Positions 1 to 64,000 of a stretch of 64,000 nt of DNA are shown here, one piece after another (the stretch's first letter is position 1; the number at the start of each line of letters is the position of its first letter). Under the pieces are notes generated by a model. The model saw nothing but the letters and a program-made list of their open reading frames with translations. It was not told the origin of the DNA and made no database searches. The translations under genes were made by a program, and so were the position numbers. This DNA is from Escherichia phage LH01. The stretch lies in the sequence record PP434429. One strand, written 5' to 3'.

Positions 1-2214
1 TTATTTGGCCGCTTCCACGGCCTTCATGAATTTAACGATTTGAGCGACCTGTTCTTTGGAAAGAGTACCACGTCGTCCCATGTATTCTGACACAATATGA
101 TAATTGGTTTCAAATTCAATAACCATTTTATCATCATTATCGTAAGCATTATCTTTAAGCTTATCGAAAATTTTAGCACACAATTCTAACTTCCTGTTAA
201 GGTCTCTGTTATCAGCACCTGCGAATCGATTCCATCCCCAGCGATTATTTACTGTTGAGAGTTTTGCAAAGTCTTTACTGATTTCTTTGTTCTTAGAGCT
301 AAAATACTTACTAAGGAAGTTAAGCTCTTCATTACGAGTAATATGATTCAAATAAGGCTGTGCTCTACGACTTGGTGATACATACTCATCATAATCTACT
401 TTATCGATTAGCATAATATAGTCATTAATTGATTTTTCAAACAAACATTCTACTTCACCAAGTTTACGAACTTTCTTAGCAATCTGTGGACGAACTACAG
501 TGAACTCTTTAATACCTGACAAATCAGCAATACGGGTCAAGAAATTGGAGTCATAGTTCAACCAACCTTTATCTGCGTCAAGACATTCAGCATTAGAACG
601 ATTACGAACTATAGCATAACCTTGGATTTCATCAGCTTCACTCGCTGGAATAAAGAGATCTTCCGATACCCAAACATCGTTTTCGTTCTTGAAGAAACGA
701 TGGGCACTCGGCGATTTAGGACGAGGCTCATTAGTCCGTTTCCTGACTTCAATCCATGGCTTAACGATTTGTAAAAGCTCTGAAGTCTTGTACATGTTAA
801 TGTTGTCGCCATCAAAGATAACTTTAAGGCGTTCCAGAAGTTTCATTGCATCTTCGTCTGTAGGGTCAACGAATAGTACGCTTTTACCAAAACCGCGTGG
901 AACTTTACCGGTTAATTTAACCTCGTCTTTAGACATTTCAATCGAATTAAGAGCTCGCATTAATGGAACGCGTCCCTTAACGTCGTCAATAACAATTTCA
1001 ACGTTTTTAATGTTAATGCCAATCAGGCTGTTAATTGAAATAGTTGATGATGAGCTACCACTTTCACGAATACGACGAAGACGAGGGGATTCAACGATAT
1101 CGTATACGACGCCAAGATTACACCATTCGGGCCCCATTTTAAAACGTTTGTACAACTCAGAATAAGTTAGTTGTTCTTTAGAGTATTTCAGTGATTCAAT
1201 ATTAGACCCAGCCTTTTCCATGTATTTACGAGCGGTATAGCCGAGAGAATCAATTTCACGGAATACATGACGCGGGTATTTACAATCAATCCATTTCTTA
1301 GAATCTTCAGCAAATAATTTTGCATCAATTTCTGCAACACGTTTATGGATATTTGCTACTGTACGTTTATCAAATGACAATGCTTCACGAGACGGGGCTA
1401 CATCTAGTTCACCCATAGGGAATTTAATATAAGCTGTAGTGCATCGCGTCATCATCCATGTCTGTTCTTTAATAACACTTCCGATTGGATATACAATACC
1501 ACCATAAACAGCCATGATATTACCACGTTCACCCCATGGAGCTTCCTTGGCTAAATATACATCGTCAAATTCAGGAAAGTATTTGATATCTTTAACACCA
1601 CGAACTTCTGCAATATCGCCGAGAGGACGCATAACATATGCAATTTCGGATGCGAACTTTTCAAAATCTTCCGGGTTAACCGGTACAACTACTTCTACAC
1701 CCGTACGGTCATCAGGACCCATCTTATCTACAAAGGTCGGCTTAATTTGTGGACCTGTGTCATCTTGGTAGATTACGTAACCACGAACTTCACCATTATG
1801 ATAAGACGTAAGGTTAAACGTATCAGTATATGCTAATGGAGCTTTAGAGCCGAGTCCGAATCCACCAATGAAATCGTTACTCGATGTTTTAGTTGAAGCA
1901 AAATATGAGTTATAAATTCCTGGCTCTTCGTCATTACCACGAATAGTGAAATCACTCATACCAGGTCCAAAATCACGAACTACAAAACGTGGGTCTAAAC
2001 GACCTGGAGCCTGAACAATAAACTTATCAGTGCAACCATTAAGAATTTGCCCATCAATACAGTTTGTGATTAATTCACGTACACAAGCCAATTCTTTGTT
2101 TGTATAAAGGTCATTAGACAAAATCTTATAAACTTTACTATTGCCTTGAATAGTAAATGCTGTGCTTTTACCACCAGAACCAATAATCGTTTCTTTAGCC
2201 GTTTCAATAATCAT
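1..2214 (-). CDS. rIIA: rIIA protein (lysis-inhibition/membrane-associated, GHKL-like ATPase N-terminus)
   Basis: 737-aa ORF, ATG at 2214, stop at window position 1-3; N-terminal Bergerat-fold-like motifs; sits directly upstream of the topoisomerase II gene as in T4-like genomes. Confidence 0.8.
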   Translation of the reverse strand: MIIETAKETIIGSGGKSTAFTIQGNSKVYKILSNDLYTNKELACVRELITNCIDGQILNGCTDKFIVQAPGRLDPRFVVRDFGPGMSDFTIRGNDEEPGIYNSYFASTKTSSNDFIGGFGLGSKAPLAYTDTFNLTSYHNGEVRGYVIYQDDTGPQIKPTFVDKMGPDDRTGVEVVVPVNPEDFEKFASEIAYVMRPLGDIAEVRGVKDIKYFPEFDDVYLAKEAPWGERGNIMAVYGGIVYPIGSVIKEQTWMMTRCTTAYIKFPMGELDVAPSREALSFDKRTVANIHKRVAEIDAKLFAEDSKKWIDCKYPRHVFREIDSLGYTARKYMEKAGSNIESLKYSKEQLTYSELYKRFKMGPEWCNLGVVYDIVESPRLRRIRESGSSSSTISINSLIGINIKNVEIVIDDVKGRVPLMRALNSIEMSKDEVKLTGKVPRGFGKSVLFVDPTDEDAMKLLERLKVIFDGDNINMYKTSELLQIVKPWIEVRKRTNEPRPKSPSAHRFFKNENDVWVSEDLFIPASEADEIQGYAIVRNRSNAECLDADKGWLNYDSNFLTRIADLSGIKEFTVVRPQIAKKVRKLGEVECLFEKSINDYIMLIDKVDYDEYVSPSRRAQPYLNHITRNEELNFLSKYFSSKNKEISKDFAKLSTVNNRWGWNRFAGADNRDLNRKLELCAKIFDKLKDNAYDNDDKMVIEFETNYHIVSEYMGRRGTLSKEQVAQIVKFMKAVEAAK

Positions 2215-2226
2215 ATTTTTCTCTCA

Positions 2227-2427
2227 TCACAAGTTACGTTTAAAAATTTCTGCCACTTCGAGAAGTTCTTCTTTAGTAGCTGTATCGGTTTGTATTTTAT
2301 ATCGAATTTCCTTAAAGCGTTCTTTAAAGGCTTCAGCTGATTCGATATCAAAAAATCTTTGGATAAGCCGGAATTCCCGGAGCACTGCTTTATCAAAAAG
2401 TTCCAAGTCCACGTTATATGTTCTCAT
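2227..2427 (-). CDS. small protein at the rIIA.1 position
   Basis: 66-aa ORF with ATG start immediately upstream of rIIA; assignment by synteny only. Confidence 0.45.
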   Translation of the reverse strand: MRTYNVDLELFDKAVLREFRLIQRFFDIESAEAFKERFKEIRYKIQTDTATKEELLEVAEIFKRNL

Positions 2428-2519
2428 AATATTCTCTTCAGTAGATTCCTAGGGCACTATTACTAAAGACTATATAATCTATCATCTTATGTGTAATAGT
2501 GCCTCAGGCGATTCAGGAT

Positions 2520-2840
2520 TTACGCTGTGAAGATTTTATCCCACATCGCAACAACTGCATCTCGGTTATACTTCTTCCATACCGCTTCAGCACGTTTAAC
2601 TCGAGCTTCGTATGTGTCAGTGAATTCTAATACAGCTTTTGTGTAAAGCGCAACTACTTCTTTCTTAGGAGTAGAGGAATCAATTTCTACACGCACAGTA
2701 TCTGGGTCGTATTCGAATGTCGCATGAGGATAATCCTTAAAAACTAACTGGATTACAGGGACACCTTTAGAGATGGCTTCAATAGAACTATTCTCTACCG
2801 TACCTGTGTCAGGACACGTATTGATAAGTGCTTTAGCTGT
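2520..2840 (-). pseudogene. C-terminal glycosyltransferase fragment in alternate frame (continuation of 2795..3619)
   Basis: 106 sense codons ending at TAA 2520-2522 with no ATG/GTG/TTG near the 5' end; encodes ...VENSSIEAISKGVPVIQLVF..., a GT-B C-terminal signature; overlaps the upstream ORF in a different frame over about 2798-2840. Confidence 0.5.
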
Positions 2841-3619
2841 TTAAGACGTTCCATGATTTCACTGTGTGGAGCATCAATAATAACAGGATACTTAGCCGGT
2901 GGTGCCCATTTACTAGGACAGTATCCTACACCATTTTCGCCTAGTGCTTTAATCGCTTCAAGAGCAACATCAGTACGACGCATTTTAGTGTCATAACGTT
3001 GTGCACTAATAATCAGATCAGTCGCCGGAAGAACTTCAGGTTTATCATTCAAACAAATAACCGGATAATCTTCGGCTTCAAACAACGGATTTGCTCGCCA
3101 ATAATCATAATCAATTTTGTCAGTCAGACCTGAAGTCATATAACAATATTTGCGTTCAAATTCACGGAAGGCTTTAGTAGGAGCATAACTCTTACCACCG
3201 TTCTTATGAATTTGAATAGTCTGGTCCCAAATTTGAACAATGCCACGAGACACCGGTTCAAATGGTGTTGCCATAAAATTCTTATGAACTTTAGAGAGAC
3301 CCGCGTCTTTAATTGCCTGAACGGTTAGTTTGGTCGGTTCCATTGTAACAACGAAATCGTACTCATTAATGCCGGCTAGTTCAACAATCTTACGAGCCAT
3401 AGTATAACTCATACCTAGACTGAATTTAGTCAGATGACCAACAGGATGATGATTAACCTTCCAGTCACCAAACGTGTCATTATCAAAGCCGATATAATCA
3501 ATATCAGCACCGATGGACACAAGATATTTCAATACATTTAAATGTACTGCTTCAAGACCACCTTGTACACGTTCTGGGTTAAATGGGACTGCGCGAGATG
3601 GGATAAACATAACTTTCAT
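2795..3619 (-). CDS. glycosyltransferase-like protein, N-terminal portion of a frame-interrupted gene
   Basis: 274-aa ORF, ATG at 3619; Rossmann-like half typical of GT-B enzymes; frame terminates at TAG 2795 while the C-terminal GT motif continues in another frame. Confidence 0.55.
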   Translation of the reverse strand: MKVMFIPSRAVPFNPERVQGGLEAVHLNVLKYLVSIGADIDYIGFDNDTFGDWKVNHHPVGHLTKFSLGMSYTMARKIVELAGINEYDFVVTMEPTKLTVQAIKDAGLSKVHKNFMATPFEPVSRGIVQIWDQTIQIHKNGGKSYAPTKAFREFERKYCYMTSGLTDKIDYDYWRANPLFEAEDYPVICLNDKPEVLPATDLIISAQRYDTKMRRTDVALEAIKALGENGVGYCPSKWAPPAKYPVIIDAPHSEIMERLKQLKHLSIRVLTQVR

Positions 3620-3645
3620 AATTAAGCCTTATTAAAATTAAAATG

Positions 3646-3663
3646 AAGCTCCCGAAGGAGCTT
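3646..3663 (-). terminator. C(UUCG)G tetraloop hairpin at 3' end of topoisomerase gene
   Basis: perfect 7-bp inverted repeat AAGCTCC/GGAGCTT around CGAA (UUCG on the transcript), overlapping the gene 39 stop codon. Confidence 0.4.
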
Positions 3664-5479
3664 AGGACATCCATTCTTTACGAAGTTCTGAATCATCACC
3701 CATCAGCATTTCAAAGAGTTCTTTCCAATTTTCAGGAAGTTTAACTACGTCGTACACAGGGTTCTGAATCATTTCACGATACTCTGACTTTTCAAGGGAG
3801 CCTAATCCCTTGATGTATCGAATACTATGCTTAGGCAGTGTATCTTTAACTTCTTCATACTCAGCTACAGTATAAAACCATTTTTGAGTTTTGCCAATTT
3901 GTGCAATAATTACAGGTGTTTTAACAAAGCGAATACGTCCTTGTTCAAACAATTCAGGCCAATTACTAAAGAAAGCAAGCAAAGCAGGATAAATACTTCC
4001 AAGACCGTCATGATCGGCATCAGTCATAATTGCAATATTACGATAGTTCGTATTCTCTGCCTTTTCACCAAGAATAAGACCCGTGATAGCACAGATATCA
4101 AAGAGCTCTTTGTTCTTCATCATATCAGCATATGACATACCCCAGCTATTCATCACCTTACCACGTAATGGGAATCCGCCGTGTAGTTCACGGTCACGAA
4201 CATCAATGAGATAACCAATTGCCGAATCACCTTCTGTTAAAAACAATGTCGTATCTGCATCTTTACCACATTGGTTAGCTTTAATATGCTTATGAACCTT
4301 AGCTTTAGTTGCCTTTTTAGCTGCTTTAGTTTCTGCAGCCTTTTCTGCCGCCAATTTACGAGCTAATGCTGCTTCAACAATAGGCATAATCAAGGCTTCA
4401 TTTTTAAGAAGTGCCTGAGCAATTTTCTTAGCATCTAATTGGATATGATTACGAATATCACCATACGTTGACGTTAAACGTTCTTTAGTCTGGGAATCAA
4501 AACGCATGTTGCTCATGTCTCTAATAAACATCAACATTGTGAGACATTCTTTAACACGAGCTTTAGTGACTTCAATACCCTTATATTTCTTTTTAATACC
4601 CGGCAAAAGATGTTCGCAGATATCGTCCATTACACATTCAACATGATGTCCACCATTTTTAGTATGGATGTTATTCACATAAGTTAAATGACGGAAGCCA
4701 TCTGGTGATGTTGTGAATGCTATAGAGACTTTATCATTTTCTTGAATGATGTTATCTTCACCAAATTGTTTAGCAAATCGTTTAAAATTACCATCGACCT
4801 TTTTACCATTAAATGTGAACTTGATATCAGGATAAACGACTGCCAATGTTTGAAGTCGGTCTAAAGTAATATCTAAATAAATTTGAGATAAATTATGATC
4901 TTCAAATGAAGTGAAATCAGGAGTGAAGATTACTTTAGTGCCTTTACCTTTAGATTTCTTAGAAGACCATGATTTGTTTTCCATTCCGTTTGAACAGTTA
5001 ACAGTGATTTCATTTTCGCCATCTGACGTGATGCCTGTAAACAACGTAGAGAAGATATTAGTCAAACTACTCCCGACGCCGTTCATACCACCAGTCTTGC
5101 GTTCAGAGTCATCGCCAAAGTTACCACCAGCTTTTGGAATAGTCCAGGCTGCTACAGGACCAGGAATTTGTTCACCTGTTTGGTCGGTAACTAAACCTTG
5201 AGGAATACCACGTCCGTTATCTTCCACCGAAACTTGATTATTTTTAATTTGCACATCAATTTTATTTGCAAACTTAAATGATGTACGAATAGCTTCATCA
5301 ACCGAGTTGTCAATAATCTCATCGATTAATTTAACCAGACCAGGAACATATTCAACTTGTTGATATTTACCAAACAAAAAACGCTCATGTGCTTCTTTAG
5401 CAGAAGAACCAATATACATGCCACTACGTTTCTTAATATGTTCTACATCTGACAGTACCTTAATTTCATTTTTAATCAT
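3662..5479 (-). CDS. 39: DNA topoisomerase II large subunit (GyrB-like ATPase), single continuous ORF
   Basis: 605-aa ORF; GHKL ATPase and GyrB-type motifs (DNGRGIP, GGMNGVGSS); AGGAG RBS before ATG 5479; the size equals T4 gp39 plus gp60. Confidence 0.9.
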   Translation of the reverse strand: MIKNEIKVLSDVEHIKKRSGMYIGSSAKEAHERFLFGKYQQVEYVPGLVKLIDEIIDNSVDEAIRTSFKFANKIDVQIKNNQVSVEDNGRGIPQGLVTDQTGEQIPGPVAAWTIPKAGGNFGDDSERKTGGMNGVGSSLTNIFSTLFTGITSDGENEITVNCSNGMENKSWSSKKSKGKGTKVIFTPDFTSFEDHNLSQIYLDITLDRLQTLAVVYPDIKFTFNGKKVDGNFKRFAKQFGEDNIIQENDKVSIAFTTSPDGFRHLTYVNNIHTKNGGHHVECVMDDICEHLLPGIKKKYKGIEVTKARVKECLTMLMFIRDMSNMRFDSQTKERLTSTYGDIRNHIQLDAKKIAQALLKNEALIMPIVEAALARKLAAEKAAETKAAKKATKAKVHKHIKANQCGKDADTTLFLTEGDSAIGYLIDVRDRELHGGFPLRGKVMNSWGMSYADMMKNKELFDICAITGLILGEKAENTNYRNIAIMTDADHDGLGSIYPALLAFFSNWPELFEQGRIRFVKTPVIIAQIGKTQKWFYTVAEYEEVKDTLPKHSIRYIKGLGSLEKSEYREMIQNPVYDVVKLPENWKELFEMLMGDDSELRKEWMS

Positions 5480-5501
5480 GTTGTCTCCTCGTTATGAAGG
5501 T

Positions 5502-5528
5502 ATTCTATCATCCGAAATCTAAAGCAAA
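5502..5528 (-). promoter_or_regulatory. MotA-box middle promoter candidate upstream of gene 39
   Basis: minus strand reads TTTGCTTTAG, 12 nt, TAGAAT, about 20 nt before the ATG; matches T4 middle promoter architecture. Confidence 0.4.
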
Positions 5529-5542
5529 AAGGGCCGAAGCCC
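5521..5542 (-). terminator. intrinsic terminator, GGGC(UUCG)GCCC hairpin plus U-tract
   Basis: stem-loop immediately after the stop of 5543..5965, followed on the transcript by UUUUUGCUUU. Confidence 0.6.
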
Positions 5543-5965
5543 TTATTTAAATTTAATTTTCTGAAGTGCATCAATTGCAGCCAAACGCCCTTGTTCACTT
5601 TTAACTGTAATGACCACATCGCCTGATACGATCACCGAACCATCAACAAATTCTATAGAGCCTTTTTTGAAATCGACAGCTGTATCTGGTTCCGGAACTT
5701 CTTCAAAGAATTTAAATTCTGCACCATAAAGCAGAATATCACCTTGCATACTAATGATTGTACGTCCAGGTCCATCGGTTTCAGCGGCAATCATTGAAAC
5801 ACCGTAGCCAATCATCTCTTCTACAATAAAATCTCTTGATAATAAAACCGTATGCAGAGTAGTGTTAAGACGTTTACCAGTCGTATTAAGAATTCTCAAG
5901 AAATTATCTTCCTGTCCTTTGATAATACGATATTTCTTACCAACTTCAAAACCTTTAAAAGCCAT
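5543..5965 (-). CDS. hypothetical protein (syntenic with T4 goF/comC-alpha position)
   Basis: 140-aa ORF with ATG start directly upstream of gene 39; no diagnostic motif recognised. Confidence 0.5.
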   Translation of the reverse strand: MAFKGFEVGKKYRIIKGQEDNFLRILNTTGKRLNTTLHTVLLSRDFIVEEMIGYGVSMIAAETDGPGRTIISMQGDILLYGAEFKFFEEVPEPDTAVDFKKGSIEFVDGSVIVSGDVVITVKSEQGRLAAIDALQKIKFK

Positions 5966-5967
5966 AA

Positions 5968-6147
5968 TTAACCCTTCTTAAGTAAGTCGTAAAAACCACC
6001 GTTCACATGTTTAGGAGCAGAAACCCGACGAGTAGACAGACGATGACATTCAGGGCAAACATCGTTTTCTCGTTCAGAAATCCTTTTAATTTTTTCATAT
6101 TCATGACCACAATCTTCAGATTGGCATTTATAGTCGTATAACGGCAT
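5968..6147 (-). CDS. FmdB-type zinc-ribbon small protein
   Basis: 59-aa ORF below the track threshold: MPLYDYKCQSEDCGHEYEKIK...CPECH; two CxxC pairs and the MP-x-Y-x-Y-x-C N-terminus typical of FmdB-family zinc ribbons. Confidence 0.5.
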   Translation of the reverse strand: MPLYDYKCQSEDCGHEYEKIKRISERENDVCPECHRLSTRRVSAPKHVNGGFYDLLKKG

Positions 6148-6149
6148 TA

Positions 6150-6560
6150 TTATTCCTTAAAATGTGCTTTCAACATTTGATACAAAGACCATGCCTGGTC
6201 GTTATTTTCGATAGTAATTGTCATCACCGGAAATTCAGACAATTCGCCAAGTTCACCAGAATCTTGCTCTTCGGACGCTTGATACGGATTTCCCACTTCA
6301 TCAAAAAACTCTGCTTCACTAGTAGAGAGCCAGATAAAGTTTTCATCAAGGATATCACCGCCTGTTGCGTATCCAACCATGCCAGTAGATGTCACAATTT
6401 TAGTAGGACGTCCAAGATGGTCAACATCTAATACTTTAAATGGTTCCATGCCAAGACGTCGTGCATAAATCCCATTATCAGTGTGGTCTTTAATAAACTC
6501 TTCTTGGGCACGTTTATCTTTAAATTGGTACCATGAATTAACGCGGAATTTATTAGCCAT
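6150..6560 (-). CDS. hypothetical protein
   Basis: ORF 6150..6578; ATG for MANKF at 6560 overlaps the stop of the upstream gene (TAATG). Confidence 0.5.
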
Positions 6561-6787
6561 TAGTAAGTTTCCTTCCAATAAGTTGTACCGTTTTCAGTGA
6601 TTTCACGGAAGATACCATAGATAGGCATTTCATCACCGAGTTTTTCGTAAACGTAAACCACTTCGGTGTAGCATAAAAATCCGGTCCAGTTTTTCTGTAC
6701 AACAACTAAATCAGGATTAAACAGAACATCTTCAAACTCATCGATGTTTGAATCAGTAGTTACGTTTTTAATGATTTGACGTTTCAT
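6560..6787 (-). CDS. hypothetical protein
   Basis: internal ATG (MKRQII) at 6787 preceded by AGGAG RBS and an early-type promoter; longer track ORF extends into the promoter. Confidence 0.45.
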
Positions 6788-6815
6788 AATATTCTCCTCT
6801 TGTTTTGATAGGTCT

Positions 6816-6844
6816 ATAGTATCATAGACCATAGTTGTTGTACA
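6816..6844 (-). promoter_or_regulatory. early-type promoter (-35 TGTACA, 17-nt spacer, -10 TACTAT)
   Basis: motif read on the minus strand between the 6845..7369 stop and the 6787 start. Confidence 0.45.
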
Positions 6845-7369
6845 TCATTTTAGCAAAATAAAATCAACTTGTTCTGCCAATGAACGTCTAAACATTAATT
6901 GACAACTTCCGAGGATGAAATCAGGTGCTTCATAGACCGCGATGTAGTATCCTTTAGCTTTCAAGAGTTCAACATCCACTTGGTCATCAAACCATGCATA
7001 AACCGCATCAACACTTTCAAATCCAAAATAGAACCCTTGAGCCCAATCTTCACTCAATTCAAATGTGTGCTCAATTCTATAGTATCTTAAGATATTTTGT
7101 TCAAGGAGTTTGTCTTCATTTACTGTAGGACGATTAGGGACATTATAGTTGTCGCCGTGATGGTAGAAGTTACCTGAGAGTATTCCATGTTTATCAAGGA
7201 ACTCCCATGTTTCTTCAGAGTTGTCGGTGCCTGACCAACCGTACGGCGAGCGAGGTTCTTTATTCCAAGAGGTTTCCCAAATTCTGACGGCTTTACCGTC
7301 TTCGATAGCAATTCCTGGTAATGATTCACGTTGAGTACAAAAACTACGTTCTACGCGGTAAACTAACAT
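6845..7369 (-). CDS. hypothetical protein
   Basis: 174-aa ORF, ATG at 7369 with AGGAG RBS 7 nt upstream. Confidence 0.55.
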   Translation of the reverse strand: MLVYRVERSFCTQRESLPGIAIEDGKAVRIWETSWNKEPRSPYGWSGTDNSEETWEFLDKHGILSGNFYHHGDNYNVPNRPTVNEDKLLEQNILRYYRIEHTFELSEDWAQGFYFGFESVDAVYAWFDDQVDVELLKAKGYYIAVYEAPDFILGSCQLMFRRSLAEQVDFILLK

Positions 7370-7395
7370 ATTATTCTCCTCTGGTTGATATGGTT

Positions 7396-7424
7396 ATAAT
7401 ATCAAAACCGGAGGAGAAGTAAAC
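7396..7424 (-). promoter_or_regulatory. early-type promoter (-35 GTTTAC, -10 TATTAT)
   Basis: GTTTAC, 17 nt, TATTAT on the minus strand about 25 nt upstream of the 7369 ATG. Confidence 0.45.
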
Positions 7425-7428
7425 AACT

Positions 7429-7848
7429 TTATGCGAAAGCAGCTGGGCTATATTTTTTAATTTGGAATTCAGGAACTACCATGAACTGACCAGCGAAAAC
7501 GATGTTATAAAGCTTAACACCATCTTCTACCCAACGGTCGCTAATAAATCCGGCGATTTGCTTAGTTTTCCATGGCGATCCATCAGTTGCCGCAGCAATA
7601 GTGAATTCATGGTCTTTTTCAACAGAAACTGATCTGCATAGTCCCCATTTGAACGCTTTTTCTTCTGGCTCAATGAACTGGCTTGAGACGTAGCCAATAT
7701 TACCATTAGCATCACGAACTTTAACTTGGTTACGACCAAAAACAGGATCACTCACAGAAAGAACTTCAACCAACTTCCCGGCAACTTTAGAGCGAGAAGC
7801 AACAGATACATATACGTAATCACCTGTAGAGAGATTTACAATATTCAT
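7429..7848 (-). CDS. hypothetical protein, member of a tandem paralog family (copy 1)
   Basis: 139-aa ORF; C-terminal motif GFISDRWVEDGVKLYNIVFAGQFMVVPE shared with the next two genes. Confidence 0.6.
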   Translation of the reverse strand: MNIVNLSTGDYVYVSVASRSKVAGKLVEVLSVSDPVFGRNQVKVRDANGNIGYVSSQFIEPEEKAFKWGLCRSVSVEKDHEFTIAAATDGSPWKTKQIAGFISDRWVEDGVKLYNIVFAGQFMVVPEFQIKKYSPAAFA

Positions 7849-7857
7849 AATAATTCC

Positions 7858-8313
7858 TTAAGCTTTACGAGGAGACACATAGCGAGTGATTTCAGATTCT
7901 TCAACAACTCGGAAGTCACCTAAGAATACAATATTGTATAGCTTTTTATCATCTTCAACCCATTGGTCGCTGATGAAGCCGCACATAGTATCAGTTTTGC
8001 TTGGATAACCGTATTCATCGATGAAGTCAAATTCTTTATCAGTCTGGAATTCAACACCTTTACACAAGGCCCATTTGAACTGTACATTAGGTTCAGTAGA
8101 AGCAAAATGAGCGCTCACATGAGTTTCCAAGAATTTAGGACTTACGTAAGCGTACTGAGTTTCAGTTTTTCCAGAACTAGGAATGATTCGAACTTTAACT
8201 TCTTTAACACGACCAGTACCATTAGTACGAAGTCCTACCACTTCAACTAGACGACCTGCAGCTTTAGAACGAGATGCAGACGATACACGCTTAATTTCAC
8301 CAATATTAATCAT
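7858..8313 (-). CDS. hypothetical protein, tandem paralog family (copy 2)
   Basis: start taken at internal ATG (MINIGEIKRV) with AGAG RBS; shares the SASRSKxAG..LVEV N-terminus and GFISDQWVEDDKKLYNIVFLGDF C-terminus with copy 1. Confidence 0.6.
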   Translation of the reverse strand: MINIGEIKRVSSASRSKAAGRLVEVVGLRTNGTGRVKEVKVRIIPSSGKTETQYAYVSPKFLETHVSAHFASTEPNVQFKWALCKGVEFQTDKEFDFIDEYGYPSKTDTMCGFISDQWVEDDKKLYNIVFLGDFRVVEESEITRYVSPRKA

Positions 8314-8343
8314 ATTTTTTCTCTCTTTGTTTAAGTTGAATTC

Positions 8344-8372
8344 ATTATACTCCAACCATCCTTGGTTGTACA
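8344..8372 (-). promoter_or_regulatory. promoter/stem-loop cassette, copy 1 (-35 TTGTACA, CAACCA/TGGTTG hairpin, -10 TATAAT)
   Basis: contains the 25-nt motif tatactccaaccatccttggttgta also present near 8903, 51088 and 52108. Confidence 0.5.
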
Positions 8373-8375
8373 ACA

Positions 8376-8870
8376 TTAATTAAGGATATTAACCACAGCA
8401 CTACGTGGAACTACACTAAAATCACCTGCATGAACAACGTTCAGAAGTTCAACACCGTCTTCAATCCATTGGTCAGTTACCCATCCATTTACTGGACCAG
8501 CGAATAGGCGTCGAATTGAAACATATTTACACAACAAATCAGTAGGCTCAATAGGCTTAATCAGAGTACCGTACATACAAGCGATATCCATATCAATACA
8601 GATATCTTTAACGGGTTCTACTTCTTCAATCAACAGTTCAAAGTCGGTGCTTGGAAGGGCGGTAGTAGAAATTGTACCATATGAATTTTTAATTTCTAAG
8701 AATAACCAAGGGCCTTCAACTTGTTTGATGAAGTTAACAATAGTGAAACTATTACCTTGAGTGGCACCTAAAATTTCACAAAACTTTTCATAAGCTCGCA
8801 CTGAAGCACCGTACCAGTTGATTTGTTTTTCATCTTTCAGGATGTAAGTAGCCGTGGTATTGATATTCAT
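8376..8870 (-). CDS. hypothetical protein, tandem paralog family (copy 3, divergent)
   Basis: start taken at internal ATG (MNINTTA) with RBS; C-terminal WVTDQWIEDGVELLNVVHAGDFSVVP resembles copies 1-2. Confidence 0.55.
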   Translation of the reverse strand: MNINTTATYILKDEKQINWYGASVRAYEKFCEILGATQGNSFTIVNFIKQVEGPWLFLEIKNSYGTISTTALPSTDFELLIEEVEPVKDICIDMDIACMYGTLIKPIEPTDLLCKYVSIRRLFAGPVNGWVTDQWIEDGVELLNVVHAGDFSVVPRSAVVNILN

Positions 8871-8900
8871 AATGTTTTCCTGTTTGGTTAAGATAGAAAG

Positions 8901-8930
8901 ATTATACTCCAACCATCCTTGGTTGTAAAC
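8901..8930 (-). promoter_or_regulatory. promoter/stem-loop cassette, copy 2 (-35 GTTTACA, hairpin, -10 TATAAT)
   Basis: same 25-nt core as 8346-8370, located between the dexA stop and the 8870 start. Confidence 0.5.
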
Positions 8931-8935
8931 TGGTT

Positions 8936-9613
8936 TTATCGCTGTTTTACACTTAACGGGTCAGGATTCTCAGGGACATCTTCAAGGCCAAGCGCATAAC
9001 GCTGAGCATATTTTAACATCAAAATATCTTTAGCACAATCATGAACACTATCATGGGCAATGAATCCTTTTAGCGTACCCATTGGTAACGGACACATACT
9101 TAATCCTCGTGTCAACGAGTAAGCTTCGATTGCCGTACGAATATCACGTTGAGCCCAGAATTTAACCGGTTCTAATTTATCAGTATCAATATCTGGTTCA
9201 AGAACACCTTCATCACGATAGAGGTCACGAATCAAATCGACCAAGATCGGGAAGTCAAAGCTCATACCACGGCACCACATCTGTGATTTCCATTGGTCAA
9301 CTTTATTAGCTCGACAATAATCTAAAAAGATTTTAATGCCTTCAAGCGTAGTGACATCGTCTTCAGACGGAGCCAGGTTTTTACGTGCTTCTGCAGATTG
9401 TTCTTTCCACCATTTCATAGTGGATTTAGCGAAAACTCGCTTCCCTTTCTGAGAAGCTAAATTAAATTTAATTCGCTTACCTCGTTGAACAAGTTCTTCG
9501 AATGATTCAACAATTTCAGGGTCCGAATTATATGCAATAACCGCAAGGTCAATAACAGCAGCTTTTGACGTATTGCCGAATGTTTCAAAATCTATAATAA
9601 CATCAGTGCTCAT
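8936..9613 (-). CDS. dexA: exonuclease A (DnaQ-like 3'-5' exonuclease)
   Basis: 225-aa ORF; N-terminal DFETFG exo I motif; size and position next to dda as in T4. Confidence 0.75.
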   Translation of the reverse strand: MSTDVIIDFETFGNTSKAAVIDLAVIAYNSDPEIVESFEELVQRGKRIKFNLASQKGKRVFAKSTMKWWKEQSAEARKNLAPSEDDVTTLEGIKIFLDYCRANKVDQWKSQMWCRGMSFDFPILVDLIRDLYRDEGVLEPDIDTDKLEPVKFWAQRDIRTAIEAYSLTRGLSMCPLPMGTLKGFIAHDSVHDCAKDILMLKYAQRYALGLEDVPENPDPLSVKQR

Positions 9614-9622
9614 AATTTTCTC

Positions 9623-10936
9623 TCAAATAAAATGGACGTCAAAACGACCACGAGTTGTGCCGACATATAATAACTGTTTAGCTAATTCTGAATCAGCATA
9701 ATGGATGCACGGTGTATAAACAAAGGCCGTGTCAACAGACATACCCTGAGCCTTATGGAAGGTTGATACTGGTAGTGCCTTCACCTTAGTGAACATACGT
9801 TTAGCATCCCAGAATTCACTCCATGGAGCTTTACCACCTTTATTCCAGAATTTGTATGTTTCTGCAGTCTTAGCCAAAAACAAATTGAATTTATAAAGCT
9901 CTTCTTCAGAAGAAATAACCTTTATATCTTCGCGGACGTATTCTTCATCATCGCCATATGTTTCTACTGTAAGATTCCAGTATCGTATCATATATTCGCC
10001 TGAAACACCACGTGCTTTAACAAATGTAGACGTTTCTACAGCATCTCGAATACGAACGAATTGCCCGTTATTGAAAAGCATTTCGGTCATATTTTTGCCA
10101 TCTAGCTTATATGTCTTAGTAAGTGGCTCTTGTAGAACAATGACTTCGTCTTTAATAAATGGCTTTTCTGTTTCAAAAAGTTTTCGGCGAATAATTGAAT
10201 TCAACTTGTCCACCGACTTATTTGTGAATGCCATCATTCGATTTTCGAAAAGGTCTTCAGGAGTTTTAACGATGTTAAAATAGTTCATCATATACGATTT
10301 AAGGTCTGTATATCCGTGAACACCGTGTCCATCAACTACTTTATCGTAAATCCATTTGCCATTACGAATATCAGTCGCAACATCAATAATTGGTGCATTG
10401 CTACGTTTAACTTCTGTAAGGTTGCATTGCACGAAGTCTTTGTGAGTGAAGAAAGGACTTAGATACGCAGTTGATTCGCCTGGGTCTACCGGTCGAATCT
10501 GGCATCGGTCGCCGATTCCAATTACTGTACACCATTTAGGGATACTAGCTAACATTATTTTAAACAGAGAACGGTCGCACATTGACGCTTCATCAAATAA
10601 CAGTACACGACACAAGGCTAAGTCGGGAACCTTTTTCTGTTCAAACAATACGTTTTCTTCGTATGTAGTTGGGTTGATTTTAAGAATGCTATGAATAGTC
10701 GATGCTTCTTGACCCGCAAGTTTGCTTAGAACCTTTTTAGCAGCATGTGTAGGGGCTGCTAAAATAATACCTGATTCTCCAGAAGAAATAAGGGCTTCAA
10801 CGATGAATCTAGTAAGGGTTGTTTTACCTGTACCAGCAGGCCCATTAATAGTTACGTGATGTTTCTTTTCTTTAATAGCTTTCATAACAACGTTGAAGGC
10901 GTTTTTCTGGCCTTCGGTCAAATCATCAAATGTCAT
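9623..10936 (-). CDS. dda: Dda DNA helicase (SF1B)
   Basis: 437-aa ORF; Walker A GPAGTGKTT, Walker B LLFDEASM; ATG overlaps the upstream stop (ATGA). Confidence 0.85.
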   Translation of the reverse strand: MTFDDLTEGQKNAFNVVMKAIKEKKHHVTINGPAGTGKTTLTRFIVEALISSGESGIILAAPTHAAKKVLSKLAGQEASTIHSILKINPTTYEENVLFEQKKVPDLALCRVLLFDEASMCDRSLFKIMLASIPKWCTVIGIGDRCQIRPVDPGESTAYLSPFFTHKDFVQCNLTEVKRSNAPIIDVATDIRNGKWIYDKVVDGHGVHGYTDLKSYMMNYFNIVKTPEDLFENRMMAFTNKSVDKLNSIIRRKLFETEKPFIKDEVIVLQEPLTKTYKLDGKNMTEMLFNNGQFVRIRDAVETSTFVKARGVSGEYMIRYWNLTVETYGDDEEYVREDIKVISSEEELYKFNLFLAKTAETYKFWNKGGKAPWSEFWDAKRMFTKVKALPVSTFHKAQGMSVDTAFVYTPCIHYADSELAKQLLYVGTTRGRFDVHFI

Positions 10937-11244
10937 CGTAAAGTCCCTGCAATTGGAATACTAACAATACGGCCTGTGTCCAGGATTCGTTGATACAATC
11001 TTTGCGTCTCCGCATCTAGTTTAACGTGTTTCATTTCAAGCTTATTAAACCAGAACTTACGCGGAGTTTCGACCATTCTTAGAACTCCCATTTTTAAATC
11101 TGTTTTATACTGTGTTTTCAAAGTATCGAAAACTTTATCTGCAATATCCTTTCTAAAAAATACTGCAGGACGATGCTCATCAAGTGGAACCGGGACAGTA
11201 AATCCTTCCATATCTCGATAAACTATTGCATATACATAAACCAT
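10933..11244 (-). CDS. hypothetical protein (dda.1 position)
   Basis: 103-aa ORF, ATG start; synteny only. Confidence 0.5.
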   Translation of the reverse strand: MVYVYAIVYRDMEGFTVPVPLDEHRPAVFFRKDIADKVFDTLKTQYKTDLKMGVLRMVETPRKFWFNKLEMKHVKLDAETQRLYQRILDTGRIVSIPIAGTLR

Positions 11245-11246
11245 AA

Positions 11247-11993
11247 TTAACCTTTAATCAGTTGGAATAATGATGCGCTAAGTGGTAAGCCACGTTTCAA
11301 TTTTAATTTACCAATGAAACCAATCTTTTCAAAACGTTGCAGACCTTGGATAACTTTATCATATGTATCGAAAAGCGATTCAGCGTCAGTTAATTTAGTT
11401 TTAGTTTTCCAGTCAGAGCCTTTAAGAAGAACGTTGAGTTTAGTAAGTTCATGGCCTTCTGCTTGATGTGAGCCATTAATGCGTGCTTTCAAAGCAACAA
11501 TTCTAAGTTTAGATTCGTTAGATAAAGGTTGATTTTTCATCATGTTCGCCATATGCTTAACACGATTTTCACGTTTTGCTCGGATTTTTAAAATAGTATC
11601 ATAAACCTTTTTGATTTGGGCCCATTTCTTCTCGTCGAGATTAAGTTTCTCTACTTTACGGACAGAAGGATTAGCGATACGTCTTGCAATGGCATCACGT
11701 TTCTCAATAAGTTCTTCTAATGTTAAATCAGAACGAGCCGTGTTATATTTTTTCTTAACTGGGATAACATTACCTTTAATGTAGCCTATATCGTTATTAA
11801 AACGTTCTAAGGATAATTTCTCACCTTCAACAGAGTTATTGAAAGATTCACCTGAGTAAGCGCAGACCTTTTGATCAAGAACGTTTTTAAGGTAATTAAA
11901 GTCTAAGTTAAAATCCTTAGAGCGTCTCTTCGCAGAAGCTCTAGTGTGGTCAAGACGACGATTGATTTTGTTAATTTTATTATTTGATAACAT
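11247..11993 (-). CDS. hypothetical basic protein (position of T4 srd)
   Basis: 248-aa ORF, ATG at 11993; Lys/Arg-rich; a CAYSGE...NDIGYIKGNV segment vaguely resembles HNH/AP2-type DNA-binding modules but lacks clear catalytic residues. Confidence 0.5.
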   Translation of the reverse strand: MLSNNKINKINRRLDHTRASAKRRSKDFNLDFNYLKNVLDQKVCAYSGESFNNSVEGEKLSLERFNNDIGYIKGNVIPVKKKYNTARSDLTLEELIEKRDAIARRIANPSVRKVEKLNLDEKKWAQIKKVYDTILKIRAKRENRVKHMANMMKNQPLSNESKLRIVALKARINGSHQAEGHELTKLNVLLKGSDWKTKTKLTDAESLFDTYDKVIQGLQRFEKIGFIGKLKLKRGLPLSASLFQLIKG

Positions 11994-12042
11994 AATATTT
12001 TCCTCTGTCTTACGGACGTTAGGTCATTTAGCTGATAGGCCT

Positions 12043-12070
12043 ATAATATCATGCCCTCAGGTAGTGTACA
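12043..12070 (-). promoter_or_regulatory. early-type promoter (-35 TGTACA, -10 TATTAT)
   Basis: minus-strand motif about 50 nt upstream of the 11993 ATG. Confidence 0.4.
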
Positions 12071-12145
12071 CTCTTTTTTCATAAAATGCTTTAATTTTTT
12101 ATGTGTTATAATGGTTCTGAGTTCCATCCGGTTATTCCAATCCAG

Positions 12146-12754
12146 TCAGTAACCGACAATAGACAGATTCCAGATTGTATAACGTCCATCTTGAATAATA
12201 GAATCTACACGCAGTGTAGTCCCTATAGGGAGCATAAATTCACATTCGTCAGATATAAGTCTAGCATTAGACCGTCTTGTCGCTTCAGGGAAAGCTCCAT
12301 TGAACTCACAAGATGGCGCAGCCAGAATCATGTTAAGCATATGTTCACGGAAGTTGAAAGCAAATGGTGCATCTTTGATGCAGAACATATTAAATGTTCC
12401 ATAAAAATTATATGAAGCGAAGTTACGTGCTACACCAAACACCGGACTAAAGCTCATTACTCTGTCAAATTTAATAATACTACCAATGCCTTTATCATCG
12501 AGTGTGGCCATAGTTTTCTTAGAGATTCCACGATACATTGTCTCAGGAACTGAAGACGTCCAATTTCTACGAACGATTGAACTTAACTCCTGTTGAATAC
12601 AGTCTGGCTTGTTTTCCATACACTGCCAAAGGATGCTTTGTTCATTATCGTTGAATTGACTATCAATTTCGTACTGCAATTCATCTTGATATTCGGGGCA
12701 TTGAGCACGGCGAACCATTTCCTCAATTTCACATTCATTATACGGCATAAACAT
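12146..12754 (-). CDS. ModA/ModB-family ADP-ribosyltransferase
   Basis: 202-aa ORF; R-S-E triad pattern: MYRG (Arg), SFSPVFG (S-x-S), DECEFMLP (E-x-E); AGGAG RBS. Confidence 0.7.
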   Translation of the reverse strand: MFMPYNECEIEEMVRRAQCPEYQDELQYEIDSQFNDNEQSILWQCMENKPDCIQQELSSIVRRNWTSSVPETMYRGISKKTMATLDDKGIGSIIKFDRVMSFSPVFGVARNFASYNFYGTFNMFCIKDAPFAFNFREHMLNMILAAPSCEFNGAFPEATRRSNARLISDECEFMLPIGTTLRVDSIIQDGRYTIWNLSIVGY

Positions 12755-12782
12755 TTAGGTTTCTCCTGTGGTTGATAAAGGT

Positions 12783-12811
12783 ATAGTATCATCGTCGGTA
12801 GAGTTTGTACA
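12783..12811 (-). promoter_or_regulatory. early-type promoter (-35 TGTACA, -10 TACTAT)
   Basis: TGTACA, 17 nt, TACTAT in the 57-nt gap between the two ART genes. Confidence 0.4.
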
Positions 12812-13393
12812 CTAAAAATTCAACATTTTTAAATGAATGATTTTGTATAATCGAGATAAAGGGTCATATTCTAAGTCTTCAATTTCCACAATCTCAAATC
12901 GAGAGATGCCTGAGACCATGTACTCTTGTTCAGATTCAATCATATCTAGGACGTCAACACGCGTTTCTTCCATAACATGCTTAGGATTCTTTCCGGCGAG
13001 TACAATGTTAACCATGTTTTGGTAGTAATCAAAAATGAATGGAGCATTCCTGAGACTAAGAATAGTGTACGTCTGATATTCCCATCTCCCAGAGAATTGA
13101 CGAGCTGTACTGAAATCAGTTGTGAACGATGTTACTCGTCCAGGAGACCAATGACATCCAACAGAAAGAAGGGAAAGACGTTCTACTTCTTCTGGAGTTA
13201 CACCACGGTAGAGTTCTACTGGTACTGCAGAAGTCATATGCTTACGAACAAGATGGTCTAATTCATAGTGGAAATCCGGGTCTTCCTTAGAATCAGTGCA
13301 AGCCCAGAGAATGTTTTGTTCTTGGCGGGTGAATTTGCTATCAATCAGATTTGTTAGGTATTCGCGTTCTTGAAGTTCAGATTGACATGTCAT
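12812..13393 (-). CDS. ModA/ModB-family ADP-ribosyltransferase (second copy)
   Basis: 193-aa ORF; LYRGV, SFTTDFSTA, ESEQEYMVSG (R-S-EXE); GGAGG RBS before ATG 13393. Confidence 0.7.
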   Translation of the reverse strand: MTCQSELQEREYLTNLIDSKFTRQEQNILWACTDSKEDPDFHYELDHLVRKHMTSAVPVELYRGVTPEEVERLSLLSVGCHWSPGRVTSFTTDFSTARQFSGRWEYQTYTILSLRNAPFIFDYYQNMVNIVLAGKNPKHVMEETRVDVLDMIESEQEYMVSGISRFEIVEIEDLEYDPLSRLYKIIHLKMLNF

Positions 13394-13420
13394 GATAGAC
13401 CTCCATTTAAAGATAAGCCT

Positions 13421-13449
13421 ATCATAACACGAGAGGAGGGAATGTAAAC
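13421..13449 (-). promoter_or_regulatory. early-type promoter (-35 GTTTAC, -10 TATGAT)
   Basis: GTTTAC, 17 nt, TATGAT about 28 nt upstream of ATG 13393. Confidence 0.4.
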
Positions 13450-13609
13450 TACTTTTTAAGCTTTCCTACTAAAGGACCATCAGGACCGGGTTGTTCTAAC
13501 ATGAATAAAGATGCTTTAAAAAGCAATGTCAACCCTTTCACCATTCGATACCATGTCTCAAAGTCTTTTTCCTTGATTTCTAGTAAGAATTTCTCTTTAA
13601 ATTTCTCTT

Positions 13610-13798
13610 TCATTTCCAAGGACTCCATGGTGGAGGGTCGTCATAATAAGAGGCTAGGTCTTTCAGGACTTCTAATGGTAAACTAAAACCGTGACGTTGT
13701 ATAATACTATCAATTTCATCAACAAGCTCGCCACGTTGTTCTTTAGGAGCCTTGACTTCAGGCTCATCAAACATACTCATCAAGTCCATATTATTCAC
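13610..13798 (-). CDS. hypothetical small acidic protein
   Basis: 62-aa ORF from the track; no motif. Confidence 0.3.
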   Translation of the reverse strand: MNNMDLMSMFDEPEVKAPKEQRGELVDEIDSIIQRHGFSLPLEVLKDLASYYDDPPPWSPWK

Positions 13799-14255
13799 CG
13801 AGATAAAAACTAGCCGGTTCAGAGAATGTTTCTAGCGCTACACCTTTTGTCTTAAAAAATTTCCAAATAGCTCGTTGCAAATGGACTAAATCTGCTAATG
13901 TTGTAATAAAGTATTTCTTGGCAAAATACTTATGGTCCCGCTTTTCAAACAGGTCTAAACGCTTTTCAGGATTCACATAAACAGCATTTTCTGTAGATTC
14001 GTACCCTAAATCCTTTATGCCTTCTTCAAGACTAAACGGAGAATTTTTAGAACGAGTAATAGCTCCAACTCGCTCTACACGAATTTTGTAACCTTTAGGA
14101 ATCTGCAATTTGCAGAATTCTTCTACGATATATTGTGGATTATTTAGACTTTTGTTAATGAGAATAGCTATTTCTAGTGGAGTCTTATCTTCTACTGGTA
14201 TATGTTTAAATGACTTGGCTTCAAGCAAATACATTTTAAATAGCATAGCATCCAT
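13791..14255 (-). CDS. hypothetical protein
   Basis: 154-aa ORF from the track; no motif recognised. Confidence 0.45.
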   Translation of the reverse strand: MDAMLFKMYLLEAKSFKHIPVEDKTPLEIAILINKSLNNPQYIVEEFCKLQIPKGYKIRVERVGAITRSKNSPFSLEEGIKDLGYESTENAVYVNPEKRLDLFEKRDHKYFAKKYFITTLADLVHLQRAIWKFFKTKGVALETFSEPASFYLGE

Positions 14256-14461
14256 TATAATTTCCTCGATGGTTCACCCATATAAAGTTTTACAATACGT
14301 TCGCCTTCATCTTCGACGAGCTTTTCTTCATGTTTCTGGAATTCTTTAGCCATATTCTCTTCAAGAACATCCAGCCAATCTTCTGGACCGACACCATCGT
14401 CCCAGCTTTTAAACCATTTAACTATCTTGTTCATTCGCAGCTCCCTGAGCTTGAACCACAA
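14255..14461 (-). CDS. hypothetical small protein
   Basis: 68-aa ORF; start overlaps the upstream gene. Confidence 0.35.
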   Translation of the reverse strand: MWFKLRELRMNKIVKWFKSWDDGVGPEDWLDVLEENMAKEFQKHEEKLVEDEGERIVKLYMGEPSRKL

Positions 14462-14619
14462 TCAGAATAACTTGACCCGGAATCACCAGGCCAAGACGAT
14501 ACGTATGAATGATTATAACTTGAAGAGCTTGAAGCAGACTTAGGACGAACAACTTCTTCCATCATGCCGTCACCAATGTATTCCCAACTTTTTTCGTGTG
14601 TATCAGGAATAGGCATCAT
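14431..14619 (-). CDS. hypothetical Ser-rich small protein
   Basis: internal ATG pair (MMPIPD) preceded by GAAGG; the longer track ORF overlaps its neighbour in another frame. Confidence 0.3.
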   Translation of the reverse strand: MMPIPDTHEKSWEYIGDGMMEEVVRPKSASSSSSYNHSYVSSWPGDSGSSYSDCGSSSGSCE

Positions 14620-14632
14620 ACCTTCGCCTGGT

Positions 14633-14860
14633 TTAACAGCAAATAACTTCTTCAGTATCGTAAGCATTAATTGTTCCTCGAACAAAACGAACACCACCAT
14701 CATCCCAACGGATTTCGGCATTAAATTTGACGTCTTCACCATCCATCATGAATGAGTGTACGACTACATCATCGTAATATCCAAGACCGTATTTCAACGA
14801 AACTTCTTGAGCAATCAAAGCACCTAATGTGTTATTAGGTTTAATCCAACGATTTAACAT
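14633..14860 (-). CDS. hypothetical small protein
   Basis: internal ATG (MLNRWIKP) with GAGGAG RBS; the upstream extension of the track ORF looks non-coding. Confidence 0.35.
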   Translation of the reverse strand: MLNRWIKPNNTLGALIAQEVSLKYGLGYYDDVVVHSFMMDGEDVKFNAEIRWDDGGVRFVRGTINAYDTEEVICC

Positions 14861-14922
14861 ATTGTTCTCCTCTTGAGTAAGTAAGAATATCTTAACACAG
14901 TTTTTAGTGGTTGTAAACTGTA

Positions 14923-14952
14923 GAAACAAAAAAAGGAATCCCGAAGGATTCC
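14923..14952 (-). terminator. intrinsic terminator, GGAAUCC(UUCG)GGAUUCC hairpin plus U-tract
   Basis: perfect 7-bp stem with UUCG loop about 10 nt after the soc stop, followed by a U7 run on the transcript. Confidence 0.6.
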
Positions 14953-14961
14953 TTAAATTAT

Positions 14962-15198
14962 TTAACCACTTACTGGTGTAGGGGTAAACATTGCAGCGTT
15001 CTTAGTTTTCCAGTCAGCTGCATCAGAAACTACAGTAGAATAAGCTGCCTTTTCTGATGGAAAGATTTGGTAATGAGAATCTGCAATCCGATGTTCGTTT
15101 GAATAAATCTCAAACGGCACAGAAACTTCCATACCTTTAACTTCTTTACCTTCACCAGCAGGATGCGTAAAGGTTTTGATGTTTACATAACCACCCAT
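14962..15198 (-). CDS. soc: small outer capsid protein Soc
   Basis: 78-aa ORF; GYVNIKTF...HYQIFPSEKAAYSTV matches the Soc family as I recall it; AGGAG RBS; late promoter upstream. Confidence 0.8.
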   Translation of the reverse strand: MGGYVNIKTFTHPAGEGKEVKGMEVSVPFEIYSNEHRIADSHYQIFPSEKAAYSTVVSDAADWKTKNAAMFTPTPVSG

Positions 15199-15200
15199 AA

Positions 15201-15425
15201 TTAACTCCTTTGTTGTTTAATTACAGGTGTATTTATAATGAATTTCTTCGGGACAATAAAATATCCGAATTTAGCTAATATAACAACACCACCGTTAATT
15301 ATTACCGGAGAATAATCATCTGGAGTATTAAATTTCCAGTGGAGTCTAGTATTATATCCATCAGAGCCGAATGCTTTATTAGCCGGTCTCCCGGCTTTTT
15401 GCCATGCATAAAAATCAAGTTTCAT
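15201..15425 (-). CDS. hypothetical small protein
   Basis: start at internal ATG (MKLDFYAWQ); the longer track ORF 15201..15539 overlaps a coupled small ORF in another frame. Confidence 0.35.
   Translation of the reverse strand: MKLDFYAWQKAGRPANKAFGSDGYNTRLHWKFNTPDDYSPVIINGGVVILAKFGYFIVPKKFIINTPVIKQQRS
15230..15237 (-). promoter_or_regulatory. late promoter TATAAATA upstream of soc
   Basis: exact TATAAATA on the minus strand about 30 nt upstream of the soc ATG. Confidence 0.55.
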
Positions 15426-15588
15426 TTGCAACCCAATCAACCATATGTAGATGGTCTGATAATTGACTAACATGCTGAAGCTGATTAGACAGGAGTTTAC
15501 AAATAAGCTCACTGTTATCATTTTTAAATAGTTGGTCAATACGTTTCTTATGAGCTTTCTTAAGCTGACGTTTATTTAAACGAGCCAT
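15415..15588 (-). CDS. hypothetical small basic protein
   Basis: 57-aa ORF (MARLNKRQLKKAHKK...) below the track threshold; its ATG overlaps the stop of gene 56 (TAATG). Confidence 0.35.
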   Translation of the reverse strand: MARLNKRQLKKAHKKRIDQLFKNDNSELICKLLSNQLQHVSQLSDHLHMVDWVANET

Positions 15589-16109
15589 TAATAACCTCGG
15601 TCTTGACGTGCGAAATTTTCAGCATTTTTCAGGTAATAAAGTTTAAAGATTTCTTCTGCTGTAAGACCAAGACCTTGGAACATGTTCAGAACGAAATGGA
15701 GAATATCAATCATTTCAAACTTAATTTCCAGTTGGTCTTCAGGAGACAGTTCATCGATACGACGATTTCGATATTCAGCATGTTGTGCTTTCCATGGCTT
15801 CCATACAGAGCTAGCGGCTTTTTCACCATTGCTCATACCACCAAGTGAAGTCAGCAGTTCACGGAATTCATCATCAATATAATCTTTCTGATTACGCAGC
15901 CAATCAACAACATCACCAGCAGTAGCCAATTCATCAGGATGTTTGTTATGTTCAGGCTTGTCATTTGCCAGACGAACTTGTAAAGATTTCTGCATATCAA
16001 GCATTACCTGCAGTGGGTCTTTATCTTCGTGAATCAGAGCATTAAAATAAGCTTCTTCTGCTTTATCAACACCAGAAATAAGTTGTGAACATTCGTTAAA
16101 GTGTGCCAT
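15588..16109 (-). CDS. 56: dCTP pyrophosphatase (MazG-like)
   Basis: start at ATG for MAHFNECSQL with AAAGGA RBS; MazG-like helical NTP-PPase pattern; position adjacent to gene 61. Confidence 0.75.
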   Translation of the reverse strand: MAHFNECSQLISGVDKAEEAYFNALIHEDKDPLQVMLDMQKSLQVRLANDKPEHNKHPDELATAGDVVDWLRNQKDYIDDEFRELLTSLGGMSNGEKAASSVWKPWKAQHAEYRNRRIDELSPEDQLEIKFEMIDILHFVLNMFQGLGLTAEEIFKLYYLKNAENFARQDRGY

Positions 16110-16197
16110 TATTTTTCCTTTCAATTCAGTATAAGAGAGTTAATTCTAACATTAATTTTATAAAGCGTAATAAATAATAGGTAACTAAGGAGATATT

Positions 16198-16395
16198 ATG
16201 TTTAAACTTCCATCGTTAATCAACGCTATTAAAGGCAATAAAAAGAAAACTGCTATCGCTGCAATAGTTGTAGGCGGCATTATTTCATGGAACTTCGGGA
16301 TTGCACCATTGTTAGTTGCCCATGGTATTATAGTTCCTTCTGTTCCATTGGATACTGTAGTTGATTTGGCCTTTGCTATTATAGGACTTGTTTAA
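16198..16395 (+). CDS. small hydrophobic membrane protein (plus strand)
   Basis: 65-aa ORF with strong AAGGAG RBS 5 nt before the ATG; two predicted TM segments; one of the very few plus-strand genes here, convergent with gene 61. Confidence 0.5.
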   Translation: MFKLPSLINAIKGNKKKTAIAAIVVGGIISWNFGIAPLLVAHGIIVPSVPLDTVVDLAFAIIGLV

Positions 16396-17414
16396 ATCTT
16401 CGAATAACGAGATAATCTCATTTTAGCATGCAACCCACTTGAAATATTCTGTTTCATATATTCTAAAATTTCTTGTGGTGTTGCATTTTCTTTCATTACC
16501 ATATCATTCACATCCTTTGATCTCCATGGAGCTCGGTCCCAGAACATGACACGTTCGCCTGCATCAACTAATCGCTTCATACGAGCTATAGTATCCGGAT
16601 GCCTAGGTTCATTATCCATTACCCATACCCGACGTTCTTTAAATGGTACCACATCTAAATCTATTGAGCCGCCTGTAATAGCGATTGCATTGGGTATGAA
16701 TAAACTATCAATAGGGCCTTCCATTACCCAGACGTCTCCTTCCTTAACACGTTCAACACCATAAATTTTTGTTGCAGACTCAAACGCTTTAATAGTGATA
16801 TATTTCTGAGGAGCATCTTTACGAAGTGCACGTCCTTGGAATGACTCGGCCTTCCCATCTTTATTAAAAATAGGAATCACTAAACGCGGTTCAGGAATCT
16901 CTTTCTTATACGTACCAGGTTGAATCTTGTTGACCAATTTGGGCCATTCTAATGTGAACCATAATCTGTTCCATGATTCTTTAGGAATACACCGAGACTT
17001 AACATATTTCACAATAGGATGCTCTTCAGGCAACTTGTCCAGACGAGAACAAGACGGCAAAGAATTTATAGTCTTTTTCTCTGGCTCCGGCTTAGCTTCA
17101 GGAACCTTTTCAATCTTTGGTTCCATTCTAGCTTTTTCTTTACGAACTTCCATTAGATACTCGCGATAAAGCTCTTCATCGTACTCTTTTAAGTATCCAG
17201 AAATTGTATTATGATATTGACAGTTATAGCAATGCACATTACCTGGAGTACCGCCATAATACCATCCGCGGGCTTTCATTGCATCTGTCTGAGAGTCGCC
17301 ACAAACTGGGCATCGAAATGTTAATTTAAATGTGCTTGAATTATTGATTTGTCTAAAACGAGGTAGGTGAGAAAACGCACGATAAGCAAATTCATTATCT
17401 ATCCATTCAGCCAT
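16392..17414 (-). CDS. 61: DNA primase
   Basis: 340-aa ORF; N-terminal zinc ribbon CPVCGDS...CYNC followed by a Toprim region (VWVMEGPID). Confidence 0.85.
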   Translation of the reverse strand: MAEWIDNEFAYRAFSHLPRFRQINNSSTFKLTFRCPVCGDSQTDAMKARGWYYGGTPGNVHCYNCQYHNTISGYLKEYDEELYREYLMEVRKEKARMEPKIEKVPEAKPEPEKKTINSLPSCSRLDKLPEEHPIVKYVKSRCIPKESWNRLWFTLEWPKLVNKIQPGTYKKEIPEPRLVIPIFNKDGKAESFQGRALRKDAPQKYITIKAFESATKIYGVERVKEGDVWVMEGPIDSLFIPNAIAITGGSIDLDVVPFKERRVWVMDNEPRHPDTIARMKRLVDAGERVMFWDRAPWRSKDVNDMVMKENATPQEILEYMKQNISSGLHAKMRLSRYSKI

Positions 17415-17453
17415 AGTATTCTCCAGAGGCCTTAAATTAATAAGGCCATCTTA

Positions 17454-17921
17454 TCACAACTTATTAATATTTACTTTAATTCGCTTTCTTTTCTTGGAAG
17501 GAATTTGTTCTGGACCTTTATTTACGACTGCACCTGTAGTTGTTCCTGATGCAATAGCTTGAGGACTGCCACCTGAATCACCAGCAACCATATCCTCAAA
17601 TAAAGGGAGTTCTTTAAATATTTCTTTCTGTTGTTCTTCAGTAATGTTATAGCGTGAAGCTACAGCACTCCAGGCAGACATCATTGAGGCCATTCCATTA
17701 AGACCTGGAACAGTACTCATCATTCGCTTCATTGAACGAACTGAAGCATGAAAAGGTGTATAAGCCGCTTTCTCTTCGGGAGTAGAAGGACGTTTAAGAA
17801 CACTTCCACGTTCGTCGATTATTTTGGCTTCGTACGCTTTCCATTCGGTAAAAGGTTTTTGCATTAGTCGAATAAACTTATATGCGTAAACAGAATCTAT
17901 TGCAGTGTTAATAATACCCAT
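17454..17921 (-). CDS. hypothetical protein (61.1 position)
   Basis: start at internal ATG (MGIINTA) with GGAGG RBS; the track ORF begins at an upstream TTG. Confidence 0.5.
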   Translation of the reverse strand: MGIINTAIDSVYAYKFIRLMQKPFTEWKAYEAKIIDERGSVLKRPSTPEEKAAYTPFHASVRSMKRMMSTVPGLNGMASMMSAWSAVASRYNITEEQQKEIFKELPLFEDMVAGDSGGSPQAIASGTTTGAVVNKGPEQIPSKKRKRIKVNINKL

Positions 17922-17940
17922 AGGTACCTCCTGAGTATAT

Positions 17941-18138
17941 TTAATCAATCACAAAGATCGCTTTATCACCGTTCGCATCTGTGACTTCATATGTAGTGTC
18001 TTCATAGTGTGGAATATTCCAAATTACACCATCATTAGCTTTTACGCTAATATTGTATTGGTGTTTTGAAACAACTTCATAATCTTCAAAACTTGTAAAA
18101 ACACTAATTTTAGAACCAGTGCAAATTGCAGTAGTCAT
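17941..18138 (-). CDS. hypothetical small protein
   Basis: 65-aa ORF from the track. Confidence 0.35.
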   Translation of the reverse strand: MTTAICTGSKISVFTSFEDYEVVSKHQYNISVKANDGVIWNIPHYEDTTYEVTDANGDKAIFVID

Positions 18139-18139
18139 T

Positions 18140-18790
18140 TTAACCTCGATTCATAAATGCATTAAATATTTGGTCATCAACAGAAATTTCTAATTCGACT
18201 TCAATTGCTTCAACCTTTTCTTCAGGTGGTAATTCGTATCCACACACTACAATTTTTTCATCGATATCAAAATATACAGAAGCAATACGATTAATGTTAC
18301 TTTCAGTTAAGTCTAAATCAACATCAACATCTTTTTGACCTACACTTAAAGGATAACTAATACGAGTTATTTTATTATCTTTAACAAAGAGTCCACCAAC
18401 ATACTCTGTACTACGTTTGAAGTTTACACGTTTCCGAATTGAAAGATATGATACATCTTTACCGTGAGCTCGGCTCATAGGACATAATGAATAACTAGAA
18501 TAAGAGATGTCAAATCCTACGCCTTCAACATGTGCTAGAGTATCATGAGTAAACCAATTATAGTCGTATGCTAAATCCATTAAATTATAATATGTGAAAG
18601 GCACTGGATTAACATCATATGTTGTACCTTTAAAATCTGCCCAGGCAACAATTTCGTTATCTTTAACAATTACAAAAATTACACCAATATGGTATCCGTT
18701 ATTATTTTCATTCGGCGTTATATTATAACATTGTGCATTAGGAAATTTACCATATTTAAATGGTGCGTTTTTGTGCATATAATAAATCAT
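18140..18790 (-). CDS. hypothetical protein
   Basis: about 216 aa; track ORF starts at GTG 18799, the first ATG is at 18790. Confidence 0.5.
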   Translation of the reverse strand: MIYYMHKNAPFKYGKFPNAQCYNITPNENNNGYHIGVIFVIVKDNEIVAWADFKGTTYDVNPVPFTYYNLMDLAYDYNWFTHDTLAHVEGVGFDISYSSYSLCPMSRAHGKDVSYLSIRKRVNFKRSTEYVGGLFVKDNKITRISYPLSVGQKDVDVDLDLTESNINRIASVYFDIDEKIVVCGYELPPEEKVEAIEVELEISVDDQIFNAFMNRG

Positions 18791-18791
18791 A

Positions 18792-19085
18792 TTATTCACC
18801 TGTGATTTCGGTTACGATATCTTTGTTATCGAAATTAGGGTCACAATACAAAACATAGTTGTACTGCATGATACCGCCAGACTTAAGTTGTTCAACAACT
18901 TTATTAACCATATTAGGACGGTCTCGTTTAGTGATGTTCATGATATCAGAGAAGATTTGTTGTTCAACCTCTTCTTGATTTGCAGTCATTGACCACTCAC
19001 AGAGGTCTTTATCATAACCTGCTGTAACTGGAGCCGGTGCACATGATACTGCAAGTAAGATTGCTGCCAATGATAACTTTTTCAT
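18792..19085 (-). CDS. secreted periplasmic protein, Sp (spackle)-like by size and position
   Basis: 97-aa ORF with an N-terminal signal peptide (MKKLSLAAILLAVSCAPAPVTAG); T4 Sp is a similar-size periplasmic preprotein in the 61-41 interval. Confidence 0.5.
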   Translation of the reverse strand: MKKLSLAAILLAVSCAPAPVTAGYDKDLCEWSMTANQEEVEQQIFSDIMNITKRDRPNMVNKVVEQLKSGGIMQYNYVLYCDPNFDNKDIVTEITGE

Positions 19086-19114
19086 TTTAACTCCTTAGTT
19101 GATTTGATAGGACT

Positions 19115-19144
19115 ACTATACTATAGACCATCTATAATGTAAAC
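19115..19144 (-). promoter_or_regulatory. early-type promoter (-35 GTTTAC, -10 TATAGT)
   Basis: minus-strand motif upstream of the 19085 ATG. Confidence 0.4.
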
Positions 19145-19148
19145 AAGT

Positions 19149-19397
19149 TTATTCTTTTTCGCGAATAATAATTACTTGTTGAGGCTGCTGAGCAGATTTC
19201 TTTTCGGCGACGATAGACCAAATTAAAGTTCCAATCCAACCAATCATCGTCCAGTTAAAGAGTAAAGATACAAAGAAGATTGCTGTTGTGCTTTTTGTGC
19301 CACGAATAAGTGCGATTACCCAAGGCAACATGTAAATGATGATTGAACCAATACCTGCGATTAAAACTGCTACTGAACTAGCTACGAATAATTCCAT
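19149..19397 (-). CDS. small inner-membrane protein
   Basis: 82-aa ORF; two hydrophobic helices with GWIGTLIW segment, polar C-terminus. Confidence 0.5.
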   Translation of the reverse strand: MELFVASSVAVLIAGIGSIIIYMLPWVIALIRGTKSTTAIFFVSLLFNWTMIGWIGTLIWSIVAEKKSAQQPQQVIIIREKE

Positions 19398-19458
19398 GTT
19401 AATTTCCTCTTGATTTGTTATGTTTATAGTATCTTGGTTTAACTTTGGTGTAAACCAA

Positions 19459-19827
19459 TTAATTAAATTTGTTTAAACGTTCAATACACTGGACGTAGTT
19501 ATTCGCGATTTGTTTCTGGGTAGGCTCTTTACCAGTTGTTTCAACATAGCGAATAAATGCGATTTCAGTAGCCTGTAGACAATGTTCTTTAACGCGTTGT
19601 TCTTTTGACATAGCTACAGTATCAGAGTCACGATAACGTTGAGCATGAGCATCAGCTTGAATCATTCGATTACCTACAGTAACCGGGTCTTCCACTTCAA
19701 CTTTAGGTTGGTTGTACTGTTTAACATTCGGATTGTAAATCAGTTGGCCAACGTTATTAGGGATAAAACCATGAGCACCACATCCGGTTAATCCAAATAC
19801 CATTGCTAAAGCGATTAATTTTTTCAT
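19459..19827 (-). CDS. lipoprotein
   Basis: start at ATG for MKKLIALAMVFGLTGC (lipobox LTGC) with GAGGAA RBS. Confidence 0.55.
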   Translation of the reverse strand: MKKLIALAMVFGLTGCGAHGFIPNNVGQLIYNPNVKQYNQPKVEVEDPVTVGNRMIQADAHAQRYRDSDTVAMSKEQRVKEHCLQATEIAFIRYVETTGKEPTQKQIANNYVQCIERLNKFN

Positions 19828-19855
19828 TTCAATTTCCTCTATAGTTGATAGGTCT

Positions 19856-19885
19856 ATAGTATCACTACCATAGACCCCTGTAAAC
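19856..19885 (-). promoter_or_regulatory. early-type promoter (-35 GTTTAC, -10 TACTAT)
   Basis: GTTTAC, about 18 nt, TACTAT upstream of the lipoprotein gene. Confidence 0.45.
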
Positions 19886-19897
19886 AATTATTTTATT

Positions 19898-20038
19898 TTA
19901 TTCCTCGTCTTCATGCTCGTAAGCATGTTCTTCAGATTCACGGTCGCAGTCTAAACAAGTCGCATTATCATATGCATCGAAAACAGCTTCGTCTTCATAG
20001 ACGCTACAACCACACACTACACATTCTACTTCTTCCAT
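19898..20038 (-). CDS. small acidic Cys-rich (zinc-ribbon-like) protein
   Basis: 46 aa from internal ATG (MEEVECVVCGC...CLDCD); RBS and spacer nearly identical to the next gene. Confidence 0.4.
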   Translation of the reverse strand: MEEVECVVCGCSVYEDEAVFDAYDNATCLDCDRESEEHAYEHEDEE

Positions 20039-20039
20039 T

Positions 20040-20243
20040 TTAGATTTCCTCTTTACGCCAATCGGATTCAAAAACTTTCTTATCATCAACAAATGCTTCA
20101 ACTAAAGCTTTATTTACTTCAGCAAATTGAGAAGTGGCCCGTAGGATTTGGTCTTTATCAGACACGTCCATGGTAACTTCTTTGGTAAACATATTCCCAT
20201 TTTCAAACCAACCAATAAACAACACTTTAGCCATATTTTCCAT
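20040..20243 (-). CDS. Dmd-like antitoxin candidate
   Basis: 67 aa from ATG for MENMAKVLFIGWF...EVNKALVEAFVDDKKV; size, composition and location between 61 and 41 fit T4 Dmd as I recall it. Confidence 0.45.
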   Translation of the reverse strand: MENMAKVLFIGWFENGNMFTKEVTMDVSDKDQILRATSQFAEVNKALVEAFVDDKKVFESDWRKEEI

Positions 20244-20244
20244 T

Positions 20245-20562
20245 TTAGATTTCCTCACAGAAGGCCCATTCAGCGTGATAAACTGTAGCACCTTTAGTAT
20301 CATTCATTTGAACTACGTCTACCGGAGAAATTACTCGATAGAGACGTGGTTCACCTCCATAAGAGCGTGCTGCTCGTCCTGCATAAATCTTTGCTAAACC
20401 GATATCTTCAGTAAAGAATACACGATCCAAGTTTTTCTTACGTCCAGTTTCAGACAGAACTCCTGTTTCTTCAGGAGGACAAAGCATGTTTTCGATGTTA
20501 GCTGAACTACTTGAACCGTGATAAAAAATCTTAAATTCTGCTTTACAATCGATGGTTTTCAT
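20245..20562 (-). CDS. hypothetical protein with HGS/FFT/E motifs
   Basis: 105-aa ORF; FYHGSSS, RVFFTED and YHAEW segments loosely reminiscent of minimal ART/2'-phosphotransferase-type NAD-binding folds. Confidence 0.5.
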   Translation of the reverse strand: MKTIDCKAEFKIFYHGSSSSANIENMLCPPEETGVLSETGRKKNLDRVFFTEDIGLAKIYAGRAARSYGGEPRLYRVISPVDVVQMNDTKGATVYHAEWAFCEEI

Positions 20563-20588
20563 TTTGTTCTCCAGTAGTTGATAGGTCT

Positions 20589-20617
20589 ATAATAACACAA
20601 CTACTGGAGAAGTAAAC
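20589..20617 (-). promoter_or_regulatory. early-type promoter (-35 GTTTAC, -10 TATTAT)
   Basis: minus-strand motif about 27 nt upstream of ATG 20562. Confidence 0.4.
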
Positions 20618-20992
20618 TTAAAAACGTAATTTAGATATATCTGCGTTGATTTCGTTTTGGTTTGCGTCGTATGCAATTAAACGAACCGCTTTAGATGGGT
20701 CATTCAATGCATAGAAATGATGGAACATTGCTCGAACGATATCACCATTTACGAGTTCTACCTGGATAGGAGAACCTTTTTCGAGTTGGAAATGTTCATA
20801 AGCTTTGATGGTTCGCAGATAATCAAGTTTTTGATTTCCGGCTCCGACAATTTGTACGATACGTTTGCCCATGTTTTCCATACGAGATACAATAGTTTTA
20901 GGGGCAAGAATAACGTAGGTTGCCAGTGGAGAAACTACTTCAACAGTTGTGTTTTCTGTGATTGCAGTAAAAATTGCTTGAGACATATTCAT
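20618..20992 (-). CDS. hypothetical protein
   Basis: 124-aa ORF with ATG start. Confidence 0.5.
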   Translation of the reverse strand: MNMSQAIFTAITENTTVEVVSPLATYVILAPKTIVSRMENMGKRIVQIVGAGNQKLDYLRTIKAYEHFQLEKGSPIQVELVNGDIVRAMFHHFYALNDPSKAVRLIAYDANQNEINADISKLRF

Positions 20993-21021
20993 AATGTTTT
21001 CCTCTTGGTTGGTGTAAGTTC

Positions 21022-21051
21022 ATCATATCATGCCTAGAGGAAGATGTAAAC
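21022..21051 (-). promoter_or_regulatory. early-type promoter (-35 GTTTAC, -10 TATGAT)
   Basis: motif between the gene 41 terminator hairpin and ATG 20992. Confidence 0.4.
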
Positions 21052-21058
21052 CCCGAAA

Positions 21059-21074
21059 GGAGACCGAAGTCTCC
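21059..21074 (-). terminator. GGAGAC(UUCG)GUCUCC hairpin after gene 41
   Basis: perfect 6-bp stem with UUCG loop 7 nt downstream of the gene 41 stop. Confidence 0.35.
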
Positions 21075-21080
21075 TTTTTA

Positions 21081-22523
21081 TTAAAATTTTAGCTCATTGG
21101 CTAAGCTATCTAGGTCAGCACGTGTTGCTTTGGCTTTACCTACGCGTTCCGTACGATTCACCTCTGCCTGACGCATCTGAGCACCTGCGTTTTCATTTAC
21201 GGTGTTAGGTGTGTTCATGCCTTCTTGCTCAATCTCAATCCATTTCTGGTTGCCTTTACGTACACCCATCAGGAATTTATTCCACTTATTCTTATCACCA
21301 TATCGTGATTTGATTTGTTTGATAAGTTGTTGTTCAGCTTGTGCAAGTTCTTCGGTTTCAATTACGGCCAACATGAAATCTGCCGTTGCTGGTAAACCTG
21401 CTGATTCTGCAATATCACTCATGTTCATATCCGAAGCATCCCATGCTGCACGTCCTACTTGAGCTGCAGTCCATAGAACTGTTTCAGATTCTACTGCTAA
21501 TGCACGAAGTTCTTCTGCGATAGCTTTAACTAATGTGTAGCTATTTTCAGTGTAAACTCTGATACGACAAGACCCACAAATACCTAAGTAATCAACCATG
21601 ATTACAGATGGCACAAAGTTCTTCTTGAGTTTCAATTCATTAAGCAATGCACGGAATGTATTAGCATTAGCTCCGCCGGTAGGATACTGTTTAACTACTA
21701 AACGTCCTAATGTGGATTTTGAACGCCATTTTTCCATCTTGGCTTTATATTCAGCATAAGATACGTTACCATCATCAATATCATCAAGTGATACATCAAG
21801 CATGTTTGCATCTATACGCTTAGCGCAAACTTCTTCGGCCATTTCCATGGAAATATAAAGAACATTATGACCTGTTTGAAGATAATCTGCAGCAAGTGAA
21901 CAAAGGCCTAAAGATTTACCAACGTTAACACCCGCCATTAAAACGTTTAGTGTACCGGTTTCGGCACCACCTTTGGTGATTTTATTCAAAATGTTTAATT
22001 TGAACGGGACCTTACGTGCTTTATTTAGATAAGAAAGCCAGCGTGCTTCGTAGTCTTCCATCCAGTCATGTCCAACATAACTATCGAACGAAATTGAAAG
22101 CGCTTGACGCATAATATCAGGAATAGCTCCTACGTCAGGCATTTTCTTGTTACGTTGTTCTGGAGGTAGTTCAGCATTAGACTGAATCTCAATGATTTTG
22201 GATGTAGCATTATACATCGCTTTTTGCTGGACATATTTCTCAGTTTCTTTAACCAGCCATTCATGGTCTTCAGGAGTATCAGCCAATTTTTCAATTAGGT
22301 CTGAAGTTCCTTTATATTCAGCTTCAGTTAAAGAACTGTTATCTAAAGCCACCTTTAATGCATTGATAGATGGCATTGCATTATATTCGTTAACGTGGCT
22401 CTTTATAATTTTAAAGACGTTTTTTGCCGGTCCACGCTCAAAGTAATCAGAATCCATATAAGGCCAGACCTTAGAAAAATAAGCCTGGTCGTATACTAGA
22501 TGAGACAAAATAATTTCTACCAC
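21081..22523 (-). CDS. 41: replicative DNA helicase (DnaB-like)
   Basis: 480-aa ORF; Walker A GVNVGKS, RecA-like core; GTG start preceded by TAAGGAG. Confidence 0.9.
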   Translation of the reverse strand: MVEIILSHLVYDQAYFSKVWPYMDSDYFERGPAKNVFKIIKSHVNEYNAMPSINALKVALDNSSLTEAEYKGTSDLIEKLADTPEDHEWLVKETEKYVQQKAMYNATSKIIEIQSNAELPPEQRNKKMPDVGAIPDIMRQALSISFDSYVGHDWMEDYEARWLSYLNKARKVPFKLNILNKITKGGAETGTLNVLMAGVNVGKSLGLCSLAADYLQTGHNVLYISMEMAEEVCAKRIDANMLDVSLDDIDDGNVSYAEYKAKMEKWRSKSTLGRLVVKQYPTGGANANTFRALLNELKLKKNFVPSVIMVDYLGICGSCRIRVYTENSYTLVKAIAEELRALAVESETVLWTAAQVGRAAWDASDMNMSDIAESAGLPATADFMLAVIETEELAQAEQQLIKQIKSRYGDKNKWNKFLMGVRKGNQKWIEIEQEGMNTPNTVNENAGAQMRQAEVNRTERVGKAKATRADLDSLANELKF

Positions 22524-22532
22524 GATAACTCC

Positions 22533-22895
22533 TTAAAAGAATTTAAATTTTTTCTTGGTTCGTTCATTAAAAGCTTGTTGTACTTGCATTGTAACACATT
22601 TTTCAACGTGTGGTGCAAGTTCTGCTTTTCTGTCCTGGTCAAGAACTGCAAAGTCCATTACGATTTTACCATCAACCCAGTCTAGTTTTGTAATATAGAC
22701 TATATGATGGGAACCGTCTTCAAGTGTAATCAGAATCTCTTGAATGACATTTTCCATTGCTGAACGGACAATTTTAAGAGATTCATTAAACACTCGTTCT
22801 TTGCGAATGTCCTCCCCTTCCAAAGAAGGGGATTCATCAACGATTTCTAGATTTAAATCATCGAGATTATTCATCGAAATCTTCCATTTCGTCAA
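22533..22895 (-). CDS. hypothetical protein at the T4 gene 40 position
   Basis: 120-aa ORF between 41 and uvsX; synteny only. Confidence 0.4.
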   Translation of the reverse strand: MTKWKISMNNLDDLNLEIVDESPSLEGEDIRKERVFNESLKIVRSAMENVIQEILITLEDGSHHIVYITKLDWVDGKIVMDFAVLDQDRKAELAPHVEKCVTMQVQQAFNERTKKKFKFF

Positions 22896-24039
22896 GGTCG
22901 TTTTCTATATCTGCTGCAGACGGAGCATCAGAAGTTTTAACCGGAACTTTAGTTGTTGCTTTGCAATTAATAAGGTCGTTAACAGCGTCATCAACTTCTT
23001 TAATAGACGAGATGGCGCCTAGCTTATATTTCATTTCAATCGCATCACGGAAAGGTTTGTGTTTAAACAAAGGTCCCCAGAATTCTACACAATCAGTAGC
23101 TTTAGCACGCCACGATTTCTCTTCACGAATCATTTCACCTGTTTCTTCGTCAAGGAATTCGCGAGCATACCAACCGGCTTTAGGCTTAACAACAAATCCA
23201 ATTTCAGTTGCCATTTCTAACAAGCCACTGAATGGATCAATACCGCCATCAAAATTAACCGTGATTGGGAAAGTAGATTTCTCTTTAACTGTACGAGATT
23301 TTTCTGCTTTCAACGTGAAGTCATAACCGGTCAATTCTGTACCTTCTTTAACCTGACGTTTAGAGATAAAGAATACAGTGTTAGCAGAGTAAAGAATACC
23401 TGTACCACCACCCATAATCTCTTTAGGATATAGTCCGCCGATTTCCATTGCTGTATGGTTGATTGCAACACATGGAATATCTTTAATAGTCAGATAAGGA
23501 GTCACAATACGGAACAGAGATTTAAGTGCCTTAGCACGAGACATATCACCTACGACTTTCTCGTTCAATGCATCTTCGGTTTCTTTCTTAGATGCAGTAT
23601 TACCGATTGAATCGATAAAGATAATAACTTTATCACCGCGTTCAATAGCGTCAAGCTGATTAGTCATATCAACTTTAAGTTGTTCGACAGATTGAATCGG
23701 AGTATGAACTACACGGTCTAAATCAACACCCATTGAACGAAAATAAGATTCTGAAGCACCGAATTCTGAGTCATAAAACAAACAGATTGCATCTTTATAT
23801 TTCTTCATATACGCTGCAACCATAGTTAGCCCAAACAATGTTTTAAAATGTTTAGAAGGTGCAGCAAAAATAGTCAAGCCTGATTGCAATCCTGCATTCA
23901 GAGCACCACCTAGTGCGATATTCAACATCGGAATACGAGTAGGGACTTCATCACGATTATTAAACAGCTTAGACTTAGTCAAGTCTGCAGTCATTTTAGA
24001 AGTAGAAGCTTTAATCAGACGAGATTTTAAATCAGACAT
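22867..24039 (-). CDS. uvsX: UvsX recombinase (RecA-like)
   Basis: 390-aa ORF; RecA-fold P-loop region and acidic C-terminal tail. Confidence 0.9.
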   Translation of the reverse strand: MSDLKSRLIKASTSKMTADLTKSKLFNNRDEVPTRIPMLNIALGGALNAGLQSGLTIFAAPSKHFKTLFGLTMVAAYMKKYKDAICLFYDSEFGASESYFRSMGVDLDRVVHTPIQSVEQLKVDMTNQLDAIERGDKVIIFIDSIGNTASKKETEDALNEKVVGDMSRAKALKSLFRIVTPYLTIKDIPCVAINHTAMEIGGLYPKEIMGGGTGILYSANTVFFISKRQVKEGTELTGYDFTLKAEKSRTVKEKSTFPITVNFDGGIDPFSGLLEMATEIGFVVKPKAGWYAREFLDEETGEMIREEKSWRAKATDCVEFWGPLFKHKPFRDAIEMKYKLGAISSIKEVDDAVNDLINCKATTKVPVKTSDAPSAADIENDLDEMEDFDE

Positions 24040-24137
24040 TGTATTTTTCCATAGGCATCATTATATTTTACTCATGTTTAAAAGATAAGACGATTATATA
24101 TTAAGGGTTATACAGCATTTAAAACTTTAAATGGCTC

Positions 24138-24686
24138 TTAACGAGCCCATTTGATGATTTCTGTAATCAAACCATTACGTTCGCTTGCATTAAATCCTAT
24201 AACTTTGTTAGCACCATCATGATTAAGTAATTGATATGTTTGGATTTTGTTATGAATTGCAAACTCTTCAAAATGTGAAATGACTGTATTAAAACCGAAT
24301 GAAGACAAAGTAATAAGGTCGTCTTCAAAACTTTCAGTCATTTCGTTACGTGTTAAAATAATTGTGAACACATCATGGTTTTGGCAAAGACGAACATAGT
24401 CCTGTTCATAAACGTCAAGAACCGAGTCCGCATCTTGTCGAATACGCCCATAAACCCAGTTACTAATATATCCACGGTCTAACAGATAAATCTTAGTAGG
24501 GTCTAAATAATTCAACATCGTTTCGAAACAGCCAACTTCATTTCGAGACTTAACATCGAAACGCCCATCAACTGTTCGTTTAGGGAAATCAATCTTTACA
24601 TATCTTTCACTAATTTCCATTATGTCATTAATGAAAGTTGTTTTACCAGCATTATCTGGGCCGTCTACTAAAATAATTTTAGCCAT
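24138..24686 (-). CDS. P-loop nucleoside-monophosphate kinase, thymidylate-kinase-like
   Basis: 182-aa ORF; Walker A GPDNAGKTT and a DRGYIS segment resembling the TMPK DRY motif; ATG lies 1 nt after the upstream stop. Confidence 0.6.
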   Translation of the reverse strand: MAKIILVDGPDNAGKTTFINDIMEISERYVKIDFPKRTVDGRFDVKSRNEVGCFETMLNYLDPTKIYLLDRGYISNWVYGRIRQDADSVLDVYEQDYVRLCQNHDVFTIILTRNEMTESFEDDLITLSSFGFNTVISHFEEFAIHNKIQTYQLLNHDGANKVIGFNASERNGLITEIIKWAR

Positions 24687-24687
24687 T

Positions 24688-25587
24688 TTATTCCTCGATT
24701 ACGACATCTTCGTATTTAGGTATATTATACGGTGAAGAAATTAAAGCATTAAAGTAGATGAACTCACCAAGACCTGGATGGAATACTTCTTCAGGATTTT
24801 CGAAATATTGAATTTTCGGACGTCCTTTAAGAATTTGATAGTACTCAGTTTTAGTTGGTTTAAAAATTCGAATCAGCGCTTCTTCAGGATACTTATTTCT
24901 GTCGAAGCTATTATTTGGATCGGTTATATAAAGCGGTTGACCTAATTGAATTGCACATTCAACCACTTGTTCAAAACGATAACATGGGTCACTAATTCGA
25001 AATGGATGAAAAATACCATCTAGATGAATAGGAGCCAAATCACCTACAAGACGCTGCATGATGGAAGGACGTATAACTTTCTGAGTTACGATAATCTTAT
25101 TACCATCTGCACCGGCGTTAACCAGCACTTCTTTTTGACGTTCATTCAACACAGTAGTTTGAAGTGAACGATTAACCGACAACATATCGGTTTTTAAGAA
25201 TTCGTCAATATAAAAACGTGGTTTATTAGGGTCTGCCGTGATATTGAAATTGAATTCTACATCAAAAGCGCCGTCATATCCAGTGATATCTGTTATTAGA
25301 AAATCACAATCATAATAAGCAATTAATGAATCAACCACAAATTCATTTTCAGACCAGAAATATTTACGAGTGTTATACGCGTTATCTTTATACCATAATG
25401 GAACAAACTTAAATTCTGGGAAAAGACGTTCACATTCTTTAATATCAGATGCATTACGTGGATATGTAATCACATCACCCGGATTAGCACGGTGCAAATG
25501 AAGTTGGAAGTTGCCATCCTTAAGGATAGCATACTGTCCAGTTTCATAAGACCGCATACTCAAGATAGGTACGCGGAAAATAGCCAT
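24688..25587 (-). CDS. hypothetical protein translationally coupled to gene 42 (candidate DNA-modification enzyme)
   Basis: 299-aa ORF whose ATG overlaps the gene 42 stop (TAATG); occupies the locus where T4 has beta-gt; no recognisable motif. Confidence 0.55.
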   Translation of the reverse strand: MAIFRVPILSMRSYETGQYAILKDGNFQLHLHRANPGDVITYPRNASDIKECERLFPEFKFVPLWYKDNAYNTRKYFWSENEFVVDSLIAYYDCDFLITDITGYDGAFDVEFNFNITADPNKPRFYIDEFLKTDMLSVNRSLQTTVLNERQKEVLVNAGADGNKIIVTQKVIRPSIMQRLVGDLAPIHLDGIFHPFRISDPCYRFEQVVECAIQLGQPLYITDPNNSFDRNKYPEEALIRIFKPTKTEYYQILKGRPKIQYFENPEEVFHPGLGEFIYFNALISSPYNIPKYEDVVIEE

Positions 25588-26303
25588 TAGTCAAGGAATC
25601 CTTTAACATAATCAAAATCACGTTCAAACACATGGGCACTTACCATGGTATGAGTATAATCACCAACTTCTACACCACATTCGTTAGCGATATAATGAAG
25701 TAATTTTCCTTGGAGATAAAAATCCAACTGCATAACAACAGCACAGTTCTGAGAACGCATATGACAGTGGGTATAAAGCTTACCATCACGAATATAATAA
25801 GTTACTGAGTCAGTACATGGATATTCAAGTGTTTCGTCCGAATCAAGCAAAGCCTGATCAGAACTTTCTAGAATTTGGAACACAACTCTTCGGGAGTTAG
25901 GCTTCTCTTTAAGTTCTTTTAGAAGAGCTGGTAATTGGGCCGCAATGCGAGGACCATAGAAAGTGTTGAAGTTCGCCGGCAAAACATCTGATTTTGGTTT
26001 AGAAATAAATTTAGCGACATTAGGATATGCCTTAAACGCTTCTTCTGCGTTGGTACCACCAGAAATCATAAACTTCCAGAAGTCTTCGGCATATTCATAA
26101 GAGATGCGGTTAATACGTGGGTCGGTCATTTTGAATGATGATGGAGTGTCAACAACTACTGTCATAGACCCAATTTCATTACAACGTCCAATACGAGAAT
26201 CAGTTACGAATTCGGGGTTTTCTAAAATTTCACGATTGACTGCTTTAAATGCGGTTTGAAAATCTGCGGCTTTGATATATTTCATTGTGTTATGTTTTCC
26301 CAT
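25587..26303 (-). CDS. 42: dCMP hydroxymethylase (thymidylate-synthase fold)
   Basis: 238-aa ORF; TS-like catalytic region EYPCTDS...HMRSQN with Asp where TS has Asn (QLDFY) by my alignment; position between uvsX and 43. Confidence 0.65.
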   Translation of the reverse strand: MGKHNTMKYIKAADFQTAFKAVNREILENPEFVTDSRIGRCNEIGSMTVVVDTPSSFKMTDPRINRISYEYAEDFWKFMISGGTNAEEAFKAYPNVAKFISKPKSDVLPANFNTFYGPRIAAQLPALLKELKEKPNSRRVVFQILESSDQALLDSDETLEYPCTDSVTYYIRDGKLYTHCHMRSQNCAVVMQLDFYLQGKLLHYIANECGVEVGDYTHTMVSAHVFERDFDYVKGFLD

Positions 26304-26345
26304 GTTTACCTCAATACAATTTATTATATACTCAATTCATAAAGC

Positions 26346-26585
26346 TTATTTGAATTTCTTGGCAATGTTGATATAACGTAAAGCTTCAGAATCTATACTT
26401 CCAAGAACACTATGAAGGAATGCATCAGTGTAGTATTCCAATTGAACAGGTTCTTTAATCACTTTAGCCGCTTTGGTTTCAAACAGGCCCATAAGGGCCT
26501 TTTTAAGAATTTGTTCGTTAGTGTTCAGTTTCATAGTCAAAATCTCTTTGTTAAGTTTATAATTAAAACTTTTTCTAGAAATCAT
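26346..26585 (-). CDS. hypothetical small protein
   Basis: 79-aa ORF from the track. Confidence 0.35.
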   Translation of the reverse strand: MISRKSFNYKLNKEILTMKLNTNEQILKKALMGLFETKAAKVIKEPVQLEYYTDAFLHSVLGSIDSEALRYINIAKKFK

Positions 26586-27751
26586 TCCGGGTACCTCAAA
26601 GCGTCATCAGAGTTAGTTATATCAATAATAGATATGGAGTTTTCTGCTAACCCGTTTTTAGATAATTGACGTTTATAATACCTTTCACAATATGTACACG
26701 TTGACCCACAGATTTCATTAGCACAATCAAAATCTGGATGTCTGAACCACCTTTTTTCTAAAAAGCCATCTAACAAAGAGGTTTCAATATTTACTGTATG
26801 TGAAAACTCAGTCTCATTTTCAAGAGTGAAAATAGTCTCTAAAGGCTTCCACAGTTCTAACAAATTACCTTCAAACTTTTCAGAAGCGTATGCTTCAAGA
26901 ACTTTCAAAATGTAGTCTGTGCTACCTGTACGTCCTGAAACTTTGAATTGAGTGATACCAATATCATTATAAAGTTTCAAATCTTGAGGACGAACAAAAC
27001 GAGTTCTCAACCAGTTAAATGGGTCTGTATCACGAGCTTTAATGCAGTGTTGCATTGGATATCCATTTAAGGATTTAGCATCATCAGCTGTAACATCAGT
27101 ACTATGGAAAATATAGCAAGAGTCACGATAACTGCAATGTGTTGTATACCCTTTACCAGCATTAGAACAGAACTCATTTACAAGAACTTCAAATATTATA
27201 TTGTTCTTATTGCAAAACTCTGCTGCACGCTTCAGGAAAGAAACTGAACGGTTCTTATGAATTCCACAGCAGACCTTTTTGATATTGTATTGGTCATGTA
27301 AGTATTTTATTTGAGTTACAGCATCGACATGTAGAATTGTTGAAACTTCAATCTCAATGTCTTTATTGACTTCACGAACAATTTCCATAACAACAGGGTT
27401 AGCGATAGTAATACGCCATACGCCTATTGACCAAAGATACTGAACATAATCCTGAATAGCTTTCTTCTTCCACTCGACTAGTTCTCTTTTTGAACCAGGA
27501 TTTATCGTGTTGAGTGTATAGTTAAAGCAAATACCTAATTCGTTACAACGTTTAACGTAATCTTCTAACATCTTTTTGTCAACGTCAGGAAGCCTAAAAT
27601 CAGGTCTGGCTGCTACAAAAGCCATTTCTCTTGTAGAGCCGTATACTTCGTTTATCAAGCTGTTAGGATAAGTTTTATTGAGCTCTACGATTTTATCAAG
27701 AAGAGCTAAATCAAAATTCGTTCCGATTTTAAAAGTATTCATTTTTTGCAT
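26582..27751 (-). CDS. Cys-rich protein of unknown function (candidate modification enzyme)
   Basis: 389-aa ORF; C-terminal CGSTCTYC (CxxxCxxC) plus further conserved-looking Cys; no confident family call. Confidence 0.55.
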   Translation of the reverse strand: MQKMNTFKIGTNFDLALLDKIVELNKTYPNSLINEVYGSTREMAFVAARPDFRLPDVDKKMLEDYVKRCNELGICFNYTLNTINPGSKRELVEWKKKAIQDYVQYLWSIGVWRITIANPVVMEIVREVNKDIEIEVSTILHVDAVTQIKYLHDQYNIKKVCCGIHKNRSVSFLKRAAEFCNKNNIIFEVLVNEFCSNAGKGYTTHCSYRDSCYIFHSTDVTADDAKSLNGYPMQHCIKARDTDPFNWLRTRFVRPQDLKLYNDIGITQFKVSGRTGSTDYILKVLEAYASEKFEGNLLELWKPLETIFTLENETEFSHTVNIETSLLDGFLEKRWFRHPDFDCANEICGSTCTYCERYYKRQLSKNGLAENSISIIDITNSDDALRYPE

Positions 27752-27797
27752 CTCGCGTTAATTGATGCGATGGTTTTTGCAGGTCTTACTTAAATTA

Positions 27798-28184
27798 TTA
27801 TAGATTCGGTTTATATGATTTAAATGTTTCGAATTCGCCTTTATTCATAAGAGCTTTGAATTCGTCAGGACGCATAGCTTTGTCGTCGATAATCCAATCA
27901 TATACTGGTTTATGTGTTAGCAAATTATGGTACTTCAAGCCAATGTTTGCCAAGTTCTGAATCAGACTTGGGAGAATGTCAATTGCTATACGACCAGGAC
28001 CTACTGACTTCATACCACGAGCAGTGTAAAGCGTTATGGTATGCCCTGCATCATACAGGGCATTAATGGCAGACACCATTTCGACGTCTGGTTTGAAGTT
28101 CACGTAATCACGATTGTTATTCCACTCTGTTATACAATCATCGACATCAAAACAAAGATTAAGCATGTTTTCTACACGGTGCAT
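27798..28184 (-). CDS. HAD-superfamily phosphatase (small, KdsC-like size)
   Basis: start at ATG for MHRVENMLNLCFDVDDCIT (HAD motif I DxDx[T/C]); later LYTARG and DWIIDDKA motifs; ATG overlaps the upstream stop. Confidence 0.6.
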   Translation of the reverse strand: MHRVENMLNLCFDVDDCITEWNNNRDYVNFKPDVEMVSAINALYDAGHTITLYTARGMKSVGPGRIAIDILPSLIQNLANIGLKYHNLLTHKPVYDWIIDDKAMRPDEFKALMNKGEFETFKSYKPNL

Positions 28185-29869
28185 TAGATTCGTTCCCATT
28201 GATGAGTGATATCGCCACCGATTGGACGATAGGAAACACCAGTTTCTTTATCAGTTAGTACCCATTTACCAGGATTTTTTGTAATCAGAGTAGCCGTTAC
28301 AGGTTCTGCTACGTCATAACTAATAGAGCCGTCTTGAAGTACACGGCCCATGTTGCGTAATTGCTTAGTCAGAAGTTCCATACCTTTATAATATGCGGCT
28401 ACCGCTTTAAGTGGATTATTCTTGAAATAACCACCTAATGCAATCCAGATAATTGCCACCGCCAAATGATGATACTCGTTAAACGAACTCATCTTTCCAT
28501 ATTTGTAAATTAATGGATTGATGTTAATAGTCACATTACAAGTTGTTTCATCAATAGTAAACTGTCCCCAGGTCGGATTAGCATTGAATTCATCATAACC
28601 TGAAACGGCATAAAGCACTTTAGCTTCATCATACAATTTTGGCCCGTAAATCTTGGTTTCGCCAAAATATCCACGAGGGTCGATAAACTTGACTTCGCCG
28701 TTATCAGTAATCATAGTATTACTGAAGTTCGGGTCACCATGAATAACAGAGTACTGTCCCTGAGAACGATTATGATAACGAATAAGGTGTTCTAAAGCTT
28801 GTTTCAGCATTGGCTTCAGACGTCCAATCTTAGTGTAGTTCACATGTGTGATTTTACCAAATGAATCAATCAATGGTTGAATACTTTCACAACGATCAAT
28901 AACTTTCGTATAGAATTCTTTAGTGAAATCACGACGAACAGTTTCAGGACTTACAAAATACGTGTCTGTGCTGAATTTCAGTGCATCTAAAATTGCATCA
29001 ACAATTTGTGGACGAGCAAGACTTGATTTGGATTTAATATATTCAAATGCCGGCTTACCTTTAATGCGTTCCATTTCAAAGTTATTTTCATTAACAGAAA
29101 CTAACTGAGGAACTGAATCTGATTTCACTTTCAAATACCACGAAATCTCATCTTTCTGAAGAGCTCGTCCCTGTTCGGTTAATGCGAATTTAGTTACAGT
29201 TTCTTCACCAATTTCAACTGCATTAAAACTACGATTAAGTTCACGAACTTCATGAGCTTTTTCAAGTTTAGGCATATCACCTAAATCAATTAGATTCATA
29301 AGCTCTGATTTATTGAATGCGCCGCTGTAAAGGAATTCTACGAAATCACGTCCTTTGCAGTATTCATGAATTTCCTCATCGGTAGAACCCATATAGAATT
29401 CCCAGTCTTTGAACTGATAAATTCCTACAACATTACCACCTGTTGAACCTACGTTAGTGATATTTTCACCGTCGAAATTATACCGACATTCGTCACCCTT
29501 AACATAGATTGCGTTAACATTCCAAGACCATGAACCAAAATCAGGAATAATATCACACCAGTTAACAATTACATTATGGCCATCTAAATCTTTGTGTAAT
29601 TTAGCAAGAGCATAAGCAGAACCATACGCTTCATCAACTGTACGAATAGTCACATTGAACCCTTCTTGCTCACAATAAGCTCGAACAGTTTCAGCAAATT
29701 TTGAATGAACTACTACAATAATTTCATCTGCGCCAAGGTCAGAATAAATTGTATACAAATTGCTCAGAATAGTGTCTTGTTTATAGTTAACAAGCACCTT
29801 AGGAATATGATGCGTTATTGGATACAAACGAGTTGCCAGTCCAGCACCAAGAATAACAGCTTTTTTCAT
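28184..29869 (-). CDS. bifunctional sugar-1-phosphate nucleotidyltransferase / sugar kinase (APH-ChoK-like)
   Basis: 561-aa ORF; N-terminus ILGAGLATRLYPIT...PKVLV (NTP-transferase signature); C-terminus VIHGDPNFSNTMI...FIDPRGYFG (Brenner HGD-N and DFG-like motifs of APH/choline-kinase fold). Confidence 0.75.
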   Translation of the reverse strand: MKKAVILGAGLATRLYPITHHIPKVLVNYKQDTILSNLYTIYSDLGADEIIVVVHSKFAETVRAYCEQEGFNVTIRTVDEAYGSAYALAKLHKDLDGHNVIVNWCDIIPDFGSWSWNVNAIYVKGDECRYNFDGENITNVGSTGGNVVGIYQFKDWEFYMGSTDEEIHEYCKGRDFVEFLYSGAFNKSELMNLIDLGDMPKLEKAHEVRELNRSFNAVEIGEETVTKFALTEQGRALQKDEISWYLKVKSDSVPQLVSVNENNFEMERIKGKPAFEYIKSKSSLARPQIVDAILDALKFSTDTYFVSPETVRRDFTKEFYTKVIDRCESIQPLIDSFGKITHVNYTKIGRLKPMLKQALEHLIRYHNRSQGQYSVIHGDPNFSNTMITDNGEVKFIDPRGYFGETKIYGPKLYDEAKVLYAVSGYDEFNANPTWGQFTIDETTCNVTININPLIYKYGKMSSFNEYHHLAVAIIWIALGGYFKNNPLKAVAAYYKGMELLTKQLRNMGRVLQDGSISYDVAEPVTATLITKNPGKWVLTDKETGVSYRPIGGDITHQWERI

Positions 29870-29910
29870 GTTGTGGTCCTCATTGGTAAGTAGGAGTATT
29901 GTACACTATT

Positions 29911-30054
29911 CTAGTTAAAGCATTCATACTTTGCTTGTAGTCCAATCATAGTCCATCCGATTATAAGAGTCGGAATCATTACTGGAGCCGTTAAGCTCCA
30001 GTAGATAGTCATGACAAGCATCAATAGTAAAAGTCCTATTGTTATTGCTTTCAT
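29911..30054 (-). CDS. small membrane protein
   Basis: 47-aa ORF below the track threshold (MKAITIGLLLLMLVMTIYW...); ATG overlaps the SIS gene stop (ATGA). Confidence 0.35.
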   Translation of the reverse strand: MKAITIGLLLLMLVMTIYWSLTAPVMIPTLIIGWTMIGLQAKYECFN

Positions 30055-30686
30055 TGCTCGCCTCGTAACATGGCACCTAGTGCACCGCCTGGATGGAACT
30101 TAAGGAAATCATTAGAGGTAAATCCACGTTCAGACGAAAGGTTGATAGCAAAAGTATCGATAAGCGCTAACAATAATGTAGTGGACATAGTCGGAGCCAG
30201 AGAATTCTCATCAACCTCTACTGCGATGCCTGTACAGAACGTATAATCAAAAAGAGCTTCGTATTCTTGTGGAATGTCTGGGTTACAATGCAACAGAATC
30301 TGTTTGACGTTCGGACGAATCATTTTAAGATGCTTAGCCACGCCTATCATTTCTTCAGTTTTACCAGAACGACTAATATGAATCAACACATCATTAGGCG
30401 CAATGAATCCTGCATCACCGTGAGAATAATGCCCAGTGTTCAAGTACATACTCGGGATACCGAGTGAAGCAAATGTCTCAGAAGCTTTAGTTGCAATATT
30501 AGCATTCTTACCAACACCTGTAATAATTACTCGGCTTTCATAATTACTAAGTCCAGGGCGTCGAAGAGTTTCTAGAATAGCATTATAACGAGCAGGGTTT
30601 TGACTAATTACTTTGGCCATAGCGGCCAAAGAAGAAGCTTGTTTTATGATTGCGTCAATAGCGATATTAATAGGAGTAGTTTTCAT
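30051..30686 (-). CDS. SIS-domain sugar-phosphate isomerase, KdsD/GutQ-type (single domain)
   Basis: 211-aa ORF; ITGVGKNANIATKA...HGDAG...ISRSGKTEE...APTMSTT...HPGGALG matches the arabinose-5-phosphate isomerase SIS pattern; no CBS domains. Confidence 0.75.
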   Translation of the reverse strand: MKTTPINIAIDAIIKQASSLAAMAKVISQNPARYNAILETLRRPGLSNYESRVIITGVGKNANIATKASETFASLGIPSMYLNTGHYSHGDAGFIAPNDVLIHISRSGKTEEMIGVAKHLKMIRPNVKQILLHCNPDIPQEYEALFDYTFCTGIAVEVDENSLAPTMSTTLLLALIDTFAINLSSERGFTSNDFLKFHPGGALGAMLRGEQ

Positions 30687-30726
30687 ATTTCTCTCATTTA
30701 ATTAGTTTACCGTCCATGGCATTATA

Positions 30727-33438
30727 TCAAAAATCGAACATATCGAAGAGAGATGCTTTCTTCTCGTAATCGAGTTTCGCTGCTGATGTGAATCCTTCAA
30801 GTGGTTTAATAAATGTCTTCTCAAGGAGAACAGTGTAGTCCATCCAATGAAGTACGTCGTCTTTAATTAAATCTGTGATTTCAGTACCAGAAGGCCATGC
30901 GATACATTTATCACCGAATGGGTTTCCTTCACGTAAAGGCAGAACATATACTTTTTCACCTTCTACAACTTGTGGAGCATCAATATTACCTTTGATAGCT
31001 CGGTTATATGTCAGAATTCCACGAATATGGAACGGACATTTAGGACCAGGGAATCCACCAACGTCATATTTAGCAATGTTATTCGCAGAAGATACCGACG
31101 CGATGCTAATATAATTCAATTGACGGAATTCTTTTTCAAACTCTTTAAAATATTCTTGTAATGATTCTTCACCTTCTTGAAGCATACGGCGAATACATTC
31201 TTTAAGAGCTTTCTGTACTGCTTTAGGGGTCGAAGATTTCTGTGTTTCGAGACCCATGATTTTGAGTTTAGGCTCAGCGTATCTGGTTCCTTCCATATCC
31301 CACACGTTTAATGCATAACGTTTCTTACCAGTCCAGAATCCGCCAATACCTTTAGAACCGAGTGGAGGACCAGCGATAGCTTCTCGGTCCATGAACATTA
31401 AGTGTTGTTTATTGTTCATGTATTCACACATTTCACGGAAACCTCTATCAATAGCCGGTTCCATACGTTCACGAGCGAACTTATCTAAGAAGTCTACCCA
31501 ATGGTTGGTATCACGGAATTTAGATTCACCAACCTTATCAATAATTTTATCTGCAGATACGTAAATAGAGTCTGTATCACCATAAAGAACGAAAGCTTCA
31601 CCTTCTGTACCACAAACTTCGTTCAGATATTCATTAACTTTACGTTCAATCCACTGTAAAGCCATTTGCCCGAATGTTGTGATTGCAGTAGCATTACGCA
31701 AATCATAATAACGGAACCAAACGTTGCCAAGTGCACCATAAAGTGAGTTGATAAGCAATTTACGGTTAATTTGTGCAGTCATACCTGCAACTTCAGTACG
31801 TTGAGCTCTAAACAACATTTCATTAAGAGATTTAGCAGACAACTTTTTAATCTTTTCTTTAATCTCATCGCTGAAGTCGAAACGATAATCAACATCTAAT
31901 GGTTCGTCAACAGAAAGATTAGGATTATGCAATGCCTCTTTAATTATTTCACCATTACGTTGAGCAGCAAGCATATAACCTTTATGTTCTTTACGTTGAT
32001 TAAAGACTTTAGTGATTTCGGTTGGAACTACACCATCACGGTCTTTATAATACATCATGCCGTTAGGAGAACAACTGTACACATCTGAAGGACGTTCAGC
32101 GATTGCGTTAATATAATCATGCAGTGGAGCTACTTTAAACGTTCCTGCTATTGTTTCCGGGCTAATATTCACTTGGCGAATAATACTTGGATACAGGGAT
32201 GTAAGGTCGAAACTCATTACATATTTGTATCGATTTGGAATAGGTTCCTTAACAAAAGCACCGGGATAAGGTTGAACCGGGTGAGAACGACCTTGTGGAA
32301 TCACCTTGCTCTGCTCTTTAAGGCTATTAAAAATAATAGCATCCCATGTTTTAATTGGGCTAAACACAGATTGAATCTGTATCTTAGCATAATAACCCAT
32401 GTCCAAACTCAAGTTGATGAACTGACGCTTAGCATCAATTTGCAATACACGATACACGTCGATAATGTTATAAGAAATATACCGTTGGTGATTGCTTTCA
32501 CGAAGCTTAGAAATAGGGCCGTCATATTTCAGTTTACCAACGTTCAATTCAAATTCTGAAATGTAATCCAGAGAATACGACGGTTGATTGGTAAAAGAGA
32601 ATTTTTTGTAAAGGTCGATATAATCAAGAACAGAGATACCGAACAATGTAATGATTTCACGAGAACCATACATGTTTTCGATAACTTTAACACGAGTTTT
32701 ACGATGTGGTGATAAACGTTTCGCAGTAGATTCGCCAAAAATATTCTTGATTCGGTTATACACATATGGAATATCAAATGACTCAACGTTCCATCCAGTC
32801 AAAATGACAGGAGTTTTCTGTTGCCAGAAGTTGAGATATTCCATCAACAATTCTTTTTCGTTATCGAACGGCATATAAATGATTTTATCGATAATTTCGG
32901 ATGGAACTTCATCACCACCTTGTTCTTGAAGCTTAGCCGCAATTTCGATAGACCATTCTTCTACATTACCGTATGGAGAATTCAAAAGGTCAAATACATA
33001 AAACCTGTCATCAATTGAGTCATAATGGGTGATAGCATCAATCGGATGTTTTGCTTGTGACGGCTCAGGGAACCCGTCCGGAGATGTTACTTCGATGTCG
33101 AAGTTAGCCACACGAATTTTTGTATGGTCGTATTTGATTTCATAGTTATAAGTGTCAGACAAATACGCCAATTTGAAATCGTCCATGCCAAGTGCTTCAA
33201 GTCCGATATCTTCCATGCGTTTAATCCATTGGGAGGCATCACGCATATTAGCGAACAACTTACGAGTGCACGGCTTACCGTAGATATCGAAATATTTCGT
33301 AGCCTGACTTTCTGGACAATGAGCAAACAGTGATGGTTTATATTCTACTTCACGAGTACGTTCACGGCCATTAGAATCGATGTAACGTTCAAAAATTGAA
33401 TCACCAATCTGTTCAACCGTTAGGTAAAATTCTTTCAT
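30727..33438 (-). CDS. 43: DNA polymerase (family B) with 3'-5' exonuclease
   Basis: 903-aa ORF; exo motifs (FDIEV, YNIIDV), pol motifs DLTSLYPSII, KxxxNSLYG, YGDTDS; sequence reads like RB69 gp43 from memory. Confidence 0.95.
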   Translation of the reverse strand: MKEFYLTVEQIGDSIFERYIDSNGRERTREVEYKPSLFAHCPESQATKYFDIYGKPCTRKLFANMRDASQWIKRMEDIGLEALGMDDFKLAYLSDTYNYEIKYDHTKIRVANFDIEVTSPDGFPEPSQAKHPIDAITHYDSIDDRFYVFDLLNSPYGNVEEWSIEIAAKLQEQGGDEVPSEIIDKIIYMPFDNEKELLMEYLNFWQQKTPVILTGWNVESFDIPYVYNRIKNIFGESTAKRLSPHRKTRVKVIENMYGSREIITLFGISVLDYIDLYKKFSFTNQPSYSLDYISEFELNVGKLKYDGPISKLRESNHQRYISYNIIDVYRVLQIDAKRQFINLSLDMGYYAKIQIQSVFSPIKTWDAIIFNSLKEQSKVIPQGRSHPVQPYPGAFVKEPIPNRYKYVMSFDLTSLYPSIIRQVNISPETIAGTFKVAPLHDYINAIAERPSDVYSCSPNGMMYYKDRDGVVPTEITKVFNQRKEHKGYMLAAQRNGEIIKEALHNPNLSVDEPLDVDYRFDFSDEIKEKIKKLSAKSLNEMLFRAQRTEVAGMTAQINRKLLINSLYGALGNVWFRYYDLRNATAITTFGQMALQWIERKVNEYLNEVCGTEGEAFVLYGDTDSIYVSADKIIDKVGESKFRDTNHWVDFLDKFARERMEPAIDRGFREMCEYMNNKQHLMFMDREAIAGPPLGSKGIGGFWTGKKRYALNVWDMEGTRYAEPKLKIMGLETQKSSTPKAVQKALKECIRRMLQEGEESLQEYFKEFEKEFRQLNYISIASVSSANNIAKYDVGGFPGPKCPFHIRGILTYNRAIKGNIDAPQVVEGEKVYVLPLREGNPFGDKCIAWPSGTEITDLIKDDVLHWMDYTVLLEKTFIKPLEGFTSAAKLDYEKKASLFDMFDF

Positions 33439-33485
33439 TTAATTTCCTTTAGACGAGTTATTGTCTTTTGTTTGTTTATGAACTT

Positions 33486-33515
33486 ATTATACTCCAAATG
33501 GGACCGAAGTCCCAT
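33486..33515 (-). promoter_or_regulatory. -10 TATAAT element preceded by C(UUCG)G hairpin upstream of gene 43
   Basis: ATGGGAC(UUCG)GUCCCAT hairpin immediately upstream of TATAAT, about 48 nt before ATG 33438. Confidence 0.35.
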
Positions 33516-33519
33516 TGCT

Positions 33520-33888
33520 TTAATTACCAATTGTATATTTTGCTTTCAAAGTCCAGTCATCTTTCTGTTTAAAAGAGATAACACGGAAGTTATTAGTCAG
33601 GCTAAATAGATCTTCACGAGCAGAGTCTTCAATAATAATTAACCCCCAGTCTTCAAGCAACTGAGCAATCGAATCACGTCGCTGATAGTCTTCACCGTCG
33701 ATATCAACCTGACGTCCGTCCATACGCAGCATTTCTTTAAAGTGGACGATGTAATATTTACCTTGCTTTTGGAGGATATGACAAGACTGGTAAAGGACTT
33801 TATCCTTGTTATTAGCGATGCCCATACGGGTCAAAGTCTCTTTGACTTTCAGAAAATCTTCAGGGTTCTTCAATTTAATTTCAATCAT
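33520..33888 (-). CDS. regA: RegA translational repressor
   Basis: start at ATG for MIEIKLKNPEDFLKVKETLTRMGIANNKDKVLYQSCHILQK...; strongly conserved RegA sequence and position after 62. Confidence 0.85.
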   Translation of the reverse strand: MIEIKLKNPEDFLKVKETLTRMGIANNKDKVLYQSCHILQKQGKYYIVHFKEMLRMDGRQVDIDGEDYQRRDSIAQLLEDWGLIIIEDSAREDLFSLTNNFRVISFKQKDDWTLKAKYTIGN

Positions 33889-33890
33889 TT

Positions 33891-34454
33891 TTACCATTCC
33901 AATGCTAATTTTTTAAATTGTTTTTGTTCTTTTACGTTTTTAGTAACTTCTTTGAGAAACTCATCAGTGACCATGGCCTTCAGTTCTTTAAGGACTATTG
34001 GCAACTTGTTATTTTTTTCAAGGAGCCGCTTATACTCGGTAGCATCATTCATGTTGATTGTGTAATGTTTCATCAACAGTTTGATAACTAGTAACTCTGA
34101 AGTGTCTTCGACTAGTTTAGCCCATTTAGAGAATCGACGACCACGCGGAATTGCCGCCATCATATAGTTGAAGTGCGCTTCATCACTTAATTCAGAACCG
34201 ACTAAGTTCATCATGTAAACAGCTGGCATACATTCTGGGAACTGGGATAATGAGTTCTCAACCATAAATTTTGAGTAGTCGACCTGAGCAATTGACATAG
34301 GTTTCTTTTCATTAATAGCATTAATGATTTTAAAGAATTCGTTCTCAGGTTTTTCTTTAAACATATCAGCACATTTTTGAATCGCATCAGCGTCATTAGA
34401 CTTCCATGCAATTTGGTGCTCGTTAAGCTGGACGTCATCATCGAATAAGTTCAT
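33891..34454 (-). CDS. 62: clamp-loader small subunit
   Basis: 187-aa ORF; conserved ...[11 protein letters not shown]...LKKLALEW as recalled for T4 gp62; upstream of regA. Confidence 0.85.
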
Positions 34455-34455
34455 A

Positions 34456-35418
34456 TTATTTCCAAGTCAGTTCGCAGGTCAGTTGAAGAAGCATATACAT
34501 AACATGTAATTCAATATTACTTGCTAGTCCATGAAACTTATTGTTTTCGCCTGCAATTTCGTAAAGCGAAATAATACTTTTACCAGGTGCAACTTGGTCA
34601 TAACATTCTGAAACTAATTTATCGATGAACCATGAATAATCTGCAGCATATTTTGGAGCTAATGCACGAAGCTGTTTAATATCTTTGTTCTTCATTGCTT
34701 CGATAACATCAGAGACTGTGCCACGGTCATTAGTTACGATAGACAAAATACCTGCATCAAGAACACCTTTAGACGAGTATTGGTCTAATTGTCCAATTGT
34801 ACGACGAAAGTCCGGGAAGTTCTTTTTAACCAGAGCTGCAACAACTTTCATATCAGCGATTTCGATATTTTCGTTCTTACAGATTTCAACCATACGATGA
34901 ATCATTTTCTTCATCATCGAGATTTTATCTTCTTCGGTTGGACGTCCGAATTCGATAACTCGACAACGGCTACGTAATGGTTCAATAATTCCATCAATAT
35001 TGTTAGCAGTGATAATAATAGAGCAGTTACTAGAGAATTCTTCCATGAATGTACGAAGGTGACGTTGTGATTCGGCGAGGCCACTACGGTCAAATTCATC
35101 AATAACAATAACTTTAGGCTTGCCTTCCATTGAGACTGAACGAGCGAATGCAGTTAACGGACCACGCACAAAATCAATCTTACAATCAGAACCGTTGACG
35201 AACATCATTTCGGCATTGATATCATTACATAATGCTTTTGCCACGGTTGTTTTACCTGTACCAGGAGAAGGAGAGTGCAAAATAATATGAGGAAGTTTTC
35301 CTTTAGATACTAAAGACTTGAACGTTTCATGGTCATACGCAGGCAGAATACATTCGTCAATGGAAGAAGGACGATATTTCTGTTCTAGAATGTGTTCTTT
35401 GGAATTGATAGTAATCAT
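34456..35418 (-). CDS. 44: clamp-loader large subunit (AAA+ ATPase)
   Basis: 320-aa ORF; Walker A SPGTGKTT, Walker [12 protein letters not shown]-like LRSRC. Confidence 0.9.
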
Positions 35419-35493
35419 GTAATTTTCCTCATTATCATTAATCTGGAGGATTTCTCCTCCATAATCATACTACATTAAACGTAAAGCTTTGTC

Positions 35494-36180
35494 TTAGAAG
35501 TCGTGAGTAGAATCGGCTTCCATTGCAATAACATAACTTACTTGAGAGCTTTCAAACTTGGCTGCAACTTTATCACCAGCTCCCCACAACATTACTTTAT
35601 AGTTACCTGGCTGGATTTTCATATTAGCCATATTGATTACGAAGTTAAAGTTGTTAGAACCGTCATAATCGGTAAGAGTCAAAGAATACTTAGGACGAGT
35701 TAGTCCAGAATCTTCAACTTTATTGTAACCATTGATAACAATTTTACCATCTTTATTTGTAATAGCAATTGTATCAATCTGGAGACCACGTGAAACTCGA
35801 AGCAATTGTTGAAGGTCTTCAGCTTTAATTTCAGTAATCACAGAAGCCACTGGGAATTGAATTGGCTTATTAGGAAAAACAATGGTGCTCTTGTCGGCAG
35901 CAGGCCAATAAACTGTGGAACGTGTATCTGCAATTTTAATATTGCCATCAGTGTGCATTGAAATTTCAGCATCATCAGACACTAGACTCAAAATGCTTAA
36001 GAAGCTATTCAAATCATAAAGTGCTACGTCAAAATCAATTTCATCAGAGATATTTGCTTCCGCATAAGTGGTGCCATTAACTGCACGGGTCATAATAAAT
36101 TTACCTTGACTCAGCAGAATACCGGAGTTAATAGAGGCAAAGTTTTTCAGAATAGCGATAGTATCTTTAGACAGTTTCAT
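35494..36180 (-). CDS. 45: sliding clamp
   Basis: start at ATG for MKLSKDTIAILKNFASINSGILL; about 228 aa; position upstream of 44. Confidence 0.9.
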   Translation of the reverse strand: MKLSKDTIAILKNFASINSGILLSQGKFIMTRAVNGTTYAEANISDEIDFDVALYDLNSFLSILSLVSDDAEISMHTDGNIKIADTRSTVYWPAADKSTIVFPNKPIQFPVASVITEIKAEDLQQLLRVSRGLQIDTIAITNKDGKIVINGYNKVEDSGLTRPKYSLTLTDYDGSNNFNFVINMANMKIQPGNYKVMLWGAGDKVAAKFESSQVSYVIAMEADSTHDF

Positions 36181-36222
36181 TTTATTTCCTTTCAAGACAA
36201 TTCAAAGTTTATAACAAATTTA

Positions 36223-36639
36223 TTACGCAGCAACCATCTGCTTTTTAATAGCTTCAGGTAGTGATTCAATATATTCTGGAATTTTAGAAGCAACAATTTC
36301 GCCGGCTGCAATTAATTGTTCGTCGGCATCAACACAGTAGAAATCTTCCAGACGCTCAGAACCATCTTTATCAAGAACGATTTTTCCACCGGCTTCAATA
36401 GAATCTTTATAGTGCTTACGCATCAGATGAATCCACATATCAGATACATCGTTGTCGATAAAACCATAAATCATAAAACGAGTTTCTTGTGGCAAAGATT
36501 GAAGCTTTTTAGCACTCGCGTCATCACAATGCAGGACCCATGCTTTACGAACACGATTATGGTTATGCGGGTTAGCGTCAGTACGGATAGAAGTAACTTT
36601 CAGATCAGCAGCAGTGAAACCTTTAGCAGTAGTAAACAT
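36223..36639 (-). CDS. hypothetical protein at the rpbA position
   Basis: 138-aa ORF between 45 and 46; synteny only. Confidence 0.45.
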   Translation of the reverse strand: MFTTAKGFTAADLKVTSIRTDANPHNHNRVRKAWVLHCDDASAKKLQSLPQETRFMIYGFIDNDVSDMWIHLMRKHYKDSIEAGGKIVLDKDGSERLEDFYCVDADEQLIAAGEIVASKIPEYIESLPEAIKKQMVAA

Positions 36640-36651
36640 ATTATTTCTCTC

Positions 36652-36852
36652 TTATTCGTAGAAGTCAGTAACTGTCCATGCGGAATTGCGATTAGACATT
36701 ATTTTATTATACTCATCTTTAAAAGCAGATTTGAGCATTTGTTCAGTAACAATATGTTCTTCACCTGAAAACGTATTGGTCAAAACATATTTTTTAATTT
36801 CAGGGACAACGAGAAGATGTTGTCCGGTTGAATACTCCATGTTGTTCTCCAT
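36652..36852 (-). CDS. hypothetical small protein (45.2 position)
   Basis: 66-aa ORF from the track. Confidence 0.4.
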   Translation of the reverse strand: MENNMEYSTGQHLLVVPEIKKYVLTNTFSGEEHIVTEQMLKSAFKDEYNKIMSNRNSAWTVTDFYE

Positions 36853-36894
36853 TTAATTTGATGTGGTCATTATAACCACATCGTGTTAAAGCGT

Positions 36895-38583
36895 TTATGA
36901 AACAGTCATCACAGTAAATCGTCCAACTTTGCTCATTTGAAGATGTTGTCCATAAGCTTGTGGGTCATGGTCTCTGTGACTAATTATAAACACGTTTGCA
37001 TCGGTTAGAGAGTTAAGAATTGTTGAAATAGCTTTAATACCTTCAGAATCAGTCGCGGAATCCATGACTTCGTCCATAATTAATGTATTGATTCTAACAC
37101 CAGAGACCTTTTCAGCAATATCTCGCCATGTAAACAACAATGCGATATCGATACGTGCCTTTTCACCTTGACTAAATGAAGCATAACTGAACTCTTCACG
37201 GCCACGTGATTTTATAGATTCATTGAATTCTTCATCAATAGAAAACACGTAATCAGCTTCCATGATTTTAAGGTAATGGTTAATCTGCTTGTTGAACAGA
37301 GGCACATATTTTTTAATGATAGCACCTTTAATACCAGAATCTTTTAACATATCTGTTATAATACCACGATGGTATTTTTCAAGAACGATATCCGATTTTG
37401 TTTTAATGATTTTATCAAGTTCTTTTTGAAGCAAAGCTATCTCATCGGCATGGTCGATAAATTCCGCCGAGGCTTGTTCTATTGCAGCTTTAACTTTCTT
37501 AGCTTTATCAATAGTGGCAATCATTGCTTGTTTCTTGGTACGAATATCAGATGCAAGGTCCTGTTTAGTCTTAACATTAGCTCTATATTCGTCCACTAGG
37601 ACACTCAGATTATCTCTGTGACAGGTAAGTTGCTCGAATGAGTGATTACATTCATGAAGCTTATCGGTAATCTTAGAGACAATAGGGTCACCCTGGTGCA
37701 ACTGTGATGCGCAAGTAGGACATGTACCGCCATCATGATACATCTTAATAACTTTGTTATATGAGTCGATTTTAGATTTAATCAAGAATGCTTCTTGTCC
37801 GATCTTGTTGAATGCCTCAGTAGGGTCTTCGTCAAGAACGATATTAAGTAGACGCTCATTAGCTTCTTCAATTTCTGCTTTTAATGAACGAGCTTCTTTG
37901 GCTAGGTCGTCATACATATTCTGTAGACGTGCTACATTATCGCCAGATAATTTCTTTTGGCGTTCGATATTCTCGTTATAAATCTTAATTTGTTGGATAA
38001 TACCATCTTTCTTGGCATCGAGAACTTGCCCCTGGGAATTAAGTTCTCGAACTTGAGACTTATTGATTTTATCCATTTCAGCGAGTGTGCCGACTTCTAA
38101 AAGGTCTTCGACAAGTTTTCTACGAGCAGGGGTGCTAAGAGCCATGAAAGGGGTATACCCTGCCGTCCCAAGCACAACGATCTGTTTAAAAGACGCGTAT
38201 GACATTCCGATGCTACGTTCAAATTCTTCTTGGAAGTCACGACTGCTGGCAGATTCATCAAGACGAACACCGTCAACGGAGATTTCGAAAATATTGGGCT
38301 TTTGGCCACGTTTAATGAAGTATTTTTTATCATCGAATTCCATCCAAAGCTCAACTAAGAGCTCTTTCTTGTTCGTGCTATTAATGATTTGTCCTTTCTT
38401 AACATCACGAAATGGTTTACCGAAAAGTCCGAAAGTAATGGCTTCTAACATCGTAGATTTACCACCACCATTTTTACCAGTGATTAATGTCTTTTGGACT
38501 TTATCTAATTGGATATCAATAGGATTCCCACCTACCGACATGATGTTTTGATAACGAACACGATTTAATTTAAATGATTTCAT
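36895..38583 (-). CDS. 46: recombination endonuclease subunit (Rad50/SbcC-like ATPase)
   Basis: 562-aa ORF; Walker A GKNGGGKST, central coiled coil with CPTC zinc hook, C-terminal ABC signature/D-loop region. Confidence 0.85.
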   Translation of the reverse strand: MKSFKLNRVRYQNIMSVGGNPIDIQLDKVQKTLITGKNGGGKSTMLEAITFGLFGKPFRDVKKGQIINSTNKKELLVELWMEFDDKKYFIKRGQKPNIFEISVDGVRLDESASSRDFQEEFERSIGMSYASFKQIVVLGTAGYTPFMALSTPARRKLVEDLLEVGTLAEMDKINKSQVRELNSQGQVLDAKKDGIIQQIKIYNENIERQKKLSGDNVARLQNMYDDLAKEARSLKAEIEEANERLLNIVLDEDPTEAFNKIGQEAFLIKSKIDSYNKVIKMYHDGGTCPTCASQLHQGDPIVSKITDKLHECNHSFEQLTCHRDNLSVLVDEYRANVKTKQDLASDIRTKKQAMIATIDKAKKVKAAIEQASAEFIDHADEIALLQKELDKIIKTKSDIVLEKYHRGIITDMLKDSGIKGAIIKKYVPLFNKQINHYLKIMEADYVFSIDEEFNESIKSRGREEFSYASFSQGEKARIDIALLFTWRDIAEKVSGVRINTLIMDEVMDSATDSEGIKAISTILNSLTDANVFIISHRDHDPQAYGQHLQMSKVGRFTVMTVS

Positions 38584-38828
38584 ATGTATTCTCTTCGAAT
38601 GAAGTCCTCTACATATTTTAACATGTCATCCCTATCAGCAAAATATTCATCTAGTTCTGCATACATAACAACACCCGGTGCGTACTCACAGGTAACATAC
38701 ATTGTTCCAAAGAAACGAGGAGTTGTCTCCTCGTAATTCTCAGTCCATTCAACGATACCAATATAACCGTCACCAATACTAAATTCATGACGATGGATTT
38801 CATAATCAGTCTTCGTCATTATACGCAT
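38580..38828 (-). CDS. hypothetical small protein (46.1 position)
   Basis: 82-aa ORF; start overlaps the upstream gene. Confidence 0.4.
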   Translation of the reverse strand: MRIMTKTDYEIHRHEFSIGDGYIGIVEWTENYEETTPRFFGTMYVTCEYAPGVVMYAELDEYFADRDDMLKYVEDFIRREYI

Positions 38829-39063
38829 CCTTGATACATGCTTCAGCCATTTTAAGAATAGAGCCAGGAGTATCGTTGTCCATTATATTAAAGCTAAATT
38901 CAATAGCCCAGTCGGTGTAGACATGAACTGCTTTAACTTCATTGCCTTCAACGCGTAATGGCTCAATCCAATACTTGATAGTGTTCTCGAATCCATCATC
39001 ATCTTTAACGTCCATTTCAACTTCAAGCCCGAGCCCAGCATTATTAAATTCATCTAAAGTCAT
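38806..39063 (-). CDS. hypothetical small protein (46.2 position)
   Basis: 85-aa ORF from the track. Confidence 0.4.
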   Translation of the reverse strand: MTLDEFNNAGLGLEVEMDVKDDDGFENTIKYWIEPLRVEGNEVKAVHVYTDWAIEFSFNIMDNDTPGSILKMAEACIKDAYNDED

Positions 39064-40079
39064 TGTGTTGCCTCAATATAAAGTTCGTTGGAATATTTGA
39101 CCAGCGCTTCTCTGTCTTCGTCTGAGATATCTGGAATCGCGTCAATATATTCTTTAATGATATCTTGAAGTGATTTAATCTCGATTTCCTGGTCGTCATC
39201 AGATTCAACACTGTTATCAACTTTAGAAACCATACGAAGAGAGTGAACTACTTTTTCAAGTTCAGATTCAAACTTAGTCAACTCTGAATCAATTTCTGAT
39301 ACTATAACACGTACGGCTAGATTGGTATAATCAGAATAATTGATTTTGCCTTTAAACGGATAAGTGATTCGTCGATGCCATGTTGTTTCATTAGGAATAA
39401 ATTCCATACGTTCAACATCAGTGTCAAATACCCAGAACCCGCGCGGGTCGTTCTCATCACCTGCAGTAAGGGTCCATGGTGTCCCAATATATTTGACGTT
39501 AGCAGCTTCAGAGATTGTGTGGAAGTGGCCAGACCAGACTTGTTTATAAGTCTTTAAGAAATCAGGTTCAAGCCCATGAGACTTCATCCCTTTATAGAAA
39601 TAAAAGCCGTTCAGTTCCCAGTGCCCAACACAATACGCAGCAGAAGAAGTCTTGATGTGCTCTAAGATTTCACCTGTATTTTCTTCACACATCCATGGAA
39701 CGATATCAATCAGACATCCGTCAAAATCTACAGTAGTTGGATGTTCGTAAATAGTAAAGTTTTCAAATTGAGTTAACAATTCAGAAACAGTGTTAGGTGT
39801 TATTGTATTCTTAAACGCCATGTCATGGTTTCCTATCGTGACATGAACGTGAATGCCTGCTTTAGAAATCATATCAACTATTTCACGATTGAATTCCATT
39901 GTACGATGTGTTATTGCTTTACGGACGTCGAACCAATCACCGTACTGAATCCAAGTTTTAATCCCGTGTTTCTTAGAGTATTCAATTGCTTGACGAATAC
40001 CATCGCGTTGAATATCTTGAACCCATGGGTCGTCTTGTTTGACTCCGATATGGAAGTCGCCTAAGTGCAAAATTTTCAT
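39060..40079 (-). CDS. 47: recombination nuclease subunit (Mre11/SbcD-like phosphoesterase)
   Basis: 339-aa ORF; N-terminal MKILHLGDFHIG, later GNHD and GHWE/GHFH metallophosphatase motifs. Confidence 0.85.
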   Translation of the reverse strand: MKILHLGDFHIGVKQDDPWVQDIQRDGIRQAIEYSKKHGIKTWIQYGDWFDVRKAITHRTMEFNREIVDMISKAGIHVHVTIGNHDMAFKNTITPNTVSELLTQFENFTIYEHPTTVDFDGCLIDIVPWMCEENTGEILEHIKTSSAAYCVGHWELNGFYFYKGMKSHGLEPDFLKTYKQVWSGHFHTISEAANVKYIGTPWTLTAGDENDPRGFWVFDTDVERMEFIPNETTWHRRITYPFKGKINYSDYTNLAVRVIVSEIDSELTKFESELEKVVHSLRMVSKVDNSVESDDDQEIEIKSLQDIIKEYIDAIPDISDEDREALVKYSNELYIEATQ

Positions 40080-40102
40080 ATTATTTCCTCATTAGTTAAT
40101 TC

Positions 40103-40126
40103 ATTCTATCATCCGTTTATAAAGCA
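40103..40126 (-). promoter_or_regulatory. MotA-box middle promoter candidate upstream of gene 47
   Basis: TTTTGCTTTAT, 11 nt, TAGAAT about 25 nt upstream of ATG 40079; shares GGATGATAGAAT with the gene 39 promoter. Confidence 0.45.
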
Positions 40127-40149
40127 AAAAAGGAACTCCGAAGAGTTCC
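40121..40149 (-). terminator. intrinsic terminator, GGAACUC(UUCG)GAGUUCC hairpin plus U-tract
   Basis: perfect 7-bp stem, UUCG loop, followed on the transcript by UUUUUUGCUUU. Confidence 0.55.
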
Positions 40150-40322
40150 TATCCACATAGTACACCGTACAGAGGCTCATTTGAACTTTTAAATCGAATG
40201 GGCTTGTACGTAATAGTTCCTTCGGCTTTAGCTTTATCATAAGACTCTTTAAAACGTCTCATTCTTTCTGCTTTGCCTTTACGGATTTTATCGAAATTTT
40301 CAGAAGTCGGGATGTTCGTCAT
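40149..40322 (-). CDS. hypothetical small protein
   Basis: 57-aa ORF below the track threshold (MTNIPTSENFDKIRKGKAERMRRFK...), ATG start. Confidence 0.35.
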   Translation of the reverse strand: MTNIPTSENFDKIRKGKAERMRRFKESYDKAKAEGTITYKPIRFKSSNEPLYGVLCG

Positions 40323-40361
40323 GCATAAGCACCTCTCAGAAAATGCCTAAATCGATTTCTC

Positions 40362-40568
40362 TCATCGTTTCCACCATTTCTTAACTTGAAATGAATCAAC
40401 CCACACGAGTTGTTTTGGGTCTGCCTTTACAATAGGCGGACAAATTTCTGTAATAGAACCGTCGTGATATTCCTTTTCAGAAATTTTAACACAAAGAGGA
40501 CCACCCAATTTAATGGTGAACCCTGCGTTCAGCTTCAGACGTTTAAACTTTGTTTGAACTAGCGCCAT
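40362..40568 (-). CDS. hypothetical small protein
   Basis: track ORF 40362..40583 trimmed to internal ATG; weak. Confidence 0.25.
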   Translation of the reverse strand: MALVQTKFKRLKLNAGFTIKLGGPLCVKISEKEYHDGSITEICPPIVKADPKQLVWVDSFQVKKWWKR

Positions 40569-40866
40569 TAATGATGTCCTCAATAGCCTGACGAGTAGTA
40601 ATCCACTGGATTTTAATTAACTTGTCATTATATGGTTGTCGTAGAATATCCCGAGATTTCTTAATAGCATATTCGTAAGCTTCGAAGTTGTTTTGAATTG
40701 CTGCTTCTTGAGCATGAGCATAAAGTCGATTTAGTTCGAAACGATTCTTTTTAAGAATCTTTTCAGATTTTTTACGTGCTTCTGCTTCATTTTTCTTTTG
40801 TATTTCTTGTAGCATTTTAGCTACTGCATCTTCTGCTTCTTTATTTTCAATAATCTCGGTAGTCAT
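40543..40866 (-). CDS. hypothetical protein (Lys/Glu-rich helical)
   Basis: 107-aa ORF from the track. Confidence 0.45.
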   Translation of the reverse strand: MTTEIIENKEAEDAVAKMLQEIQKKNEAEARKKSEKILKKNRFELNRLYAHAQEAAIQNNFEAYEYAIKKSRDILRQPYNDKLIKIQWITTRQAIEDIINGASSNKV

Positions 40867-40867
40867 A

Positions 40868-41083
40868 TTATCTCATTAAATTAAAATAAAAACGTCCGTC
40901 CTCTTCAATGCAGAACTCGTACTCAACTGGAGTCCCATTTATCGAAAATGACACGTCATGTGGGTTCAAAGGGTCGATGTCAAAATTAATTTTAAATTCT
41001 CGACCCAACAGTTTTACCAAATAAGGGATTGCTTCGTCAAAAGGTTCTTCTAAGTAGTTAGAGATATCAATTGTCATCCTCAT
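40868..41083 (-). CDS. hypothetical small protein
   Basis: track ORF trimmed to an internal ATG just downstream of the gene 55 stop. Confidence 0.3.
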
Positions 41084-41624
41084 ATAAAAAATCCAAACTA
41101 GGCGAATCGCTAACAACTTCCTTCTTTTCAGCCCCAGGAGCTTTATAAGCGGATTCTTCATAATGCGTCATTTTATCGTAGATGTCTTGAATAAACGTTT
41201 CATCTACCAACGCTACCATATCATCGTCATGACTGTCGTAGACATTATGAACGAAGTAACTATATTTCTTTGCAACTTCCTTACGTTCTTTTTTGATACG
41301 TTGGACAAAAGCATTAAAACAAGCTCGAGTTATGTATGCATGTGGGTTATTGTACTTAGTTTCGTCGAAATTATGAAGTCCCTTAATAGAGGCTTCAATC
41401 CCATCTGCAATCATCTCCTGCTTCCAAGACTGGGTATATCCTGAAAAGTTGAAACGTTTGGACAGGCCTTCGGCGATAAGCATAATTGCTAAACCGATGG
41501 TATCATTCTGACGAATAATTTTGTTTGGGTCTTTATTATTTAAGAGCTCCTTTTTCCACTCGATTATAGCGGCGAGAAGCTCTTTATTATTCACATAGTT
41601 ATTTTTAGGTTTTTGTTCAGTCAT
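41067..41624 (-). CDS. 55: late sigma factor gp55
   Basis: start at ATG for [17 protein letters not shown] with AAGAGG RBS; sequence closely follows T4 gp55 as I recall it. Confidence 0.85.
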
Positions 41625-41696
41625 AAGTACCTCTTGGCTCAATTCATAGGTCTATTATATCATAATATTTAGAGACCTATCTTAAAGCACGAGATA

Positions 41697-41966
41697 CTAT
41701 CGGAGCAAACAATAAGCCTGAAACACTTTTTCCATTAAACGTTTGAACTCATGGATATCGATATAAAGCTCAGTAAGACCGGCGTTATAAAGAAAATCTA
41801 AAAAGTTCTCATGTGTTTCGTTATAGTCGCCTTCGTTTAATTGAGATACATGAGTTTCCCAAAAACCGACACCTTTAACAAATGGAAAATACGTAACTTT
41901 CATAAAGTTGTCGACGTAAAATTCGCCCAGCTTTTCTTCAGTTATACTGATTCGAGTTAATTTCAT
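41697..41966 (-). CDS. hypothetical small protein
   Basis: 89-aa ORF from the track. Confidence 0.4.
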   Translation of the reverse strand: MKLTRISITEEKLGEFYVDNFMKVTYFPFVKGVGFWETHVSQLNEGDYNETHENFLDFLYNAGLTELYIDIHEFKRLMEKVFQAYCLLR

Positions 41967-42190
41967 TCTAGTTCCTTTGCTGCAAATAAGGCAGCATCCA
42001 ATGAATCAAATTGGTCAACGAAATCAATATTCAACGCATCGTCAACCGTAGCATATAACCACCATTGTTTGAATTCGTATTCTAGAATAAATCCAGGACC
42101 TTCAATCTGAGGAAGACCTAGGCTATTTGTACCAACTTCGTAACCAGCTAGACGCAGGTCATTAATCAAAGTTTCTGTTAATACGCTCAT
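41963..42190 (-). CDS. hypothetical small protein
   Basis: 75-aa ORF from the track. Confidence 0.4.
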   Translation of the reverse strand: MSVLTETLINDLRLAGYEVGTNSLGLPQIEGPGFILEYEFKQWWLYATVDDALNIDFVDQFDSLDAALFAAKELE

Positions 42191-42519
42191 TTTACCGCCT
42201 TAACAATTTTCAGGTCAACGAATTTTTTCTTACGTTGGTTTTTCATACGACGGATAGTCTTTTCAGAGATTTCATGTTTCTGATAAGCTTTAGATTCAAC
42301 ACCAAATGCAGCAACGTCAAATTCAGAAAGAATATATTGCACTAGAATTTCACGAATAGAATTACGTCCAATTTTCTGGTTGTGTTTTTGCATGATTTCA
42401 TAAAGACGGAATTCCCACGCGTCAAGAACTTGAGGAGTAACAATATTGCCGGATTCCAGAAGAGCAACAACTTTATCGAAAGCGAAAGAATTAACTACGT
42501 TTTTGATTTTAGTAGACAT
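42187..42519 (-). CDS. hypothetical protein
   Basis: start at internal ATG (MSTKIKNV) with GAGGAA RBS. Confidence 0.45.
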   Translation of the reverse strand: MSTKIKNVVNSFAFDKVVALLESGNIVTPQVLDAWEFRLYEIMQKHNQKIGRNSIREILVQYILSEFDVAAFGVESKAYQKHEISEKTIRRMKNQRKKKFVDLKIVKAVK

Positions 42520-42585
42520 ATTATTTTCCTCGGTTATTTTATTATCCAACGAGAGAATTATACTCATCTCTCAAGAGTTTGTATA

Positions 42586-42825
42586 TTATTTTTTAAGCAT
42601 GAAAAGTAAGTAATTTGTATCACGTGGAGTAATATCAACACCCATATCAAAGATGCCTTTATAGATTGGGTATTTGTTTTCGGTTGTATCGAAGCTGAAA
42701 CTATTTCCATCACAACTAACAGTAATAGCATCTGTTAAAATGTCATACTCAATCCTAACAATTGAATTCCCAATTTTAACGTCGAGGTGTTTTTTGAATT
42801 TGATAAAATCTAATTCTTGGGCCAT
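42586..42825 (-). CDS. hypothetical small protein
   Basis: 79-aa ORF; early-type promoter (TGTACA ... TATTAT) about 35 nt upstream. Confidence 0.4.
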   Translation of the reverse strand: MAQELDFIKFKKHLDVKIGNSIVRIEYDILTDAITVSCDGNSFSFDTTENKYPIYKGIFDMGVDITPRDTNYLLFMLKK

Positions 42826-42888
42826 GATATTTTCCTCATTTTAAGACGATAGGAAGATAATAACATGTCTTCCTATCGTTGTACATTA

Positions 42889-43101
42889 TTAACCGAACTT
42901 TTTAGCGCCTTTCCAGCCTTCGTACATAGCTGCACAAGTCAATAGTACAGCGTGCTGGCATTCTTTGTATTTGTAAATCCAGAACCAGCGTAAAAAGTCT
43001 TCATCCTCAACACCATTGAGTTTCATGTTGGCAAAGAATTCGGCACGTTCTTCACGAAGTTGCCATGACACAATATTTTCAGGATTCATTTTGTGTTCCA
43101 C
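42889..43101 (-). CDS. hypothetical small protein
   Basis: 70-aa ORF from the track. Confidence 0.4.
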   Translation of the reverse strand: MEHKMNPENIVSWQLREERAEFFANMKLNGVEDEDFLRWFWIYKYKECQHAVLLTCAAMYEGWKGAKKFG

Positions 43102-43313
43102 GCCCCATTTTCATCGATGAACTTAATCCAGTCATTTACAGACCATTTAGTTGTATCACCCTTTGGATTAACATTTAAAGTATATAATCCCTGCTTAAAA
43201 AGCATTCGTTTGATATTCATAATTTCCTCAACTGTAACGATAACATTCGTTAGCTTTACGTTTGGCTTCAGTATGAGAAGTATTATAATCATACTCTTCT
43301 TTACTGTAAACAT
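43086..43313 (-). CDS. hypothetical small protein
   Basis: 75-aa ORF from the track; N-terminal hydrophobic segment. Confidence 0.35.
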   Translation of the reverse strand: MFTVKKSMIIILLILKPNVKLTNVIVTVEEIMNIKRMLFKQGLYTLNVNPKGDTTKWSVNDWIKFIDENGAWNTK

Positions 43314-43548
43314 CTTTTTTCAACTTACGAACTTCTTTGCGGAGTTGTCGATTCATTTCATTCTTGACTTCAGAATCAACTCCTTTCATACGTTTCCATT
43401 TATCTGAGCGGAAAATGTTTTCAACCATGTCTTTGTGGCTAACACCGTCAGGAGCTTTACGCTTACCAAAATAGTCATAATCGCGAACTTTCAAATCTTT
43501 ACGACGATATGTTTTACCCATAAGTACCTCAGAGGTTGATTGATACAA
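43228..43548 (-). CDS. hypothetical basic protein
   Basis: 106-aa Lys/Arg-rich ORF; overlaps its neighbour, start uncertain. Confidence 0.4.
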   Translation of the reverse strand: MYQSTSEVLMGKTYRRKDLKVRDYDYFGKRKAPDGVSHKDMVENIFRSDKWKRMKGVDSEVKNEMNRQLRKEVRKLKKDVYSKEEYDYNTSHTEAKRKANECYRYS

Positions 43549-43777
43549 TGCGTTTGATAAAATTCACTTCACTTACTGAAAGGTCTTTAAGACCGATTGA
43601 TTCTAAACGCTGAGTAAGCGTCAACATCGGGATATAATCCCAATGAGTTTTATTTGCTTGATAAGTACGAACGCCATTAGCAATTTCAACATGCAAATCT
43701 GAAATGGTAACGAATACCAGACGCTCATCATTAACTTTAAGGGTTAGAACAACTTTCTTTGAATCTAAACTAATCAT
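43529..43777 (-). CDS. hypothetical small protein
   Basis: 82-aa ORF from the track. Confidence 0.35.
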   Translation of the reverse strand: MISLDSKKVVLTLKVNDERLVFVTISDLHVEIANGVRTYQANKTHWDYIPMLTLTQRLESIGLKDLSVSEVNFIKRIVSINL

Positions 43778-44049
43778 AGTTTAATTTCCTTCGCGATTGA
43801 ACAGAAGATACCACGGTCACAAAGCATTTCACCAATTTCTGGATATTTGATTGAACGATACCAAACATCCAGGCTTGAAATTCTGGTTATCCGTACTGCA
43901 TTACCATTGACAGAATAATACTGGTCAACCTTAATTTCTTTATCTTCAATTTTCATTTTGTTTTCCTCTATAGCAGATGGTTTAATCTTAACACATCTAT
44001 TGAGGATGTAAACTGTTTTATGAAAATATTTTCGATTTGAGAGGGGCAC
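43774..44049 (-). CDS. hypothetical small protein
   Basis: 91-aa ORF from the track. Confidence 0.4.
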   Translation of the reverse strand: MPLSNRKYFHKTVYILNRCVKIKPSAIEENKMKIEDKEIKVDQYYSVNGNAVRITRISSLDVWYRSIKYPEIGEMLCDRGIFCSIAKEIKL

Positions 44050-44118
44050 AAGGAGATAGTGAAGTGAAGATTCTAATGGATTATATTAGAAATAGGATAA
44101 AGAAGACCAGGCACCTGG

Positions 44119-44442
44119 TCAATCTTCTATGATATCAGAGTCGTATCCTAATGAAATCAAGGACTTTTTAAACTCTGCAATATTCTTTTGTTTCTTATCA
44201 TTTAAAAATATGACAGGATAACGAATATTAAGTGAAGTGAATCCTGCACGTTTAGCAAGAGATACGATTAAAGGACGATCATATTCAATCTTACCATTAT
44301 TAGTGAGGACTTTATAAAATGTATAAGGAGCATTGAGCTCCTTTAAAAGTTTTGTAACAGTATAACATCCTGGACAACGTCCAACTTCTTCAGGGATGCC
44401 ATAAATTTCAATCTTGTTCTTTAAGTTCGAGTTTTGTTCCAC
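44119..44442 (-). CDS. thioredoxin-fold redoxin (NrdH/glutaredoxin-like), probable GTG start
   Basis: IEIYGIPEEVGRCPGC active-site region; no in-frame ATG upstream; GTG at 44442 preceded by AAGGA is the most plausible start. Confidence 0.5.
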   Translation of the reverse strand: MEQNSNLKNKIEIYGIPEEVGRCPGCYTVTKLLKELNAPYTFYKVLTNNGKIEYDRPLIVSLAKRAGFTSLNIRYPVIFLNDKKQKNIAEFKKSLISLGYDSDIIED

Positions 44443-44725
44443 GAGAAATAATTCCTTGATAAGCCCAATAAGGAGGATTAACAGAATCCTCACCAGAGTT
44501 TTCTTCAGGAAAATAAACCTGGATAACAAATCCGGATGCATCAAATGTAAAATAAACTGTAGGCAGTTCACCTAACAATTCGGCACGAGCATTAATTTCT
44601 TCGAGATCTCGTTCACGTCCAGCCCAAAAACTAGGATTTAGATTACATTCGTAAAAATAATAGTCATTACCGAACATATCAAACCCCTTCCAACTCTCTA
44701 CCACATACCGCTCAAAACTAATCAT
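44408..44725 (-). CDS. hypothetical protein
   Basis: 105-aa ORF; its 3' end overlaps the redoxin start region. Confidence 0.45.
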   Translation of the reverse strand: MISFERYVVESWKGFDMFGNDYYFYECNLNPSFWAGRERDLEEINARAELLGELPTVYFTFDASGFVIQVYFPEENSGEDSVNPPYWAYQGIISRGTKLELKEQD

Positions 44726-44727
44726 AA

Positions 44728-44943
44728 TTAAGCCTTTTTATCAAGAACAGAATTCAGTTTGTTAGTAATTTTATCCAGACGCTCATTGAACTCATTAGAA
44801 GATAAGCCCTTTTCTGGAGAAATTAAACTAATCACGAAAAATACACCAGTAAAAGGAATAAGAAAAATAGCTCCAACTGCCATAAACAGAAAGAATGTTA
44901 CAGTTGTAAGAAAATCAGCTAAACCTTTACGAAATTTATACAT
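44728..44943 (-). CDS. small membrane protein
   Basis: 71-aa ORF with two hydrophobic helices. Confidence 0.4.
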   Translation of the reverse strand: MYKFRKGLADFLTTVTFFLFMAVGAIFLIPFTGVFFVISLISPEKGLSSNEFNERLDKITNKLNSVLDKKA

Positions 44944-45050
44944 ATTTACCCTTAATTAACCAAGCGTTGATAAGCAAACCATATTGCGAATAAAATTCTG
45001 GACCAAAATGAAAAATCATATCATTTATAGTATCCATAATGTAATTCAAT

Positions 45051-45521
45051 TTAATCATGTTTCCACACCCCATCGGTATTTGACCAAAGTCGCTGATTAT
45101 CTGATCCTCGCCACAACTTTTTGGTCGGAAGATTTTTCTCATACTTCCCATCAATAATAACATCAACATATTTAAGCATTTCTAGCTGTTTAATATCTTC
45201 AAACTTATATCCTGTCCACAACCAAATGCTTTTATTGGGATAAAGATTTTTAATAGTTTGAACTACAGAGCGAATAACATCTCGGTTATCAGGATAGAGA
45301 GGGTCTCCTCCGGTTATAGTTAATCCTTCTATATAATCATTATTCAAGCATTCAATTAATTGTTCTAGTGTCTCTCCAGTGAATGGAATACCATTTCTAG
45401 CGTTCCATGTTGATTTATTATAACACCCTTCACATTTATGCAAACAACCTGTAACGAAAAGAACGACCCTGCAACCAGGGCCATTCACAAAATCGCAAGG
45501 ATAAAATCTATCATAATTCAT
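45051..45521 (-). CDS. nrdG: anaerobic ribonucleotide reductase activating protein (radical SAM)
   Basis: 156-aa ORF; CDFVNGPGCR and CxxxCxxC (CLHKCEGC); ATG overlaps the nrdD stop (ATGA). Confidence 0.85.
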   Translation of the reverse strand: MNYDRFYPCDFVNGPGCRVVLFVTGCLHKCEGCYNKSTWNARNGIPFTGETLEQLIECLNNDYIEGLTITGGDPLYPDNRDVIRSVVQTIKNLYPNKSIWLWTGYKFEDIKQLEMLKYVDVIIDGKYEKNLPTKKLWRGSDNQRLWSNTDGVWKHD

Positions 45522-47335
45522 TGGTGTTTAACTCTATGCATGATTTCTTTATTTTTACCGAGATTAAATCCGCGTTCGTTCGGATTTCCCAAATAACCGC
45601 ATGTTCTTCTTATGGTGTTCATCTTTTTAGGATCAGTTTCTCCGCAAACTGAACAAACAAATCCGTTTTCAGTAGGAGTCATTTCATGAGTACTTCCACA
45701 TGTAAAACATTTATCTACTGGCATATTAACACCAAAATAATCTAAATGTTGTGCAGCATAATCCCAGACAGCCTCAAGTCCCTTTAAATTGTTTTTCATA
45801 TCTGGAAGTTCAACATAAGAAATGTGACCACCTGTCGCAATGAAATGATATGGCGCTTCACGAGAAATCTTTTCAAACGGAGTAATATTTTCTTCTACTG
45901 AAACGTGGAAACTATTAGTGTACCAGCCTTTATCGGTAACATCTTTTACGCTTCCATATTTTTCTGTATCAAGTTTACAGAAACGATAACACAAGTTTTC
46001 AGCAGGAGTAGAATATAAACTAAAAGCAAATCCAGTTCTTTCGGTCCACTGTTTAAGATGAGCATTCATTTTAGTTAAAATTTCTTGCCCAATATCACGA
46101 CCGACAAGAATATTCAATTCGTGAATACCAATGTATCCCAAAGACACTGAACTTCTACCGTTTTTAAATAACTCAATTATGTCGTCATCAGGTTTAAGAC
46201 GGGCCCCGAATGCACCTTCTTGGTAAAGAATAGGAGCAACAGTCGCTTTAACTCCTTTTAAGGAACTAATTCTACACATCAAAGCTTCAAAACACAGGTC
46301 CATTCGTTCGTTAAATAGCTCAACAAATTTCTGTTCATTGAACTGTGTTCCAATATAAGAATCTAACGCAATACGAGGAAGATTCAGTGTTACAACACCA
46401 AGATTATTACGTCCATCAAGAATTTCATTACCAGTCGAATCTTTCCATACGCTCAAGAAACTACGGCAACCCATCGGAGAAACAGGAACTGAAGAACCGG
46501 TAATAGCTTTATTATTCTTAACCGAAATAATGTCAGGATACATTCTTTTGCTTGCACATTCTAACGCAAGTTGTTTAATATCATAGTTTGGATCATCTTT
46601 ATAAAGATTAACACCTTCTTCAACAAACATAACAAGTTTAGGAAAAATAGGAGTTATCCCATCACGTCCAAGACCTTTAATACGATTTTTCAGAATTGCT
46701 TTCTGAATCATTCGTTCAGTCCAGTCAGTTCCCGTACCAAATGTAATTGTTACAAAAGGCGTTTGCCCGTTTGAACTAAAGAGAGTATTTACTTCATATT
46801 CGTAAGCTTGGAATGCGTCATAGACATCTTTTTCTGTTTTAGATTGAGCATAATTCAACGCATCAGTGATTTGCCATTTTTCTGCATCCTCAATATGTTT
46901 TGCATAGGTGCGTTTAACATAAGGAGAAAGTACTTTATCTACATTAGCAAAAGTCGTTCCGCCGTATTGATGGGAAGCAACTTGTGCAGTAATTTGTGCC
47001 ATAATTGCAGTAGCAACACCAATCGATTTAGGCGTTTCAATTTGAGCATTGCCTAATTTAAATCCGTTCTCAAGCATCCCCTTTAAATCGACTAAACAGC
47101 AATTAGTAAATGGAAGAGCAGGGGAATAATCAATATCGTGGAAATGGATAATTCCGCTTTCATGTGCTTTCATAATAAAAGACGGGACCATATTTTTGGC
47201 AATGTGTTTAGACACAATACCGGCCATAAGGTCCCGTTGAGTTGGAAAAACACGAGAATCTTTATTAGCATTCTCGTTTAAAAGGTCTTTATTAGTTTTA
47301 TGAATCAATCCTTCAATTTCTTTTTCAATTGTCAT
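45518..47335 (-). CDS. nrdD: anaerobic ribonucleoside-triphosphate reductase (class III), uninterrupted
   Basis: 605-aa ORF; C-terminal zinc ribbon CFTCGS...CSVCGE and glycyl-radical segment RRTCGYLG. Confidence 0.9.
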   Translation of the reverse strand: MTIEKEIEGLIHKTNKDLLNENANKDSRVFPTQRDLMAGIVSKHIAKNMVPSFIMKAHESGIIHFHDIDYSPALPFTNCCLVDLKGMLENGFKLGNAQIETPKSIGVATAIMAQITAQVASHQYGGTTFANVDKVLSPYVKRTYAKHIEDAEKWQITDALNYAQSKTEKDVYDAFQAYEYEVNTLFSSNGQTPFVTITFGTGTDWTERMIQKAILKNRIKGLGRDGITPIFPKLVMFVEEGVNLYKDDPNYDIKQLALECASKRMYPDIISVKNNKAITGSSVPVSPMGCRSFLSVWKDSTGNEILDGRNNLGVVTLNLPRIALDSYIGTQFNEQKFVELFNERMDLCFEALMCRISSLKGVKATVAPILYQEGAFGARLKPDDDIIELFKNGRSSVSLGYIGIHELNILVGRDIGQEILTKMNAHLKQWTERTGFAFSLYSTPAENLCYRFCKLDTEKYGSVKDVTDKGWYTNSFHVSVEENITPFEKISREAPYHFIATGGHISYVELPDMKNNLKGLEAVWDYAAQHLDYFGVNMPVDKCFTCGSTHEMTPTENGFVCSVCGETDPKKMNTIRRTCGYLGNPNERGFNLGKNKEIMHRVKHQ

Positions 47336-47805
47336 TTTAAACTCTTTTTAAGCTGCTTTTTGAATGAAGCTATTAATTGTGTTTTAGTATCAGATTTATT
47401 ATATTCAAATCCTCTTTGAAGCATCTCAGCCATCATTTCCTCTTTACCTAGTCTTGAGAACTCTTTAGTTTTGTCTGGAACAAAATTAGGATGGATATTA
47501 TTATCAGAATAATCTTGTTTCAAATAAGCAAGAAGAGCTTCAAGCCATTCGAGGTAATCAACGTTTTGACCTTTAAGACCAGAACGGTTGAACTTATGCT
47601 TCATTTGACCTTCTGCTGCATTGCACAGATTACAGAGTAATCCACGAACTCTACCGGCTTTTGGCCCGTTTAATTCATGGTCGTGGTCAAGATGGTTACC
47701 TTGAACATCAGGGTCTAATTCACGGTGGCAAATAGGACACTTACCGTTCTGTGCATCATAAAATTTTTGTTTTTCTTCTTTGTATTTTGCGCCTGATAAT
47801 AACAT
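47332..47805 (-). CDS. 49: endonuclease VII (Holliday junction resolvase)
   Basis: 157-aa ORF; zinc/His-Me finger region CPICHREL...HLDHDH...CNLCN; late promoter upstream. Confidence 0.85.
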   Translation of the reverse strand: MLLSGAKYKEEKQKFYDAQNGKCPICHRELDPDVQGNHLDHDHELNGPKAGRVRGLLCNLCNAAEGQMKHKFNRSGLKGQNVDYLEWLEALLAYLKQDYSDNNIHPNFVPDKTKEFSRLGKEEMMAEMLQRGFEYNKSDTKTQLIASFKKQLKKSLK

Positions 47806-47834
47806 GATAAACCCTTACCTTAAATAGATAAGGG

Positions 47835-47842
47835 TATTTATA
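47835..47842 (-). promoter_or_regulatory. late promoter TATAAATA upstream of gene 49
   Basis: exact TATAAATA about 30 nt upstream of ATG 47805. Confidence 0.5.
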
Positions 47843-47844
47843 AT

Positions 47845-48024
47845 TTAGTAAACGTTATAAAAGTCTCGATGGAAACGCTTATACTGACGAATCATTCTTT
47901 TAGTAGGACGAGTTTCTGAAATAATTGAAGTCCTCATATTTGGATTGTTTGGGGCCCCAATCATAATAAATTTCCAAGATTTTTGACCGTTTGTTCTTTC
48001 GCCAAAAAATAATGCAGTTTTCAT
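47845..48024 (-). CDS. small basic protein, RPTKR paralog family (copy 1)
   Basis: 59-aa ORF below the track threshold; ...TRPTKRMIRQYKRFHRDFYNVY C-terminus resembles 48449..48619. Confidence 0.35.
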   Translation of the reverse strand: MKTALFFGERTNGQKSWKFIMIGAPNNPNMRTSIISETRPTKRMIRQYKRFHRDFYNVY

Positions 48025-48033
48025 AATAAGCCC

Positions 48034-48447
48034 TTAACTTAAACGTCTTTCTAAATATTCAATGTATTCCGCTGCGGCTTGCATCAGATTACCTTCATAA
48101 CCGTCATTATTTTCTTGACCGGCTAATTTAGCTAAAGCATAAGAAATACGTTCACCTTCGAATTCGCCAAGTCCACCATCACAAACTACCTGGTCAATTT
48201 CTTCGAGTTCATCTATTGAATGGGATTCCCAGAAGCACCAAAGAGAAGTATCACGGTCATAGATGCAAAGTTTCTCACCTGTGTTCAACATCACTTCGAT
48301 AATGCCATGGTCGCCATAACCATCTTCGGTAGTAGTACCAATTACCTTGATGATTGTTCCTTTCTTTAATTCAGGAAACTTGACTTGTAGTTCTTCATCT
48401 TCTTTAACAATCTTGAACCATTTACCGCGAGTTTCAGAAATATTCAT
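48034..48447 (-). CDS. hypothetical acidic protein
   Basis: start at internal ATG (MNISETRG); the upstream part of the track ORF is a hydrophobic read-through of the intergenic region. Confidence 0.45.
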   Translation of the reverse strand: MNISETRGKWFKIVKEDEELQVKFPELKKGTIIKVIGTTTEDGYGDHGIIEVMLNTGEKLCIYDRDTSLWCFWESHSIDELEEIDQVVCDGGLGEFEGERISYALAKLAGQENNDGYEGNLMQAAAEYIEYLERRLS

Positions 48448-48448
48448 A

Positions 48449-48619
48449 TCAATATTCTCTATAAAAGTTACGATGAGAACGTTTAGCTTTGCGAAGCTGA
48501 CGTTTAGTAGGACGAACTGTAAATGGTTGTCCAGAGAAAAAATTAGGATCGGTTTTAATAAGCAAATACCAATCATGCTTGTCATTTTTTAATAAACGGT
48601 ACAATAATTTAACTTGCAT
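48449..48619 (-). CDS. small basic protein, RPTKR paralog family (copy 2)
   Basis: start at internal ATG (MQVKLLY) with GGAAGAG RBS; ...TVRPTKRQLRKAKRSHRNFYREY C-terminus. Confidence 0.35.
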   Translation of the reverse strand: MQVKLLYRLLKNDKHDWYLLIKTDPNFFSGQPFTVRPTKRQLRKAKRSHRNFYREY

Positions 48620-48920
48620 AATAATCTCTTCCCATTTCCATATCAATTAATTCATTTATTGAAGGTTCATCATAACACGTTTCTTCGTCGTTGTAAACTG
48701 TTTCAACGTCTGGCTCGACAGTCTCCCATCGAGCGACATACCATGGCTTAACCGCGGAGCTTATTGAGCTCTTCATAATCAACCCAGGATTCTAGCCCAG
48801 ATGGCAAATCAGATTCAATTTCCCAAAGAAGCTCTTCAATTTTCTGAAGACGATCTAATTCTTCAACAGGAATAGTAACCATTGATGGAGCTCTTGCTGC
48901 ACTAATATCGTAAATCATAT

Positions 48921-49136
48921 TTACCCCAGTTTAACCATGCAATCGCCGTATTTCCATTTAGAAATAGACTTTTCGCCATTAGAATAATAAACTTCGAGTT
49001 TAGCACGATTATTTTTAATTTGAATAACCTTGGATGTCATCAAAGTTCCATACCCATAGTAAACTGCAACTTCATCACCTACATATACCGCGTTTCCACG
49101 GTAGTCGTGGATATAATCAGTTCCTTCAAGCATCAT
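48921..49136 (-). CDS. hypothetical small protein
   Basis: 71-aa ORF from the track. Confidence 0.4.
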   Translation of the reverse strand: MMLEGTDYIHDYRGNAVYVGDEVAVYYGYGTLMTSKVIQIKNNRAKLEVYYSNGEKSISKWKYGDCMVKLG

Positions 49137-49396
49137 TTAAAATATTCTCGCAGTTGATCAAATCCACCAATGTGACTTCCGTCAGGAGCAAACACTTGAG
49201 GCATAGTCAATCCAACTTGTGATTCGCGTCCAAGCTTAACAAGAAGCTCAGTAATTTTCTCATCGTCGAACACACCTTTTTCTGGCATAACATTAATGAA
49301 TTCGAATGGCTGTTTCTTAACAGTCAGCAATCGTTTCGCATTATCACAATAAATGCATTTATGAATAGTAGAGTCATACCCGTACACTTTAAACAT
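49133..49396 (-). CDS. nrdC: thioredoxin/glutaredoxin-like protein
   Basis: start at ATG for MFKVYGYDSTIHKCIYCDNAKRL (CxxC active site); about 87 aa. Confidence 0.75.
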   Translation of the reverse strand: MFKVYGYDSTIHKCIYCDNAKRLLTVKKQPFEFINVMPEKGVFDDEKITELLVKLGRESQVGLTMPQVFAPDGSHIGGFDQLREYFK

Positions 49397-49802
49397 TATT
49401 TTTCCTTTCATCGATTAAATATGCAACGCCAAATACAATACATGTAATAAAACCTGTGATACAGATAGAAACCAACAACACTGTACCAAAGAACCAAATC
49501 AGGTTATCTTTAGTAGTTTGTTTTATATCCATCTCACGAATTTCTATAGCTATAGTATCACCTTTATTCAGAAGCGTATAAAACGACGGTGATACATGCC
49601 TGTCAAAAACTCGTCCTTGCTCATCTTTATAGATGGCAATAAATTCTAATTTAGAATATTTTCCTGTAGATTGACCTGAGATTAATTCCACTACCTCCAC
49701 AGGAATTACTTTAGTTTCCATGTAAGTATTTTGACTGTTCCAAATGAATGGAATAATAGCAAAAACTAAAGCTGCGATAAAACAACGAAGGCTATATCTC
49801 AT
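49389..49802 (-). CDS. membrane protein
   Basis: 137-aa ORF with N- and C-terminal hydrophobic helices. Confidence 0.45.
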   Translation of the reverse strand: MRYSLRCFIAALVFAIIPFIWNSQNTYMETKVIPVEVVELISGQSTGKYSKLEFIAIYKDEQGRVFDRHVSPSFYTLLNKGDTIAIEIREMDIKQTTKDNLIWFFGTVLLVSICITGFITCIVFGVAYLIDERKNNV

Positions 49803-50107
49803 TATAATGTTCTCTCAAATTTGTGGAAGCATTTACGGCATTTCAATTTCAAGTTATCACTGGTCCAGTTAACCAGTTGGACTTGGATAGTTCCACATTC
49901 CGGACATGGATGTTTTGCTGCCGATTTGGCAGCATTTTCACGTCGTTCAACCATTTTCATTATTTCGTTCCATGCTGGAGGAACGAACTCTTCTTCACCA
50001 TGAATTTTATCTCGCTGAACAAATTCAATCTTTGAACTATCATCAATAAACTTAACCAAGCCATGATTAGTGCTCATATCAATATCCTCTAGAAGACGTA
50101 GGTTCAT
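49802..50107 (-). CDS. zinc-ribbon protein
   Basis: 101-aa ORF; CPECG...CRKC pairs near the C-terminus. Confidence 0.45.
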   Translation of the reverse strand: MNLRLLEDIDMSTNHGLVKFIDDSSKIEFVQRDKIHGEEEFVPPAWNEIMKMVERRENAAKSAAKHPCPECGTIQVQLVNWTSDNLKLKCRKCFHKFERTL

Positions 50108-51057
50108 TATAACACCTCAATGGCATTTCGTAAACCGTCCGCTTTCGCATTCAGAGCTTTTAACGATTTAGTTTGTTCTGCAATCTGGGCTTCGACTTCT
50201 TTCAGACGAGATTTGAGGTACTCACGTTCTTCAGCCATGATATCAACCTTTTCTGCTTTAGGTTCTTTAATAAGCTTAGGTTTATACGTATTAGGGTTCT
50301 TCAGCTTAATTCGGGTACGAGAACTGTATAACATTGAACCGTTATCTTCGGATTCGTCGAACGTTTCAACAACATCCATAGTCTCTAACAATGTAATAAG
50401 TTTATAAGACAATGAACGAACGGTTTTGTTGTGCTTATTAATTTCTTCGGCTTTCATAGTACCGAGATTACGTGAGTAGTAATAAGGAACCTGGATATCA
50501 ATTGATAATGATGCGTTACCATTACCTGTTGGTTTGAATACTGCAGTAACCCAATCTTTAACATGAACTTTATTTGTACGACCATCACCGCCAGTGAATA
50601 ATTTACGAGAATGTTTAAAAAGCATATTCACTTGGTTATTGAATTCACAAGCAAATTTATCAGCAAATTTAGTTTCAGGAATGGTAGATAACCAATCAGC
50701 CAAATGAGCCTTTTTAACATCATTAACAATAGTGAATTCAACCAAATCGGTTTTAGATGTCACAGATTTAATAAAGCTCGGCTTCATAAAGTTTTTAATA
50801 TTATCGCGAGCTACAGTAGAAGATAATAAACGAGAACGTTTGAACCATTGAAGCAGTGTCCCTAATGAATGAGAATACGCATTCTGAGTATCTTTACAGA
50901 TATGATTTTCTTGGCCTGTGTATGTACCAAAATCGCGAAGAATACCACTTACTACATCTCGGTGTGGAACATCAAATCCTAGTGCACCAGAAGCACGTTG
51001 GGCATGAACGTTAGCGATAAGACCTGCAAAGTATTCAATGTAATGTGAACGTGTCAT
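50107..51057 (-). CDS. hypothetical protein with C-terminal coiled coil
   Basis: 316-aa ORF; heptad-rich C-terminus; preceded by promoter/stem-loop cassette copy 3. Confidence 0.55.
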   Translation of the reverse strand: MTRSHYIEYFAGLIANVHAQRASGALGFDVPHRDVVSGILRDFGTYTGQENHICKDTQNAYSHSLGTLLQWFKRSRLLSSTVARDNIKNFMKPSFIKSVTSKTDLVEFTIVNDVKKAHLADWLSTIPETKFADKFACEFNNQVNMLFKHSRKLFTGGDGRTNKVHVKDWVTAVFKPTGNGNASLSIDIQVPYYYSRNLGTMKAEEINKHNKTVRSLSYKLITLLETMDVVETFDESEDNGSMLYSSRTRIKLKNPNTYKPKLIKEPKAEKVDIMAEEREYLKSRLKEVEAQIAEQTKSLKALNAKADGLRNAIEVL

Positions 51058-51085
51058 AATATTTTCCTCTCGTTAAGATAGATTC

Positions 51086-51115
51086 ATTATACTCCAACCA
51101 TCCTTGGTTGTAAAC
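51086..51115 (-). promoter_or_regulatory. promoter/stem-loop cassette, copy 3
   Basis: identical 25-nt core tatactccaaccatccttggttgta; -35 TTTACA, -10 TATAAT. Confidence 0.5.
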
Positions 51116-51119
51116 TATT

Positions 51120-52079
51120 TTATGATTTTAATGCATTCATTGCGTTAAAAAGTTTAGAATACTGCAACTGGAGATTCGTTACAACACTTTGAGCATCACG
51201 AAGCTTAGCTTGTGCTTTGTCAAGTTCAACAGACAGTTGGTCCATAGTGGCCTTGATTTGATTGTAATGGTAATCTTCGGCAGGAAGAAGGTCATTAGAA
51301 ACATTTAGTTTTACTGCCGACAGTTTGCACACATTTGGCAAACCTTTAAACATTGATTTACCCGAAGTAGAATATGCACCTAGAACTTCAGCATTGCCAA
51401 TTGGGGTTGCAGTAATTGACGCTTCGAACGTTGCATTTTCCTTTTTAAGATTTTGATAGTATTCAGAGTCTTTGTGCCACCATGGCGCAGGAACCTTTTT
51501 ACCAATAGATACACGAGCCTGGATAGCGATATGGCCCTTATTCTTGATAGGGTCGATAATATTAAGCTCACGAGAATAAATTGCTTTAATCTGGTGGATA
51601 TTATCACCTAAAACTTCCAACGCTTGGTGGAATACACGAGCAACGTTATCATTCTTAGGTTTATACGTAAGAGTGAACTCGTTCTCACTGATAACCATGA
51701 TTTCTAACTTATCGTAAGTATATTTCAAATGTTTCATGTTAATTGCTTGAGGACGAATACGAGAAGCAATGGCCATCAGATTGTTAAGGTTATTCCGGAA
51801 CTGCTTAGCGAAATATTGACCTTCACCGCCAATACAAAAATTACGAAGTTTCTGTTTGGCCAATAAACGGCTGAACTCACCATTTTTAATGAACTCTTTA
51901 ACGGGTGTGTTAGTAACGCATTCAAATTGGGTAAACATACGAGAAGTAATCCCATAATACGAACAGACTTCCTCAATCTCTTCAGGAGTCTTTACAGGCA
52001 TACGGATAGGATTAGGTCCTGGAGTATATGCGTTCGAGGTAAATTCTTTGATAAGTTCTCTACGTGTAATAAAAGCCAT
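51120..52079 (-). CDS. hypothetical protein with C-terminal coiled coil
   Basis: 319-aa ORF; preceded by cassette copy 4. Confidence 0.55.
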   Translation of the reverse strand: MAFITRRELIKEFTSNAYTPGPNPIRMPVKTPEEIEEVCSYYGITSRMFTQFECVTNTPVKEFIKNGEFSRLLAKQKLRNFCIGGEGQYFAKQFRNNLNNLMAIASRIRPQAINMKHLKYTYDKLEIMVISENEFTLTYKPKNDNVARVFHQALEVLGDNIHQIKAIYSRELNIIDPIKNKGHIAIQARVSIGKKVPAPWWHKDSEYYQNLKKENATFEASITATPIGNAEVLGAYSTSGKSMFKGLPNVCKLSAVKLNVSNDLLPAEDYHYNQIKATMDQLSVELDKAQAKLRDAQSVVTNLQLQYSKLFNAMNALKS

Positions 52080-52105
52080 TTTATATTCCTCATGTTGAAA
52101 AATTT

Positions 52106-52134
52106 ATTATACTCCAACCATCCTTGGTTGTACA
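52106..52134 (-). promoter_or_regulatory. promoter/stem-loop cassette, copy 4
   Basis: identical 25-nt core; -35 TGTACA, -10 TATAAT. Confidence 0.5.
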
Positions 52135-53130
52135 TCATTCCTTAAGAAGTTTTACTACTTGAATAAGATTAGCTCGTTCTGTTTTATTTTTACCGTTTAA
52201 GCCTGCTAATCGTGAGATTTCATCGTCAGTCTGTTGAATAGTTACATTAAGTTCGTTAATCAAAGCTTCAAAGTATTTAATTTGCTCAGCATGTTTTGAT
52301 TCAAATTTCTGAACCGGAATAACGTCTTGGTTCAGTTCATCAATAAGGTCTTTAAGAGCATCTTCTTGGTTGATATCATATTCAACTTCTTTTATTTCTT
52401 CAACGAGCTCGTCTTTATATCTAACGTCTTTTAGTCCTGGTGCTGGTCCTGAAATCTCTTCTTTAAGAGTACAAACATACCCAATACGGTATCCAATGCC
52501 GTCTCGCTTGATATCAACTTCGTCGATAAATCCGCAATGTTTAAGACCAGAGCCAATTAGGTCAAAATATCCTTGACGTCGTCCTTCAAACGTTACACGA
52601 ACTACTAAGAAAGTTTTGCCTGCAACCTTTTGAAGCTCACATTTATAAAAGTCTGTTGAACCTGAATAACGTGGATGAGTTTTAAAGTTCATCTGACGAT
52701 CTAGGCCCATTTGTAAACGTGCTGTTACGGCCATAAAACGTGTTTGGTTCTCGTTAAGATGAGCAACAATCCATTTCAAAGGCATTTTACACTGTTCACG
52801 ACCGAACAAATCAGTACGTCCTAGATTACGCAGGATGTTGTTAGAGTTAATCATCGACAGAACGTTAAGTTTATTCAGCGCGCTGAAGATTCCGTCAGCC
52901 ATTGATTTTCCATAACCTTTACACGCTTTAATAAGTGCTCGCGGCAGATTAGTATAGATTTCAGACGGCATATGAAAATCAAATTTACTAGTCAGTAATT
53001 GATGAACTTGGATAGCAATTTGCTCATAATTAAGTGCTCTGCGATCGTTATGGTCTTTAAACCACACTTTAATCTGTGAAGCACATAAACCGTTAATTTC
53101 ATGTTTTACCGCATCAGATGTAATGCTCAT
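52135..53130 (-). CDS. hypothetical protein with C-terminal coiled coil
   Basis: 331-aa ORF from the track. Confidence 0.55.
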   Translation of the reverse strand: MSITSDAVKHEINGLCASQIKVWFKDHNDRRALNYEQIAIQVHQLLTSKFDFHMPSEIYTNLPRALIKACKGYGKSMADGIFSALNKLNVLSMINSNNILRNLGRTDLFGREQCKMPLKWIVAHLNENQTRFMAVTARLQMGLDRQMNFKTHPRYSGSTDFYKCELQKVAGKTFLVVRVTFEGRRQGYFDLIGSGLKHCGFIDEVDIKRDGIGYRIGYVCTLKEEISGPAPGLKDVRYKDELVEEIKEVEYDINQEDALKDLIDELNQDVIPVQKFESKHAEQIKYFEALINELNVTIQQTDDEISRLAGLNGKNKTERANLIQVVKLLKE

Positions 53131-53192
53131 AACTATTTCCTCAGATTGAATTGGAACTCAAAACCATTATAACCCGTCCTTGGGTAAAGCGT

Positions 53193-53720
53193 TTATGCGT
53201 GAACCGTCTTTAAACGTTCTTCAAATTTCCGAAGAGTACTAATACGTTCTGCTTTCTGTTTTGTATAGTTTGCAATACGTTCTGAAGTGAGAGCGTATCG
53301 TTCGTTTACTGTTTCTTTCATGAAGTCAGGGATTTCACGAGAAGCTTTAATTTCATCAAACTTATCGAGTACTGCCTGGTCTTCAGCGATTAAATTTTCG
53401 TACATCTCGATATCTTTCTTAATGAAGTCGATATCTTCCTGGGTTACTTTGGATAAACGAGATGCTTTATCCTTTTTGTACTGCTCGTTAGTTTCACGAG
53501 ACCAGAATAATGTACGTTTTTTGTTAGTGTTTTTGTAGACTTCCACAATTCCAACTGAATCGATGATAACAATCCAATTCCAGCGAGATTTGAAAATCTG
53601 ACCTCCATCTACGGTAATCTCGTTACCATAAGCAACGTCATTAAAGAACTTGCTCTGTGCTTCAGATTTAAATTTACCGTCGTTATAATTTACCAGGTTG
53701 AAAATATCTTTAGCGTTCAT
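53193..53720 (-). CDS. hypothetical protein
   Basis: 175-aa ORF with ATG start; helical Lys/Glu-rich C-terminus. Confidence 0.5.
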   Translation of the reverse strand: MNAKDIFNLVNYNDGKFKSEAQSKFFNDVAYGNEITVDGGQIFKSRWNWIVIIDSVGIVEVYKNTNKKRTLFWSRETNEQYKKDKASRLSKVTQEDIDFIKKDIEMYENLIAEDQAVLDKFDEIKASREIPDFMKETVNERYALTSERIANYTKQKAERISTLRKFEERLKTVHA

Positions 53721-53747
53721 GTTTTACCTCCAGTAGTTGATAGGTCT

Positions 53748-53776
53748 ATAATAACATAACCATAGACCTTGTAAAC
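53748..53776 (-). promoter_or_regulatory. early-type promoter (-35 GTTTAC, -10 TATTAT)
   Basis: motif about 28 nt upstream of ATG 53720. Confidence 0.45.
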
Positions 53777-53778
53777 AA

Positions 53779-54066
53779 CTAAAAGAAACTTTTTTCGGTA
53801 TTTTTTCCACTGAACCAAACAGACTTCGGGATTTTTTGTAATTTTTCAGATTTAAGTTTCTCTTCCTGTTCTTTCTTATATACACTCTTGTCGTACTGGA
53901 GCATCTCTATGGCATTCTTTTGCAAATGATCTAAGGTAATTAAGGCTTTAGTTTTTCCTTTCAAGGAAGAGTCCTGGCGAACTTCCTCGCTATATTGCAT
54001 CGTAGAACTAACCATACGATGTGCATAGAGTTCGACTGCGGCTTTAATTTTTTGCATAAAATCCAT
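53779..54066 (-). CDS. hypothetical small protein
   Basis: 95-aa ORF from the track. Confidence 0.4.
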   Translation of the reverse strand: MDFMQKIKAAVELYAHRMVSSTMQYSEEVRQDSSLKGKTKALITLDHLQKNAIEMLQYDKSVYKKEQEEKLKSEKLQKIPKSVWFSGKNTEKSFF

Positions 54067-54204
54067 AACATATCCTCTTTGATTTGTACATCATTATTTT
54101 TAAATATTTCTATGCCCTCAGTAGGTTCCTGGTGTCCTTCTTTGAGGTAAGCCATATGATTATTCATCTTTATGGCTTTTGTTACCTCAGAACTTCCTAT
54201 AAGC

Positions 54205-55206
54205 TTATTTCAGTAAAGTAACTTCCGAGATTTCTTCCCAACCATCTTTATCAGTTGAAATAAAATCTGCTACATAAAGAGCCGTACGTAATGATACATT
54301 GCGAAGACGAGATACGTTAGCCTTCATCCAGGACAATGCTTTATACGTTTCTGCATCCGTCAAGCCACGTTTCTGCATCATGTCAGTAGATAATATTACA
54401 TCTTCAACTCGAACCATAATCTCTTCATTAGAGTGTACTCCAAGGTCGAGATACACTGAACGAGATACTAAAGCTTGAAGGTGTGGAGCAAGTTTCGAAC
54501 CCCGTTCTAACTCTTTATCGATATCAACGTTTGTAATGAAAACGATAGTACCTTCAAACTCAAATTCTTTATCAATACCCTTATCCTCGAGATAAGATGA
54601 CGCAGTGCTCCAACAAACTTTGCGTTTATCTCCGGTATCTAATGCTGCTTTAAGAAGGTTCAGGATGTCCATATCTGAGAATACGTCAACGTCATCGATT
54701 AAGAGAACGCTGTCTGCATCACGGTTGAGCCAAAGTTGTTCGTAAAGGCCAATACCAGAGATTTTACCATTAATGCTTTTGTATTTGATGAAACCATTAT
54801 CATTAGCATTACTAAGTGCTTTATCCAGAGAATACGTCTTACCAATACCAGCTGCACCTGAAATAATGAGTGAACGAATTTTGCCATCGATAATGCCATT
54901 CGTCATCATGTTCATTACTTTAAAGCGTTTGTTGATACGAGTTTTCATATCTTCAGTGCTTTCAACAACTGCAACTGGTGACGTCTCAACTCCTTCCATT
55001 ACGATGTCTGATTTGAAGACCCATACTCCACGTTCAGAACCATCAATCATAACGAAAATTTTACCATCACCTAAGTGGGAACATTCAGGATTAAGCTTTG
55101 CCGGGAACCATGTCTTTGTGGCAACATAAGAACCAGAGATTTCGTTATTACGATAGATACCTTTTTTGATTTGAACGTTGAACATTTTATTCTCCAATTT
55201 ACTCAT
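54205..55206 (-). CDS. P-loop NTPase (AAA-like ATPase)
   Basis: 333-aa ORF; Walker A SGAAGIGKTYS and Walker B VLLIDDVD after an N-terminal domain of about 110 aa. Confidence 0.6.
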   Translation of the reverse strand: MSKLENKMFNVQIKKGIYRNNEISGSYVATKTWFPAKLNPECSHLGDGKIFVMIDGSERGVWVFKSDIVMEGVETSPVAVVESTEDMKTRINKRFKVMNMMTNGIIDGKIRSLIISGAAGIGKTYSLDKALSNANDNGFIKYKSINGKISGIGLYEQLWLNRDADSVLLIDDVDVFSDMDILNLLKAALDTGDKRKVCWSTASSYLEDKGIDKEFEFEGTIVFITNVDIDKELERGSKLAPHLQALVSRSVYLDLGVHSNEEIMVRVEDVILSTDMMQKRGLTDAETYKALSWMKANVSRLRNVSLRTALYVADFISTDKDGWEEISEVTLLK

Positions 55207-55223
55207 TTCGTTTCGATAGGTCT

Positions 55224-55251
55224 ATAGTATCATATCCTAAAAGCATGTACA
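55224..55251 (-). promoter_or_regulatory. early-type promoter (-35 TGTACA, -10 TACTAT)
   Basis: motif upstream of ATG 55206. Confidence 0.4.
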
Positions 55252-55282
55252 CTACTTTTTAAAAATATTTTGACCCCCTAAA

Positions 55283-55298
55283 GGGACCCGAAGGTCCC
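55283..55298 (-). terminator. GGGACC(UUCG)GGUCCC hairpin
   Basis: perfect 6-bp stem with UUCG loop just downstream of the 55304..55564 stop. Confidence 0.4.
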
Positions 55299-55303
55299 CA
55301 CAT

Positions 55304-55564
55304 TTACTTATCGCACTTAGCAACATAATTAGGCATATCACAGAATACGGAGCGTGTAACTACTCGACCCTTTGACCATGCTTCAGTTGCTTGTCCGGCA
55401 GTGCTATTAATATAGCTCGATTTGATATTCTCAATACCCTGAGAATGTGATGCATTTACCGAACCGTTGGAAGGCCCAGAAGACTGGTTACCACCAGCTC
55501 CTGTGGTAGCACCAACAGAGAATGCCATCATTACTGCGAATAAACCAATTGCTAATTTTTTCAT
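55304..55564 (-). CDS. small secreted protein
   Basis: 86-aa ORF; signal peptide MKKLAIGLFAVMMAFSVGA; two C-terminal Cys; late promoter upstream. Confidence 0.45.
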   Translation of the reverse strand: MKKLAIGLFAVMMAFSVGATTGAGGNQSSGPSNGSVNASHSQGIENIKSSYINSTAGQATEAWSKGRVVTRSVFCDMPNYVAKCDK

Positions 55565-55595
55565 ATTTACCTCAAGTTAAGGGTTATTTATCTAC

Positions 55596-56585
55596 TTATT
55601 TATAGTAAGAATTATGATTTTCGAGATAGACTTGCTCAAGGAAATCATCCCAGAAACTCATATCTACTTTTTGTTGCATACCATTCTTGGCAGCTTGTTC
55701 TGACGCATGTTCAACTTGGTCAACGATATCTTCTAGGAATTCTTGTACAGTTTTAAACGTATGTTTACCAAGCTTAACATCGAGAATAAATGGAGCATCC
55801 TGAAGTGGGTAAACCAGGTCGCCGGTTTTGTAAATTTCCAATAATTGAAGTCCACCACGACATGCATGACTCAATGCTTTCCAGTCAATACCTTCGTTAG
55901 CTTCTGCTTTACGAGCACGTTCACCATAGTTCTCTTCCAGTTTAACCAGGATAGCATTGAACTCTTTATTGGTTAACGTGTCTTGGAATTTACGGTCTAA
56001 CAGACTATAGAATGTTTGCTTACCTGTTTTCTCGTTTTCGGTTTCAACCCACGAAGCAAATTCACCTACAGGCAGAACATTCTTCATATGTGATAAACGA
56101 ATTACTGCACCATTATCAAAGTATTGTCCCCATTCATTAGAACGTTTAAGGGCTTGACGAAGAACAGCCAGTCGAGAACCCTTGACACCGTATTTAGAAG
56201 CTTGCTTACGGACATACCCTAAATAAGATTTCATGTTAGTGGTATAGAAACGAGACCTGTTATCTTGAATATACTTCCATACATCAGGCAAATCAGATTT
56301 AACTATTAGACTTGGTGGAGTGTGAAGCATATCTAATGCGACAGTTTCACCATCTGCAGCTAGTTTAAAGAAATATTTGAGACTATATAACTCATGGTCC
56401 ACATCGTCTTTTGTGTTCTTAGAAGATGTGTTATTCGTGTTCTTGCTCATATGTTCTTTAACGTTACCGGTCAAAATATCACGAGCATGAGGGACATAAA
56501 TTTCTTTAAAATCGACGTCAGATTCAGGAGTAGACGTTCCATAAAGGTGGCTACCAAAGTAGCTTTTCATAATTGTTTTCATCAT
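55596..56585 (-). CDS. Pol-beta-superfamily nucleotidyltransferase
   Basis: 329-aa ORF; N-terminal FGSHLYGTSTPESDVDF (GS ... D-x-D nucleotidyltransferase signature) followed by a helical domain. Confidence 0.6.
   Translation of the reverse strand: MMKTIMKSYFGSHLYGTSTPESDVDFKEIYVPHARDILTGNVKEHMSKNTNNTSSKNTKDDVDHELYSLKYFFKLAADGETVALDMLHTPPSLIVKSDLPDVWKYIQDNRSRFYTTNMKSYLGYVRKQASKYGVKGSRLAVLRQALKRSNEWGQYFDNGAVIRLSHMKNVLPVGEFASWVETENEKTGKQTFYSLLDRKFQDTLTNKEFNAILVKLEENYGERARKAEANEGIDWKALSHACRGGLQLLEIYKTGDLVYPLQDAPFILDVKLGKHTFKTVQEFLEDIVDQVEHASEQAAKNGMQQKVDMSFWDDFLEQVYLENHNSYYK
55597..55604 (-). promoter_or_regulatory. late promoter TATAAATA
   Basis: exact TATAAATA about 33 nt upstream of ATG 55564, within the 3' end of the nucleotidyltransferase gene. 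Confidence 0.4.
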
Positions 56586-57055
56586 TTAGCCTTATATTCA
56601 AGAGTAGGACAGACTTTTTCTTTACGAGCTTTAAGGTATTCACCTATTAATGATTTCTTACGTTCAATAGGCTCAAGTCCATTTTTAATTCGTTCTTGGT
56701 TTTGCGCAATGAGCTCAATTTCTTTATAATATTTTCTGTCGTTATATTTGTCTAACAACCAAGACGGACCAATTACTAACCCGGTAGCAATAAAAGCCAT
56801 GACTGCTACAATTAAAATGCCTACACCAATTGAGGCTGGAACTAATGTCCATAGACTGCTAAAAACAAAGAATTTAGTTAAAATTTCGTGGCCAAAGATT
56901 GTGACTGCTGCTAAAATCGCAAATCCAATAATTGAAACAGCCAATACCGGGATTAACGTTTTCCAAAAATAAGCACACAACGTTTTCGGACGATTCCATG
57001 TACTATTGAACGCGGCATAAATTTTAAAGTGCCAAGAGTTTTCATTGATAATCAT
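56582..57055 (-). CDS. membrane protein
   Basis: 157-aa ORF with several hydrophobic helices. Confidence 0.5.
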   Translation of the reverse strand: MIINENSWHFKIYAAFNSTWNRPKTLCAYFWKTLIPVLAVSIIGFAILAAVTIFGHEILTKFFVFSSLWTLVPASIGVGILIVAVMAFIATGLVIGPSWLLDKYNDRKYYKEIELIAQNQERIKNGLEPIERKKSLIGEYLKARKEKVCPTLEYKAK

Positions 57056-57064
57056 AATAATTCC

Positions 57065-57595
57065 TTATTTCAAAGTTGGGATAATAGAATCGAGATAAGC
57101 TTTAAGAGCAACTGCTTCATCTTTGTCTAATGTAACGATATGTTGACGAAGGTCATCAATTTGACGAATAACTACAACATCGCCATCTTCATAAGAAGGA
57201 TTAACGCCTAGGACTGTTGTATAGTCAGGGCGGTCCTGATTTGTAATAAAAGCATTACGGCATTTAGCCCATTGAAGTTTGGCCTTTTTGGCTATTTCAG
57301 ATTCCATTAATTCTTTCACCTTAGTGACGAATGTTTTCCAATTATTGATAGAAAGGCATTCATCTTCTGTTTCGATATTAACCCCACTATAAAGACCGTG
57401 ATAAAAACGAACTTGAAGGTCTTCATCGATGTTAATTACAGATGCATGGCCTGGCGGATTGAGTTTCAAAATCTTGTCCAGTTCCATAGGAAGAATAGTA
57501 ACAGAATCATCTTCTTGTGTCAGAACGTAAGCATAACCACGTTTTTCGATACATAAATCACCAAACAACTCGGTTGTTTCAATTACAATTTTCAT
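57065..57595 (-). CDS. hypothetical protein
   Basis: start at first ATG (MKIVIETTE); the track ORF begins at an upstream TTG. Confidence 0.5.
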   Translation of the reverse strand: MKIVIETTELFGDLCIEKRGYAYVLTQEDDSVTILPMELDKILKLNPPGHASVINIDEDLQVRFYHGLYSGVNIETEDECLSINNWKTFVTKVKELMESEIAKKAKLQWAKCRNAFITNQDRPDYTTVLGVNPSYEDGDVVVIRQIDDLRQHIVTLDKDEAVALKAYLDSIIPTLK

Positions 57596-57596
57596 A

Positions 57597-57776
57597 TTAT
57601 TCACCAATTAAAGTTTCAACAAAATTCACCAAAGCATTCTGGCACGCATCAACCTGATTTTCATAAAAGTCTCCGTTATCATTTACCGCGTGATAAGCTA
57701 CATCATTCAAATCTGAATCGGCTTCACGTAGGTCACGGATAAGGTCCATCAATTTATTAGCTTGTTCACGGGTCAT
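57597..57776 (-). CDS. hypothetical small protein (MTR paralog, copy 1)
   Basis: about 59 aa, below the track threshold (MTREQANKLMDLIRDL...); ATG overlaps the stop of an upstream mini-ORF. Confidence 0.3.
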   Translation of the reverse strand: MTREQANKLMDLIRDLREADSDLNDVAYHAVNDNGDFYENQVDACQNALVNFVETLIGE

Positions 57777-57911
57777 TTTACCATACTCGTTTCAATAAGA
57801 TTCACTATGCCGTTTACCATGTTATAAGTAAACATCGGATAATTGTATTGTACTACAACATAAGCGATAAGCAAAAGTTTCATTTTGTTCTCCGTTTGTT
57901 TTGGTAGGACT

Positions 57912-57941
57912 ACTATAACATAGTCCTACCAAGATGTAAAC
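57912..57941 (-). promoter_or_regulatory. early-type promoter (-35 GTTTAC, -10 TATAGT)
   Basis: motif upstream of the small ORFs at 57600-57885. Confidence 0.35.
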
Positions 57942-58147
57942 TACCGATTGTGTTTTAAATGTTGATAAAGTTCTTCAACTTGTTTTGGGTCTAAAACAAT
58001 TAGGTCATTTTCTTGACGAAGATAAATCCATCCCTTATCCCCAGGACCATTTTTACAAAACATTGCCACCATATCATCATCTTCAGCGCTTTCAGGTAAA
58101 AGTTCAACCACACCGTCTTCAGATTTTCCGGTATAATCGTAAAGCAT
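57941..58147 (-). CDS. hypothetical small protein
   Basis: track ORF trimmed to internal ATG (MLYDYTGK). Confidence 0.35.
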   Translation of the reverse strand: MLYDYTGKSEDGVVELLPESAEDDDMVAMFCKNGPGDKGWIYLRQENDLIVLDPKQVEELYQHLKHNR

Positions 58148-58154
58148 AATATCC

Positions 58155-58334
58155 TCACATAATCTCGTTAACATACATTTGCAATTCAGTGTGGGCGTCG
58201 GCCATCTTTTTCATAGCTCTGTTAATGTCGATGTCTCCATCTTCGCACCCGTGAGCATTTTCCCAATCAGATACCGCATTAGCATACTCTTCAATCAAAA
58301 ACATCAACTTAGAAATCTTTTCTTTACGTGTCAT
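58155..58334 (-). CDS. hypothetical small protein (MTR paralog, copy 2)
   Basis: about 59 aa, below the track threshold (MTRKEKISKLMFLIEEY...); N-terminus similar to 57597..57776. Confidence 0.3.
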   Translation of the reverse strand: MTRKEKISKLMFLIEEYANAVSDWENAHGCEDGDIDINRAMKKMADAHTELQMYVNEIM

Positions 58335-58361
58335 AGCGTTCTCCTATAGTAAGTAAGGACT

Positions 58362-58390
58362 ACTATAACACAACCTGAGGAGAAGTAAAC
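58362..58390 (-). promoter_or_regulatory. early-type promoter (-35 GTTTAC, -10 TATAGT)
   Basis: GTTTAC, 17 nt, TATAGT about 28 nt upstream of ATG 58334. Confidence 0.4.
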
Positions 58391-58401
58391 TGATAGATGC
58401 C

Positions 58402-58428
58402 AAAAAGCCCCAACCATAAGGAAGGGGC
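58402..58428 (-). terminator. intrinsic terminator (GCCCC stem, 12-nt loop, U-tract)
   Basis: GCCCC/GGGGC inverted repeat followed on the transcript by UUUUUGG, just downstream of the 58436..58738 stop. Confidence 0.5.
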
Positions 58429-58435
58429 TAGTAAA

Positions 58436-58738
58436 TTAGATAGATGTAGGCTCTAATTTTATTTTCATGAACTCAGCAAATTGTCTGGCAGTTTTTATGC
58501 CTTGTTCATGACATTCAAATGCATCATCACAGGGGCTATTTTTGTAATGCTTTGCCATATACTTATAGAATTTTTCAGAATTCTCGACATTTTGAATTTC
58601 AAACAAAGTATATACGTTTTTAATCCCTGATTCCATAAAGTTATCAAAATATGGGTCAATATGTGCAGTACCAACGATAGGAGTTGTTGCTGCAAAAAAC
58701 CCCAGCATCGCCATGACAGCTATCGCTCTTAAGGCCAT
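58436..58738 (-). CDS. periplasmic protein with signal-anchor, rI-like by size and position
   Basis: 100-aa ORF; N-terminal hydrophobic segment MALRAIAVMAMLGFFAATTPIVG; lies next to tk, as T4 rI does. Confidence 0.45.
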   Translation of the reverse strand: MALRAIAVMAMLGFFAATTPIVGTAHIDPYFDNFMESGIKNVYTLFEIQNVENSEKFYKYMAKHYKNSPCDDAFECHEQGIKTARQFAEFMKIKLEPTSI

Positions 58739-58750
58739 ATAGGCCTCCTG

Positions 58751-58963
58751 TTAATTTTGGCCAGTATTTATTTTTCGCCTTTGGACGGCCTTAACATCTG
58801 CGAGGTATTTTTCCAGCTTGCGCTTGCGTGTATAATCAGCTTTAGAACCAGTTTGACGGATATCCTCGTTTAAATGAGAAATAGAATGTCCTAATTCTCT
58901 TCGGATTTCATCCAATTGGGTTACAGTAAGATTACGAAGTTGTCTTTCGTTTAATTGCTGCAT
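58751..58963 (-). CDS. hypothetical small basic protein
   Basis: 70-aa ORF from the track. Confidence 0.4.
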
Positions 58964-58990
58964 ATATACCTCTTGGTTAGATATTAGTAT

Positions 58991-59572
58991 TTATAACAAC
59001 CCTGTCAAATCATTCCAATGCTTCCGGCATAATGACACATATCTATCGGTATCACCAATTTCAATTTGACTGCCATCTGTAATTGGAAGTCCGTCTTCCG
59101 TGACTCTAGCTACCATTGTGGCCTTTTTACCGCAATGACAGACACCTTTAAGTTCAACAAGCTTATCGGCAATAGCCATTAATGCTTGAGAACCTTCAAA
59201 TAGATTACCTTTAAAATCTGTTCGTAGTCCATATGCCATTACCGGCACATTGTATACGTCAACAATACGACTAAGTTGATACACCTTTTCAGTAGTTAAG
59301 AACTGAGCTTCGTCAACAAATACACAGTGAATATCCTTTTGTGCTGCAGCCCATTTATAGAATTCAAAGATATCCATGTCTTTTGTAATTATATTGGCAT
59401 CCTGACGAATACCAATACGAGAGACTATTTCACCTTTTGAATCACGAGTATCAATAGCCGGTTTAAGAACTAATACACCCATGCCACGTTCTTTATAGTT
59501 ATGTGCGGCAGTAAGTAATGAAGCAGACTTACCAGCGTTCATAGCGGCATATGTAAAAATTAAACTAGCCAT
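58991..59572 (-). CDS. tk: thymidine kinase
   Basis: 193-aa ORF; P-loop AMNAGKS, VDEAQF, C-terminal zinc site CHCGKKA. Confidence 0.9.
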   Translation of the reverse strand: MASLIFTYAAMNAGKSASLLTAAHNYKERGMGVLVLKPAIDTRDSKGEIVSRIGIRQDANIITKDMDIFEFYKWAAAQKDIHCVFVDEAQFLTTEKVYQLSRIVDVYNVPVMAYGLRTDFKGNLFEGSQALMAIADKLVELKGVCHCGKKATMVARVTEDGLPITDGSQIEIGDTDRYVSLCRKHWNDLTGLL

Positions 59573-59581
59573 AAGAGTCCC

Positions 59582-59764
59582 TTATAGTGAATTCACGTAG
59601 TCAATGAGTTCTTGTTCTTTCCTGTCAAATGATTCCAACAATGCTTGATATTCTTCATCTGTTAAAGGAGCATATTCATCGTACGCATTGGTGGCTGCTT
59701 GCTCATCCAATAGGTCATGGATAAGTTCGAACAGTTTAGTTTTCTCTTCTTTAGTCAATTTCAT
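59582..59764 (-). CDS. hypothetical small acidic protein
   Basis: 60-aa ORF from the track. Confidence 0.4.
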   Translation of the reverse strand: MKLTKEEKTKLFELIHDLLDEQAATNAYDEYAPLTDEEYQALLESFDRKEQELIDYVNSL

Positions 59765-59988
59765 TTAGGTTCACCTTCTTTAACGAAATCTGGGTAAGGG
59801 TAAAATCCTGAGTAAAACCCTTCACCTTTATGATTGCTACAACCTTTGTTCGAACAGTAACACCAATAATCAAAATCACAGGCCATTTCGTCATTGCATA
59901 GAGCAAAAACTACAGGCCATTCGCATTTTTCGCATTTAGCACCTGTAAGAATTTTTGTTTGACTCATAACCACGTCACCTGCATGCAA
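59761..59988 (-). CDS. Cys-rich small protein
   Basis: 75-aa ORF with multiple Cys pairs (CEKCEW...CYCSNKGC). Confidence 0.4.
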   Translation of the reverse strand: MHAGDVVMSQTKILTGAKCEKCEWPVVFALCNDEMACDFDYWCYCSNKGCSNHKGEGFYSGFYPYPDFVKEGEPK

Positions 59989-60191
59989 TATTCTTCGACA
60001 TGCTTTTTACGACCTTTCTTATCGATAAAGGTGTATTCCATAAAGCGTCCATGATAACGACGTTCAACATCGTGAGGGGTGTTAATAGGACACTTAGTCT
60101 GACGAATTTCTTCCCATTCACGAATAATAACTGCTTTATTCTTTGGGTCATATGGGTGCGGATAGTGTACATTCATAACAATGGTTCCCAA
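59964..60191 (-). CDS. hypothetical small protein
   Basis: 75-aa ORF from the track; start uncertain. Confidence 0.35.
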   Translation of the reverse strand: MGTIVMNVHYPHPYDPKNKAVIIREWEEIRQTKCPINTPHDVERRYHGRFMEYTFIDKKGRKKHVEEYCMQVTWL

Positions 60192-60640
60192 TCAACAATC
60201 ACAATTTCTAGTTTAGTGGAATACGTATCCAGAATCTCTTCGATAATATCCCAGTTTCCACCGCCTATACCTGCACCAATTCTTGGCATGTAAATCACAG
60301 GCTTTGTTATCTTATTCTTTCCGAATTCATTTAATTCTATTATACAATTCATTAAAGCAGAGTACTCAAAATTAGGTCCCGGCTCAAACTGCGTATAAAG
60401 ATTAAAGCAATAAGCTTTATGGGTCTTAAAATATTTTTCATAAACCGAATAAGTCCCGAGTTTAGACTCGTCTCCGAATTCGGTTTGAAGTTTATCGGCT
60501 TCCAGAATTTTTGGATAAGCCTTTGCTAATTGTCCTGCCACACCGGCGCCCATTGTATGAAAACAATTACACCCATGAGCAATATTATTACCTTTAGAAA
60601 ACAGGGCGACAATATCGCCCTTGATATAGTTTTTAATCAC
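60173..60640 (-). CDS. macro-domain protein (ADP-ribose binding/processing)
   Basis: N-terminal NNIAHGCNCFHTMGAGVAGQL and C-terminal PRIGAGIGGG match the two macro-domain glycine-rich motifs; no ATG start, so GTG at 60640 or TTG at 60670. Confidence 0.6.
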   Translation of the reverse strand: MIKNYIKGDIVALFSKGNNIAHGCNCFHTMGAGVAGQLAKAYPKILEADKLQTEFGDESKLGTYSVYEKYFKTHKAYCFNLYTQFEPGPNFEYSALMNCIIELNEFGKNKITKPVIYMPRIGAGIGGGNWDIIEEILDTYSTKLEIVIVDWEPLL

Positions 60641-60980
60641 TTGCTGCAAGTCCTCTAGTATAAGAGTCAACTAGGCGGTCCACCATAGAATTGCATGCTG
60701 CCTTATCTTTAGGTTCCGCCACCGAGCATTCTAATATTTGCCATTTTTTATAGTATCTTTTAATTAAGGTAGACGCCTTGAACCTACTAGACGCCCCATC
60801 TTTTTCTCCGTCTTTATACGCATATAACAATTTTTGTGAAAAATCTACTTTACACTCTTGACTTTTACCACAATAATCAGACGCCGTTCTGTTTGTATAC
60901 TCCGTTACATCAGTATATGTAGTATTAGCAAGAGCGTTAAATGAAACCAAGCCAACTATTAAAGCTAACATTTTGGTCAT
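60633..60980 (-). CDS. secreted protein
   Basis: 115-aa ORF; signal peptide MTKMLALIVGLVSFNALA; four Cys; ATG overlaps the upstream stop. Confidence 0.45.
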   Translation of the reverse strand: MTKMLALIVGLVSFNALANTTYTDVTEYTNRTASDYCGKSQECKVDFSQKLLYAYKDGEKDGASSRFKASTLIKRYYKKWQILECSVAEPKDKAACNSMVDRLVDSYTRGLAASD

Positions 60981-61519
60981 TCTTTTATTTCCAGTAGTTT
61001 ATTTGATTTAAGGTAATTAGCCTTTTCTAGGACTTCAGAAGCATATTTACTTCCAGCACCTGTCTTCCATCCCGCATTATATGAGGATACAGCTTTTCTT
61101 ATATCCCCGTTATGTATATTTAACCAATAAGAAAATTCGATATAAGCCCATCTGGCTGAATTAGACCGCTTAGATAGCATTTTCTTAATTTGGGCATCAG
61201 TCATATTATAACCAAGCTGGTTAATTCTTGCCCTCATTGTCGGTAGATAATTTTGGAACATTCCATACGCATGGTGACCTTTCTTATCTTTAAGATTAAT
61301 ACCGGCAGATGATTCCTGCCATAGTATTGCGGCCATTATGTATCCAAGTCCTTTCTTATGCATATTTTCATGCGTTTTAAATTTTCCATCCTTAGAAAAC
61401 TGTTCCCCAAACTGATAAGCATAATTCAAGTTATCGAGTTGGACATTACTAAAAGTATGCTCGGAGCTATGTGCTGATAACGAAAGAGCAAATAGACCAG
61501 CGAGTAGTGCTTTTCTCAT
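60977..61519 (-). CDS. secreted lytic-transglycosylase-like protein (SLT/lysozyme fold)
   Basis: 180-aa ORF; signal peptide MRKALLAGLFALSLSAHS; ILWQESS...YGMFQ resembles the SLT catalytic Glu-Ser and GLMQ motifs. Confidence 0.5.
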   Translation of the reverse strand: MRKALLAGLFALSLSAHSSEHTFSNVQLDNLNYAYQFGEQFSKDGKFKTHENMHKKGLGYIMAAILWQESSAGINLKDKKGHHAYGMFQNYLPTMRARINQLGYNMTDAQIKKMLSKRSNSARWAYIEFSYWLNIHNGDIRKAVSSYNAGWKTGAGSKYASEVLEKANYLKSNKLLEIKE

Positions 61520-61527
61520 GTTTACCT

Positions 61528-61986
61528 CTAGATTTTAATCACTGCTTTAGAAGCTTTTCCTGGTAGCCGTTTACTGTTAATAATAGCCATTCTGCATTGA
61601 AGAGTCTTCATTTTGAATGCTGGATTTTCGCGACAAACTGTAAGTCCTAACCAAAGATTTCCATCAGTTATTTCTAAACGGCCTGGGCGATATTCGACAC
61701 CTTCGACAAAATCTTCATCAACATCTGGACGTGCCGGCATTGATAAAAATTCTGCAACTTCTTTAACATGATTTTTTACTTTATGAAATAATTCAAAAAC
61801 GTAATTCTCATCTATTTCTCTCTGGATGGCACGATCTAAGAGATGTTGAGAATACTTGATATGAAAGCCTGGTAGTCCAAGAGACTTTGCAGCATCTTTT
61901 ATACCGGCATTTATTTTGCGGAACTCCGTTTCAAAGATTCGACGGAGTTTATTACGGCGGATAAAAACTTCCGAATTGATAGTCAT
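61528..61986 (-). CDS. hypothetical protein at the regB (endoribonuclease) position
   Basis: 152 aa from ATG for MTINSEVFIRRNKLRR; size and location fit T4 RegB; GAGGAG RBS and early promoter upstream. Confidence 0.5.
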   Translation of the reverse strand: MTINSEVFIRRNKLRRIFETEFRKINAGIKDAAKSLGLPGFHIKYSQHLLDRAIQREIDENYVFELFHKVKNHVKEVAEFLSMPARPDVDEDFVEGVEYRPGRLEITDGNLWLGLTVCRENPAFKMKTLQCRMAIINSKRLPGKASKAVIKI

Positions 61987-62014
61987 TTTGATTTCTCCTC
62001 TAGTTGACAAGTCT

Positions 62015-62043
62015 ATAGTAACACAACTAGAGGAGAAGTAAAC
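62015..62043 (-). promoter_or_regulatory. early-type promoter (-35 GTTTAC, -10 TACTAT)
   Basis: GTTTAC, 17 nt, TACTAT about 29 nt upstream of ATG 61986. Confidence 0.45.
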
Positions 62044-62342
62044 TACTCTTTGAAAGGAATTAACTTTTTAACTGCTTTAGATACTTCGTCACGAACCTGA
62101 TGGAAGTTCTTGAGCTGTTCAAGGCGTTGTTCGTAATACGCAATCTCATCTTCTTCAAGACAATCGTCAGCGTCTTCTTTCAGATATGCCTTGTACTCAT
62201 TAAAGAGGACCCATAGGCGGTTCTCAAAGTCATCAAGGCTTTGAATTTTCTTGTGCTTCGGAACAAGGCCAAAAGGATTGCTTTCAGTTATGCGTCTAGA
62301 CGCTTCATAATGAGTTCCAAAGCCTGATAGGATTTGAGCCAT
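62043..62342 (-). CDS. hypothetical protein
   Basis: 99 aa from ATG for MAQILSG; ATG overlaps the upstream stop (TAATG). Confidence 0.45.
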
Positions 62343-62587
62343 TAGTATTTTTCCTCTGGTTGAAATACCGCACGACAAGCCCACATACTAGCTTCCTTTA
62401 GGCGTTCTTTAGCACAGTTCAATTGGGACAAAGCTGTCAAAGCTTCAGGAGTATTCGCAGACAACGCTTCTTCCGCCAAGGCATCGAAAATAAGCCCTAA
62501 TCGAACTTCTGCATCTTTAATAGCGTTCACTTTACCGATTTTATCATCGGTATGCGGCTTGTAGCCTTTGATGTCTTCAATCGACAT
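62342..62587 (-). CDS. hypothetical small protein
   Basis: track ORF trimmed to internal ATG (MSIEDIKG); overlaps a neighbour, weak. Confidence 0.3.
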
Positions 62588-62801
62588 AAGGAATTTCCTC
62601 ATCGGTGGCAAGGTCATATTCGACCAATTGGATAGGCTCATTAATACCATATCCACGTACAGTGATATCAGTTGCCGGATAGTTTCCAGTAATATCACCC
62701 ATTCTAAATGCTTCAATGAATGATTGCTCGCCTGAGCAACTAAACCAGGCGGCAAAACATTTTAAAACATCTTCAGACCCTTCTATAATCAATTTAGCCA
62801 T
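62577..62801 (-). CDS. hypothetical small acidic protein
   Basis: 74-aa ORF; ATG overlaps the stop of the GrcA-like gene (TAATG). Confidence 0.35.
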   Translation of the reverse strand: MAKLIIEGSEDVLKCFAAWFSCSGEQSFIEAFRMGDITGNYPATDITVRGYGINEPIQLVEYDLATDEEIPYVD

Positions 62802-63163
62802 TATAGACTCTCAGTAAAGGTACGAGCGATAACGTCACGCTGCTGTTCCGGAGTCAGAGAGTTAAAGCGAACTGCATAACCGGATACACGGATGGTCAAC
62901 TGCGGATATTTTTCTGGATGCTTAACTGCATCTTCCAGAGTTTCACGACGCAGAACATTAACGTTCAGGTGTTGACCACCTTCAATTTTAACTTTAGGTT
63001 GATGTTCAATTTCAATTTCACGGGCATTCAAACCGTAGAAAATTTCCGGGTCTACAATAGCGTCTTCTTTAAAAGTCTTAGAGACAATAATCCGGGCTTG
63101 AGTACCGTCTTCAAAATAAATAGTGCCTTTATGTGCACCTTCAAGAATTTGATATGCTTTCAT
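62801..63163 (-). CDS. grcA: autonomous glycyl-radical cofactor (GrcA/YfiD-like)
   Basis: 120-aa ORF; C-terminal ...[59 protein letters not shown] carries the RVSGY glycyl-radical motif and reads like enterobacterial GrcA. Confidence 0.85.
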
Positions 63164-63169
63164 ATAACC

Positions 63170-63526
63170 TCAATTAGAAAATAAATTTATCCAAGTTTTT
63201 TCTTTAATCAAAAATGGGTCGGAATTAAACGCCATTAAACTTTGAGTGATTAATCCCTTAAATGGTCCATCAATAAATTCCATTTTGAAATGCGGAATAC
63301 TAGTCATCAACCGTGCATTAGGAGCAGTACAAAGAACCTGCTGCCCCGCGAACGGACCTTTAGTCAAACGGTATCGTTTAGGTTTAAAATGGTAAATCTC
63401 GTAATTTTCTACAAGAGCCCTTTTATTGCATACTGGGCTGTTATAACAATATTCAAAAACTTCAATAGTGGTCATCATTGCATTCCAATCACAAAAAATT
63501 GAGGACGAGCATTGCCGCCGATGCAA
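63170..63526 (-). CDS. hypothetical protein
   Basis: 118-aa ORF from the track; start uncertain. Confidence 0.4.
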   Translation of the reverse strand: MHRRQCSSSIFCDWNAMMTTIEVFEYCYNSPVCNKRALVENYEIYHFKPKRYRLTKGPFAGQQVLCTAPNARLMTSIPHFKMEFIDGPFKGLITQSLMAFNSDPFLIKEKTWINLFSN

Positions 63527-63978
63527 TATTTGCTTTTGCAGCAGTACTGTACTGTTTTAATATGGACATTGTAAATCTTATCCATATCAGGAGCTTTAAT
63601 AGGCTCGTCAATTATATACAGAATACGAGAAAGCGTTAATCCACGGAATTTAGAACCTTCATTGCCAATAAAACTACGAACAGAATCAGTAAATAAACGG
63701 AATCGAATATCGTCGCTAGAATAACGAGAAAATTCTTTTTCAATATTGTCAGCAGAAATTTTAGCATAAGCTGAAGTATTGGAAAGAACAATAATTGTTC
63801 CACCATCATACAGCCAATTAGCAGCAAAGTTAGTCACAGCAATTGATTTACCTGATTGTCGGCCGCCGTCTAAACGAAGTGTACAGTACTGCTTGAGTAC
63901 GTCTTCAAACGGTGGGATATAACCGTTCTTACAAATTTCTTCTACTCTAGCATCAGAATGGTGTGTAAAAGCATTCAT
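63475..63978 (-). CDS. P-loop NTPase of unknown function
   Basis: 167-aa ORF; Walker A DGGRQSGKS and Walker B-like ILYIIDEP. Confidence 0.45.
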   Translation of the reverse strand: MNAFTHHSDARVEEICKNGYIPPFEDVLKQYCTLRLDGGRQSGKSIAVTNFAANWLYDGGTIIVLSNTSAYAKISADNIEKEFSRYSSDDIRFRLFTDSVRSFIGNEGSKFRGLTLSRILYIIDEPIKAPDMDKIYNVHIKTVQYCCKSKYCIGGNARPQFFVIGMQ

Positions 63979-64000
63979 CAGGGATAGATAAGGTCCAGTT

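Follow-up and report, generated by a model that had tools for sequence, protein, structure and literature searches.

The vs.6 gene of an RB69-like Mosigvirus: a GrcA-like glycyl-radical cofactor with a diverged N-terminal half and a radical domain apparently copied from Escherichia

The open reading frame at 62801..63163 (minus strand) of the 64,000-nt stretch of phage DNA analysed here, hereafter the window, is vs.6, the orthologue of T4 vs.6/Y06I. Its product is very probably an intracellular, stand-alone glycyl-radical spare part, encoded by a mosaic gene and carrying an MKAYQ start that is inherited and is no capsid-targeting sequence (CTS). Judged by comparison with E. coli grcA, the 3' half holds DNA that passed recently from host to phage, by transfer or gene conversion, with the host-derived segment extending over the 168 nt of codons 61–116 (62816..62983, minus strand). 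The 5' half (codons 1–58; 62990..63163, minus strand) reads, in sequence alignment and in an AF2 model, as a diverged GrcA N-terminal region.

The vs.6 locus and its product

The gene itself is already known. The reading frame, 120 codons and a stop opening with ATG, is vs.6 of an RB69-like Mosigvirus, its DNA sharing 100% nucleotide identity with Escherichia phage 55 (Mosigvirus) and 98% with the vs.6 of RB69, which carries the RefSeq label 'autonomous glycyl radical cofactor GrcA'. The window and phage 55 are 99.5% identical across a 1,975-nt overlap, and are close relatives but different isolates. T4 Vs.6 (UniProt P13316), which is the Y06I of the biochemical literature, shares 112 of 120 residues with the Vs.6 of the window, together with the locus (vs.8-vs.7-vs.6-vs.5), the length, the MKAYQILEG start and the host-like 3' tract. 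Seven of the eight amino acid differences between the two proteins fall within residues 1–58, and the 5' halves of the two genes are 89% identical at the nucleotide level.

The minus-strand gene order vs.8, vs.7, vs.6, vs.5, vs.4, ORF, regB, vs.1, vs, tk.4 is that of RB69 and T4. The stop codon of vs.7 (63170-63172, minus strand) falls within the stretch 5' of the vs.6 ATG that carries the GAGG Shine-Dalgarno (63164..63176, minus strand), with no in-frame ATG upstream of this start, and the vs.6 stop overlaps the vs.5 start as TAATG. The 3' end of vs.6, GAG AGT CTA TAATG (62799..62812, minus strand), carries both the ribosome binding site (RBS) and the stop/start overlap for vs.5. As read from its sequence context, vs.6 appears to sit in an operon arrangement without a dedicated promoter; scans for promoters and terminators in its surroundings were uninformative, with promoter counts close to the shuffle expectation. 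This position in an early/middle operon of a lytic phage differs from that of E. coli grcA, which adjoins ung.

The preliminary description had taken the product for a GrcA-like glycyl-radical cofactor, and family and structure searches agree. Vs.6 matches Pfam PF01228 (Gly_radical) at 2e-18 over residues 60–101, and NCBIfam TIGR04365 ('spare_glycyl', GrcA) at 5.8e-47, with residues 18–120 aligned to profile positions 23–126 of 126, whilst a sequence search matches it to E. coli GrcA/YfiD (PDB 6OWR, 2e-42) and to PflB (1H16, 3e-26, residues 57–120 on PflB 696–759); all of these similarities lie far beyond chance. The TIGR04365 score of 159.1 bits is 11 below the equivalog cutoff of 170, a shortfall that stems from the divergence of the N-terminal half; in place of this cutoff, the 93% amino acid identity to the characterised T4 Y06I and the locus common to both genes support membership of the family. 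The size of the protein (120 aa) and its PflB-like C-terminus with a Gly_radical domain are those of an autonomous glycyl radical cofactor. The radical loop RVSGYAV (residues 92–98) occupies columns that are invariant in an alignment of 30 sequences, with Gly95 (codon GGT, 62879..62881, minus strand) aligned to the radical-bearing glycine of GrcA (residue 102, E. coli numbering) and to Gly734 of PflB, the radical role of this glycine being described in PMC8683613. The C-terminal part of the AF2 model of Vs.6, built from the same 30-sequence alignment, fits PflB (1MZO) at 0.8 Å over 42 residues.

Compared with E. coli GrcA (YfiD, 6OWR), Vs.6 is colinear over the whole length and has the RVSGYAV loop in common, with the coding sequence for residues 59–120 being 94% identical, but it is seven residues shorter and only 33% identical in its N-terminal 58 residues. 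The two proteins presumably share one mechanism, in which PflA activates the cofactor and the cofactor docks into cleaved PflB. Where PMC8683613 cites Wagner et al. 2001, both YfiD and T4 Y06I are stated to receive a glycyl radical from PFL-AE, and to restore the activity of pyruvate formate-lyase (PFL) cleaved by oxygen at Gly734; this is in line with the repair of oxygen-cleaved PFL that had been ascribed to Y06I in the preliminary description. PFL repair by the Vs.6 of the window would follow by analogy with the 93%-identical T4 protein, for which it was tested in vitro.

It is very unlikely that Vs.6 serves another glycyl-radical enzyme (phage NrdD, host TdcE) instead of, or besides, PflB. 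A role in nucleotide metabolism has been suggested earlier, since NrdD also has a glycyl-radical domain (PMC1524935), and the authors of PMC8683613 speculate on spare parts for other glycyl-radical enzymes. However, the radical domain of Vs.6 is identical to that of E. coli GrcA at 60 of 62 residues and aligns end-to-end with PflB 696–759, other glycyl-radical enzymes score 1e-12 or worse, and NrdD is not among the matches of the PDB sequence search. The enzyme restored by T4 Y06I in vitro is, furthermore, cleaved PFL (PMC8683613, in citing Wagner 2001).

The 3' tract and Escherichia grcA

The two halves of vs.6 differ sharply in their likeness to E. coli grcA, with codons 59–120 sharing 60 of 62 amino acids, 175 of 186 nucleotides (94.1%) and 55 of 62 third positions with the host gene, compared with 19 of 58 amino acids (33%), 88 of 174 nucleotides (50.6%) and 24 of 58 third positions for codons 1–58 (Fisher p = 6e-22 for the contrast in nucleotide identity). 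The contrast extends to codons that specify the same amino acid in both genes, with 7 differences among 60 such codons in the 3' part and 9 among 19 in the 5' part (p = 0.002). The C-terminal peptide cited in the preliminary description corresponds to residues 92–120. The likeness of the C-terminal ~60 residues to the host protein is stronger than was first claimed, and the proposal that this part was acquired from the host is upheld both by the 94.1% nucleotide identity, where a low value would have spoken against it, and by the nesting of the tract within Escherichia.

Within the 168-nt core, T2 shows no differences from E. coli grcA, T4 one, RB69 two and the window four, with the longest exact runs in common with the host gene being 172, 138, 134 and 61 nt, respectively. 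The one core difference of T4 is nonsynonymous (R73H); the four of the window are synonymous, every one a change from G/C to A/T. The 3'-terminal 189 nt of vs.6 are matched at 90% or more in 5426 of 5426 complete E. coli genomes, and at 95–99% in 5336 of these. When neighbours of the tract were ranked among 81 bacterial species (80 grcA loci listed, K. pneumoniae not among them), the tract of T2 proved identical to that of E. coli, with 2 differences separating it from another Escherichia species and no fewer than 13 from any of the remaining 79. The nearest grcA outside Escherichia differs from T2 at 13 of 168 core positions, equal to the distance of E. coli itself from the next species, which sets the direction as host to phage and places the donor within Escherichia. 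Transfer from phage to E. coli was considered and rejected, with the E. coli tract lying at normal enterobacterial distances (13 to Citrobacter, median 25).

That there was no recent transfer, and that the near-identity of the 3' part arose under vertical phage inheritance through extreme purifying selection and convergent codon choice, is very unlikely. All GrcAs, those of bacteria and viruses alike, hardly vary over the C-terminal ~60 residues, and the codon set of grcA is biased, with a GC3 of only 0.37 in that part of the E. coli gene. Synonymous sites are nevertheless free to change, with the E. coli gene differing synonymously over the last 62 codons at 15 of ~60 codons from Citrobacter amalonaticus and at 24 from Salmonella, compared with 4 from T2, 4 from RB69 and 7 from the window. 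Other phage lineages encode the same conserved protein, yet every such lineage with a GrcA gene, including Jiaodavirus, Slopekvirus, Karamvirus, Pseudotevenvirus, Krischvirus, Aeromonas phages, jumbo phages and T5-like phages, shows 22–61 core differences of 168, in contrast to the 0–3 of six T-even-type IMG/VR contigs. The T5-like GrcAs (Tequintavirus, e.g. VEc33 gp059), which are ~122 aa in length, consist of a stand-alone glycyl-radical domain protein with an MKAYQ start and share ~53% amino acid identity with Vs.6, have 42–50 of 168 core differences from E. coli grcA in their 3' part, and hence no recent host tract. The 172-nt exact run common to T2 and E. coli likewise stands against vertical inheritance, and the four G/C to A/T differences of the window fit a recent drift toward phage base composition. 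An explanation without transfer is, on the synonymous-site comparison, already contradicted.

A recent tract of Escherichia origin can be placed in time relative to the phages that carry it. Between T2 and the window, identity is 89% in the 5' half of vs.6 and 96% in the 3' half, and the tract is therefore younger than the split between Tequatrovirus and Mosigvirus; it either spread between these two genera or had more than one independent origin. At the other end, codons 118–120 read GAG AGT CTA, phage-specific and synonymous with the GAA AGC CTG of E. coli, and these changes coincide with the annotated RBS and TAATG overlap of vs.5. Use of these codons for the vs.5 RBS and overlap would explain why identity to grcA ends just before the stop. 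Compared with a packaging of the protein into the phage head, the idea that gene conversion from the host chromosome maintains the match between the radical domains of T-even phages and host is better supported, the basis being a 168-nt tract only 0–4 nt from E. coli grcA, together with a possible older counterpart in Klebsiella Jiaodaviruses.

Outside the T-even phages, the GrcAs of Klebsiella phages have a Klebsiella/Salmonella-type 'TLLDAVEH' signature, and the Jiaodavirus tract lies 13–16 differences from the nearest enterobacterial grcA listed (Pseudocitrobacter, Klebsiella MAG). An older, analogous host tract in the Klebsiella Jiaodaviruses is possible, these sequence likenesses being suggestive only.

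The N-terminal half and the capsid-targeting question

The N-terminal 58 residues were initially described as phage-specific, a view that does not survive alignment. Vs.6 is colinear with bacterial GrcA from the first residues in the alignment of 30 phage and bacterial sequences (MKAYQILEG against MITGIQITKA), with intermediates such as MIKGIQILKA, MKAIQIIED, MKALQIKKA, TIKAKQILSG and MKAFQVMSG, and TIGR04365 takes in residues 18–120. Residues Q5 and R24 are invariant and K29, D34 and R48 nearly so among these 30 sequences, whilst 103 of 120 family representatives have Q[ILVM] somewhere in residues 1–12. The colinear alignment places the N-terminal half in homology with the region of GrcA that binds cleaved PFL (cPFL). 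The N-terminus of Vs.6 is, on this alignment, a diverged GrcA N-terminus, its MKAYQ start being inherited.

The AF2 model presents residues 1–50 as a beta-rich domain with pLDDT values of 85–88, residues 2–6 forming the first strand; in a Foldseek search with the model, the N-terminal domain gave only insignificant, KOW-like matches. In E. coli YfiD/GrcA, the N-terminal 60 residues are disordered in solution by NMR, and this same region is required for binding to cleaved PFL and for efficient installation of the radical (PMC8683613). With disorder observed in the E. coli protein and order modelled in Vs.6, the structural role of residues 1–50 is uncertain, and the ordered beta domain is a prediction only.

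The preliminary description had further likened the start of Vs.6 to the T4 CTS and proposed that the protein is packaged and injected. In this reading, codons 1–8 (MKAYQILE; 63140..63163, minus strand), which pair with M-ITGIQITK of GrcA, would form a CTS with gp21 cleavage after Glu8 (between I-L-E and G), and Vs.6 would be directed to the prohead core, packaged and injected, such that a glycyl-radical spare part would be present in the host before any phage gene expression. Such an arrangement is extremely improbable. The resemblance is real in part, with M1, K2, Y4 and Q5 agreeing with MKTYQEFIAE, the leader of T4 ipII and ipIII, and with an (I/L)-x-E tripeptide near the N-terminus in common with IPII and IPIII. 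Targeting by the CTS has been attributed mainly to residues 4 and 7, and processing to residues 8 and 10, in a review that also describes the packaging of foreign proteins by CTS fusions (PMC9026906); Tyr4 of Vs.6 accordingly occupies one of these two targeting positions, and I6-L7-E8 fits the gp21 cleavage motif (L/I)-x-E. Genes of CTS internal proteins also lie ~1.0–2.1 kb upstream in the same orientation (L002 3887–4168 and 4648–4977, with vs.6 at 6001).

The resemblance ends there, however, with the start of Vs.6 matching the CTS consensus at only 4 of 10 positions. A scan for gene starts of the form M-K-x-Y in the near-complete genome (the window together with L092, L093 and L002; ~1.3 kb missing) yielded four CTS proteins, which match at 7–9 of 10. 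Of their leaders, MKTYKEFISP and MKTYKEFIAE belong to genes at the locus of the 'putative internal head protein' of phage 55, whilst MKTYSEFLSE and MKTYQEFITE belong to the genes upstream of vs.6 noted above, which adjoin e and denV beyond the window end. All four leaders contain M-K-T-Y-x-E-F-[IL], and its E6-F7-[IL]8 core is missing from Vs.6, which departs from the full pattern M-K-T-Y-x-E-F-[IL]-x-E in lacking T3, E6, F7, I8 and E10. The second key targeting residue, Phe7, is Leu in Vs.6, a change that may be tolerated, and the cleavage motif lies two residues early, I-L-E occupying positions 6–8 and E-G-A the positions 8–10 at which (I/L)-x-E would be expected; 28 of 120 GrcA-family representatives have a tripeptide [LI]xE somewhere in residues 1–12. 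Thymidylate synthase Td, an unrelated protein of the same genome with the start MKQYQYLIND, matches at 5 of 10 positions and does better than Vs.6.

Comparison across phages also weighs against a targeting signal. Residues 1–8 of Vs.6 align with residues 1–9 of bacterial GrcA, with no added leader. The GrcAs of Tequintavirus, a T5-like siphovirus group, begin MKAYQNLKSG in dozens of genomes, which indicates that MKAYQ belongs to phage GrcAs as such and has no tie to the T4 head. In Karamvirus KMB19, a gene next to that for lysozyme encodes a canonical CTS protein (MKTYNEFLNE), but the vs.6 product of this phage starts with MNAYQILNG and so has neither K2 nor E8, and other Straboviridae-type orthologues begin MKAYQIMSG or MKAFQVMSG; a leader added to GrcA and conserved in CTS-using phages is thus not seen. 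Additionally, whereas the T4 CTS is a leader, the corresponding segment of Vs.6 has its homologue in cellular GrcA and is modelled inside a folded domain (pLDDT 86), where cleavage after residue 8 would remove the strand modelled at residues 2–6.

Expression points the same way. In a T4 time-course, the RNA of vs.6 falls into the early class and its protein into the middle class, whereas the products of ipI, ipII and ipIII belong to the late class of proteins (PMC9697503 supplement). From 58995 to 64000, where the window ends, the minus strand is free of the late-promoter octamer TATAAATA, and this span includes the part of the window upstream of vs.6. No listing of Vs.6 in T4-like virion proteomes was found in a limited literature search, which is weak evidence, the T4 head mass-spectrometry data in PMC5694885 being shown only for IPII, IPIII and Alt. 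The isoelectric point was discarded as a discriminator of internal proteins, with one of the phage's own CTS proteins being acidic, as Vs.6 is. A weaker version, in which MKAYQILE is a degenerate targeting or processing signal and a fraction of Vs.6 is packaged and injected, such that a PFL spare part with a radical domain identical to that of the host would arrive as infection begins, is scarcely more than conceivable. With a start homologous to that of GrcA, the E6-F7-[IL]8 core missing, a better score for Td and the loss of K2 and E8 in KMB19, the capsid-targeting proposal is not supported, and the sequence offers no reason to expect packaging of Vs.6.

Proposed role and significance

An inherited GrcA start joined to a host-like radical domain is compatible with the following course of events, much of it modelled on the T4 and E. 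coli proteins. Vs.6 (120 aa) would be made inside the infected cell, where the host activase PflA would install a radical on Gly95, and the radical-bearing protein would then dock into PFL cleaved by oxygen at Gly734, restoring its activity. Anaerobic or microaerobic supply of energy and acetyl-CoA could thereby go on after host expression is shut off, with the phage providing the spare part at a stage when host grcA may no longer be inducible. The gene would accordingly combine elements of different age: an old and diverged 5' half, homologous to the GrcA region that in E. coli binds cleaved PFL; a probable recent copy of Escherichia grcA over codons ~61–116, now apparently drifting toward A/T; and three last codons that seem tuned for translational coupling to vs.5. 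Retaining a radical domain identical to that of the host may maintain its fit to PflA and PflB.

As an auxiliary metabolic gene of T-even phages, vs.6 is of textbook standing, its T4 orthologue being biochemically characterised, and the sharply bounded, Escherichia-derived conversion tract is the only, modestly new, element described here. Comparative evidence is enough to put aside the idea of a CTS, which would have implied that a metabolic repair protein is injected. What vs.6 does offer is a clean and datable case of DNA flow from host to phage into part of a gene, with a tract of up to 172 nt identical to E. coli grcA lying inside a phage gene that is itself old, its 5' half being saturated at synonymous sites. 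This bears on the recombination of lytic phages with the very host DNA that they degrade, and on how phage metabolic genes stay compatible with their host partners, here PflA and PflB.

Capsid-targeting leaders and the N-terminal domain of Vs.6

Judged by sequence, the source of the window is a close relative of Escherichia phage 55 (OQ599310.1) but a different isolate, since the two share 99.5% and not 100% identity over the 1,975-nt overlap checked. Canonical leaders of the T4-type capsid-targeting sequence (CTS) stand at the start of four small genes in the phage of the window (MKTYSEFLSE, MKTYQEFITE, MKTYKEFISP, and MKTYKEFIAE), several of which are annotated only as encoding a hypothetical protein. 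The first pair (phage 55 coordinates, L002 3887-4168 and 4648-4977) is encoded on the same strand as vs.6 (62801-63163, minus strand), just past the end of the window (64000) and upstream of vs.8, placing it only ~1.0-2.1 kb upstream of vs.6, with the second pair located at L093 43555-43842 and 43911-44174. Thymidylate synthase, encoded by td of phage 55 (L092 24933-25793; N-terminus MKQYQYLIND), served as a negative control for CTS matching; it agrees with MKTYQEFIAE, the CTS consensus, at 5 of 10 residues, a higher count than that of Vs.6.

Residues 1-50 of Vs.6 (63014-63163) are predicted by AlphaFold to form an ordered, beta-rich domain (pLDDT 85-88), in contrast to the corresponding N-terminal half of YfiD from E. 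coli, which NMR shows to be disordered in solution (PMC8683613). Foldseek searches with the predicted domain returned KOW-like matches only, all of which were insignificant.

GrcA homologues across phages

Of 50,697 phage records, 1,588 contain a GrcA homologue; Aeromonas and Vibrio phages are among them, as are contigs as large as jumbo phages (345-357 kb). A 122-aa homologue with the N-terminus MKAYQ[NS][LI]KSG is widespread among T5-like siphoviruses, the set comprising Tequintavirus VEc33 (L091) and the IMG/VR contigs L136-L162 and L173, which measure 95-122 kb apart from two short fragments.

At codons of about 73-82, vs.6 of Klebsiella phages from two genera, pKp20 (L085, Jiaodavirus) and 05F (L086, Slopekvirus), encodes RRETLLDAVEH, the GrcA variant of Klebsiella, Salmonella, and Enterobacter, with the E. 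coli variant carried instead by E. coli T-even phages. The Jiaodavirus tract differs by 13-16 nt from the nearest enterobacterial grcA among the 80 bacterial loci compared, and may represent an older host-derived tract.

The grcA-like tract and its junction with vs.5

The 168-nt tract of the window (62816-62983) differs from E. coli grcA at four positions, in codons 69, 83, 89, and 109, all four being changes from G/C to A/T, which is consistent with drift after transfer toward the 37% GC of the phage. At the 3' end of the tract, the sole cluster of differences lies at 62799-62812, where the phage reads GAG AGT CTA TAATG on the minus strand and E. coli grcA reads GAA AGC CTG TAA. As this cluster coincides with the annotated ribosome binding site and start-codon overlap of vs.5, directly downstream, the comparison suggests that the end of the tract has been shaped by selection for translational coupling of vs.5.
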